From positions 1 through 25,943 of the forward strand of contig JAJRZD010000040.1 in the NCBI GenBank assembly GCA_024275415.1: a stretch of DNA of 25,943 nucleotides, written 5' to 3'. How positions within the stretch are numbered: the stretch's first letter is position 1; the number at the start of each line of letters is the position of its first letter. The translations under genes were made by a program, and so were the position numbers. Below are positions 1-25,943 of this stretch, piece by piece. The notes below the pieces were generated by a model. That model made no database searches. It saw only the letters and a program-made list of their open reading frames with translations, and was not told where the DNA came from. This DNA is from an archaeon (GTDB lineage Archaea > Asgardarchaeota > Thorarchaeia > Thorarchaeales > Thorarchaeaceae).

Positions 1-363
1 AAAGAGGAAGAGGACCTCTTCTGGATAACGGATTTTGAGAGAGAGTTCTATGACAGAGAAGATCCTGAGCGGAAAGGACATTATCACAACTATGACCTAT
101 TCTATCCCAATGGATATCACGAGGCTTTGTCGGGTGGTGAGAGAGATATCGAATACGACATCCTTGTGCGGAAGCTGAGGGAGCGTGGGCAGAATCCAGC
201 CGAGTTCCACCCCTATCTCGAATATGCAAAGAATGGGATGCTATGGCCTAGTGCAGGTGGGGGGCTGGGCGTGGAGCGATTGATCCGATTCCTTACGAGG
301 AGGGAGCATATCCGCGAAGTGACCTTGTTCCCAAAGGTTGTCGGTGAGCCTGTGGTCTTTTGA
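1..363 (+). CDS. asnA: Archaeal asparagine synthetase A (AsnRS/AspRS-paralog, AS-AR type), C-terminal part; 5'-truncated by the window
   Basis: Frame 1 is open from base 1: KEEEDLFWITDFEREFYDREDPERKGHYHNYDLFYPNGYHEALSGGER...SAGGGLGVERLIRF...FPK. The REFYDRE, NYDL and SGGER motifs and class II aaRS motif 3 (GxGxER) match the Pyrococcus-type asparagine synthetase. Confidence 0.85.
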   Translation, partial: KEEEDLFWITDFEREFYDREDPERKGHYHNYDLFYPNGYHEALSGGERDIEYDILVRKLRERGQNPAEFHPYLEYAKNGMLWPSAGGGLGVERLIRFLTRREHIREVTLFPKVVGEPVVF

Positions 364-520
364 TCCGTCCAAAGACTGCTTGGGCGGTACTCGTATCGCT
401 ATTCGACATTGATAGTTCGCTATTTTTGCATACTAGATGACAAATCGAGCCGAGAATGTCCAATATGTTGTTCGAAAAGACTTAACTTGATTACGATTCT
501 CATATTAATAGTGAAGAGAA

Positions 521-1438
521 ATGCAGTTGGCCCTACTAGATAGCGTTATCAAGAACGTCTATCTATTCCATCGAAACGGTACTCCATTACTTGATGTACC
601 ACTTGACGCATCCAACAAGCTCAGACCTGAAACTATCAAGGGCATGTTCGAACGACTGTTCGATGCGATTGACGAGGTTTTCACCGAGTTAGGACATACT
701 GACATCAGGTCAGTTACGGTCAATGATGGGCTCCTCGTGTACAAAGTGCAAGACCCCTTCCTTTTCACGGTATACACGAACAGACCAAAATATGAGGAAT
801 TTGCTCGTTACATGGTAGAGCAAGTGGAATACGAATTCAGCAGAGTATACAGCGATATTCCACGTCTGGGAACATCAGAGGTGTACGAATCACATTTCGA
901 CCCCTTTGAAGCAAGAATTAGAGAGATCTATGAGACCCTTGCCCGACTGTATCAAGACTATCCAAAGCTGATGGCATTCCTGCCGACTTTTGTACCGCTC
1001 TTCCGATTGAATGAGGTTCTAAGCCTCGGGCTCGACATAATTGCGGGATACCCTCACGACACCATCAAGCTAGTTCGTCAGCTGAACCCACTTTTCTCAG
1101 ATGCCCCCGAGCTAATTGATGCGATCGCTAGGACTATTGGCCGGTATTCGGGTTGTGAGATTGCAAAGCGTCACTTCGAACCATCATTAGTGCGTAACCA
1201 ATCCGATGTGCTTCATCTGTTGAATGAGATTTCAGTGACAAAGATTGATGAGTCAAACGAGGTTTTTGACATCGTGCTTTGTCCGGTTTGCAGGAATCGG
1301 GTATCCGAGAAACCGATATGCCAATTCTTCAGTGGGTTCATTGAAGGGGTTCTTGACAACCCGGGCATATCAGTTGAGGAAACGGCATGCAAAGCAACCG
1401 GTGCACAGAGTTGCAGATTCAAACTGAATATGTCTTGA
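521..1438 (+). CDS. Longin/roadblock-like N-terminal domain fused to a C-terminal V4R (Bet3/TRAPP-like fold) domain; paralog A
   Basis: The first ~110 aa show the longin-like pattern (VYLFHRNGTPLL ... AIDEVFTELG..IRSV ... LLVY ... FLFTVYT ... VEQVEYEF). The C-terminus has the V4R pattern IGRYSG, CPVC, ICQFFSGFIEGVL, VEETACKATGAQSCRF (C...E-x2-C-x7-C). Confidence 0.8.
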   Translation: MQLALLDSVIKNVYLFHRNGTPLLDVPLDASNKLRPETIKGMFERLFDAIDEVFTELGHTDIRSVTVNDGLLVYKVQDPFLFTVYTNRPKYEEFARYMVEQVEYEFSRVYSDIPRLGTSEVYESHFDPFEARIREIYETLARLYQDYPKLMAFLPTFVPLFRLNEVLSLGLDIIAGYPHDTIKLVRQLNPLFSDAPELIDAIARTIGRYSGCEIAKRHFEPSLVRNQSDVLHLLNEISVTKIDESNEVFDIVLCPVCRNRVSEKPICQFFSGFIEGVLDNPGISVEETACKATGAQSCRFKLNMS

Positions 1439-1454
1439 AGCAATAATTCATGAT

Positions 1455-1856
1455 ATGGTAGTTCACTCATCGATTGCAGGAAGATTTAACACCGATTTAA
1501 CTAAGAACGGACAAGAGGTGGTTCCTATCCAAACTGGTTTGATTGACCCGGACGACATAATCCTCATCAGTACCGAAGCGCTGATTGTGGTTGGTCTCTT
1601 TCTTGCTGTAGTTCTCGCATATCTTGTACAGAAACGCCATGCGAAGATAGCCACTGGCTGGAATCTTATCCTACTTGGACTGTTCTTCTTGTTTCTCCAT
1701 GCCACCTTTGATATGTTAGATACCTTACAGATTGACGATTTAATAGTAGATATCCTTCAAGTCCTAGATGGTTCGACATTTGTTATCGGGTTAATCATGT
1801 TTGCTATTGGCATATACCGGATAGCGGACTTTGGTGCGAAGAAATGGGGGTTGTAA
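1455..1856 (+). CDS. Small membrane protein with 3 predicted TM helices, paralog B; true start may be GTG at 1518
   Basis: Three hydrophobic stretches (EALIVVGLFLAVVLAYLV; WNLILLGLFFLFLHATF; STFVIGLIMFAIGIY). It aligns with the next gene. Confidence 0.75.
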   Translation: MVVHSSIAGRFNTDLTKNGQEVVPIQTGLIDPDDIILISTEALIVVGLFLAVVLAYLVQKRHAKIATGWNLILLGLFFLFLHATFDMLDTLQIDDLIVDILQVLDGSTFVIGLIMFAIGIYRIADFGAKKWGL

Positions 1857-1859
1857 CAG

Positions 1860-2228
1860 ATGCAGGACCTACAGATCGACTTTCATCCACCTGACGATAT
1901 ACTTGGGTATACAAAAGCATTCCTTGACGCTGGAGCTGCAGTGATGTTCTTTATTGTACTGATTGTCATTATCTATGCTCGGAATCGCTATCCAGTCATG
2001 GAACGAAATAGAACCTTTTTGCCATTGGTTCTCTTTGCAGTGATGGGCTTCATCAGTACGGTGATGGATGCCTACGATGAGTGGTTCTGGTTCAGTCCCA
2101 GTGCATTCTATAACACCATCTGGAAACCTATCAGGCTCTCTCTCTTTCTGATCGGAATCTTCATACTAATCATCGCGTTCTACCAATTCTATGAATTCTC
2201 GCAACGTCTATTCGGAGAAGAGAATTAA
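1860..2228 (+). CDS. Small membrane protein with 3 predicted TM helices, paralog B'
   Basis: Three hydrophobic stretches (AGAAVMFFIVLIVIIYA; FLPLVLFAVMGFISTVM; LSLFLIGIFILIIAFY). Starts 3 nt after the previous stop; its TAA overlaps the next ATG (TAATG at 2226-2230). Confidence 0.8.
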   Translation: MQDLQIDFHPPDDILGYTKAFLDAGAAVMFFIVLIVIIYARNRYPVMERNRTFLPLVLFAVMGFISTVMDAYDEWFWFSPSAFYNTIWKPIRLSLFLIGIFILIIAFYQFYEFSQRLFGEEN

Positions 2229-3127
2229 TGGATAACCTAGCAAAAACCGTGTACATTCTCCATCTCGATGGGACGCCTGTCCTCCGAGTTGACTTTGACC
2301 ATAACGCTACTGATAATTCGGATGATTTCTTTGGGCTCTTCAGTGGGTTCTCAAGTGCCATCAACACCTTTGTGAAAGAATTAGGGCATAAAGAGATAAA
2401 ATCTATCAGCGTAGGCGATGGCGTTCTGGTCTATAGTTCCCGTGAGCCATTGCTTTTTGTTGTTCATTCCACGAATGAAAGATACGAACAGCTTGCAAAG
2501 CTCATAGTGAAACAGATCGAATACGAGTTCATGGAATCCTATAGTGAGGTTCTCAACTCTGACAATGCATTCGTGCTCCATGATTTCTTCAAACCATTTG
2601 AGGCGACAGTGATCCACATCCACGACACTCTGAAGAGCCTCCATTTACATCATCCAGACCTTTTGGAGTTCCTACCAAGCTTCATCCCGTTGTCTGCACT
2701 GTATGAAGTGCTAAATATGGGTCTTGATGTGATTGAAGGTTATCCCAATGATACAATCAAAATAGTCCGGCAGCTTGACAAGTACTTCACACAAGAGAAT
2801 GATTACGAGATTGCTTCTGTAGCATTAGGACGATATTCTGGACACATGATTGCCAGAAAACGATTCAAGAATGAGCCTGTCATCGACCACGATAAGGTTC
2901 TCAAGCTGCTGAATGAGATTTCAGTGGTGAAGTTCGACTCCTCACAGGAAGTCTTTGATTTTCACCTTTGCCCAATTTGCCGTGGAAAACATGCAGGACA
3001 TCACATCTGTCATTTCTTCAGTGGATTCATAGAAGGCGCTCTGGACAATCCGGGCATTGACGTTGAAGAGATAACATGTAGGGCGAGCGGAGATTCGTCA
3101 TGCAGCTTTAAGTTGCATCGAATATGA
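2228..3127 (+). CDS. Longin/roadblock-like + V4R (Bet3/TRAPP-like fold) fusion protein; paralog A'
   Basis: Longin-like VYILHLDGTPVL ... LFSGFSSAINTFVKELG..EIKSISV; V4R region LGRYSG, CPIC, ICHFFSGFIEGAL, VEEITCRASGDSSCSF. Collinear with 521..1438. Confidence 0.8.
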   Translation: MDNLAKTVYILHLDGTPVLRVDFDHNATDNSDDFFGLFSGFSSAINTFVKELGHKEIKSISVGDGVLVYSSREPLLFVVHSTNERYEQLAKLIVKQIEYEFMESYSEVLNSDNAFVLHDFFKPFEATVIHIHDTLKSLHLHHPDLLEFLPSFIPLSALYEVLNMGLDVIEGYPNDTIKIVRQLDKYFTQENDYEIASVALGRYSGHMIARKRFKNEPVIDHDKVLKLLNEISVVKFDSSQEVFDFHLCPICRGKHAGHHICHFFSGFIEGALDNPGIDVEEITCRASGDSSCSFKLHRI

Positions 3128-3184
3128 TACACGCTCATTCACACAGACAACGATGTGGTCGATCGAATAGTGTTCTCTGACAAA

Positions 3185-3373
3185 TCAACCGCGAACTCGA
3201 ACGCCATGAACTTTCTTGTGAGCCCATTTGTACTGACGGAGTCTGCTTGAGGCACCAAATCCACAAGCTGCGCATTTCTTGTGTCGGACATGATATGATC
3301 TTCTTCCGCATCGTCTACATCTGATATGATGAGGGTTGTTCTTCTTGCCTTTCGAAGGGGTTCCTTTTCCCAT
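3185..3373 (-). CDS. rpl37e: 50S ribosomal protein L37e
   Basis: [10 protein letters not shown]..., zinc ribbon CRRC/CAAC, GFG.SSRLRQY.W; directly downstream of lsm, as is typical in archaea. Confidence 0.97.
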
Positions 3374-3379
3374 CAGTTT

Positions 3380-3652
3380 CTACTCCGTTTTCTTAGCGCT
3401 CTTTGGCGGGGGACTTACTATGACAACATTGTCCCCGCGCACGATGATCGTCTTGATTGATTCAACAGTTTCCTGTTTGGTTTCGGGGTCAATCGCAATC
3501 TCTTCGGCATCTTCAAGAATGAGATTCAGGTGTTGATCATATCCCCGAAGCTTTCCTTTCAGCTTTCTCTGCCCTTTTAGTTCCACCAGAACTTGAGAGC
3601 TTAGCGACTTTTGAAGGAGTTCCATAGGTCTACCTGTGTTCAAGAAATTCAC
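3380..3652 (-). CDS. lsm: Sm-like archaeal protein (Lsm/SmAP1)
   Basis: Sm1 motif (VLVELKG..KLKGKLRGYDQHLNLILEDAEE) and Sm2 motif (IIVRGDNVVIVSP). Confidence 0.95.
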   Translation of the reverse strand: MNFLNTGRPMELLQKSLSSQVLVELKGQRKLKGKLRGYDQHLNLILEDAEEIAIDPETKQETVESIKTIIVRGDNVVIVSPPPKSAKKTE

Positions 3653-3802
3653 CAGAGAATCTCATTCGAGAGCATACGGCCCCCGATGTTGGCGCTAGTC
3701 ACCGGACTGGACTTAAAAAGCTGACGATGAATCCGTCATTTTCCTTTTCAGACCGGGCAACCTTCGGTGACTTCAAAAGGAGGATGTCCGATATCATATC
3801 TG

Positions 3803-4312
3803 ATGCCAAAGATTGAGAGAATCAAAAAGCGACATCTGTTGAAGCGAAAACAACAGAAAGCTGAAATACAGCGGATTGAGCAAGGATTGGGCGTCAAAGT
3901 CAACATTGATGATAAGACCCAATTGGAAACGGGAGTTCTGGATGACGGGACTCGTGTGCTATTGTATGGAAGTGAGATCCTATTCTTTGAGAAAGACAAG
4001 AGATTCTTTCCCACACTGCACGCTCTTCTAAAGAGTATGGTTTCGGTTCCGAAAGTCACCGTTGACATGGGTGCAGTTCGCTTTGTCGTCAATGGTGCAG
4101 ACATCATGAGACCTGGCGTGGTTGCAGTTGACGATTCTGTCAGAGAGAACTCTGTTGTTGCCATAGTGGATCAAAACCATGGCAAACCTCTTGCAGTGGG
4201 CATCTCCAAAATGAATGCCGAGGAGATGTGGGCCTCAACCAAGGGGAAGGTCGTCCTATCGATCCATCATGTGAATGATCATCTGTGGGATTTCACGAAA
4301 GGCCAGTCTTAG
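3803..4312 (+). CDS. PUA-domain RNA-binding protein (Tma20/MCT-1-like); start moved to ATG 3803
   Basis: FFPTL...PKVTVDMGAVRFVVNGADIMRPGV...KPLAVG...KGKVVLSIHHVNDHLW is the pre-PUA + PUA signature. ATG 3803 gives the typical basic N-terminus MPKIERIKKRH. Confidence 0.9.
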   Translation: MPKIERIKKRHLLKRKQQKAEIQRIEQGLGVKVNIDDKTQLETGVLDDGTRVLLYGSEILFFEKDKRFFPTLHALLKSMVSVPKVTVDMGAVRFVVNGADIMRPGVVAVDDSVRENSVVAIVDQNHGKPLAVGISKMNAEEMWASTKGKVVLSIHHVNDHLWDFTKGQS

Positions 4313-6999
4313 TCCTCCTCATCACTCGACATCCTTGCCCGAACATAGGCAAGTGCTGCTTTGTAAATCTCTTTCGCATAGATGGGATCTAGCCCTGAGT
4401 TCTCTGCAAACCTATCCCGAGCAAGCGTTTTCTTTTCCGGGTCGACATATTTCTTTAGGATGTCCGAGATTGATCTATACCCTTTGTCGTAGAGGGCTCT
4501 TGCGTCTTGTTTTGGCAATGTATATTGATATCCGTTCTTATCGAAAAGTTCCAACTCCAAGATATCAGTAGACACAATGTCCGACCTTGCCCCATATCTG
4601 AGTTGTTCGCTAAAGAGTTCCATGCGTTTGGACAGCCTTTTCCTTTTAATCAACTGGTAATAGTTGCTCAATTTCATCGCAATCTCACTACAAATATTGA
4701 TGAGCGAGTCAAGGTCACCTTCTTCGATGCCTACTGTGCCTATATTCTCATTGTTGATAGTCATGTTCCGCCCCTCCTCGTTGGCAAAGGCTAACACATC
4801 AGGCATATCGGATTCATTAATCCATCTCTCTAGAGCAGCACCCTTTATTCGCATCCGTCCCAGGGTCAGTACATCAAACCATGCATCAGGTTTCTCAAGC
4901 CCTGCCGCCTCCAGTTCAATCTCTGTGGGATAGGATGTTCTTGGTCTGACTATCTGTGCTTCATCGAAAGATAATACAAGGTCAATCATCTGCGTGTCAG
5001 AAGCATCATTGTCGAGCGCATCGATTTCATCTTGTTTCTCGAGATATCGGATGATCCCAAGCCCCGAACGAGCTGCCGCCAGTGTGTTTTCTGATAGCCT
5101 ATATCCCTTAACTGAAGAAACGAATACACCCTTCTTGTTCATCCATCCGAGAAGTGACTTATACATATATTTCATGTACTCCAAGTAGTCGCCATGCTGC
5201 ACACCCCGATAGGTTTCCGAAACTAGTCCCATCACCGCATCTTCTAAGATTTCCCACGAGAAATGCTTGAGGTACATAGCCTCTCGAACAATTAGATTTG
5301 CCATGACGGAGGGATGAATGCCCCCAGGCCGAATTGGTTTTAGTGGTTTATGAAGAAGCGTTTCTTCTAGCTCCTCTACTGTCTGAAATGTCTTCGAGGG
5401 CTGTTCAAACACAAGATACACACTGCCCCCGTATTTTGCAAGGTGGTATTCTCCAATCCTTCCAGCTATCTGGAGATATCGGGATCTGGCGGATAGGAAT
5501 CCCATTGCCCGGTCAAAGAGAATCACGATGCAATCAAAAGGAAAGCTGATCCCTGCAGTGATTCCTGTGGTAGATACGACAGATCGCACCTTTCCAATCT
5601 TGACTTTTTCTTCAAGACGTCTACGAACTTCAGAACGCAATCCTGAATGGTGGAATGCGACACCTTGCTTGAGAAACTCGTATAGTTGACCAGCGACAGG
5701 TAAGGTCTTGTCCTTTCCCACGACATATTCAGGAAGTGACTGATCAATGCTCCTAGGCCAGTGCCTTGAGATGACTCCAGCAAAGAATATCGCTTGGTAT
5801 CTGGAGGAAACCACAACAAGGATGGATTTTCTCTCATAGTCTCCCAAGTGTTCGATTATTGACTCGAGGACATACTCTTTCTGAAGAAGTGTTTTCTGCG
5901 TTCCATCGCTACTTGCAATCAGTACTCCATCATCCTCTTTCGTGACAATGAACTCGTCTGGACTGAGCCTAACACTAGGCCTGAACACTTTGGCATCCAG
6001 CCACTGCGCGATGGAATCAGTATCACCAAATCTTGATGACAATGTGATAATCCGTGATCTCCTCTTCAACAGCGTAATCAAAAGATCCAATCTTGAACTT
6101 CGATCAGTTCCCAAATTACTTGCAGTAACCTCCTGGATTGAAGAATCTAGCTCAGTCAGCTCATCAACAATGGTCAGCCGTATCTTGGAAACCCATTCTT
6201 CTGCCTGAAGGACATCAGAAAGGACGGCCTCATAGACTCCAACCACAATGTCAGCGTTGACCAGATCATCAACGGTGATTTTTTGTGTCCCATCAAGTCG
6301 TACAACTGAATATCCTAGATCCTTGAACAACTCCCCATACTCATTGATGACCTGTGTGTTGAGAGAAAGATATGGACTGATATAGAGACATTTCCGATTC
6401 TTCTGAAGGTTCATGAGAACCGCCACCATAGCTAAGACAGTCTTTCCGGATCCAGGGGGCATCTGAATAATGATGTTCTCGTCAAGACTCCCAATCTCGC
6501 GAAGAAAATTTTCCTGTGTTGGTAGAAGCTTGGTGTAGTTCTTATGGCGTAAAAGAACCTTGGCTATTTTGAAAAGTTCATTGTCTTTGGAGATTGGTCC
6601 AATCATTTCCTCGATTGCAGATAGTGCAAGTCGTCCTTCGTGAGTGACCATGAATCGTCGTTGTTTCTTCCGCTTATCTCCCAATGCCTGTACGTAACCT
6701 GCTTTGACAAGCTTGTTCATGCTCTCATAGAGTGTCCCACCGGTGGTAAGCTTCTTCCGAGCATTGTCATAATTGACCATTTCATCAGACCGCTCCCCAT
6801 CAGGACGGGACTTCGGTATATTATAGCCCATATTGGATAGAAGTCCTTCCACAATTTCTTCCCATCCCATTTCAGGGATTATATCACCAGCTTCTGGATT
6901 GAGAACCTGAAGTATCTCGATTGCATAACGATTTCCTAAGGACCTAAGATTGGCTCTCAATCCTTTGAGGTCATCGATTTCAGGTTTTTCCGCAGGCAT
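4309..6999 (-). CDS. Ski2/Hel308-like SF2 helicase with an N-terminal winged-helix (ArsR/MarR-like) domain and divergent helicase motifs
   Basis: Walker A MPPGSGKT, Ia YISPYLSL, II IVDELT, III LSSR, AFHHSGL, V STTGITAGISFP, VI QIAGRIG, and a C-terminal HhH-like ARALYDKGYRSISDI. The N-terminus has wHTH hallmarks (LRSLGNRYAIEILQVL ... TLYESMNKLVKAGYV ... RFMVTHEGRLAL). ATG 6999 is preferred over GTG 7008. Confidence 0.8.
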   Translation of the reverse strand: MPAEKPEIDDLKGLRANLRSLGNRYAIEILQVLNPEAGDIIPEMGWEEIVEGLLSNMGYNIPKSRPDGERSDEMVNYDNARKKLTTGGTLYESMNKLVKAGYVQALGDKRKKQRRFMVTHEGRLALSAIEEMIGPISKDNELFKIAKVLLRHKNYTKLLPTQENFLREIGSLDENIIIQMPPGSGKTVLAMVAVLMNLQKNRKCLYISPYLSLNTQVINEYGELFKDLGYSVVRLDGTQKITVDDLVNADIVVGVYEAVLSDVLQAEEWVSKIRLTIVDELTELDSSIQEVTASNLGTDRSSRLDLLITLLKRRSRIITLSSRFGDTDSIAQWLDAKVFRPSVRLSPDEFIVTKEDDGVLIASSDGTQKTLLQKEYVLESIIEHLGDYERKSILVVVSSRYQAIFFAGVISRHWPRSIDQSLPEYVVGKDKTLPVAGQLYEFLKQGVAFHHSGLRSEVRRRLEEKVKIGKVRSVVSTTGITAGISFPFDCIVILFDRAMGFLSARSRYLQIAGRIGEYHLAKYGGSVYLVFEQPSKTFQTVEELEETLLHKPLKPIRPGGIHPSVMANLIVREAMYLKHFSWEILEDAVMGLVSETYRGVQHGDYLEYMKYMYKSLLGWMNKKGVFVSSVKGYRLSENTLAAARSGLGIIRYLEKQDEIDALDNDASDTQMIDLVLSFDEAQIVRPRTSYPTEIELEAAGLEKPDAWFDVLTLGRMRIKGAALERWINESDMPDVLAFANEEGRNMTINNENIGTVGIEEGDLDSLINICSEIAMKLSNYYQLIKRKRLSKRMELFSEQLRYGARSDIVSTDILELELFDKNGYQYTLPKQDARALYDKGYRSISDILKKYVDPEKKTLARDRFAENSGLDPIYAKEIYKAALAYVRARMSSDEED

Positions 7000-7117
7000 A
7001 ACCACCACTCACTAATTCCGAGTAATCCAAGGTAAAATCTGTTTCGAATAGAGTTTCGGATAATACTCGCCCTTTTCTTTACGTCTGTTCTACTTCTGAT
7101 TGTCGAGGTGAATGTGT

Positions 7118-7516
7118 GTGAGATTTTTGTTCAAGCGCAAGGGTGAAGAAAGTAGTTCGGGTGAAACTGCTGGAATATCTCCAGATTCAAGATTGGGTGT
7201 GTTCTCTCCTATCTCAGAACCCCCGCAACCAGATCCTGTTCGTGAATGTAAACGACTTGCAGAGCTTGATGAAATCTTCATTCGATCCAAGAGTCTGACT
7301 TCACTGGACGATGTTCCTTTTATCGTGGATCAGATTCGTAATGGAAACATAGTCCTGCTCGATATTGGTCGTCTGAACGATGGGCGTGAGCAGACACACC
7401 TTGAATTGAAACGCATCATTGAACGAATCCGAGGAGAAACGCGTAGTTATCGTGCTGACATCGCCCTAGTCAACGATTCCACTGTGATTGTAGCACCATC
7501 ATTTGTGCGATTCTGA
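7118..7516 (+). CDS. sepF: Cell division protein SepF (archaeal type); likely GTG start at 7118
   Basis: SLTSLDDVPFIVDQIRNGNIVLLDI...LKRIIERIR...DIALV...VIVAP core and an amphipathic basic N-terminus (RFLFKRK). GAGGTGA at 7105-7111 sits 6 nt before GTG 7118. Confidence 0.85.
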   Translation: MRFLFKRKGEESSSGETAGISPDSRLGVFSPISEPPQPDPVRECKRLAELDEIFIRSKSLTSLDDVPFIVDQIRNGNIVLLDIGRLNDGREQTHLELKRIIERIRGETRSYRADIALVNDSTVIVAPSFVRF

Positions 7517-7520
7517 GTAT

Positions 7521-9446
7521 CTATCGCAGTTTGATGGTTTCTGTGACGGAAAGTGCCTTCGTGTCAATGTTCATAGATTTATGAATAGTAGATGCCAGAT
7601 TGATGCACTTGGAAGCCTCACCGTGGCATGTCAATACTTTTTCAGGAATAGGGTTGACTCTCTTGATGAAGTTCAGAATCTGTTTTCTATCAGAGTGACC
7701 AGAAAAGCCCTCAACCGTTTCAACTTGGAGGTTGACTGGGATAATCTGTTTCTGGCCTTCTCGGTTTCTCATCTGTGCTTCTTTCCAACCCTTTTGGATT
7801 CTTCTACCGAGTGTGCCTTCACCTTGATATGATACAAAGCAAACGGTGTTCTTCGAGTCAGGAGCAAGCAGACGGAAATAGTCCACACTGGGGCCACCAG
7901 CAAGCATCCCAGACGTTGCCATTATTATGGCAGGCTCCCCTTCGATAATCTCCTCACGCTGCTCAGGATTGTCCACTTGCACGAAGATGTCATTCAAGAA
8001 GGGGTTGACACCCTGATGAAATATCATTTCTCGTATCTTCTTGCTAAGTGCTTCTGGGTGTGTGGTATGGATGGCGGTCGCTTGAGCGATCATTCCCTCC
8101 AGATAGACTGGTATTCGGGGAATCCTTCCTTTGGACACCAAGTCTTCGATTACCAACATAATCTCTTGTGCTCGTCCCACAGCCAGCACGGGGATGAGAA
8201 CTTTTCCTCCACGTTCAATAGTCCGCTTTACTACAGATGCGAATCTCTTCTCGACCTCTTGCCGGGGTGGCATTTTATCAGTCGGATGGCCATATGTGCT
8301 TTCAACAATGAGGGTTTCAAGCCTCGGAAACGTGAATGTCGCAGGTTCAAGCAGCCGTGTCCGACCAAACTTGAAGTCGCCTGTATATGCCAGATTATAT
8401 TGACCGTCTCCAATGTGAAGATGAATGATTGCAGACCCAAGGATATGACCTGCATTATGGAGGGTGAGACGCACATCTGGGGCTATATCTGTGACTTCTC
8501 CATAGTTGAGTGGTATTGTGTGAATGATAGCCTCCTTCACATCGCGCTCTCGATATGGTCGAAGCTTGCCTTCCCGTTCGGCAACCTCGAGATAATCCAG
8601 CTGCAAGAGGGTGGCAAGGTTGAGTGTGGGCGCTGTCATATATACAGGCCCTCTGTAGCCGTACTTGTATAGGAATGGTACCATTCCGCAATGGTCAAGA
8701 TGGGCATGTGTGATAATGACCGCATCTAGTTGTTCGATATTGAACTCGGGCATGTCCAACCTTGGAAACGCCTTGCTAGGGGTGCCAACATTGACACCAC
8801 AGTCAATCAGGATGTTAGTTTCAGGCGTTTGCAGAAACATAGACTGTCTTCCGACTTCCTTGAACCCACCAAAGGCTACAAGTCGAATCCACCCGTTCTC
8901 TATCATTGCCCTGCGATGGATTCGTCGTCCAATCTCGCGAAATGCCCGATTTCTCTTTGCTGCCTCAGATTGGATAATATGTCGAATCTGCTTTATGAGA
9001 AGGCTTTCGATTGGTGGTGTCCTCATCACATTTGGGCGCCAGAGGGTCTGACGAGTTATCTCCCTAAGGGTCGTGCCACTCCGACCAATGACCAGTCCGG
9101 GTTTTTGAGCCTCGATAATGACTTCGCCTCTCGAATCGTCAAAGTCGATGCTAGTGATAGTCGCATCCTCGGGGACTAGCTCCTTCACGAGTCGTTCTGT
9201 TTCATCATGAGGAAGTCGCACTTCTGGAGAGGATCTGACAACGATTCTTTTTCTCATCTTTCGTGCAAGAGCCTTGATCTTATCCCCGTCATCTAGAAGG
9301 ATCTTGGGTGCTTTTGAGTAAATTGCAATCTCAGGTCCTTCATACTCCACTGAGCTAATCGAAGCAGATCGAGGAAGAGCAGCCTTGACTATATCTCGAA
9401 TGTCCATGTTATTATCATCGTAATTGTTAGAAGCCATACTAGTCAC
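7521..9446 (-). CDS. fttA: Beta-CASP ribonuclease aCPSF1 / transcription termination factor FttA (2 KH domains + MBL + beta-CASP)
   Basis: VEYEGPEIAIY, KH motif KPGLVIGRSG, GGFKEVGR, HAHLDHCG, AGHILGS, YTGD, ESTYG, FSGHSD, CHGE; adjacent to psmB. The start could be 9446, 9437 or slightly downstream. Confidence 0.95.
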   Translation of the reverse strand: MTSMASNNYDDNNMDIRDIVKAALPRSASISSVEYEGPEIAIYSKAPKILLDDGDKIKALARKMRKRIVVRSSPEVRLPHDETERLVKELVPEDATITSIDFDDSRGEVIIEAQKPGLVIGRSGTTLREITRQTLWRPNVMRTPPIESLLIKQIRHIIQSEAAKRNRAFREIGRRIHRRAMIENGWIRLVAFGGFKEVGRQSMFLQTPETNILIDCGVNVGTPSKAFPRLDMPEFNIEQLDAVIITHAHLDHCGMVPFLYKYGYRGPVYMTAPTLNLATLLQLDYLEVAEREGKLRPYRERDVKEAIIHTIPLNYGEVTDIAPDVRLTLHNAGHILGSAIIHLHIGDGQYNLAYTGDFKFGRTRLLEPATFTFPRLETLIVESTYGHPTDKMPPRQEVEKRFASVVKRTIERGGKVLIPVLAVGRAQEIMLVIEDLVSKGRIPRIPVYLEGMIAQATAIHTTHPEALSKKIREMIFHQGVNPFLNDIFVQVDNPEQREEIIEGEPAIIMATSGMLAGGPSVDYFRLLAPDSKNTVCFVSYQGEGTLGRRIQKGWKEAQMRNREGQKQIIPVNLQVETVEGFSGHSDRKQILNFIKRVNPIPEKVLTCHGEASKCINLASTIHKSMNIDTKALSVTETIKLR

Positions 9447-9534
9447 TTCACCTGTAAGTGCACAACTACTACATTTGGCCCCATTTCATTGCTTGAACAG
9501 AACAAGTTCAAGCACAACGTACCCGGTGATCCAG

Positions 9535-10173
9535 TTATTCACTTTTCCAGATTTTCTGGATCGTTTCTTTGTCCACCACTTGGTATCCATTCTTATCAAT
9601 CACACTGACAAGAATCGAGTTCCCTGATGCTGCATCACGTTCAATAGCGGCTGCAACGGCTCGGATTGCAATCTCGATTGCCTTCTTCTTTGGTAAGCCG
9701 TCCTTATATGCAGTTTCTAGAACACCTAATGCGACAGGAGAGCCAGAACCGGTAGCAGTGAACTTGTCGGGTAGTACGGATCCTATGTAGTCAGTGTAGA
9801 ACACTTGCGGACCCTCGTCATCAAATCCTCCAACGAGACATTGTAACAGGTAGCCACCACGAGCTTGGAACATTATATTGCTTAGCAGTCGAGTAAGCGC
9901 TCTCACACGGATAGGCCTGTTTCTTTGAATCTCAAAGAGTTTTGCCTCTGCTCTCAGGAGATCCATAATGTTTTGAGCATCAGCCACAGAACCTGCAATA
10001 GTTGCTCCAATTCTGTCTGTGATCTTGTAGATCTTCTGGGCAGTCTTATTTGCTATTAAGAACCCCATTGTAGCTCTTTGGTCGCTTGCCAGCACTACAC
10101 AGTCCTTTGCAATCAGCCCTACTGTCGTTGTACCTGTCTTGAGTTCTTGTTCGGATTGCATTGGATGTTCCAT
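9535..10173 (-). CDS. psmB: Proteasome beta subunit
   Basis: Propeptide followed by KTG/TTTVG (catalytic Thr1), ASDQRAT, KIYKI, TGSGS, RDAASG. Confidence 0.97.
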   Translation of the reverse strand: MEHPMQSEQELKTGTTTVGLIAKDCVVLASDQRATMGFLIANKTAQKIYKITDRIGATIAGSVADAQNIMDLLRAEAKLFEIQRNRPIRVRALTRLLSNIMFQARGGYLLQCLVGGFDDEGPQVFYTDYIGSVLPDKFTATGSGSPVALGVLETAYKDGLPKKKAIEIAIRAVAAAIERDAASGNSILVSVIDKNGYQVVDKETIQKIWKSE

Positions 10174-10240
10174 TTCAAGTAGCTCCTTTAATAGAGATTA
10201 AGTCTCGGAGAACTAGTGACGTTTAGTGGCTTTCTGATGA

Positions 10241-10296
10241 GTTGATTTAAAGGTTTCCACATGGGACAAAATCATCCATGTGACCCGTTTCAACGG
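10241..10296. repeat. Nested inverted repeats between the FKBP stop and the psmB promoter region
   Basis: CACATGG (10258-10264) / CCATGTG (10276-10282); outer GTTGA (10241-10245) / TCAAC (10290-10294); alternative CCGTT/AACGG (10285-10296). Confidence 0.5.
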
Positions 10297-10299
10297 TTT

Positions 10300-11157
10300 T
10301 CAGCTCGCATCAGTGGTCTGTGGTTCAGGACGAGGCCAAGTGATGACGATTTTCACTTCCTTCGCCTTCTCGACAATCTTGAGTGCGTCCTGTGCGATGC
10401 CAATATCAGCATAGTTAGCATGTTCGAGGTATCTCCCTCTCCATGGTAGTTCGATTGTCACGGTTTTGCCTGTCACCTTCGCGGAATACTCGTCCTCTGG
10501 CAACCCTGGAAGTCGTCTCTTGATTATCGCCTTGAGTTTATCCTCGTCATTTGATAGAATCTCTTTGACTGTCACATCGAATACCCATGTCTTATCTGCC
10601 ATGGGGTTGTTGAAGTCAACAAGCACAGTACGGCCGAGTACGTGTGTGATGACCCCCTTTTCGTTCCCGAAAGTGATTTCTTCGCCCTTATACCCTCGTG
10701 CTCCACGTTTGCGTATCTTGACCAAAGGAATTTTCTTGACCAGTTCTGGTTTTCTCACACCAGGACCTTCTTCTGGGGGGACTTCAATTGTTTTTGTTTC
10801 ACCCACCGCCATCCCTATCATGGCTTTCTCCAAGATGGGAAGCAACCAATTCCATCCAATAGCAACAAGATACGGCTCGTATTTTGAGTCTTCTTTGTAA
10901 AGGCCATTCTCGCGGGCTACATCTTCCAGTGTTGTGTCAAACACTTCGCCATCGTCTTTAGTCCTACCGACATAATCGACATAGACCAAGCTATTCTCAC
11001 GGACAACAGTTTCGACCTTTGCTTTCTTCGCTGTTTTCTTGGATCCTCCAGATGATTTAGCCTTTGGTTTGGTCGCGTTCTTCTCAGTTGTCTTCTCTGA
11101 TTTTGTGGATGCGGTTTCTTTCTTGGCCTTTTCAGCTGATTCTTTCTCTGTCATCAT
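10300..11157 (-). CDS. Long-type archaeal FKBP/SlyD peptidyl-prolyl isomerase with a Lys-rich N-terminal extension
   Basis: VYVDYVG...GEVFDTT...YEPYLVAIG...LEKAMIGM.VGETKTIEVPPEE..G.R...VDFNNPMADKTWVFDVTV, followed by the archaeal C-terminal extension. Confidence 0.92.
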   Translation of the reverse strand: MMTEKESAEKAKKETASTKSEKTTEKNATKPKAKSSGGSKKTAKKAKVETVVRENSLVYVDYVGRTKDDGEVFDTTLEDVARENGLYKEDSKYEPYLVAIGWNWLLPILEKAMIGMAVGETKTIEVPPEEGPGVRKPELVKKIPLVKIRKRGARGYKGEEITFGNEKGVITHVLGRTVLVDFNNPMADKTWVFDVTVKEILSNDEDKLKAIIKRRLPGLPEDEYSAKVTGKTVTIELPWRGRYLEHANYADIGIAQDALKIVEKAKEVKIVITWPRPEPQTTDAS

Positions 11158-11207
11158 TTGAACCCTCTGGAGGTTTGTAATCGTACTCTGCGGGCGTGCT
11201 CAGAGTT

Positions 11208-11243
11208 GTTATAAAACGGTTTCCGTGCGTCCTTTTTTATAAC
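11208..11243. promoter_or_regulatory. Inverted pair of TATA-like boxes; the minus-strand TTTTATAA is the likely FKBP promoter
   Basis: GTTATAAAA (11208-11216) and TTTTATAAC (11235-11243) are exact reverse complements 18 nt apart. The minus-strand box is preceded by purine-rich GGAAACC and lies ~50 nt upstream of the FKBP start. Confidence 0.5.
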
Positions 11244-11821
11244 GTTCCGCGTATCACGACCAATCGCTCAAAGAAAAGGACTGTTTCTTGGACTATCGTG
11301 GTGTCGAACCCGTTTGCCATCATCACTTCTATCAGGTACTTGATGTCACCCAGACTGGATGCGATGAGGTATATCCGTCCACTACGAGCCAAGTGGTCTA
11401 TGCTTTTGATGATGAACCTTTCAGAAACCTCAGTTCCCTTCTCACCCCCGACCAGTGCTGGATCCATTGATGTCTGCCCTTCATCCTGCGGGAGGTATGG
11501 AGGGTTAAATGCAATCAGTGAGAACTTGAATGATGGCGATAGTGCGTCGAATAAATCCGACTGAACCACATTCGCATTGTGGGAGGCATGATGCTTCATT
11601 AGATTCCTACAAGTGTTAATCACAGCGGCGTGTTGTATATCGACCGCAATGACCCGCCGTACATGATCTAACAGATTCAGTGATATGTATCCTGAGCCAC
11701 ACCCCATATCAAGAACCACGTCCTGAGGGCACACTTCAATCGCGTCATGGAGCAAGAATGTGTCCTCTCCCGGAGGGTATACTCCCTGAAGGACATGTAC
11801 TGCATAGACGGTATCTTTCAA
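11237..11821 (-). CDS. HemK2/N6AMT1-like (release factor glutamine) methyltransferase
   Basis: VYPPGEDTFLL, SAM motif LDMGCGSG, FNPPY; start overlaps the ksgA stop. Confidence 0.9.
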   Translation of the reverse strand: MKDTVYAVHVLQGVYPPGEDTFLLHDAIEVCPQDVVLDMGCGSGYISLNLLDHVRRVIAVDIQHAAVINTCRNLMKHHASHNANVVQSDLFDALSPSFKFSLIAFNPPYLPQDEGQTSMDPALVGGEKGTEVSERFIIKSIDHLARSGRIYLIASSLGDIKYLIEVMMANGFDTTIVQETVLFFERLVVIRGTL

Positions 11822-12693
11822 ATCACATCCCTCCGAGGGCTAGGGAGATCACCACTCCGAACCATCTCAAGAACGACATCTGATAGTAGAATCAAATCTG
11901 GAAGATGGATTGACCGAAGACGAGATGACATGTCGATACATCCTCGAGTCCTTTCAACAAGTGCATCGAGGCTGTTGCTTGCGCCTATGCGTTTGAGCCA
12001 GATTCTCAATGCATTTCTCAGCTGCTTGTTCGGATACGAATAGATGCCATGTATTACCCAAAAGAAGATGTCATGGTCACGAGCAAAAGAGCCCTCTTTG
12101 CGTTTCCGGACTGCTAATACTGAAGAGTCCACACGGGGTACCGGATAGAAATCCCTCGCACCTACATCAAACAGATGTTCTGCCACTCCAAGGTATTGAA
12201 AGTCAATGGACAATCTCGAATACTCTGAGGTTCCCGGACGGGCGACTAATCGCTGGGCAAATTCCTTTTGATACATGAGGATTGCCAGTTCGAAATCGAC
12301 CTCTTTCAAGAGCCTAAATGTGACGGCAGAAGCGACGCTATATGGCAGATTTGATATGACTTTTGTAATAGCAGGAAGGTCTACCCTCAGTGCATCCCCA
12401 TGGATTAGTCGTACATGTGGGAATCCTTTCAACCGATCCGCCAGCACTCTAATGAGTTTACTATCAATCTCGATAACATACAGACTCTCAGTTTTCTCTG
12501 CAAGAAGCGAGGTTAGGATACCAAGGCCTCCACCTATCTCAAGCACCCTGTCATCGGGTTCAAGGTTTGACGCATCGACTATATTTCGTGCAATACTTTG
12601 AGAGATAAGGAAGCTTTGCCCTCTATCCTTACTTGGTCTGATAGAATGTTTCTTGAGTAATGATCTGACTTCAAACTCGTCCAGAGGTCTCAC
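11818..12693 (-). CDS. rsmA: 16S rRNA m6,2A dimethyltransferase KsgA/RsmA/Dim1
   Basis: GQSFL, VLEIGGGLG, ISNLPY, QKEFAQRL, YSRLSI, FYPVPRVDS. Confidence 0.96.
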   Translation of the reverse strand: MRPLDEFEVRSLLKKHSIRPSKDRGQSFLISQSIARNIVDASNLEPDDRVLEIGGGLGILTSLLAEKTESLYVIEIDSKLIRVLADRLKGFPHVRLIHGDALRVDLPAITKVISNLPYSVASAVTFRLLKEVDFELAILMYQKEFAQRLVARPGTSEYSRLSIDFQYLGVAEHLFDVGARDFYPVPRVDSSVLAVRKRKEGSFARDHDIFFWVIHGIYSYPNKQLRNALRIWLKRIGASNSLDALVERTRGCIDMSSRLRSIHLPDLILLSDVVLEMVRSGDLPSPRRDVI

Positions 12694-12707
12694 CTTGGTG
12701 AAACTCT

Positions 12708-13313
12708 TTATCGTCGAGGAGGTCGGTCGCGATTGTTATCATCTCGCCTAGGAGGTTTCACAAAGAGCCATCTCTTGACATCCTCCTTGAGTTCCTCAAT
12801 TATCCTTGCGGTCAACACTTTTTTCGGATGCTGAAGCTTGGTTCTATCAGCAATGTCCTCAAAACTTTTGAACGGCTCTTTCTTGCGTTCCTCTAGAATA
12901 GCCCACATAAGCGTTTGTCCAACACCTGGGAGCAACTGCAGTGAATGCATCCGTGTGGTGATAGGTTTGGCCTCGTTGAAGAACTGAACGAATTTGTGTT
13001 CGAACTTGGTGACAATAATCTCGACTATCAGCGGCAGTTCTTCTGCACTCTCGGGCGCAAGATCCTCGTAGAAAATGCGTCTTCGTACATGATCTATTTT
13101 TCCTCGGGCATTCTTATGGAGGGGCACACGTTCCTGAGGATGTAATTTCACATTCCTCCTTGGTGCTAGCTCGAGTAACGTGAAGAAAGATTCACCAACA
13201 GCCTGTACGACCGTTTCTCCCCGAGGGCGATTGTCACGTAAGAACATCTTCGGTGGTATGACTGCTAGGACGTATGCATGGCTCTCGAATGCTCTGTTCT
13301 GAGTGTCTTCCAT
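12708..13313 (-). CDS. DUF655-family putative nucleic-acid-binding protein (HhH)
   Basis: QAVGESFFTLLEL, FVQFFNEAKPITTRMHSLQLLPGVG, ERKKEPFKSFEDI; conserved position between rpo4 and ksgA. Confidence 0.9.
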   Translation of the reverse strand: MEDTQNRAFESHAYVLAVIPPKMFLRDNRPRGETVVQAVGESFFTLLELAPRRNVKLHPQERVPLHKNARGKIDHVRRRIFYEDLAPESAEELPLIVEIIVTKFEHKFVQFFNEAKPITTRMHSLQLLPGVGQTLMWAILEERKKEPFKSFEDIADRTKLQHPKKVLTARIIEELKEDVKRWLFVKPPRRDDNNRDRPPRR

Positions 13314-13431
13314 TCGTTCTCGCTCCTAGTAAAGTCAGACCACATCAAGTATCATTGTGAATCTATAAACAAATAAGTCAATCGGGCGGTGCATCCAAGT
13401 AAGCATCAAGAGGGCGATATTGGCGGCATCT

Positions 13432-13767
13432 CTATGACCGCTTGCTAGCGACTATCTGTGTGATCTCCTCCAGTTGTTCTTCTGTCAAGTCAGTTGATTT
13501 GACATTGAGAACAGTTCTGAGTTCCTCAACATTCACAGGGGCGATATTCACTATTTGGACAGCCTGAAACCTAGTAAGGTTGTAGTTCTTCATCAGGCGC
13601 TCGACAAGCTTGCCGGACTCGGCTGGTGCCATCTTTGAAAAGGTAGAGGCATGTTCAAGAGTAATTGATTGTTGAAATGAAAGTTCGCCGTCTTTCCCTC
13701 GTTTAGTGAGAAGTTTTTTCACTTGAGGGAGTGGTATTTCCTCCTCACTTACGACTTCTCTTGGCAT
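13432..13767 (-). CDS. rpo4: RNA polymerase subunit Rpo4 (RpoF)
   Basis: EEEIPLPQVKKLL...LSFQQSITLEHASTFSK...AVQIVNIAP...ELRTVL; downstream of rpl21e. Confidence 0.9.
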   Translation of the reverse strand: MPREVVSEEEIPLPQVKKLLTKRGKDGELSFQQSITLEHASTFSKMAPAESGKLVERLMKNYNLTRFQAVQIVNIAPVNVEELRTVLNVKSTDLTEEQLEEITQIVASKRS

Positions 13768-13784
13768 TGTACACCCTCATTTCA

Positions 13785-14078
13785 TTATTTAGCTGGTTTC
13801 AGATGCTCTGGTCTGATAATTAGAGTCTTCATTGCTTTTCCCAGGCTCACATCCACTATCAATGCCCTGCCTCGGTGACCGGTCACGACTCCAGTCCTGC
13901 CGTGATATCGTTTATGAGGCATCCCTTTGTGTACAGCGGAGTCAATGACTATATTCACTCGATCTCCCACATTATAGTCGATGAGAACCGTGCTAAGCGG
14001 AGCAAGCCCTTTCTTTCTCACTCTTTTTGTCATCAGACTTCGAGTACGAGCACGGAATCCATGACTCTTCTTGACCAT
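13785..14078 (-). CDS. rpl21e: 50S ribosomal protein L21e
   Basis: KKSHGFRARTR, GMPHKRYHGRTG, IIRPEHLK. Confidence 0.97.
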   Translation of the reverse strand: MVKKSHGFRARTRSLMTKRVRKKGLAPLSTVLIDYNVGDRVNIVIDSAVHKGMPHKRYHGRTGVVTGHRGRALIVDVSLGKAMKTLIIRPEHLKPAK

Positions 14079-14189
14079 AAAGCATCATCTTCTCAACGTG
14101 ATACCTCTTGTTATAAGAATAGGGTCTTCCCTACACGAGAGGCTCAGCATTCCCTCTTAGGTGCCAACTTAAACATTATGGTGTGTTTG

Positions 14190-15536
14190 TTATGAATGGA
14201 CAGCTGTAACATTCAGTTCGACACACTTGCATTCTGTTCCAAGCATCTCTGTTAAAGAGGGTGATGTCCTCCCATCGTCTCCGGATATGAGTTCCTTGAC
14301 ATACGTCCCTCCTTGAACTTTGAAAAATCCATCAACGGTATGTGCATCCTTCTTCACCAACCTCACTTCAAACACTTGTTTTTTTCTGACAAGGTCACTC
14401 CTCCTATGTGACACTCGGTGGGGCGTTCTTTGATCCAAAGTAGCTCCTGTCAGCCGCTCCATCGCTTCTTGCAGTGTGACAGCGCTCACTTCGCCAGAGA
14501 TGTGAATCAACGCCCTGTATTCTTTGACGGTTTCTGAAGCGCTTGTCTTTAGTGATTGCAATTTCTTCCGGGTCGTCAACTCAAGACTGTGCACCTTTAT
14601 TTTGCCATGAGCATGAGAGTTTATGGTGCGGGTCAGGACTTCAAAGTCAGGATGACGAGTCCGTGGCTTTGTAATCTCCACAACAAAAGGGCGCCCGTTC
14701 CCCAGCATAAGCACATCAACATCTTCTCTCCCAGCGGCATGGAACTTGAATCTGGTGCCCTTTAGTGCCTCTTGGATAGGGATTGAGATATATTCTGAGA
14801 TGGAGTCCGGATAGTTTCTACCGGTTCCACCACACTCCCCACAGCCCTTTCCTTTGCAAATCTTGCAGTCCCATCGGCTCTGAGGAATGCCACGAACAAG
14901 CTTGCAATACCTCCCGTATATGAACACGGGATTGCTACGTATCTCAACACGGTCATTTTTCATATCATAGAAGATGACAATATCGGGTCGTTCAAAATTC
15001 ACTGTCCAATCCATCTTATCGGAGAGTTGTTTGCCTAGCTCACGATTGAAGTCTGATTTCAGGGTTTCTGCATGGACAAGCCCGAACTTCCCCTGTATTT
15101 CCTCGTTCAACTCCTCAAGGGATTTTACCATTGATGAGCCGACAAGGAATGTGTCGAATTCGTATCCCTTTGACTCAATGATTGCTCTCTCGACAATCAA
15201 GGGAATCCCCTCAAAAATGCTCAAGTCACCATGTGCACATAACTGGCATCGTTCTTTATGTTCGATGTCCGAGCCGTACTTTTTGCACAATGTGACTGCC
15301 GGAGAGAACATCCCATTCCGAGCTAGGTCTTGCAGGATCGCAAGGCCTCGTTCCTTCTCGCCCATCTTGTACATCTGGTCGGCAATCATAGATATCGCAA
15401 GTTTGAGGGAATAGCCTCTGGATTCGTTCGTTGAATTAGTGCTCAGCCATGCAAATTGTCGTCCCAAACACCTGTTACAAATAGCGAACTGCTCCACGAG
15501 CCCAATTGCTTTCTCTAACAGCTGTGGAGATCTCAT
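14190..15536 (-). CDS. pus10: tRNA pseudouridine(54/55) synthase Pus10
   Basis: N-terminal CxxC (CNRCLGRQF), YGRYCKLVRGIPQSRW, catalytic FHAAGREDVDV, GNGRPF, GGTYVKELISGD.GRT.PS. Confidence 0.95.
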   Translation of the reverse strand: MRSPQLLEKAIGLVEQFAICNRCLGRQFAWLSTNSTNESRGYSLKLAISMIADQMYKMGEKERGLAILQDLARNGMFSPAVTLCKKYGSDIEHKERCQLCAHGDLSIFEGIPLIVERAIIESKGYEFDTFLVGSSMVKSLEELNEEIQGKFGLVHAETLKSDFNRELGKQLSDKMDWTVNFERPDIVIFYDMKNDRVEIRSNPVFIYGRYCKLVRGIPQSRWDCKICKGKGCGECGGTGRNYPDSISEYISIPIQEALKGTRFKFHAAGREDVDVLMLGNGRPFVVEITKPRTRHPDFEVLTRTINSHAHGKIKVHSLELTTRKKLQSLKTSASETVKEYRALIHISGEVSAVTLQEAMERLTGATLDQRTPHRVSHRRSDLVRKKQVFEVRLVKKDAHTVDGFFKVQGGTYVKELISGDDGRTSPSLTEMLGTECKCVELNVTAVHS

Positions 15537-15601
15537 CCTAATTCACCTTTTGTAATAGTTTGACCTTTTGCTTAGTTGATAAAGGTGTGGCTTTGTACTC
15601 G

Positions 15602-16798
15602 CTATGCCAGAGTCATATATCGAAGTGCTCGTAGACCAATGAGCATCATTTTCGGATTTCGTACGAGCTTGAGAATCACCTTTTTCTGTAGATCCATGTC
15701 CCCTTCTCTCCTGACAACATCGACCAAGTTGTGCTCGTTAGCGCCTTTTACAATCTCATCGATTCCCTTATCCGAGAATGAAGAAAGTATCCTCTGAGTA
15801 AGATACATCGCTTGCATCTCTCGTTGGAACAGTGATCTCCATCGTTTATCAAACTTGGAAAGATCAATCGGGCTTTGCGTGTCTTGGAGCGCGGAGGAAA
15901 TGAAAGCTCCTGCAAGAAGTGCACTCGTACCGCCTACCACAATCCCACCGCCAGTGGTTGCCTTCACCATCCCTGCAGCATCTCCCAAGCTCAGAGTCCT
16001 GTGTCTAGCAATCCTCGATATGGGCAGTCCAACTAGTACAACACCCCCGAACCCCCTTTCAACTCGCATCCCTCTCAGGTGAGAGGACATGATAGGATGT
16101 TTAAACATAGCACGCTGGAGTCTTCGTTTTGCATGGTTCCTTGATGCGACTCCTACCCTTGCACGTCCATCCCCGAGTGGAATAATCCACGAGAAGAACC
16201 CCTCAGAAACCTCACGTCCATAGAATAACTCCACATGGTCGGTATCAATATCCACATTTGACACCTCATATTGATATGCAGGGAGTTTGCTCTTCTTCGC
16301 GATTGTCGGCAGTCCAAGCATTTTCGCTACTTGTCCGCGTGACCCCTCTCCATTAATGACAATCCTCCCCCTTACGTCAACAGGGACGCCTTCGCTTGTA
16401 TAATGAACTTGATACCCATTCTGTTCAGGAGAGATCTCTCTTACAGGCGAAGAACATCTGACATCCACACCAGCCCCCTCCGCCCTAACCGCCAGCCATT
16501 TGTCGAATCCTCGCCTATCTATGACGAGTGCTTCTCTTCGCCCCCGCTCGACTGATAGCGAATAACCAGAGGGGGAATATATCCTGGCACCTTTCACGGT
16601 ATTCTGAATGATGTCCTCTGGAGGTGTCAGTCCCAGCCTCTGGAAACCGGTACTGCTGATAAGACCCGCACAATGATCTGGAATTCCGATCTCCTTGTGT
16701 TCTTCAAGAACCAGTACTTGGTGGCCATCTCTGGCAATCCTATGTGCAGCTATAAGCCCTATTGGCCCACCACCAATAATAACTGCATCATAGTCCAT
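15602..16798 (-). CDS. Geranylgeranyl reductase family flavoprotein
   Basis: GGGPIG FAD motif, PDHCAG, IDRRGFDKWL, FFSWIIP, GDAAGMVKATTGGGI. Confidence 0.9.
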   Translation of the reverse strand: MDYDAVIIGGGPIGLIAAHRIARDGHQVLVLEEHKEIGIPDHCAGLISSTGFQRLGLTPPEDIIQNTVKGARIYSPSGYSLSVERGRREALVIDRRGFDKWLAVRAEGAGVDVRCSSPVREISPEQNGYQVHYTSEGVPVDVRGRIVINGEGSRGQVAKMLGLPTIAKKSKLPAYQYEVSNVDIDTDHVELFYGREVSEGFFSWIIPLGDGRARVGVASRNHAKRRLQRAMFKHPIMSSHLRGMRVERGFGGVVLVGLPISRIARHRTLSLGDAAGMVKATTGGGIVVGGTSALLAGAFISSALQDTQSPIDLSKFDKRWRSLFQREMQAMYLTQRILSSFSDKGIDEIVKGANEHNLVDVVRREGDMDLQKKVILKLVRNPKMMLIGLRALRYMTLA

Positions 16799-16882
16799 AA
16801 GATACCGCCGTAGGATTTCCTCAGAGAGACCCTTTTTATCCTTCGCATATCTGATTCAGACTATAGCAGTCAGGCGATCGTC

Positions 16883-17254
16883 ATGGTACTCAAGAAACAG
16901 TTCCCGTATAAACAGGTGATAGCCGTGAGGACGGACTTGAGGATGAGCAAGGGCAAAATAGCCGTTCAAGTCGCTCATGGGGCTGTGAGTGCTGCTGAGA
17001 AAGCAAGAGTGAGTAATCAAGATGTCTGGCGTTCATGGCTACGGGAAGGACAGAAGAAGGTCGCTGTCAAGGTTTACTCAGAGGAAGAACTCCTTCAACT
17101 GATGCGAAAAGCTGTAATCCACAGGTTGCCATATTCTCTTATCCGCGATGCAGGGATGACTGAACTCCCTCCCGGCACCATGACGGTCATCGGGATAGGC
17201 CCTGCAAAATCAGAAGAAGTGGACAAGGTAACCGCAGACCTCAAACTTCTGTGA
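16883..17254 (+). CDS. pth2: Peptidyl-tRNA hydrolase Pth2
   Basis: YKQVIAVRTDLRMSKGKIAVQVAH, GQKKVAVK, DAGMTELPPGTMTVIGIGP, VDKVTADLKLL. Confidence 0.96.
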   Translation: MVLKKQFPYKQVIAVRTDLRMSKGKIAVQVAHGAVSAAEKARVSNQDVWRSWLREGQKKVAVKVYSEEELLQLMRKAVIHRLPYSLIRDAGMTELPPGTMTVIGIGPAKSEEVDKVTADLKLL

Positions 17255-17265
17255 GAGGGCTTTCT

Positions 17266-18615
17266 ATGAGGAGTACCCACCCATTAGAAATTGCCATCGG
17301 TATGGAATTCTACAGCACCTCATTTCAGGGCGTTGGGGGGAGAATAAAGAGGCGCTATGAGGATTTCGTAGTAGAAGAGATCGATTCCTCTCAGTCTGTC
17401 ATCGCTGCAGACATCCCCCTTGAAGAACCATGTGTTCCTACGAATTTTGTTGTGCGTGGGGTTTCAAGAAAAGCTAGGAACATCCATTTCAAGATGCAAA
17501 AGATGGGACTGACAACATTGGACGCTGTAAGCCTGCTTGCATCATCATTAGGATTATCTCGCCATCTGGTCACCTATGCAGGGCTCAAGGATAGACGAGC
17601 GCTGACCGCCCAGAGGATATCAGTCCCAAAATCAGCCCTGGACAATCTACGAAGGCTTAACCTTTCTCGGATTTGGATCAGAGATTTCACATACTCTCGA
17701 AGACCTATTAATGTTGGAGACCTCTGGGGAAATAGATTCTCGATACTAGTAAGGGAAATCGAGACTCCCTGCGAGAGGGCACTTTCAAACCTTCTACGTT
17801 TACAAGACCATCATCTGATGAACTATTTCGGTATCCAACGATTCGGGGTTTCCCGGCCATTCAGCCATCATGTAGGCAAAGCGGTCATCAAAGGCGACTT
17901 TGAGGATGCCATTCATTTCATCCTGTTTGCTCCCAGCGAGTACGAACTCGGGCCAGCTGCGGACATCCGTATGCGTATCCGAGAAGAAGGCTTATCCGAC
18001 ACTCTTGTTGAGAAATTGCCACAGGACATGAGATACGAACGTGCCATTGCCAAGAGCCTGCTACAGCACCCCAATAATTACCAATTGGCTTTTTCCAAAA
18101 TCCCTCCCCGTATCCAGACGCTATTCATTCATGCATACCAGTCATATCTATTCAATCGTATCCTGAGCTTGCGTTTCAAGGAAGGTGTGTCAATCAGCGA
18201 GCCTGAGCCAGGTGATTTTCTCATTAGGCTCGACCAGACTCACACTGGCAGGGATGATTGGCTGTTCGTGACTGAGAAGAACCTTTCATCGCTCCAAGAG
18301 ATTGTGCAGGCTGGGGAATATGGCATTGCAGGTATCATCCCTGGATATGCATCAAAACTCCCGAATTCCCGCCCAATAGATATTGTACGCAGGGTTCTCA
18401 ATGAAGAGGAAATATCACTCCAAGAATTCAGGAACGCGGAAAACTCTCACCTTGATTCTGCAGGTAGTCTACACCTACTGTCATACAGAATTCCAGATAT
18501 CACAGGAAGTTGTTCTGAGGACGGACTGAGGGCACAGTTCGATCTAAGAAAGGGATCTTATGCAACAGTCGTGCTGAGAGAGCTGATGAAGAACAGCCCA
18601 TTGAACCGAGCATGA
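17266..18615 (+). CDS. truD: tRNA pseudouridine(13) synthase TruD; ATG 17266 preferred over GTG 17251
   Basis: GGRIKRRYEDFVVEE, catalytic YAGLKD, GDLWGNRF, NYFGIQRFG, HAYQSYLFN, FDLRKGSYATVVLRE. Confidence 0.95.
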   Translation: MRSTHPLEIAIGMEFYSTSFQGVGGRIKRRYEDFVVEEIDSSQSVIAADIPLEEPCVPTNFVVRGVSRKARNIHFKMQKMGLTTLDAVSLLASSLGLSRHLVTYAGLKDRRALTAQRISVPKSALDNLRRLNLSRIWIRDFTYSRRPINVGDLWGNRFSILVREIETPCERALSNLLRLQDHHLMNYFGIQRFGVSRPFSHHVGKAVIKGDFEDAIHFILFAPSEYELGPAADIRMRIREEGLSDTLVEKLPQDMRYERAIAKSLLQHPNNYQLAFSKIPPRIQTLFIHAYQSYLFNRILSLRFKEGVSISEPEPGDFLIRLDQTHTGRDDWLFVTEKNLSSLQEIVQAGEYGIAGIIPGYASKLPNSRPIDIVRRVLNEEEISLQEFRNAENSHLDSAGSLHLLSYRIPDITGSCSEDGLRAQFDLRKGSYATVVLRELMKNSPLNRA

Positions 18616-18616
18616 T

Positions 18617-19204
18617 CTATCTAGTCCTATGTGAGAATTCCTTCAACTTCTCACCGAATGGGTCAATCTCTGGGGTTTCGTCCTTCTCAATCCTCTCATC
18701 TTGATATTGGAACAGAACTGATTCCCCGGTAACTGCAGAGGTTATTGCACGGAGTTCATCCTTTGAGTACCTTATGCGTTCTCGATCCTCGGATCTTAGC
18801 ATGACAATGCTTTCCTTTATCCCGTTTGGTAAGTACAGACTATTCACACCTACTTCGACGGCTGGAGAAATCAGATCTCGGACTATCGTTCGCAACTTTG
18901 CAGGGCCCTCGACAATCATAGACTTCCCAAACGTATCAGCAATCGCATCCATGACAACTTCATTCTGTAACAGGATATCCTTGTTCTTTTTCTTGACAAC
19001 TAAGATGAGAAGATTCTTTGTACGGATTGCCCGGAGCAGATGTAAACCATCCAGATCCGGATGGCTTTTTTTCTGTTCGAGAATCCATCCGCTAAACTCC
19101 ACATCGAAGGAAGAGATCTGTCCGGTATCAAGACGTTCCTGACAGCTGGGGCATAGCATATCTGATTCCAAGTCAAAAATACATACTGGGAGTCGCATTA
19201 GCAT
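18617..19204 (-). CDS. Archaeal NusA-like protein with an N-terminal zinc-finger-type motif (NusA2 family)
   Basis: MRLPVCIFDLESDMLCPSCQERL..G.IS..DV N-terminus followed by KH-like segments (LLILVV...; LISPAVEVGVNSLYLPNG). Confidence 0.8.
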   Translation of the reverse strand: MLMRLPVCIFDLESDMLCPSCQERLDTGQISSFDVEFSGWILEQKKSHPDLDGLHLLRAIRTKNLLILVVKKKNKDILLQNEVVMDAIADTFGKSMIVEGPAKLRTIVRDLISPAVEVGVNSLYLPNGIKESIVMLRSEDRERIRYSKDELRAITSAVTGESVLFQYQDERIEKDETPEIDPFGEKLKEFSHRTR

Positions 19205-19215
19205 TCCTCATCGAA

Positions 19216-19237
19216 CTTGAATAATTAATCATTCAAG
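19216..19237. promoter_or_regulatory. Perfect 7-bp inverted repeat (candidate operator) just upstream of nusA2
   Basis: CTTGAAT (19216-19222) - 8 nt - ATTCAAG (19231-19237). Confidence 0.4.
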
Positions 19238-19272
19238 CTCAGGAGGATATATTCTTATGAGACTTCCGAACG

Positions 19273-19584
19273 CTACCTCTCAAGGGTGATGTCTATCGTG
19301 GATACATTGAGGTCGCTGCCCTTGTCAGTCTGGACGGTTGTGGTACCTATTTGAATGTCCTTGACCTTCACATCCTCAAGGAACCTATGACGTGTAATCT
19401 CTGCAACATCTACAGCTCGACTAATCAGCCGACCTCTAGCTCGTATCAGCACCTCTTTTGCGCCCTTGTTGAAGAGTGTAACGCATGCTAATACATAGCT
19501 CATGACGTTTTTGGAACCAACGAGTATCGTTGAGTCTCCGTGATCATCGCTATCTTTGGTAACCTCTTGATTTTCCTCCGCCAC
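19273..19584 (-). CDS. alba: DNA/RNA-binding protein Alba
   Basis: [40 protein letters not shown]. Confidence 0.95.
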
Positions 19585-19759
19585 ACAAGGTCTCTCCAGT
19601 TCTTGTGGTAGTTCAACAACGCATTACTGTTGAGGGTAACTGATATAGATTTCGATTACTTGGTTCCTACTCATAATTAGGTAGAGATGCCGTCTTGTGT
19701 GTCCATTCGCAAGGTTTTTCATTATCGGGTGTTGTCCGTGGATTGGAAGTTGCAAATAG

Positions 19760-21028
19760 ATGGCACAACTAACTTGTCTTGGCTCTTGCCGCGAAATAGG
19801 CAAATCAGCCTTTTACCTTGAGGAGCGCAATGAAAGTATCCTTGTAGATTATGGAACCAAATTCACCAACCCACCAAGCTTTCCAGATATGGTTCCCATT
19901 GATAATATGCAGGCGATAGCAATCACACACGCTCATCTCGACCATTCAGGCGGCATACCACGATTGTTAGCTGAAGATGATAATTTGTCACTCTTCTGTA
20001 CGCCTGCAACTAGAGACCTTTGTATCCCATTAATCCGTGATATGTATGAGATTTCGGGCGGACGGATGCCATTCACCAGGAGAGACATCTCCAGAATCAA
20101 AAGACAGACACAGCCAACCGCCTATGAGGAAACGATACCCCTTGGACACAGCTTTGAAATGACGCTCTTCAATGCAGGCCATATCCCAGGCAGCGCGATG
20201 GTGTCTATTCGTTATGATAGCAAGAGGGTCTTGTTCACTGGCGACTTCAATGCGATCACATCCAGACTCAATAATGGCGCTCGTATCAATCTCCCAAAAC
20301 ACGATGTGGTGGTCACCGAAAGCACGTATGCACGACGATTGAACCCCGATCGCGAAGAGATTGAGCAAGCATTGATACAGACAGTTCTCGAAACCGTGGA
20401 ACGTGGAGGTATAGCGCTTATTCCAGCCTTTGCAGTCGGACGTAGCCAAGAGGTGATGTGTATTCTTGAAGAGTATGGCATCCCTTCAAAGTACCCTATC
20501 TATGTGGATGGCATGGCTCGCACAGTCAACAAGGTCGTTGTCAAACATCCTAACTACATCAGCTCGCCTCATGCTTTCGAACGAGCTGTGAAACGTGCAA
20601 GAGTCATATACAACCGACAAGATCGTGCTAATGCGCTGAAAAGACCCGGCATAATCATCTCTCCTGCAGGCATGTTGAAAGGAGGCGCATCGCATTTCTA
20701 TTTCAAAATGCTCTATGGGGATGAGAAGAATAGTATAGTCCTTGTGAGCTTTCAAATCCCAGGCACCCCAGGTGCAGAACTGCTGGCAAAAAGACGAGTG
20801 ACTGTTGGTAATAGAGAATATGCAGTTCAAGCTGATGTAAGATATCACCATCTCAGCAGCCACTCCGATTCAAGAGGGCTTATGCAAATGCTTCAAAGCA
20901 TACCTGGAAACCCAGAGTTTTTCCTCGTCCACGGTGAGAGCGAATCATGTGACGCACTGGGAGCCAAACTGGAGAAAAAGGGCAAAAAAGTGACAATCCC
21001 TGAAACAAACGATTCATTCGAGGTATGA
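19760..21028 (+). CDS. Short beta-CASP metallo-beta-lactamase ribonuclease without KH domains (aCPSF2/aCPSF1b-like)
   Basis: GSCREIGKS, HAHLDHSG, AGHIPGS, FTGD, ESTY, PAFAVGRSQE, AGMLKGG, SSHSD, VHGE. Confidence 0.9.
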   Translation: MAQLTCLGSCREIGKSAFYLEERNESILVDYGTKFTNPPSFPDMVPIDNMQAIAITHAHLDHSGGIPRLLAEDDNLSLFCTPATRDLCIPLIRDMYEISGGRMPFTRRDISRIKRQTQPTAYEETIPLGHSFEMTLFNAGHIPGSAMVSIRYDSKRVLFTGDFNAITSRLNNGARINLPKHDVVVTESTYARRLNPDREEIEQALIQTVLETVERGGIALIPAFAVGRSQEVMCILEEYGIPSKYPIYVDGMARTVNKVVVKHPNYISSPHAFERAVKRARVIYNRQDRANALKRPGIIISPAGMLKGGASHFYFKMLYGDEKNSIVLVSFQIPGTPGAELLAKRRVTVGNREYAVQADVRYHHLSSHSDSRGLMQMLQSIPGNPEFFLVHGESESCDALGAKLEKKGKKVTIPETNDSFEV

Positions 21029-21122
21029 CCGGAAAAACAAGTCACTTCAACTATTGCTCGAGAACTTGTTCCCCAATACATGAGGAAATACACCCAAGTC
21101 ACATCTTTTGAGGTACTTTGGT

Positions 21123-21338
21123 TCATTCCTCTTCCACTTGGGGCCTAGCCTCGACCACAGTGCATTTCACTTGAGAGAGAACCTCTTCTGCTTTCTGGGG
21201 TTCCAAAATGAGTGTGTAGAGATATCGGGATGTGCGAAGTTTGAGCTTCACTTGGTCTGCACTCCTCTTGACTCGACATTCCACTGCATCCTCGGTCATT
21301 CCAAGGAACTTCTCGACATCATAGATCTGTTTTGGCAT
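21123..21338 (-). CDS. rpl38e: 50S ribosomal protein L38e (true start 21338; the ORF-track extension to 21488 runs through the tRNA)
   Basis: MPKQIYDVEKFL...ECRVKR....VKLKLRTSRYLYTL; residue 51 of the track ORF is the Met at 21338. Confidence 0.93.
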   Translation of the reverse strand: MPKQIYDVEKFLGMTEDAVECRVKRSADQVKLKLRTSRYLYTLILEPQKAEEVLSQVKCTVVEARPQVEEE

Positions 21339-21365
21339 CGGTTTTTGCCCCTGTGTTTTTTGTAG

Positions 21366-21472
21366 TGGTGGGCCGGGGGAGGCTCGAATTCGGGTCACAT
21401 GGAGCGTGTCCAAGTAATCTCCCGACCTTCGCCGTGTGAAGGCGACGTCATAGCCGACTAGACCACCGGCCC
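21366..21472 (-). tRNA. tRNA-Val(CAC) with encoded CCA and a 30-nt intron at position 53/54
   Basis: Minus strand: acceptor GGGCCGG/CCGGCCC-A-CCA; D arm GTCTAGTCGGCTATGAC; anticodon arm TCGCC-TTCACAC-GGCGA; variable loop AGGTC; T stem GGGAG/CTCCC; T loop TTCGAGC restored after removing 21389-21418. Confidence 0.93.
21389..21418 (-). other. Archaeal tRNA intron with a bulge-helix-bulge-like (relaxed) motif
   Basis: Intron ATTACTTGGACACGCTCCATGTGACCCGAA. Central helix CGGG/CCCG (4 WC pairs), bulges AG|A and AA|T, intron hairpin TTACTTGGA/TCCATGTGA. Confidence 0.88.
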
Positions 21473-21504
21473 ATATGATATCAGCCATGACAGTAGTAGG
21501 TCAA

Positions 21505-21660
21505 TTACCTCTTTCTTCTATTTGGCCTGAGGTCCTTGTTCTTGCACTTTCTGCACTTCTTGGCGGCAACAGGGTTTGTTGCACCGCATGTGCGGCATAT
21601 AGACTTGTATAGCAAGTAGTGCTGTGCGAGTCGTCGTTTCTCTATATCAGCAACTGGCAT
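21505..21660 (-). CDS. rpl40e: 50S ribosomal protein L40e (51 aa, absent from the ORF track)
   Basis: Manual translation: MPVADIEKRRLAQHYLLYKSICRTCGATNPVAAKKCRKCKNKDLRPNRRKR*, with the CxxC...CxxC and LRP signature. A second in-frame ATG lies at 21663. Confidence 0.95.
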   Translation of the reverse strand: MPVADIEKRRLAQHYLLYKSICRTCGATNPVAAKKCRKCKNKDLRPNRRKR

Positions 21661-21730
21661 CATTAGAACCTCGTCTAATTCGAATGGTGGACCATCCTTC
21701 GTCCACTTTCACGCCAACCGACATACTATG

Positions 21731-21738
21731 AATATAAA
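21731..21738 (-). promoter_or_regulatory. Probable TATA box for the rpl40e-tRNA-rpl38e unit
   Basis: Minus-strand TTTATATT ~70 nt upstream of rpl40e; GAGGTT RBS-like sequence just before the start. Confidence 0.45.
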
Positions 21739-21770
21739 CCTGTTCCTCTGGTAAGGAGAAGAAGGGTTTG

Positions 21771-21790
21771 GGCTGGGACTCCTCCCAGCC
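21771..21790 (-). terminator. GC-rich hairpin downstream of sucD (candidate terminator or stabiliser)
   Basis: GGCTGGGA-(GGAG)-TCCCAGCC 8-bp stem 15 nt after the sucD stop, followed on the minus strand by pyrimidine-rich CCCTTCTTCTCCTT. Confidence 0.5.
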
Positions 21791-21804
21791 ATTGGAGTGA
21801 AACA

Positions 21805-22674
21805 TCAGAGAAGCTCATTGAGGATTCGTGCGACATCACTTGGCTTCTCAGCCACTTGGATGCCTGCTGCGTTCATTGCCTTAATCTTTGCGTCTGCCGT
21901 GCCGCTGCTCCCACTGATGATGGCGCCTGCGTGACCCATCCTCTTGCCCGGAGGGGCGGTTCGTCCTGCGATAAACCCTACCACCGGAAGGTCATATTCA
22001 TTCTTGATGTATGCTGCAGCCCGCTCCTCCGCATCTCCGCCTATCTCTCCAACCAAGACCAGCGCTTTGGTTTCAGGATCCTGTTTGAAGAGCTCGACTG
22101 CTTCGACAGCGGTAAGCCCCACACAGGGGTCTCCGCCCAGTCCGATAGCGGTAGAGATTCCTACCTCTGCATTGGTCATGCCTGCGGCAATCTCATATGT
22201 CAGCGTCCCGCTTCGTGACATCAGTCCAACGACTCCCTCAGAGAACACATGCCCTGGCATAATACCGAGTTTTTGCTTTGCTCCAGGAGTGATGATTCCG
22301 GGGGTATTGGGTCCAATCACAGTGATCCCCTTGGCCTTGGCTGCATGGACTACGATCATCTCATCCCTGACAGGGATATGCTCGGTAATCAACACGACAG
22401 GATTCAAGTCGTTGGTAATCGCCTCCAATGCAGCGTCTCCAGCGAATGGTGCAGGGACAAATATCACTGAGGCAGTGGCATCTTCAGCCTCTTTCGCGTT
22501 CTTCACACTATCATAGACAGGAATCCCGTTCACGCTTTCGCCACCCTTCCCCGGAGTCACACCTGCGACTATCTTGGTACCGTATTCCAGCATGGCGTTG
22601 GAATGGAATGTGCCCTGTGAACCTGTGATACCCTGAATCAGAACCCTTGTGTCCTTATCGACTAGTACTGCCAT
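21805..22674 (-). CDS. sucD: Succinyl-CoA synthetase alpha subunit
   Basis: VLIQGITG, GVTPGKGG, IGPNTPG, SRSGTLTYE, GEIGG, phospho-His motif MGHAGA. Confidence 0.97.
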   Translation of the reverse strand: MAVLVDKDTRVLIQGITGSQGTFHSNAMLEYGTKIVAGVTPGKGGESVNGIPVYDSVKNAKEAEDATASVIFVPAPFAGDAALEAITNDLNPVVLITEHIPVRDEMIVVHAAKAKGITVIGPNTPGIITPGAKQKLGIMPGHVFSEGVVGLMSRSGTLTYEIAAGMTNAEVGISTAIGLGGDPCVGLTAVEAVELFKQDPETKALVLVGEIGGDAEERAAAYIKNEYDLPVVGFIAGRTAPPGKRMGHAGAIISGSSGTADAKIKAMNAAGIQVAEKPSDVARILNELL

Positions 22675-23820
22675 CTATTTGACCTCCTTGACAAGTTCCA
22701 CCACTTTTGCAGCGGCTTCTTCCATGGTTTTCAGGAATGGGATACCTGCCTTCGTCAGGATATCCTGACCTTCCTTCTCGTTCGTACCTACCATCCGTAT
22801 CACTAGGGGCACATCTATGCCCTGGTCGTCCCTCACTGCCACTATCCCGTTGGCGACATCGTCACATCTGGTGATACCGCCCATTATGTTGACAAGGATT
22901 GCTTTCACCTTGTCATATTGCAACGCTATCTCGATTCCCTTCTCCACGCGCTCCTTATCGGATCCTCCTCCGAGGTCAAGGAATGTGCTGGCTTGCCCAC
23001 CGTATAACGCGACCGCATCAAGTGTCGCCATAGTGAGACCTGCCCCATTGCAGATACAGGCGATGTCACCATCGAGCTCGACGTACGCCATCCCTTCTGC
23101 GGTAGCCTTCAGTTCTCGCTCGTTCATTTCTGCGGGCTCTCTGTGGAGGTTCTCGATGATGTCCTTATGTCGATACAGTGCATTGTCATCAATGTTGAGT
23201 CTGGCATCAGCAGCAAGGAATCTGCCATCCTTGGTCAGGATGAGAGGGTTGATTTCTGAGAGCTCGACATCATACTTTGTTACAATTTGCCACAATTTAA
23301 TGAAGAAGGATCCAAGTCTGTTGATGTTCTTTCCTTTGAATCCCATCGCAATCGCCATATTTCTGGCTTCAAACGCTCGGAACCCCAAAAACGGATCCAC
23401 ATGATGCTTGATGATGAGCTCAGGGCTTTCCTCAGCAAGCTCCTCTATCGACATCCCCCCAGCAGAACTACCTATCATGACATATTTCCTCGCATTACGA
23501 TCCACCGTGACCCCCACATAGATTTCCTGTTGGATGTCCAGCTTTTCTTCAATCAATACCGCTTCCACAGGAAGATCGTTGATCCTCATTGCAAGAATCT
23601 CTTCTGCATGTCGTGCAGCATCATCAGGAGTGTCTGCGAATTTCACACCTCCGGCCTTTCCCCGCTTTCCAGAGAGGACTTGAGCTTTCACTACTACTGG
23701 TTTACCAACCTCTTCAGCTCGCTTCTTTGCCTCTTCGGAAGTTCTAGCCACCCCCCCTGGAGGGGTTGGCATACCAAAAGCACGGAAAATCTCTTTCGCC
23801 TCATGCTCAAATAGCTTCAT
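22675..23820 (-). CDS. sucC: Succinyl-CoA synthetase beta subunit
   Basis: MKLFEHEAK, KAQVLSGKRGKAGGV, EINPL, DDNALYRH, NGAGLTMATLD, FLDLGGG, NIMGGITRCD, RMVGTN; the stop abuts the sucD ATG. Confidence 0.97.
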   Translation of the reverse strand: MKLFEHEAKEIFRAFGMPTPPGGVARTSEEAKKRAEEVGKPVVVKAQVLSGKRGKAGGVKFADTPDDAARHAEEILAMRINDLPVEAVLIEEKLDIQQEIYVGVTVDRNARKYVMIGSSAGGMSIEELAEESPELIIKHHVDPFLGFRAFEARNMAIAMGFKGKNINRLGSFFIKLWQIVTKYDVELSEINPLILTKDGRFLAADARLNIDDNALYRHKDIIENLHREPAEMNERELKATAEGMAYVELDGDIACICNGAGLTMATLDAVALYGGQASTFLDLGGGSDKERVEKGIEIALQYDKVKAILVNIMGGITRCDDVANGIVAVRDDQGIDVPLVIRMVGTNEKEGQDILTKAGIPFLKTMEEAAAKVVELVKEVK

Positions 23821-23900
23821 TGGTTCATACCTTCTGTCAGGGGGATATGAGTCCCAATCCCCTAGCTCGAATCCGCATCCTATGTCCGACAGTAAAAAGG

Positions 23901-25943
23901 TTAACTGATTGTGTCAAGAATCCGGTTCAATCGCTCGCCTATCGCATTGGACTGTTCTCTTAGTCGCGGCGACTCGTCATCCAACAGTGTACCCAGAATC
24001 GTGTTAAAATAATGAATCTCCTCAAAGCAGTTCTCCATGATTCCCGGGGCATCAGCATCACGGAACTCGGAAACGCCCTTATTGCTGTTCTGTATCAAAT
24101 CAAAGGCCCGTTCCCACACATCCTTCGACACCGGCGATTGTGCTCGAACCAACTCAATCAAGATATCCTCGATGTTGGCTCTCTTTGTTGACAATGCCTT
24201 CCTGACTCTCTTGGCGTCTTTGACTGGGACTCCGAGCATTGTAACTGTTCGTCCCAAGTCTGTGCAAGACACTTCCTTTCCTTGTTGTACCACGAGTCCC
24301 TCTCGTTCCAGCTCGTCTAACAGCTCAAGACCTGCCAGAGCCTTGCGCATGACAGAAACAGCATACTGTGCTATCTTCTCATCATCTGATGCATACATCA
24401 TGAACTTTGTCAGATGCTTGCAGAGGCGATGTTTCCGGATACCTTGATATTTCCAAGACTCGCATGTACAAGAAAATCCTTCGTCATCCCGCAGGATAAC
24501 ATGATGCCAGAGGTTTCGGCTCTCGCTGTGAACAAGTCCCTCAACTTTAGTCGGGGTCATCGATACAATCTTGACACTTGAATCAGGGATGTCATTTGCT
24601 CTCCGGATGGTAGTCATTGTTGCTCTACGCAAGATATGGGTCTGAATCGAGTCTTTCTCGTCCACATCAGACTTGTCAGCATCCTTTGTGCTCATCTTAG
24701 CTGCCCAGTAGGTACGGCTAAGCACGGAGAAAGGATCCTCCTCTTTTGCCAAGCAGATCTCACCCAAGACAAGATCCTGAATATTCTCAGGGTCATCCAT
24801 ATTGCTATCGACCTCACCAAGGATAGGTGTAATCGAGCTATCTGCATGGGTTTCAAAGTATTTTGAAACCACTCGTTTTCGTTCCACATCATTCTCCACA
24901 ACGACAATGCCAAATGCCCTGCTATCGATACCCTTTCTTCCCGCTGAATGTAGGACATCTGCCAGTTGCCAGTCAGATATCAATGTGAGCGCGCTATCAC
25001 CATCCTCGTTTGCCGAATCCTGCATATATACTCCAAGTACGAATACCGTATAGGCCTTCAGACGACTTGCGACTGCAAAACTAGTGGGCATCACCAGCAC
25101 GGGCAATAGGTTATCTTCCCATGCAAGGGACAACAACCGTCTCTGCTCCCGGGAGAGACCACCATGCAAGAACCCAACCCCCCTTCGTACGCTTTTTGAG
25201 ATCTTCTTCGTTATCTCGCAACCGGTATGTTGTTTCATCAGTCGGCCAGCCAACTCGAACAATTCGTCCTGATGACCCACTGTGAGATTAAGATCAAGAC
25301 GCTCAGTTCGCTCGTCACCCTCCGCTAGTATCAATGCTATGTCCTCTGCAGTTTTTGGCCCTGTACAAAGCAACAGTACCTGGCCTTTCTTTGACATGAC
25401 ATACTCGGTCAGGTCAGTCAATGACTCGTAAAGGTTCTCAAAGGCTTTGACACTGAATATCCTCTCGATGTCTTCCTTCTTGTCCTCTATGACCTCTGCG
25501 CGTAGCCAGAGTTGCAGGTCATCCATATCAGCCACTGGAGGACAAACGGCAACAAACTGGATGTCTGTACCATCCCCCTTCATAGTCACAATCGATTTCT
25601 CAAGGAATTCGCCAATTCCTGGTTGACCAATGAGATCCAAGCGGTCAATCAACACGACTTTGACATCCTCGAGGATATTGGGCTGTGTTTTCAGTGCGAT
25701 GCTGAAGGATTTGAATGTCGCAATGACTATCCGTCCTATCTTTCTGATCGGTCGTATGGCATCCCTTCGTCTAACAATCAGAGTGGTTTCAACGCCCAAA
25801 CGAGCACTACGCTGTCCGATAGAGTGGAGTCGTTTCTCTGCATGGTGTGGATTGGGACATAGAACGATCGCTCGTGCTCTGAAATCAGAAACCACTCGAT
25901 TAAGCACTGAGATCTCTGCGATCTCCAACCCCTCATCGAAATC
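23901..25943 (-). CDS. Degenerate Hel308/Ski2-like protein with an inserted SWIM zinc finger; 5'-truncated by the window
   Basis: The frame is open to the window end (DFDEGLEIAE...). Helicase-like landmarks: AIVLCP (Ia), LIDRLD (II), DLQLWLRA, GVGFLHGGL, HSAGRKG (VI), SRTYWA, CTDLGR. SWIM motif CTC-x13-CKH at 24414-24470. Confidence 0.75.
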   Translation of the reverse strand, partial: DFDEGLEIAEISVLNRVVSDFRARAIVLCPNPHHAEKRLHSIGQRSARLGVETTLIVRRRDAIRPIRKIGRIVIATFKSFSIALKTQPNILEDVKVVLIDRLDLIGQPGIGEFLEKSIVTMKGDGTDIQFVAVCPPVADMDDLQLWLRAEVIEDKKEDIERIFSVKAFENLYESLTDLTEYVMSKKGQVLLLCTGPKTAEDIALILAEGDERTERLDLNLTVGHQDELFELAGRLMKQHTGCEITKKISKSVRRGVGFLHGGLSREQRRLLSLAWEDNLLPVLVMPTSFAVASRLKAYTVFVLGVYMQDSANEDGDSALTLISDWQLADVLHSAGRKGIDSRAFGIVVVENDVERKRVVSKYFETHADSSITPILGEVDSNMDDPENIQDLVLGEICLAKEEDPFSVLSRTYWAAKMSTKDADKSDVDEKDSIQTHILRRATMTTIRRANDIPDSSVKIVSMTPTKVEGLVHSESRNLWHHVILRDDEGFSCTCESWKYQGIRKHRLCKHLTKFMMYASDDEKIAQYAVSVMRKALAGLELLDELEREGLVVQQGKEVSCTDLGRTVTMLGVPVKDAKRVRKALSTKRANIEDILIELVRAQSPVSKDVWERAFDLIQNSNKGVSEFRDADAPGIMENCFEEIHYFNTILGTLLDDESPRLREQSNAIGERLNRILDTIS

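Follow-up and report, generated by a model that had tools for sequence, protein, structure and literature searches.

Near one end of the window, the stretch of archaeal DNA analysed here over its whole length of 25,943 nucleotides, two longer genes (A and A') encoding longin-V4R fusion proteins flank two small genes (B and B') encoding membrane proteins (Table 1). The first-pass annotation described four co-oriented, adjacent genes, and the ORFs and spacings bear this out. A and B are separated by 16 nt when B is read from 1455, B and B' are separated by 3 nt (TAA-cag-ATG), and B' and A' overlap within a TAATG. However, in the family alignment the relatives of B start about 21 codons further downstream, aligned with the GTG at 1518, and the 21 residues added by the start at 1455 are unconserved among them. 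This points to a start at the GTG, so that the true B is probably a 112-residue protein and the A-B gap probably 79 nt instead of 16 nt. A sigma-70 promoter and terminator scan gave counts equal to the shuffle expectation; the sigma-70 model is uninformative for an archaeon. As noted in the first-pass annotation, the window lacks a GTPase gene: no GTPase domain was detected in a scan of 24 large ORFs, comprising the cassette's four and 20 more.

Table 1. Genes, domains and sites of the A-B-B'-A' locus, in window coordinates
Feature	Position	Strand	Remarks
A, longin-V4R fusion	521..1438	+	ORF, 305 aa; genus-level duplicate of A'
A longin domain	545..958	+	residues ~9-146; modelled topology b-b-a-b-b-b-a-a (AF2 model and VIA)
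A V4R/Bet3-fold domain	962..1435	+	Pfam V4R; CPxC...C...C...C
B, small 3-TM protein	1455..1856	+	ORF, 133 aa from ATG 1455; GTG 1518 (112 aa) likelier
B', small 3-TM protein	1860..2228	+	ORF, 122 aa; paralog of B, translationally coupled to A'
A', longin-V4R fusion	2228..3127	+	ORF, 299 aa; ancestral pan-Asgard copy
A' V4R/Bet3-fold domain	2654..3124	+	residues ~143-299; bears the predicted B' docking surface
A' cysteines C248, C251, C261, C284, C292 and E281	2969..3103	+	probable Zn site

The outer genes are full-length paralogs, as had been claimed; A and A' share 46% identity over 298 aa (E 3e-99). Each was also proposed to fuse a longin domain with a V4R/Bet3 fold, which is borne out by structural models, VIA, Foldseek and Pfam V4R. 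In the AF2 model of A (pLDDT 80.8), the N-terminal domain is composed of strands 12-17 and 22-27, helix 36-57, strands 63-67, 70-77 and 80-86, and helices 89-109 and 129-146. This is the longin type of topology, without an N-terminal helix, unlike the roadblock arrangement (a-b-b-a-b-b-b). The domain is thus modelled as a longin and not as PAS/GAF, the outcome that the first-pass annotation had named as one that would refute its proposal. VIA places VAMP7 first (Z 13.3, 123 aa, rmsd 2.7), followed by Fuzzy (13.1), Sec22 (12.7), TRAPPC4 (12.1), SRX (11.8), sedlin/TRAPPC2 (11.2), Bet5/Trs23 (10.7) and Mon1/Ccz1 (9-11), whereas roadblock proteins reach only 7.7-8.8. The assignment is a purely structural one, no Pfam longin family being above threshold; the best match is Fuz_longin_1 in A' (E 0.0016, 19.1 bits against a cutoff of 26.1; one of 30 members). 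The longin helix α1 (LFGGFSSAI) is rich in small residues and belongs to the best-conserved regions of the protein, implying a specific protein partner; it is modelled with low confidence (pLDDT about 50). An invariant Gly in the b1-b2 loop was considered as a GP motif with an arginine finger, which is a feature of GAP longins (PMC12290439); the following Pro is unconserved, and this reading was rejected.

The first-pass annotation interpreted the four genes as a membrane-anchored proto-TRAPP, in which an A:A' longin heterodimer would build a V4R-longin:longin-V4R array, serve as a GEF for a Rab-like GTPase and be anchored by B:B'. It is in favor of this proposal that one chain holds both folds of the TRAPP core, and that the longin matches listed above include TRAPPC4, TRAPPC2 and Bet5/Trs23. 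Divergence between A and A' is also concentrated in the longin domain (37% against 53% identity), as an asymmetric heterodimer would predict. On the other hand, the TRAPP longins are equalled or surpassed in score by SNARE, adaptor, SRX and Fuzzy longins.

The C-terminal domain, which is modelled with the V4R/Bet3 fold, bears on the same question. Pfam V4R (PF02830, cutoff 31) matches A with 41.3 bits (1.7e-10) and A' with 37.2 bits (3.2e-9), and is above threshold in 30/30 family members, whereas Pfam TRAPP (PF04051) remains below it (E 0.22, 11.7 bits against a cutoff of 27). For the A' domain (pLDDT 92.3), the VIA Z values of PoxR (12.2), Thor-TRAPPC3 (11.9), DmpR (11.2) and Bet3 (2cfh_A, 11.1, 126 aa, rmsd 2.6) are spread over only about 1 Z, and H-NOX sensors are also found among the structural matches. 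Foldseek ranks Bet3/TRAPPC3 first (Bet3 2j3w_E, E 8.3e-5; Thor-TRAPPC3, 1e-4); hhalign favors, in coverage, a MopR-like protein of the same genome (91%, 165 columns) over Thor-TRAPPC3 (82%, 97 columns). Considering the tied Z values and the two Pfam results, the domain does not appear to stand nearer to Bet3 than to the V4R sensors of bacteria, which weakens the Bet3 matches as an argument for a proto-TRAPP. In a PDB sequence search with the family profile, only the V4R protein MJ1460 was hit, marginally (E 0.089), and neither 7YH2/7YH3 nor Bet3 was retrieved. Orthology of the fusion proteins to Thor-TRAPPC3 was therefore rejected. The genome encodes a separate, true Thor-TRAPPC3 ortholog elsewhere (E 1e-75), which detects eukaryotic TRAPPC5 by sequence, and this also argues against A and A' as the TRAPP forerunner.

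Five cysteines of A' are invariant, and E281 is nearly so, in alignments of 30 and of 36 sequences; the corresponding invariant residues of A are Cys254/257/267/290/298. All five, including the CxxC, align with cysteines of the Thor-TRAPPC3 ortholog of the genome, and the crystal structure of Thor-TRAPPC3 contains Zn bound through four Cys (PMC10933270). The five cysteines and E281 of A' are a probable Zn site. The sensor-type pattern C...E-x2-C-x7-C is retained among them.

These features suit an alternative in which the module senses a ligand or handles lipids. In such a case, the V4R domain would bind a hydrophobic molecule or lipid, perhaps passed on by B/B', or B/B' would detect a cation outside the cell by means of their acidic outer loops, the longin domain serving only for output or oligomerization, without a GTPase. 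PoxR, MopR and DmpR bind phenols, and Bet3 binds palmitate. In addition to the cysteine pattern, support comes from the occurrence of Pfam V4R throughout the family and from the phenol sensor PoxR as the best structural match, with DmpR and the H-NOX sensors behind it. Tran et al. judge it probable that TRAPPC3/V4R proteins of Asgard archaea bind ligands (PMC10933270). Against it, the fusion proteins lack a classical output domain, whether DNA-binding, kinase or other, and the strongly conserved helix α1 implies a specific protein partner. This alternative is tentatively kept, with a limited but real share of the probability, and it is compatible with the docking model described below, not exclusive of it.

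The inner genes had been taken for paralogous 3-TM proteins. Three hydrophobic segments are present in B, B' and most of their relatives, and the paralogy is recognized by profile comparison only: BLASTP of B against B' is not significant (E 0.12), whereas hhalign of the family alignments gives a probability of 96.5% (E 8.8e-10, 101 columns), and the HMMs of B and B' cross-hit in distant loci. The invariant residues are E41, G75, D86, D89, T90 and G119 in the B family, and P45, M69, D73, E74, W77, R116 and G119 in the B' family. D-x-x-D/E motifs are conserved in both proteins at the outer end of TM2, a point in favor of the sensing alternative. Charge bias places loop 1 and the tail of B' on the cytoplasmic side.

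A search of 400 Asgard genomes detected B' in 48, of which 46 are matched by the A profile and one more has an A-family gene shown to be adjacent. The lineages concerned are Thor, Heimdall, Hod, Gerd, Borr and Loki, including the cultured Lokiarchaeum ossiferum. B, B' and an A-family gene adjoin in the Thor, Heimdall, Hod and Gerd loci sampled and in 8/8 distant loci (Loki, Borr and other lineages); adjacency extends to more than 10 GTDB families. The order is mostly B-B'-A, with a start/stop overlap or short gaps at the B'-A' junction. Flanking genes are lineage-specific (an Asp/Asn-tRNA synthetase-type gene, MFS transporters, AMP-binding enzymes, a restriction-modification gene and an M23 peptidase), and no conserved neighbor was found beyond the triad; because the flanks differ between lineages, the triad appears to move as a unit. 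No GTPase gene is linked to it in about 35 loci across lineages, which counts against a proto-TRAPP and against the platform model favored below, and agrees with ligand sensing. As a rule, Asgard longin, roadblock and TRAPPC3-like genes do not share operons with GTPase genes (PMC10933270). The spread is patchy, the triad occurring in only 14 of 85 genomes of the window's own family, which argues against a core housekeeping role in trafficking and suits an accessory sensor.

The conserved unit is therefore B-B'-A', with one fusion protein, and not the mirror-symmetric A-B-B'-A' cassette of the first-pass annotation; gene order is kept across Asgard lineages for the triad, but not for the four-gene block. 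Only genomes of the window's genus (G000, G325 and G328) carry two fusion copies, and all others contain one. In the tree, the A clade (96/93) is nested within the Thor family clade, and all single-copy relatives are closer to A' than to A. At conserved positions of helix α1, A has the changes G40R, S42F and S43D (A' numbering). A is thus a recent duplicate, confined to the window's genus and diverged in helix α1, and A' is the ancestral copy. It follows that an A:A' heterodimer cannot be the ancestral mechanism, and neither the mirror layout nor an obligate heterodimer is conserved. What is supported of the proto-TRAPP proposal is the presence of both folds and the B/B' anchor, whereas the layout, the obligate pairing, a specific affinity to Bet3 and the link to a GTPase are not supported; as a whole it is quite improbable.

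A physical association of the three proteins is suggested by structure prediction. The B+B'+A' complex was predicted with an ipSAE of 0.64, against 0.32 for the best of three controls; this score expresses the confidence of the predictor itself. The docking mark, which 58 of 80 solved complexes attain as opposed to 2 of 110 mismatched pairs, is a rough guide here, since own alignments were supplied. At least 93% of contacts are shared between the runs, and partner pLDDT is at least 80. The predicted contacts of A' (173-181, 229-233 and 246-252) are all in the V4R domain and leave the longin domain free, so that the contact with the membrane proteins would be made by the former and not the latter. 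In the model, GYPxDTIKxVR, NEISV and LCPxCR of A' are paired with the RYP..ER loop and the invariant RLFGE tail of B' and with Trp131 of B. Conservation is far higher at the predicted contact residues of A' (0.82) than elsewhere in the domain (0.54; permutation p 5e-5), although contacts and conservation are not fully independent, as the predictor saw the alignments. The B' contacts include the invariant P45, R116 and G119 and agree with the cytoplasmic placement of loop 1 and the tail. With B replaced, a score of 0.32 was still obtained, which gives the involvement of B in the interface weak support. These results support docking of A' on B/B' through its V4R domain and the loop and tail of B', and the suggestion that B/B' act as a membrane anchor gains support from the conserved synteny and from a prediction that passed its controls. 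The V4R face touching B' may be unavailable for pairing of the Bet3 type, another point against a proto-TRAPP.

Alternatively, the genes may be neighbors without physical association, B/B' being an independent membrane pair such as a transporter or channel subunit and A' a co-regulated soluble regulator. B and B' have no match in Pfam, and an ESM Atlas feature search with B' returned only unnamed clusters (best 0.94), which would accord with this. So would the loci in which the arrangement is loosened, namely one Thor lineage with an unrelated gene between B' and A' (L004) and one family with A convergent to B-B' (L067). The wide adjacency and the matched presence in 46-47 of 48 genomes are difficult to reconcile with mere neighborhood, as is a docking prediction that passed controls with contacts at the invariant residues. 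This alternative is accordingly given very little credence.

It is probable that A', B and B' form a membrane complex. The best explanation overall, favored somewhat over doubt, is a B/B' membrane pair on which A' is docked via its V4R domain with the longin domain free. B and B', paralogous membrane proteins of three helices, would most likely be paired in the membrane, with the N-terminus and the acidic TM2-TM3 loop outside and the basic loop 1 and C-tail in the cytoplasm. A' would sit on the cytoplasmic face through its zinc-type V4R/Bet3-fold domain, so that its N-terminal longin domain is kept at the inner surface of the membrane but unengaged. By analogy with the longin platforms of SRX-SRbeta, Mon1-Ccz1 and TRAPP, the longin domain may pair with a second longin and/or bind a partner such as an Asgard small GTPase; the V4R pocket may in addition signal the presence of a small hydrophobic ligand. 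In the window's genus, an asymmetric A:A' pair could assemble on B:B', since A keeps every residue of A' predicted to contact B' while its helix α1 is changed. Regulation of a GTPase is a possible but rather doubtful output of the module. A bolder version of the model, in which B:B':A' is a membrane receptor for a longin-Bet3 platform that activates or recruits a specific small GTPase, is unlikely. The module would then be a surviving relative of the precursor machinery of TRAPP and tri-longin GEFs, with A/A' representing a homodimer-to-heterodimer step as in Bet5/Trs23 and Mon1/Ccz1.

One member of the family has appeared in the literature. The Heimdallarchaeota "longin-TRAPPC3" MBD3190748.1 (cluster P0041), of which an AF2 model was presented by Tran, Akil, Senju & Robinson (2024, Commun Biol 7:273, Fig. 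9g; PMC10933270), matches the A/A' profile over its full length (E 1.6e-57, profile 4-298 against residues 1-289) and by this match belongs to the A/A' family. It shares the architecture of a longin and a Zn-type V4R/TRAPPC3 domain, and two small genes (115 and 130 aa) lie directly upstream, as in the triad. That study mentions one such sequence as a domain combination, without the Asgard spread, the 3-TM partner genes or the membrane docking (PMC10933270). In the literature, no description was found of the B/B' membrane partners or of tethering by a V4R domain plus two 3-TM proteins. Thor-TRAPPC3 (PDB 7YH2, 7YH3) has the same fold as the A' domain (126 residues, rmsd 2.9) but is a different gene, encoding a stand-alone Zn-binding homodimer without a longin and with no membrane-partner genes described.

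Among more distant systems, the eukaryotic TRAPP core (Bet3/Trs31/Trs33 and Bet5/Trs23/Trs20; a Rab1/Rab11 GEF) uses the same two folds as A/A'. In TRAPP, however, they reside in separate subunits of a peripheral complex without a Zn site, whereas the triad has no GTPase link and one fusion protein per genome outside the window's genus. The phenol-binding PoxR/MopR/DmpR sensors, with a Cys-Glu-Cys-Cys Zn site, resemble A' in cysteine pattern and structure. Their V4R is the N-terminal sensor domain of sigma-54 AAA+ transcription activators, while A' lacks the AAA+ and DNA-binding part and possesses an extra CPxC, a fused longin and paired membrane proteins. The SRX domain of SRalpha on SRbeta, LAMTOR1-anchored Ragulator and the Mon1-Ccz1/Fuzzy tri-longin GEFs are, as is proposed for the triad, longin or roadblock platforms held at a membrane; in the triad, the predicted tether is instead a V4R domain together with a pair of 3-TM proteins.

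Longin, roadblock and TRAPPC3-like proteins are numerous in Asgard archaea. The triad ties one longin-V4R family to two dedicated integral membrane partners, as indicated by conserved linkage in Thor, Heimdall, Hod, Gerd, Borr and Loki loci together with a residue-level docking prediction. The module is thus a candidate membrane-anchored signaling or GTPase-platform complex, not a demonstrated TRAPP forerunner. As it is present in the cultured Lokiarchaeum ossiferum, localization, pull-down and partner identification are feasible. The diverged duplicate in the Thor genus offers a natural comparison for the origin of asymmetric longin pairs. A positive outcome of such work would reveal where in the cell an Asgard longin platform is located and which partner it recruits.

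The ORFs of the region 521-3127 bear out the four co-oriented genes and junctions described in the first-pass annotation: the outer longin-V4R/Bet3-fold fusion proteins, A and A', enclose two small three-transmembrane-segment (3-TM) proteins, B and B', A and B being 16 nt apart, B and B' 3 nt apart, and the stop of B' and the start of A' sharing the sequence TAATG. The four-gene cassette as an observation is thus confirmed.

Genes of the cassette
Gene	Position	Orientation	ORF
A	521-1438	co-oriented with B, B', A'	305 aa
B	1455-1856	co-oriented with A, B', A'	133 aa
B'	1860-2228	co-oriented with A, B, A'	122 aa
A'	2228-3127	co-oriented with A, B, B'	299 aa

The other genes of the window are housekeeping genes (L37e, Sm, a PUA protein, a Ski2/Hel308-type helicase, SepF, FttA, proteasome beta, KsgA, Pus10, TruD and succinyl-CoA synthetase), and no GTPase gene was found in the window. 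The helicase (4309-7008, minus strand; 899 aa; DEAD, ResIII, Helicase_C) has about 160 residues preceding its core, and the SepF cell-division gene (7112-7516, plus strand) is convergent, tail to tail, with the gene for the transcription-termination factor FttA/aCPSF1 (7521-9446, minus strand). The genes for TruD and a second beta-CASP RNase flank a 195-aa ORF (18617-19204, minus strand) for which Pfam gave no match at E 1e-4.

As proposed earlier, A and A' are paralogous over their full length (46% identity, E 3e-99). BLASTP detected no significant similarity between B and B' (E 0.12); the proposed paralogy of these 3-TM proteins emerged from profile-profile comparison of the two family alignments (hhalign probability 96.5%, E 8.8e-10), and the HMM of each family also cross-hits the other in distant genomes. 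Both proteins contain three hydrophobic segments and share a K/R-poor N-terminus, 3.3-3.6 K/R in loop 1 and 3.4-3.6 D/E in loop 2, a distribution pointing to an outside N-terminus and an inside C-terminus. B is probably 112 aa long, because the starts of its relatives align with GTG 1518, about 21 codons after ATG 1455, and the residues encoded in between are not conserved. In both proteins, the outer end of TM2 carries conserved acidic D-x-x-D/E motifs that may mark an external site for a cation or ligand.

In A and A', Pfam reached its threshold solely for the C-terminal V4R domain, with hints below threshold for TRAPP (E 0.22) and Fuz_longin_1 (E 0.0016). An AlphaFold2 model of A based on 19 homologues (pLDDT 80.8, pTM 0.78) revealed an N-terminal b-b-a-b-b-b-a-a domain and a C-terminal domain of helices and four strands. 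When the model was aligned exhaustively against 48,161 PDB representatives, the top matches of residues 3 to ~145 were longin domains, including VAMP7 (Z 13.3), Fuzzy (13.1), Sec22 (12.7), synbindin/TRAPPC4 (12.1), SRX (11.8), sedlin (11.2) and Bet5/Trs23 (10.7), while the roadblock proteins MglB and LAMTOR scored lower (Z 7.7-8.8). The N-terminal domain is therefore a longin domain and not PAS/GAF, in agreement with the earlier assignment. The nearest sequence relatives of this longin (E ~1e-11 to 1e-13) are the first ~130 residues of 620-736-aa open frames (one of 237 aa) of families f14/f15 in about a dozen Asgard genomes (e.g., G100:C32:114293-114670); in the representatives P0099 and P0113, the remainder has no clear Pfam domain. 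Another protein, P0059 (419 aa), joins an A-like longin to an NPRL3-like C-terminal HTH hint, and P0066 (520 aa), with Roadblock/LC7 (E 1.7e-5) and C-terminal V4R (E 6.5e-10) domains, is a roadblock counterpart of the longin-V4R fusion.

The C-terminal domain, folded alone with 36 sequences (pLDDT 92.3), found comparable scores only within the V4R/Bet3 superfamily (background ~Z 5), which, together with Pfam, upholds the domain assignment of the outer proteins. The structural ranking is headed by PoxR (Z 12.2), Thor-TRAPPC3 (7YH2; 11.9), DmpR (11.2), Bet3 (11.1) and MJ1460 (10.4), followed by H-NOX and BcsD. Foldseek places Bet3 and Thor-TRAPPC3 first (8e-5 and 1e-4), with MopR/PoxR at ~1e-2. 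These comparisons do not place the domain with Bet3 over the sensors. All A-family members (A, A' and relatives) share five invariant cysteines (CPxC, C, C, C), each of which aligns with a cysteine of the Thor-TRAPPC3 ortholog of the same genome; the Thor-TRAPPC3 crystal structure contains Zn bound through four Cys (PMC10933270). This ortholog (contig C127, L008:2103-2573, minus strand) is a stand-alone 157-aa protein (E 1e-75 to 7YH3) that also matches zebrafish TRAPPC5 chains by sequence (E 0.004). It is adjoined by a second V4R-like protein (L008:1480-2025, minus strand; 182 aa; no PDB sequence match), and the two may be a TRAPPC3-like pair. The genome also encodes a 219-aa MopR/PoxR/CapR-type phenol-sensor V4R domain (contig C57, L009:1441-2097, minus strand; E 1e-10 to 6IY8), which has no AAA+ or DNA-binding part in its ORF. 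The presence of these separate Thor-TRAPPC3 and MopR-like proteins implies that A and A' represent a third V4R lineage and not the TRAPPC3 ortholog.

Full-length relatives of A occur in four Asgard GTDB families, with partial matches in more, and all single-copy relatives resemble A' more closely than A. Where the flank is long enough, the A-family gene is almost without exception preceded by homologues of B and B', in that order and on that strand; A-family genes are present in 28 loci, B' in 26 and B in 25. By named records, this triad is found in Thorarchaeota, Hodarchaeota, Heimdallarchaeum endolithica and aukensis, Gerdarchaeota and other Heimdallarchaeota. When 400 Asgard genomes were searched with the B' alignment, 48 contained B'; the A profile also matched 46 of these, and one more carries an A-family gene beside B'. 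All three components recur in each of eight distant loci, from Lokiarchaeum ossiferum (NEF87_000078), Harpocratesius repetitus, Borrarchaeum and Promethearchaeota MAGs; the A-family protein there has 254-289 aa and aligns full-length with the family (hhalign probability 99.6-99.7%). Most loci show the order B-B'-A; two families have A-B-B', and in one family the A-family gene is convergent to B-B'. B always comes ahead of B'. The mirror A-B-B'-A' arrangement is not a conserved gene order. The only interrupted triad seen, in one Thor lineage, carries an unrelated gene of 260-268 aa, without a Pfam match, that separates B' from A' and lies on the opposite strand (L004/L005, 4973-5779, minus strand). 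The distribution of the triad is patchy: within the window's own family, 14 of 85 genomes have it, and several genomes >90% complete lack it. Its flanking genes are unrelated from lineage to lineage, and no recurrent GTPase gene lies beside it in the compared loci. In one Heimdall group (L055-L062, L072), the triad has up to four tandem MFS-transporter paralogues on one side and, on the other, a divergent pair, a 485-aa gene without Pfam match and a 462-aa AMP-binding enzyme in the same BLAST cluster; this synteny is conserved within the family only.

Two A-family copies are present only in the window's genus (genomes G000, the window's own, G325 and G328). A maximum-likelihood tree groups A with its G328 ortholog and the G325 upstream copy in a clade (96/93) nested inside the Thor family clade (100/99). 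The tree and the distribution of copies together indicate that the mirror cassette is a recent, local elaboration of B-B'-A', and the proposal that an A:A' longin heterodimer mimics the TRAPP core is not supported as a conserved mechanism. A keeps all predicted membrane-docking residues; between A and A', identity falls from 53% in the V4R domain to 37% in the longin domain, and near-invariant small residues of longin helix a1 are replaced in A (G40R, S42F, S43D).

The role of B/B' as a membrane anchor is supported by one controlled complex prediction of B + B' + A' (alignments A2 of the B family, A3 of the B' family, and A4; A' scored), which passed with an ipSAE of 0.64 against 0.32 for the best of three controls. 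In calibration, 58 of 80 solved complexes reached the ipSAE mark, as did 2 of 110 mismatched pairs; these counts are only approximate here because the prediction took three chains and alignments made for this analysis. At least 93% of contacts are shared between the runs, and partner pLDDT is 80 or higher. No solved complex resembling this one is known to us, which makes it unlikely that the predictor simply reproduced a known structure. The predicted contacts comprise B' 45-49 (loop 1, RYP..ER) and 116-120 (tail RLFGE), B Trp131, and A' 173-181, 229-233 and 246-252, all within the V4R domain, leaving the longin domain outside the interface. Conservation at the A' contact positions greatly exceeds that elsewhere in the domain (0.82 vs 0.54, p 5e-5), and the contact positions of B' include the invariant P45, R116 and G119 and lie in the segments predicted to be cytoplasmic. 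Swapping B for an unrelated protein still gave 0.32, suggesting that B' carries most of the predicted interface.

In the best-supported picture, the B:B' membrane pair would hold A' at the inner membrane face via its V4R domain, and the longin domain would stay free for presentation there. The most conserved longin feature is helix a1 (LFGGFSSAI), which, by analogy with the established longin/roadblock platforms SRX-SRbeta, MglB-MglA, Mon1-Ccz1 and TRAPP (PMC3747258), would be the expected site of dimerisation and GTPase binding. The V4R pocket may equally bind a lipid or small molecule, which has precedent in PoxR and Bet3 and was proposed by Tran et al. for Asgard TRAPPC3-like proteins.

The Heimdall protein MBD3190748.1, published as an AF2 "longin + TRAPPC3" model (Tran et al. 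2024, PMC10933270), is an A-family member (E 1.6e-57) whose locus has both small upstream genes; the longin-V4R fusion as such is therefore already in print. A literature search found no account of the pan-Asgard A family, its two 3-TM partners or the docking. A and A' are akin to the Asgard longin/TRAPPC3-like proteins, to which the 3-TM membrane partners are the added feature. With the predicted docking, the Asgard longin/TRAPPC3-like proteins would gain a defined membrane partner, and the presence of the triad in cultured organisms makes a concrete experiment possible.

Follow-up and report, generated by a model that had tools for sequence, protein, structure and literature searches.

A paired three-helix membrane module linked to longin-V4R genes in Asgard archaea, with candidate relatives in bacteria and in histidine kinases

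Two small membrane proteins, B and B', encoded next to each other and beside a longin-V4R gene in Asgard archaea, appear from their sequences and those of their relatives to represent a previously undescribed signal-input membrane module. The module has a clear signature although no Pfam model describes it, and it is found in both bacteria and Asgard archaea, free-standing as well as fused to kinases. We put the probability that B and B' form a split receptor or coupling device for their longin-V4R neighbour at about 60%. A split receptor had been suggested in an earlier note on this DNA, made by reading the sequence alone. That suggestion gains weight from the finding that the same three-TM (3-TM) module fronts HisKA/HATPase and PAS proteins, but has to be amended: the acidic residues that it placed within the membrane are predicted to lie at the outer membrane interface.

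Organization of the locus

The stretch of DNA analysed here (the window) is 25,943 nucleotides long and comes from a Thorarchaeaceae genome of 3.5 Mb in 127 contigs that is 93% complete. All of the open reading frames reported earlier, and every motif quoted for them, are present in the sequence as described (table 1). The stop codon of B lies 3 nt ahead of the start of B', and the stop of B' overlaps the start of A' in the sequence TAATG. The start of B itself is uncertain, because its first residues are not conserved and its orthologues begin near a GTG codon at position 1518. Initiation at this GTG, which has a purine-rich stretch ahead of it, would yield a protein of 112 aa that matches the length of the orthologues; the first 21 codons from the ATG (window 1455-1520) are unconserved and were modelled poorly. 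Downstream of the module, at 3185-3652 on the minus strand and 3767-4312 on the plus strand, are ORFs whose translations resemble ribosomal protein L37e, Sm-like (LSm) and PUA-domain proteins. These are not kept beside the module in other genomes.

Table 1. Features of the locus, numbered by window position.
Feature	Position	Strand	Evidence
Asn/Asp-tRNA synthetase, C-terminal end	1-363	+	ORF list
A: second longin + V4R copy, 305 aa	521..1438	+	Pfam V4R above cut-off
B: 3-TM membrane protein, 133 aa from ATG 1455	1455..1856	+	ORF, hydropathy, AF2, orthologues in 30 Asgard loci
B Glu41, predicted outer start of TM1	1575..1577	+	invariant in 30/30 B
B motif FDMLDT, residues 85-90, predicted outer end of TM2	1707..1724	+	D86, D89 and T90 each 30/30
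B': paralogous 3-TM membrane protein, 122 aa	1860..2228	+	ORF; adjoins B in 30/30 loci
B' motif MDAYDE, residues 69-74, predicted outer end of TM2	2064..2081	+	E74 29/29, D73 27/29, D70 22/29
A': cytosolic longin + zinc-type V4R/TRAPPC3-like protein, 299 aa, third gene of the module	2228..3127	+	Pfam, AF2, Foldseek

Relationship between B and B'

The earlier reading of B and B' as distant paralogues is not apparent from simple comparisons: pairwise BLASTP yielded no link (E 0.12), and hhalign of narrow profiles, built from close homologues only, scored 1.5%. Broad profiles, for which B and B' were gathered from 30 Asgard genomes of several families, gave a score of 97.4% (E 1.5e-11) over 103 columns, with the FDMLDT motif of B falling exactly on the MDAYDE motif of B'. 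Controls with reversed or column-shuffled profiles gave P values of 0.05-0.49. On this profile evidence B and B' are true paralogues and old duplicates, as proposed. The contrary view, that they share no more than TM composition and lie together by chance, could appeal to the failed BLASTP and narrow-profile comparisons but is refuted by the broad-profile match with its clean controls, by motifs that stay in register, by adjacency in 30/30 loci and by trees that mirror one another, and we give it almost no credence.

A quick maximum-likelihood tree of 88 modules, whose resolution is limited by an alignment of 115 columns, places the bacterial forms together with the kinase-fused metagenomic proteins in a clade apart from the Asgard forms (SH-aLRT 98). 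B forms one clade (99) and so does B', save for two long-branched members, and the order of sub-clades is identical in the two. This mirroring fits a single early duplication, in which one Asgard gene would have given rise to B and B', followed by co-divergence of the pair.

Membrane topology and conserved residues

Both proteins were said to span the membrane three times, and hydropathy analysis identifies three TM segments in B and three in B'. The AF2 model of B, based on a 30-sequence alignment (mean pLDDT 84), likewise has three helices, at residues 32-61, 69-89 and 95-130, while the first 30 residues are poorly predicted. The loop between TM1 and TM2 is basic, with an average of 3.0 Lys plus Arg per sequence in B and 4.1 in B'; acidic residues predominate in the N-terminal tail and in the TM2-TM3 loop, which carries 5.9 Asp plus Glu in B and 3.8 in B'. 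These positive-inside counts place the N-terminus outside and the C-terminus inside, an orientation that is also required by the kinase fusions described below, in which TM3 leads into cytoplasmic domains. Both observations speak against the earlier supposition that the acidic residues are embedded in the membrane. The carboxylates are instead predicted to sit at the extracytoplasmic interface, the acidic motif marking the outer end of TM2 rather than lying deep in the bilayer.

To describe conservation we used 30 orthologues of B and 29 of B'. In B, residues E41, G75, D86, D89, T90 and G119 are invariant, and D34, G47, G68, W69, F85, G112, I123 and W131 nearly so. In B', the invariant residues are F30, P45, E74, K89, L103 and F110, and position 23, the counterpart of E41 in B, is Asp or Glu in 29/29 sequences. 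The D-x-x-D motif that had been pointed out as common to both proteins is thus kept in their homologues, strictly in B (30/30), but in relaxed form in B', where D70 is retained in 22/29 sequences (Asn in seven) and D73 in 27/29 (Gly in two). A histidine one helical turn before the first Asp, also remarked on earlier, does exist in B as His82 and is present in 24/30 orthologues (Lys in the other six); it is not a feature of the family, however, being absent from B' and from all other branches. Overall, the best-conserved regions are the outer motif with its loop, together with the C-terminal cytoplasmic tail.

The module can be recognized by a signature comprising a Glu at the outer start of TM1, [KR][KR][YFH]P after TM1, GW before TM2, [FM]-D-x-x-D-[ET] where TM2 reaches the outer side, and glycines spaced along TM3. 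The TM1 Glu, [KR][KR][YF]P, GW, D-x-x-D-[ET] and the spaced glycines of TM3 are kept in all branches. The TM1 position is Glu in 17/17 of the bacterial forms and 5/5 of the kinase-fused forms discussed below, and over the acidic TM1 position and [FM]DxxD[ET] the counts are 16-17/17 and 5/5, respectively.

A few B' proteins depart from the common plan. Those of Asgard family f17 (L023 1829-2359 and L026 949-1479) and P0044 have approximately 55 extra N-terminal residues that form two more hydrophobic helices, giving five TM segments in total, and in this lineage D73 is replaced by Gly. Three metagenomic relatives of B' (P0032, P0035 and P0038), which resemble the f13 type, carry cytoplasmic C-terminal tails of 70-120 residues, nearly all of which are Asp, Glu, Thr, Ile or Val.

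The longin-V4R partner and gene context in Asgard archaea

The third gene of the module, A', encodes a protein in which the V4R domain (PF02830) scores 37.2 bits against a cut-off of 31 bits (3.2e-9) and the zinc pattern C248, C251, C261, E281, C284 and C292 is invariant. The AF2 model (pLDDT 85) consists of an N-terminal beta-beta-alpha-beta-beta-beta-alpha (E-E-H-E-E-E-H) domain and a C-terminal helix/sheet domain. Foldseek matched the N-terminal domain with the longins Sec22b (PDB 1ifq, TM-score (TMt) 0.73), VAMP7 (4afi) and zeta-COP, and also with roadblock/LAMTOR proteins; the C-terminal domain matched Bet3/TRAPPC3 and the crystallized Thorarchaeota TRAPPC3 (2j3w, 7yh3 and 7yh2). The longin assignment derives from the fold, as the Pfam model Fuz_longin_1 scores 19.1 bits, below its cut-off of 26.1. 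Sequence comparison of A' with solved chains yielded no match, the crystallized proteins included, and no recognized output domain was found in A'.

B is followed by B' in 30/30 Asgard loci, and wherever the flank is present it carries a longin-V4R gene in the same orientation, usually after the pair (B-B'-A) but ahead of it (A-B-B') in two lineages. Across 17 loci examined over 15 kb, only B, B' and the longin-V4R gene are conserved, with no conserved gene for a GTPase or a regulator nearby. The combined profile found the module in 50 of 400 Asgard species genomes, 46 of which carry exactly the adjacent pair, including five single-contig genomes. The module is therefore accessory, being absent from approximately 350 of the 400. 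Viewed from the partner's side, 47 genomes have a full-length A-type match; 44 of these have an adjacent B/B' pair, two are cut by contig ends and one (G308) lacks the pair. In the latter, a 100%-complete genome, the full-length longin-V4R gene (L072 2489-3286, G308:C5) has no B/B' within 2.5 kb and none was detected elsewhere, while the complete module is present in its sisters G307 and G309. Homologues of the pair do not run independently of longin/V4R genes, a link that reaches as far as the bacteria, and they match no known housekeeping family.

The earlier note spoke of a longin-V4R pair to which B and B' could signal. A' does belong to the ancestral module, but A is a duplication confined to a single genus (g1). 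The two copies are 46% identical (E 3e-99), both have a V4R domain above the Pfam cut-off, and the upstream copy is restricted to the window, L002/L034 and, in part, L004, all from this genus. The genome has a single B/B' pair. It also has four further V4R-like genes (G000:C127:68726-68917, C57:19884-20012, C123:17339-17512 and C71:28104-28238; ORFs of 177-235 aa), which are distant from A and A' (12-33 bits) and unlinked to any 3-TM gene.

Stand-alone forms in bacteria

When 1.84 billion representative proteins were searched exhaustively by HMMER for matches to the combined profile (E <= 1e-3), only 69 clusters emerged, most of which are B or B'; no natural fusion of B to B' was seen among them. 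The family also includes stand-alone forms of 104-119 aa that score equally on the B and B' profiles. A scan of GTDB species genomes located 17 loci of this kind, all bacterial, in Anaerolineae and other Chloroflexota, Methylococcaceae including Methylomonas, Desulfopila and Poriferihabitaceae. One of them is in a Methylomonas MAG and six more are in Methylococcaceae or unclassified proteobacterial MAGs.

In 16/17 of these loci, the 3-TM gene directly follows, on the same strand, a gene for a protein of 230-330 aa belonging to one family. Of four members checked, two attain the Pfam V4R cut-off, and hhalign aligns the family with the V4R half of the Asgard proteins at 99.6% (E 1e-23), including the CPxC and C..F.G...E..C.A.G...C.F patterns. 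The Asgard profile gives these bacterial V4R proteins 52-90 bits, whereas the remaining V4R genes of the Thorarchaeaceae genome itself obtain 12-33 bits, and the reciprocal comparison agrees. Together, the subfamily scores and the 16/17 linkage show that V4R and 3-TM genes form an evolutionary unit common to bacteria and Asgard archaea, so that in two domains of life one V4R/TRAPPC3-like subfamily comes with a membrane partner. The bacterial proteins have a short N-terminal part of unknown nature in place of a longin domain, and the longin is, by this comparison, an Asgard addition to the V4R protein.

Other genes adjoin the bacterial pair in some lineages. In Methylococcaceae, a protein of 560-620 aa with PycTM (Pycsar effector-like TM), DUF3616 and phytase-like regions precedes V4R and 3-TM (L052 3529-5220, with equivalents in L053, L054, L056 and L064), and in L050, L055 and L058 a choice-of-anchor I protein follows them. 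Neither neighbour is conserved across phyla.

Fusions to kinase and PAS domains

In some metagenomic proteins and in Asgard archaea, the 3-TM module forms the N-terminal membrane part of a signalling protein. Among the metagenomic examples, the module is followed by HisKA, HATPase and REC domains in P0081, by HisKA and HATPase in P0083 and in the fragment P0073, by HisKA_3 and HATPase in P0084, and by PAS in P0086 and P0072. P0086 (317 aa) ends in a coiled coil that includes the sequence VGRELRIKELK. Asgard family f11 (L069 and L070) provides one protein of 744 aa with three PAS domains, HisKA and HATPase behind the module and another of 348 aa with HisKA and HATPase. The kinase-fused relatives have no V4R domain and keep the same motifs.

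Profile comparison of the kinase N-termini scored 97.9% (E 4.8e-13) with B, 96.1% with B' and 99.1% with the bacterial forms, values that are inflated because the kinase set was chosen by similarity. Across all four branches (B, B', bacterial forms and kinase N-termini) scores were 96-99%, with P values of 0.004-0.27 for reversed controls. Given this selection, and given that the kinase-fused relatives are few and each near threshold (whole-library E 1e-5 to 6e-4), the link to kinases draws on both the shared motif columns and the scores. With the N-terminus of P0083 as query, a word-indexed search returned only P0083 itself. One candidate at a similar level, P0087 (E 9e-4), proved to be a CD20-like repeat protein and was discarded as a false positive.

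Comparison with known families

The earlier note did not recognize the family of B and B', and neither do the databases. No Pfam or NCBIfam model reaches threshold on B, on B', on their 59 relatives or on the 3-TM part of the fused forms. This includes the Pfam membrane input domains (MASE, 7TMR-DISM_7TM, HisKA_7TM, 5TMR and others), none of which attains its gathering score; the best sub-threshold matches, 7TMR-DISM_7TM (0.019) and HisKA_7TM (0.0029), each occur in a single protein. B and B' are not sensor histidine kinases themselves, since they end 9-13 residues after TM3 and HisKA/HATPase_c domains occur only on their distant relatives. Foldseek comparison of the B model with the PDB gave nothing at E <= 0.001, and VIA-align wide gave a best Z of 10.7, which lies within the helical-bundle background and is uninformative. 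Neither B nor the A5 profile matched any sequence in the PDB, and the ESM Atlas offered only small archaeal clusters without names. Two weak similarities were set aside: matches of the B profile to proteins of approximately 400 aa in family f11, which are CaCA-type antiporter-like (L031) and were judged to reflect chance TM similarity, and DUF981, which matched seven members weakly but neither B nor B' of the Thorarchaeaceae genome.

By position, the closest analogue is the N-terminal membrane domain of the ethylene receptor, ETR1_N (PF25487), which is also a three-helix, N-out/C-in input module ahead of a dimeric histidine-kinase transmitter, with key ligand-binding residues in TM2. B and B' are not members of this family. 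Weak matches were seen in 4/59 B/B' members (best E 0.0075), but in the Thorarchaeaceae genome B' scores 10.8 bits against a cut-off of 27 (E 1.5) and unrelated places score higher. ETR1 binds copper through Cys and His ligands in TM2. TM2 contains no conserved Cys in either B or B', and the only His in question is the partly conserved His82 of B; in place of a Cys/His copper site, the signature here consists of the TM1 Glu and the D-x-x-D at the outer interface. B and B' also differ from ETR1_N in being free-standing and paired with a V4R protein.

The cytosolic partner has better-known relatives. Structures of Asgard TRAPPC3 (PDB 7YH2 and 7YH3) were solved by Tran et al. 2024, who also noted one Heimdall longin+TRAPPC3 fusion (PMC10933270); their paper nowhere uses the word 'transmembrane'. 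A' resembles these proteins in having both folds and the cysteine zinc pattern, but it differs in belonging to the V4R subfamily that is shared with bacterial 3-TM-linked genes. V4R domains with zinc cysteines also act in signal transduction, as the input of the phenol sensors XylR, DmpR, PoxR and MopR, and as the V4R-like MetOD1, a receiver-associated domain in methanogen two-component systems (PMC5847659). In those cases a single soluble protein joins V4R to AAA+/HTH or REC domains, whereas here V4R is fused to a longin (Asgard archaea) or a short N-terminal part (bacteria) and is genetically tied to a membrane module.

Two further systems invite comparison. Intramembrane-sensing kinases such as BceS, which works with BceAB, place perception and cytoplasmic transduction on separate polypeptides encoded side by side. 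The arrangement of membrane partner and cytosolic transducer on neighbouring genes is the same here, but the partner in the Bce system is an ABC transporter and the transducer a kinase, in contrast to a 3-TM pair and a kinase-less cytosolic part. The TRAPP complex acts as a Rab GEF with several Bet3-type and longin subunits, two folds that A' combines in one chain; there is no conserved GTPase gene in the 17 wide loci, and the bacterial relatives are without a longin.

A possible mechanism and its alternatives

Histidine kinases are dimers, so a module fused to one must function as a pair with six helices in all, in which TM3 extends into the signalling helix. The product of the single bacterial gene would probably pair with itself, and B most likely with B' to give a six-helix heterodimer. 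This heterodimer would present on its outer face a conserved ring of carboxylates, drawn from D34, E41, D86, D89, D99 and D105 of B and from D/E23, D/N70, D73 and E74 of B', with an aromatic belt and K89 also contributed by B'. On the inner face, the basic TM1-TM2 loop and the tails (YGAKxWG in B and FSxRLFGE in B') would be the only surfaces open to a cytosolic partner, and the conserved loop and C-terminal tails probably dock A'. A stimulus from outside would then pass through TM3 to A'. The charge pattern suggests that this stimulus could plausibly be a cation, a proton or a cationic ligand.

The strongest competitor to a split receptor holds that B:B' senses nothing and only tethers the longin-V4R protein, for example as a GTPase platform in a proto-TRAPP-like assembly. 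The conservation of the C-terminal cytoplasmic tails and the combination of longin and Bet3/TRAPPC3-like folds in A' are what one would expect of such an anchor, and eukaryotic TRAPP does act on membranes (PMC10933270). An anchor has no need, however, of the outer acidic motif and loop, which form the most conserved region of all. Nor does this explanation sit well with bacterial relatives that pair with longin-less V4R proteins, with homologous modules that feed histidine kinases, or with the lack of a conserved GTPase gene near the 17 loci, and we consider it improbable, if still worth keeping in mind.

A less probable alternative is that the membrane pair serves as a carrier or loader, moving a lipophilic or membrane-derived molecule to or from the V4R pocket instead of relaying a signal. 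Hydrophobic ligands such as phenols and palmitate bind in the pockets of V4R and TRAPPC3, and cavities are present in Thor-TRAPPC3 (PMC10933270), which would suit a hand-over of this type, as would the strict linkage of V4R and 3-TM genes in two domains of life. The kinase-fused relatives keep the same motifs without a V4R, and six short helices offer no polar pathway besides the interface carboxylates, so we judge it unlikely. A further idea, in which B and B' are subunits of a small cation channel or transporter, the ring of carboxylates forms its selectivity filter and the V4R protein regulates it, is very improbable: the outer acidic ring and glycine-rich TM2 and TM3 are suggestive, but the membrane core has no conserved polar residues, fusion to kinase transmitters is typical of sensors rather than channels, and no fold match to channels rises above background.

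Returning to the split receptor, a broader and distinctly more speculative scenario is that V4R and 3-TM constitute an ancient kinase-less prokaryotic signalling unit, in which a dimeric three-helix sensor with an outer carboxylate ring would report a cation or other cue to a zinc-V4R protein. Asgard archaea would then have added the longin domain and split the sensor into a heterodimer, so that at least this 'TRAPPC3-like' eukaryotic signature protein may have begun as the read-out of a membrane receptor. With one V4R subfamily tied to a membrane partner in bacteria as well as Asgard archaea, the Asgard longin-TRAPPC3 fusion has to be read differently: it looks less like a mere precursor of a vesicle-tethering complex and more like the cytosolic part of a prokaryotic receptor. 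If the scenario is true, it provides a possible route by which Bet3 and longin modules first became coupled to membranes. The kinase-fused relatives, for their part, constitute a ready-made reporter with which to search for the stimulus.

Follow-up and report, generated by a model that had tools for sequence, protein, structure and literature searches.

Non-canonical BHB introns in tRNA genes were reportedly described in Crenarchaeota and Thermoproteales by Marck and Grosjean in 2003 and by Sugahara in 2008. Position 53/54 is among the known non-canonical intron positions and HBh' is among the known motifs (Yoshihisa 2014 review, PMC4090602). In Asgard archaea, an (αβ)2 EndA with an L1 loop is found together with disrupted tRNA genes, including in one Thorarchaeota genome (Kaneta et al., PMC5829648). 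Cleavage of both non-canonical and relaxed motifs has been shown for such EndA enzymes (PMC3241643, PMC5829648), and the loop-less M. kandleri EndA also cuts HBh' (PMC5829648). In other Asgard classes, 92–95% of the tRNA genes contain introns (PMC11291895). Repeated intron gain has been reported for BHB-competent sites, the T-arm introns having for the most part been detected by tRNAscan-SE (bioRxiv 10.64898/2026.10.13.758758). Here, we describe a T-arm-interrupted tRNA-Val(CAC) gene with an HBh' motif in a window of 25,943 nt (the whole stretch of DNA that was analysed). This is very probably a functional tRNA-Val(CAC) gene of Thorarchaeota (Asgard) with one protein-spliced 30-nt BHB intron between positions 53 and 54.

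The gene occupies the minus strand from 21472 to 21366, encodes its own CCA (21368–21366) and has its T arm split by a 30-nt insert. Exon 1 (21419–21472; 54 nt, positions 1–53) supplies the acceptor 5' strand, the D arm, the anticodon arm with CAC, the variable loop and the T-stem 5' strand GGGAG. Its RNA reads GGGCCGG UG GUCU AGUCGGCUA UGAC G UCGCC UUCACAC GGCGA AGGUC GGGAG, and the DNA at its end reads GGTC-GGGAG. The intron (21389–21418) lies between G53 and U54, as placed by the sequence and the BHB scan. Exon 2 (21366–21388) contains the T loop TTCGAGC, the T-stem 3' strand CTCCC, the acceptor 3' strand CCGGCCC, A73 and CCA (RNA: UUCGAGC CUCCC CCGGCCC A CCA). The predicted exon–exon joint is GGGAG-UUCGAGCC (GGGAG-UUCGAGC). 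The junction register is unique. The base that precedes one junction is never the same as the base that follows the other, so any shift of the register alters the mature sequence.

Run over 21250–21600 with lax filters, the Rfam tRNA model RF00005 matched 21369–21472 from end to end (45.5 bits, E 9.5e-9; gathering score 29), and its alignment placed the excess bases in the T loop as a large insertion. Over the whole window, neither ARAGORN nor a default Rfam scan called a tRNA. ARAGORN in intron mode on the whole genome did not recover tRNA-Val(CAC) and mis-placed many introns. A genome-wide RF00005 search lost the gene at its initial filter. Once the insert was cut out in silico, ARAGORN called a tRNA-Val(cac) of 77 nt, in which the acceptor stem has 7 bp, the anticodon and T stems have 5 bp each, the T loop is UUCGAGC and A73 precedes the encoded CCA. 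An encoded CCA is common to all intron-less tRNA genes of the genome. On our own scoring this cloverleaf is near-perfect (31/32). An earlier note, made from the sequence alone, had identified the gene as tRNA-Val(CAC), had placed a 30-nt insert at 21389–21418 between the T stem GGGAG and the loop TTCGAGC and had warned that standard callers may miss it. The identity and the boundaries were reproduced.

We searched the precursor with a BHB scanner that looks for a 4-bp helix (H) with both strands ending 2 bases before the cuts, a pair of 3-nt bulges and one or more flanking helices. Eleven BHB-like candidates were found, and a proper cloverleaf (31/32) came only from the 53/54 candidate. Here, the exon strand of H (C48 G49 G50 G51, 21421–21424) pairs at all four positions with the intron strand CCCG (21391–21394), and the two strands covary in relatives. 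The 5' bulge A52 G53/A (21418–21420) and the 3' bulge A A/U54 (21388–21390) each have their predicted cut after the second base. They lie on opposite strands, each 3' of its helix strand, with the 4-bp helix between them, and removal of the intron at these predicted sites gives a canonical tRNA. The intron forms a hairpin (21395–21417; UUAC-U-UGGA, loop CACGC, UCCA-U-GUGA) that folds at −6.1 kcal/mol on its own; its inner helix h' consists of 4 bp (UUAC/GUGA), a U·U mismatch and a further 4 bp (UGGA/UCCA) that close the 5-nt loop. On the exon side no outer helix h forms (0 bp), and U47 faces U55. As the inner helix h' is present and the outer helix h is absent, the motif is of class HBh'. The centroid structure that RNAfold gives for the precursor shows H with the 5' bulge and the hairpin, along with the acceptor stem and the anticodon arm. 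When the insert was shuffled, 8 of 20,000 sequences gave, at the true boundaries, a fully paired H (4/4) together with no fewer than 4 inner pairs. The relaxed motif that the earlier note had proposed, with a CGGG/CCCG helix, bulges AG/A and AA/T, no exon-side helix and an intron that forms its own hairpin, was reproduced by the BHB scan.

We searched 87 Thorarchaeia species genomes for tRNA-Val(CAC) with an insert at 53/54, using the reversed pattern as a control. The pattern was found in 5 of the 87 genomes, and the control gave 0 matches. The source genome (G000), G001 and G004 belong to the same genus, G020 to a second genus and G051 (SMTZ1-45) to a third; one further variant, L150, was picked up among metagenome contigs. 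The six introns measure 29–32 nt, and their hairpin sequences are barely alignable. Each nevertheless has an inner helix of 4–9 contiguous pairs, and H is paired at 4/4 positions in five of the six (3/4 in G051). Shuffled inserts matched the H and hairpin of the six introns in 2–50 of 20,000 trials. A compensatory double change was observed in G020, where a T stem GCGUG is accompanied by the intron strand CGCG, versus GGGAG with CCCG in the source genome (CGGG/CCCG to CGCG/CGCG). These data bear on whether the insert arose as an artefact during assembly or binning of the MAG, which consists of 127 contigs with 4.5% estimated contamination. Such an artefact has a close to negligible probability in our view, as four further genomes at species level, and independent metagenome contigs too, show the same architecture at the same locus with different intron sequences.

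A wider pattern for 53/54 introns, applied at the level of the genus, retrieved 17 tRNA 3' halves and 0 control matches. Introns at 53/54 are found in at least seven tRNAs, namely Val(CAC), Thr(CGT), Thr(GGT), Gly(CCC), Gly(GCC), Leu(CAA) and Ala(CGC). In every resolved 53/54 case, the 3' tetranucleotide of the intron complements positions 48–51 (CGGG/CCCG, CGCG/CGCG and CCCG/CGGG). On sequence comparison, this complementarity is the signature expected of a motif under selection for splicing. Separately, tRNA-Gly(GCC) in G004 (L163), G003 (L165) and G001 (L160) has two introns five bases apart, one on either side of CCGGG, the 5' strand of the T stem. They share the ending GGTCGGGAA, which looks as though one had been copied from the other, and the tRNA-Gly(GCC) of the source genome has no intron.

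The BHB and the T stem are mutually exclusive, because H occupies G49–G51. For three relatives (G001, G004 and L150), the fold of minimum energy retains the T stem and has the intron hairpin inside an enlarged loop. As these folds favour the T stem over the BHB helix, the BHB is probably one of two competing folds between which the modelled precursor switches. The same three folds could also be taken to mean that the 30 nt are never excised and that the mature RNA carries them as an additional hairpin within a larger T loop. We consider this very improbable. A T loop of 37 nt would break the conserved interaction between the T loop and the D loop, and the covariation of the intron 3' tetranucleotide with positions 48–51 is nothing that such a fold needs. 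Moreover, orthologues that lack the insert or carry inserts at other places are nearly identical in the rest of their sequence, and the genome encodes the splicing enzymes.

The gene lies between two ribosomal protein genes, all three on the minus strand. The gene rpl40e (21505–21663; 52 aa, Pfam PF01020) ends 32 nt upstream of the tRNA, and rpl38e (21123–21338; 71 aa, Pfam PF01781, E 1.9e-13) begins 27 nt downstream of it. The mechanical ORF at 21123–21488 crosses the tRNA. The true start of L38e is at 21338, where Met-Pro is found and where M1 and P2 are invariant across 19 orthologues, so that the mis-extension of rpl38e pointed out in the earlier note is borne out. Relatives of the L38e protein are almost all labelled Candidatus Thorarchaeota. 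The order rpl40e–tRNA–rpl38e is kept in 22 related loci. No T-run was found 3' of the tRNA, and no conserved TATA-like box was found in the 20–40 nt between rpl40e and the tRNA. As the spacers are tight and these two elements are missing from the flanks, the arrangement suggests that the tRNA is co-transcribed with rpl40e and rpl38e and then cut from the transcript. We also searched RNA sequence data. A 3-kb query returned 0 runs, and a 601-base query returned 18 runs with only 4–5% of the sampled words. Four RNA runs yielded three contigs that share 35–41 bases of the conserved exon 1 or rpl38e before continuing into unrelated sequence. These contigs come from other organisms; they contain no joints, do not cover the intron and have no bearing on expression.

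Other Thorarchaeota have, between rpl40e and rpl38e, Val(CAC) genes that lack introns or are interrupted differently, and the tRNA-Val(CAC) described here is their orthologue by position. We surveyed this locus by motif-free alignment of 57 distinct resolved Thorarchaeota genes, which gives positions that are good to about 3 nt. Fourteen genes have no insert and about 22 have one in the anticodon loop. The 53/54 insert is found in four genes besides the source gene, T-loop inserts at 55–60, alone or with a second insert, in about 12, inserts in the region 42–47 in about eight and D-arm inserts in three. Some of the Val(CAC) genes next to rpl38e (loci L032–L060 and L064–L136) hold two or three inserts. 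Even within the genus, Val(CAC) has a 53/54 intron in G000, G001 and G004, a 37/38 intron in G002 and G006 and none in G005. With at least six intron regions plus intron-less genes among relatives, the locus provides a natural series for the study of intron gain and loss.

We then determined which other tRNA genes of the source genome, a MAG of 92.9% completeness, are interrupted. A scan for a 7-bp acceptor stem followed by N-CCA, with BHB introns removed, resolved about 36 tRNA genes; it is an incomplete census, in which several Leu, Pro and Met genes were mis-solved. Introns at 53/54 were also found in tRNA-Thr(CGT) (C123:35853-35957), with an HBh' motif, and in tRNA-Gly(CCC) (C43:40922-41026), where both flanking helices are present. 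Further non-canonical introns are located at 44/45 in tRNA-Val(UAC) (C117:34941-35048), at 10/11 (Glu), 22/23 (Tyr) and 59/60 (Phe, Asp, Ile) and in the D loop of two Arg genes and one Pro-like gene. Canonical 37/38 introns are likewise present, and most introns in the scan are 28–33 nt long. The earlier note had proposed a survey of intron positions across Asgard tRNAs. This was carried out at the scale of the Thorarchaeia and of the genus, and it found many non-canonical introns.

The valine tRNAs found by the scan are a single Val(CAC), which is the gene described here, together with Val(GAC) and Val(UAC). An intron-less Val(CAC) elsewhere, which the earlier note had named as a sign of a pseudogene or integration scar, was not found by this partial census of the 92.9%-complete genome, nor was any second copy. 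The tRNA-Val(UAC) could in principle wobble-read GUG, so that the Val(CAC) gene need not be essential. This, together with the blank calls of ARAGORN and the default Rfam scan, lends something to the view that the gene is a pseudogene, or that its T arm bears a scar of integration or recombination, with GUG being read by another tRNA; the T arms of tRNAs are common integration sites. We give this view very little credence. The exons are intact, with a cloverleaf of 31/32, and the exact BHB boundaries are kept, with compensatory change, in five other genomes or contigs. The locus is also syntenic with functional-looking orthologues, no integrase or repeat adjoins the gene, and the genome holds no other Val(CAC) that we could find. 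The gene is also of consequence for annotation, as no other tRNA found in the genome reads GUG directly and its sequence is swallowed by an over-long rpl38e ORF.

Position 53/54 could be a hot spot in the genus, with one intron lineage spreading between tRNA genes by recombination via near-identical T arms and acceptor 3' strands, in which case the Val(CAC) intron would be of the same lineage as the 53/54 intron of Ala(CGC) in a sister species. We regard this scenario as unlikely on the present evidence. The tRNA-Ala(CGC) of G003 (L159, region of G003:C14:11597-11625) has a 53/54 intron that shares 22 of 32 bases with the Val(CAC) intron of G004 (L157). Its unusual T loop, TTCGAGC, is that of the Val(CAC) gene in the source genome, where Ala(CGC) is intron-less and has a different T arm. 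This hints that a block of T arm plus intron may have moved between Ala and Val tRNA genes. The alignment score of the Val and Ala introns is 7, which is borderline as it equals the null maximum of 7, and its significance is overstated by a null that ignores hairpin symmetry. The 53/54 introns of Thr(CGT) in G006 (L155) and Thr(GGT) in G003 (L170) score 15 versus a maximum of 7 for the same null, which ignores hairpin symmetry. By their sequences, the introns of these two Thr genes from two sister species appear clearly homologous. If true, the spread of an intron lineage from a hot spot would show a specific way in which Asgard archaea gain tRNA introns, a matter that is reported to be still open (bioRxiv 10.64898/2026.10.13.758758).

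Two EndA paralogues are encoded in the genome, a catalytic one with Tyr-His-Lys and a structural one that lacks the His. The α subunit (190 aa, C69:17528-18100) has a Y128/H136/K167 triad and aligns over its full length with the catalytic subunit of Aeropyrum pernix (3P1Z_B, 1e-43). It contains a crenarchaeal-type specificity loop (CSL/L1), IRKPKSPEF, that is absent from the β subunit (213 aa, C117:29289-29930), in which Thr occupies the His position and the nine-residue loop is missing. K45 of the α subunit aligns with APE K44, which was shown to confer broad specificity on A. pernix EndA (PMC3241643). The Thorarchaeota pair thus resembles A. pernix EndA (PDB 3P1Z; PMC3241643) in its catalytic His, its CSL lysine and its separate β subunit without His, and differs from it in that the second basic loop residue is Lys (K47) instead of Arg46. 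From the homology to 3P1Z, we infer that the EndA of this genome forms an α2β2 heterotetramer able to cut relaxed motifs. The broad-specificity endonuclease that the earlier note had expected a relaxed motif to need thus has its counterpart in an α2β2-type EndA pair with a CSL/L1 loop, and a gene for the RtcB ligase is present as well. Three clustered tRNA genes lie some 1.3 kb from the gene of the β subunit (G000:C117:27095-29930); they are Tyr with two introns, Arg TCG and Arg CCT with one intron.

With these enzymes, maturation of tRNA-Val(CAC) could proceed as follows. In the precursor, C48–G51 would pair with CCCG of the intron in place of the T stem, giving the 4-bp helix, the two 3-nt bulges and the hairpin. 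EndA would bind this BHB conformer and cut after G53 and after the last A of the intron, leaving a 2',3'-cyclic phosphate and a 5'-OH, and RtcB would join the exons. The T stem (G49–G53/C61–C65) would form once the exons are joined, and the T arm would then be modified. It is a reasonable inference that modification of the T loop, by Pus10 (pseudouridine 54/55) and others, follows splicing. As the earlier note had said, pus10 is in the window, where Pfam places it on the minus strand at 14190–15536 (Pus10_C, E 6.9e-68, plus the Pus10 THUMP domain); a gene for TruD is found at 17251–18615. Pus10 and TruD are housekeeping enzymes in archaea, and nothing connects either gene with the tRNA. As Pus10 is a housekeeping enzyme, the distance of about 6 kb between pus10 and the tRNA is no evidence of a link. 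The window as a whole is rich in genes that handle RNA, with an FttA/aCPSF1-like β-CASP nuclease with KH domains, Pus10, TruD, Alba and a second β-CASP nuclease at 7521–9446, 14190–15536, 17251–18615, 19273–19584 and 19760–21028.

As position 53/54, the HBh' motif, the (αβ)2 EndA of Asgard archaea and the heavy interruption of Asgard tRNA genes have all been published, the Val(CAC) intron is of a known type. It is a well-supported example of that type, which is common in this genome, and it involves no new mechanism. The intron is also less unusual than the earlier note implied, because position 53/54 had been published (PMC4090602) and because such introns abound in this genome and in its relatives. 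In their main text, the Asgard tRNA-intron papers were not found to describe this tRNA gene or the spread of intron positions at the rpl40e–tRNAVal–rpl38e locus. Its value is that of a clean example of a T-arm (53/54) HBh' intron in Thorarchaeota that is backed by covariation. Like the introns of Crenarchaeota and Thermoproteales, it combines position 53/54, an HBh' motif with a 4-bp helix and 3-nt bulges and a short hairpin intron with presumed reliance on an α2β2 EndA with a specificity loop and with rapid turnover of positions among relatives. Unlike those introns, it is hosted by an Asgard archaeon (Thorarchaeota) rather than by TACK, in a gene set tightly between two ribosomal protein genes. 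With the published Asgard tRNA introns it shares the Asgard host, the many non-canonical and T-arm introns, the BHB at the boundaries, the repeated gains at orthologous loci and the (αβ)2 EndA with an L1 loop, whereas that published work concerns other classes or one other Thorarchaeota genome (SMTZ1-83).

Follow-up and report, generated by a model that had tools for sequence, protein, structure and literature searches.

The gene and its assembly

The window, meaning the whole stretch of 25,943 nucleotides that was analyzed, is the entire contig C17 of a 3.5-Mb Thorarchaeaceae genome. The gene under study occupies its minus strand at 23901–25943, as a frame that runs open off the window edge. 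Its product is a pseudo-helicase that belongs to an Asgard family of Hel308-like helicases, in which a SWIM domain is set into the winged helix. C17 ends in 141 bases that are identical to the first 141 of contig C123, with no other copy in the genome. Joining the two contigs gave an ORF of ~733 aa, with an ATG at C123:300 and GGAG immediately 5′ of it, and this overlap completed the full gene that a sequence-only reading of the window had called for. A TTG two codons past this ATG corresponds to the start used by orthologs. Full-length orthologs are 730–740 aa long and 46–63% identical, their N-termini can be aligned from the first residues, and the named homologs of the protein are from Thorarchaeota. 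An assembly chimera was considered and rejected. No tRNA was found by ARAGORN over the window, and a promoter and terminator scan 5′ of the gene, made with a bacterial method ill-suited to archaea, found none. The motifs quoted in the sequence-only reading were all located in the frame, as follows.

23901–25943, minus strand: 3′ part of the gene, 680 codons plus stop (ORF joined across contigs, first 53 codons on contig C123)
25635–25646, minus strand: DRLD (sequence)
25536–25544, minus strand: CPP (sequence)
24930–24950, minus strand: HSAGRKG (sequence)
24702–24719, minus strand: SRTYWA (sequence)
24456–24470, minus strand: CTCES (sequence)
24411–24425, minus strand: LCKHL (sequence)
24297–24320, minus strand: LDELEREG (sequence)
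24249–24269, minus strand: SCTDLGR (sequence)

Loss of the ATPase motor

Helicase motifs were read from a merged alignment of 97 orthologs of the pseudo-helicase, 74 active paralogs and the genome's canonical Hel308, which lies on contig C43. The motor motifs were lost in 97/97 orthologs and intact in the 74 active paralogs.

25926–25943, minus strand: Walker A position, read as DFDEGL (alignment columns of T-G-S-G-K-T)
25635–25646, minus strand: motif II, DRLD (alignment: Arg at the catalytic Glu in 100%, Asp at the His position in 100%)
25536–25544, minus strand: motif III, CPP instead of SAT (alignment: the two Pro at 98% and 96%)
25056–25091, minus strand: motif V (alignment: first Thr replaced by an invariant Pro, Gly gone)
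24936–24959, minus strand: motif VI (alignment: Gln replaced by D/E, first Arg by S/A, second Arg retained as R in 91% and K in 8%)

Walker A had been thought to lie outside the window and to be beyond judgement; it can be judged from the window, because six of its codons are the first six read there. In place of P-T-G-S-G-K-T, the 97 orthologs have Y/H, D (100%), Y (95%), D (72%), E (100%), A (97%) and Y (96%), the last three replacing Gly-Lys-Thr. Across the same orthologs motif II reads D/E-R-L-D, with the Arg and the final Asp at 100%, motif III reads C/S-P-P, and the Q motif (L-x-x-F-Q) is invariant at 100%. The ATPase residues are missing from every aligned ortholog and DExH is replaced rather than retained, which agrees with the earlier call of a catalytically dead protein. 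On this evidence the protein is very probably unable to hydrolyze ATP or translocate. Because the replacement residues are also fixed, they may have taken on a new structural role. The invariant acidic residues of the old P-loop and the invariant motif II Arg plausibly pair, so as to occupy the phosphate site and lock the RecA domains in one conformation.

Fold, winged helix and SWIM insert

An AlphaFold2 model was made for the closest ortholog, P0003, 62% identical to the window protein (pLDDT 83.8, pTM 0.83). In Foldseek its best match was Hjm (2zj5, E 1.3e-24, TM 0.64), followed by the POLQ helicase domain, Mtr4 and Brr2; TM scores against Hel308/Hjm structures were 0.58–0.65, and the solved structures nearest to the protein are DNA helicases. 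The order RecA1-RecA2-winged helix-domain 4 is retained in sequence and model, both RecA-like domains being present in the latter. Profile matches and the model comparison together point to a Hel308 fold, as proposed from the sequence. The protein stops after domain 4 and domain 5 is absent, in keeping with the missing C-terminal HhH domain already remarked on.

24702–24785, minus strand: winged helix, N-terminal half (profile and model alignment)
24336–24701, minus strand: insert, a low-confidence linker followed by SWIM (helices, four-stranded sheet, zinc site, helices; alignment, Pfam, model)
24414–24470, minus strand: SWIM zinc-ligand motif C545-x-C547-x13-C561-x-H563 with a basic aromatic loop (sequence and alignment)
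24228–24335, minus strand: winged helix, C-terminal half with helix, wing hairpin and T-x-x-G (profile and model alignment)
23904–24227, minus strand: shortened domain 4 (ratchet-helix equivalent at 24009–24047 retains Gly, with Tyr in place of the Hel308 Trp)

The Pfam profile PF04434 found SWIM in 19 of the 32 family members aligned (best E 3.7e-7). P0003 scored 20.0 bits against a cut-off of 19.6, and the window's own insert fell under the cut-off at 16 bits (E 0.009). The whole 680-aa window protein gave no Pfam match, SWIM being found only with the insert scanned alone. None of the four ligands, C-x-C-x(n)-C-x-H, varies in the 32-member alignment; they sit after a beta-sheet and before a helix. 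The SWIM assignment is beyond chance, and the four invariant ligands predict zinc binding. A profile of the insert with its flanks matched canonical Hel308 in two pieces (475–513 and 524–567), the SWIM part being absent, and in the insert-region model the flanks aligned to the Hel308 winged helix (2va8 421–513, Z 7.0). Pfam and model thus agree with the claim of a SWIM module inside the winged helix, the flanks corresponding to its two halves. The ~130 aa given for the insert holds as the span between the flanking motifs (~128 aa), but the net insert is ~110 aa, because canonical Hel308 has ~17 aa at the same place.

For residues 54–162 of the insert-region model the top VIA-align match was 9rwz_M (ZSWIM8 114–288; Z 7.7, rmsd 3.1, 92 aligned residues), a moderate score within the range of common arrangements that reflects the common SWIM fold. 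Shu2 was not within the top 50 VIA-align rows for the insert model, a Foldseek search of the PDB with that model found nothing at E ≤ 0.001, and an ESM Atlas feature search with the insert gave no usable match.

Conservation and selection

Strong matches to the gene were found in 83/86 Thorarchaeaceae genomes, and there were no internal stops in the 77 near-full or partial matches listed with E < 1e-190, nor in shorter ones. The dN/dS ratio was calculated by the Nei-Gojobori method from 25 pairs with unsaturated synonymous sites for the pseudo-helicase (pairs not independent) and from 14 pairs for the active paralog. For the pseudo-helicase it was 0.110 overall, 0.101 in RecA1, 0.110 in RecA2 and 0.044 in the SWIM core; for the active paralog it was 0.083 overall and 0.073 in the SWIM core. 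Selection on the pseudo-helicase is slightly weaker overall than on its active paralog, yet focused on the SWIM domain. The gene is under purifying selection and is not decaying, and a pseudogene was rejected on the dN/dS of 0.11, the lack of internal stops in the listed matches and the presence in 83/86 genomes. That the gene is decaying after all, or that it encodes an active ATPase with non-canonical residues, is very improbable. Its clade is on a very long branch and still has the Q motif and the second Arg of motif VI, but Walker A has neither Lys nor a Gly-rich loop, the catalytic Glu is an invariant Arg, and the stop-free matches and low dN/dS speak against decay.

The SWIM-Hel308 family and its active paralog

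Contig C119 of this genome has a further gene for a SWIM-insert Hel308, in which the motifs are intact. This copy carries one in-frame TAA in this genome and is intact in nearly all relatives. Pseudo-helicase and active paralog have the insert at the same place and share 637 colinear columns (HHalign probability 99.95%, 22% identity), and the AlphaFold2 model of the former matched an Atlas cluster of the motif-intact SWIM-Hel308 proteins at TM 0.82. The insert profile matched 260/400 Asgard genomes, of which the true family count is a part, because the weak matches include winged-helix-only and other SWIM proteins. Named members are from Thor-, Loki/Promethe-, Hel-, Odin-, Baldr-, Ranar-, Asgard- and Heimdall/Hodarchaeota; none is non-Asgard, the genome search having covered Asgard genomes. 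Most members retain the helicase motifs. The SWIM-bearing proteins split from canonical Hel308 with SH-aLRT 100 in a full-length quick tree and 92/97 on the RecA core alone. The taxonomic survey proposed in the sequence-only reading accordingly placed the architecture across Asgard archaea. That reading had not recognized the architecture from described proteins; its uniqueness was rejected, the architecture being common to a large and mostly motif-intact family.

Half-degenerate relatives and origin

Helicase motifs are partly eroded in several relatives, with DETY in family f28, DDAQ in Ranarchaeia, and EECD and DEFQ in Odinarchaeia; one Odinarchaeia copy has DYLH and is without Walker A. 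Three trees grouped the pseudo-helicase with the half-degenerate Odinarchaeia, Ranarchaeia and f28 copies (SH-aLRT 99, 91 and 86), on long branches, that to the pseudo-helicase clade being very long (1.7–2.1 changes per column). All have in common a CxCExW/Y-basic-aromatic SWIM loop. The grouping could possibly come from long-branch attraction, and the common loop may be ancestral. A sister relation to the active paralog of Thorarchaeota, as by a recent duplication within that group, was not rejected in an AU test (p 0.244). Synteny in Ranarchaeia gives independent support for the grouping, as the half-degenerate gene there has PAC2 divergently upstream and beta-CASP, TruD and PTH2 downstream, as in the window. 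A search of two Odinarchaeia-like and two f28 genomes found no SWIM-Hel308 other than the degenerate copy.

Most Thorarchaeaceae genomes encode both SWIM paralogs, which are of near-equal length and have colinear domains. The pseudo-helicase might then regulate an active helicase, as the dead cassette of Brr2 does within the same Ski2-like family (bioRxiv 10.1101/758698), and the invariant Q motif leaves adenine-nucleotide sensing possible. We consider this rather unlikely. The pseudo-helicase is the commoner gene (83/86 genomes, against 57/86 for the active paralog at E ≤ 1e-150), and the two genes are unlinked. Genome G304 (single contig, 98% complete) has only a half-degenerate SWIM copy. 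In six genomes at least 90% complete the pseudo-helicase was present and the active paralog undetected, which is only suggestive because these assemblies are incomplete. A complex prediction for the C-terminal halves of the two paralogs scored 0.00 and counts for neither side.

Nucleic-acid contacts and gene neighborhood

In Ski2-like helicases ssDNA is tracked by the Arg of motif Ia, the two Arg of motif IV and the Thr of motif V. All of these are lost, and other contacts were kept or gained.

25839–25859, minus strand: motif Ia, CPNPHHA (alignment: Arg of PLRALA replaced by Pro in 96%)
25764–25772, minus strand: RRR replacing the RecA1 (T)GD loop (alignment: new conserved basic patch, R at 94%, 96% and 86%)
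25353–25370, minus strand: motif IV, Arg pair gone (alignment)
25137–25166, minus strand: motif IVa, H-x-G ... R-R (alignment: His, Gly and both Arg invariant; best-preserved nucleic-acid-contact motif)

Still in place are the motif Ib Thr, four motif IVa residues (His, Gly and two Arg, all at 100%) and, where the ratchet Trp would stand, an aromatic side chain. Net charge of the SWIM domain is +8 at the median, compared with +1 for that of the active paralog, in a protein that is acidic overall (net charge about −10). Since the contact residues are partly lost and partly kept or gained, canonical ssDNA tracking would be unlikely and passive nucleic-acid binding plausible. The DNA-binding recombination scaffold of the sequence-only reading is likewise to be taken as inferential, because several of the canonical tracking residues are also lost.

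Gene neighborhood was compared over 15 loci for conserved neighbors, and 11 loci were screened with profiles. The pseudo-helicase gene lies between PAC2 and sucC-sucD in 14–15 of the 15 loci, and the PAC2 proteasome-chaperone-family gene adjoins it divergently in 15/15 Thorarchaeota loci. Nearby are genes for a Nop2/RsmB-type methyltransferase, a UPF0113/NIP7 PUA protein, a threonine-synthase-like protein, a beta-CASP nuclease and L38e. Repair genes were found neither in the 11 profile-screened loci nor among the conserved neighbors of the 15, and there was no genomic linkage to RadA paralogs in the loci screened. Genes for an XPD-like helicase, two RadA/Rad51 paralogs and an XPG/FEN1-like nuclease form a fixed cluster with the active paralog of Thorarchaeota; this genome adds a RadA-type gene to it. 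Parts of this linkage (RadA, RadB-like, XPD-like, XPG/FEN1-like) recur with active copies in several other Asgard families; the cluster belongs to the active paralog, not to the pseudo-helicase.

The methyltransferase, PUA, beta-CASP and L38e neighbors would fit an ATP-independent RNA-binding adaptor, acting in RNA processing or ribosome biogenesis via the basic SWIM surface. The Ranarchaeia half-degenerate copy lies near beta-CASP, SpoU, TruD and PTH2, an RsmB/F-PUA pair lies ~1 kb from a SWIM-Hel308 in two genomes of another family, and RNA helicases occur among Ski2-like proteins (PMC10946056). Such a role is nonetheless unlikely. The block is one of mixed housekeeping synteny that also holds sucCD, the threonine-synthase-like gene and PAC2, most of the RNA genes lie on the other strand or at a distance of several genes, the neighbors of the Odinarchaeia copies are unrelated, and the protein originates in the Hel308 branch, which is mainly DNA-acting (PMC10946056).

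PAC2 adjacency, extending to Ranarchaeia, could instead hint at a pure protein scaffold that works without nucleic acids, perhaps in proteolysis, its SWIM domain serving for assembly. Many DNA-tracking residues are gone, and in structure the insert matches the SWIM region of ZSWIM8 best. At its Z of 7.7, however, that match reflects the common SWIM fold, divergent adjacency need not imply a common pathway, and the basic patches are conserved, so that we regard a scaffold of this kind as improbable.

Proposed function

The protein is probably a passive binding adaptor rather than a motor. Our preferred reading, tentative and a little short of an even chance, is an ATP-free, conformationally fixed Hel308-shaped body with a basic SWIM domain, which would act in repair or recombination by binding partner proteins along with DNA that is single-stranded or branched. 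Its phosphate site would be filled, and its RecA conformation fixed, by the acidic P-loop residues together with the Arg of motif II. The rigid body would then display the basic zinc-stabilized SWIM surface together with the residual contacts (RecA1 RRR loop, motif IVa and ratchet Tyr). Single-stranded or branched DNA would be gripped without movement, and partners recruited or positioned, or annealing promoted. DNA grip with partner recruitment or annealing by these surfaces is the step that we would put forward most cautiously. DNA is assigned as the ligand because of ancestry and the context of active relatives, not the gene's own neighbors. Hel308 and HELQ are now viewed as annealing enzymes, and ATPase-null HELQ still anneals naked DNA (PMC13623763), which is a precedent for ATP-free DNA activity in the family.

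Against the DNA proposal stand the lost tracking residues, the lack of repair-gene neighbors and the absence of domain 5, a domain linked to annealing in Hel308 (PMC13623763). SWIM domains in solved structures also mostly organize protein contacts: Shu1-Shu2 is without DNA binding (PMC5727457), and the ZSWIM8 SWIM domain organizes an E3 ligase (PMC13083262).

The gene is real and conserved, and apparently undescribed in print, as is the Asgard SWIM-Hel308 family. The literature searched, which covered few subscription journals, held no description of the family or its dead variant and no paper on ‘pseudohelicase’ with ‘archaea’. ‘SWIM’ is absent from a 2024 Ski2-like survey (PMC10946056) and a 2026 Hel308 review (PMC13623763). 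In the archaeal literature searched, few pseudo-helicases are both free-standing and conserved. An active paralog of the same architecture and graded half-degenerate relatives serve here as natural controls, so that an ATP-free role of a Hel308-type protein becomes testable, and the set also permits testing of prokaryotic SWIM binding partners.

So far the family is known from Asgard archaea alone, which are the nearest relatives of eukaryotes, and eukaryotic SWIM proteins and HELQ both act with Rad51 paralogs. As a speculation that we think improbable, SWIM-Hel308 may unite within a single chain a HELQ-like helicase and an SWS1-like SWIM, parts that eukaryotes employ separately to control recombination. 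One lineage would then have lost its motor stepwise, partly in Odinarchaeia and Ranarchaeia and fully in Thorarchaeota, to leave an ATP-free mediator, nearly core to the genomes, by whose SWIM domain RadA paralogs are loaded or restrained.

Comparison with known systems

Hel308/Hjm (PDB 2zj5, 2va8, 2p6r; NCBIfam NF040935) and HELQ/POLQ have the same fold and give the best profile matches. Like Hel308, the protein retains the Q motif, motif IVa and the ratchet-helix position. Unlike Hel308, it has substitutions in Walker A, DExH, SAT and motifs V and VI, the ~110-aa SWIM insert in the winged helix, a shortened domain 4 and no HhH domain 5. P0003 scored 85.7 bits with NF040935 (cut-off 1200 bits), below which the genome's canonical Hel308 also falls (593.6). 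The protein is a Hel308 derivative by fold and descent, and is not filed as Hel308 because the catalytic and domain-5 features fail.

The C-terminal pseudo-helicase cassette of Brr2 is likewise a dead Ski2-like unit with RecA-RecA-WH order. In Brr2 it forms one chain with an active cassette and comes with Sec63 and IG domains; the Thorarchaeota protein, unlike Brr2, is a free-standing, single-cassette ORF of 730–740 aa with a SWIM insert.

ASH-Ski2, also found in Asgard archaea, is likewise an archaeal Ski2-like protein with a Cys-based zinc module, but is active and has that module as a four-Cys N-terminal domain (PMC10946056). The pseudo-helicase begins at RecA1, with only ~30 residues and no Cys cluster before the Q motif of the joined ORF, and its putative zinc site is CCCH and lies within the winged helix. 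Membership in ASH-Ski2 was rejected, there being no N-terminal four-Cys domain.

Shu2/SWS1 and ZSWIM8 have the CxCx(n)CxH motif in common with the pseudo-helicase, in which n = 13 (usual SWIM spacing, n = 6–16; PMC5727457). Unlike theirs, its SWIM lies within the chain of a helicase-fold protein of 733 aa, and Shu2/SWS1 membership was rejected on that ground; the link to SWS1 and HELQ is one of analogy only. A separate 135-aa stand-alone SWIM-like ORF, on contig C10, is more SWS1-like.

The Asgard SWIM-Hel308 proteins with intact motifs keep the ATPase motifs, and many lie in RadA/RadB-like, XPD and FEN1-like clusters. The SWIM loop is neutral in the Thorarchaeota active copy, whereas the pseudo-helicase has a basic SWIM loop and sits in a housekeeping block.

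Motif-intact paralog and its gene cluster

L012:3571-5751 (contig C119 of the same Thorarchaeaceae genome, G000), SWIM-Hel308 paralog with intact ATPase motifs; in-frame stop at L012:3901-3903
L107 (G000, C119:72000-91000) and stretches L096-L105, conserved cluster around this paralog

The motif-intact paralog was interrupted in the G000 assembly by a single TAA, located between motifs Ia and Ib. Its counterparts in relatives were uninterrupted, except in genome G333 (2 TAG), and the TAA reflects either an assembly error or recent inactivation. The surrounding cluster comprised a RadA-type gene, an XPD-like helicase, two RadA/Rad51 paralogs and an XPG/FEN1-like nuclease, together with membrane-like proteins and a protein of ~780 aa that has a hydrophobic segment at its N-terminus and gave no Pfam match. 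Some Lokiarchaeia-like genomes encoded a weakly similar protein of ~1280 aa close to the helicase.

Additional Hel308-like proteins

Window 4309-7008, minus strand, 899-aa Hel308-like protein
L167:8001-9782, strongly degenerate Hel308-like protein P0263; others of this kind, P0262/P0448
L108:4011-5291 and 9157-11343 (single-contig Odinarchaeia-like genome G304), and L109, half-degenerate SWIM-Hel308 and tubulin-family gene

The 899-aa protein carried a winged-helix-like extension at its N-terminus, an intact GKT, DELT as motif II and SSR as motif III, and was placed on a very long branch in the tree. Strongly degenerate Hel308-like proteins were additionally found in Odinarchaeia and Ranarchaeia (P0263; P0262/P0448), so the motor may have been lost more than once. 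In Odinarchaeia-like genomes, a tubulin-family gene was observed ~4 kb from the half-degenerate SWIM-Hel308.

Other elements in the window

18617-19204, minus strand, 195-aa ORF between TruD and Alba
21489-21804, gap flanked by L38e and sucD

The 195-aa ORF matched ribosomal protein S7e in Pfam weakly and below the cut-off (E 0.028). The sequence upstream of L38e had the appearance of a structural RNA gene; ARAGORN detected no tRNA in the window.

SWIM-like modules in other proteins

L039, L049, L057, L058, L060 and L066 (several Asgard genomes), DUF72 (PF01904) with C-terminal SWIM-like module
L081:1057-1869 and L082:841-1842, further Asgard fusions
L106:754-1158 (G000, contig C10), 135-aa stand-alone SWIM-like protein

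The module of the DUF72 fusions followed an HDCxxW...CKH pattern; no such fusion was found in G000. The same module recurred in the L081 and L082 fusions, on the C-terminal side of a helical region of unknown type in one and N-terminal to a domain that, judged by eye, is probably HD in the other. The 135-aa protein, ~1.8 kb from a helicase-like ORF of 961 codons, had no Pfam match at E 0.01; it carries a CxC-x14-CxH motif and resembles SWS1/ZSWIM7.
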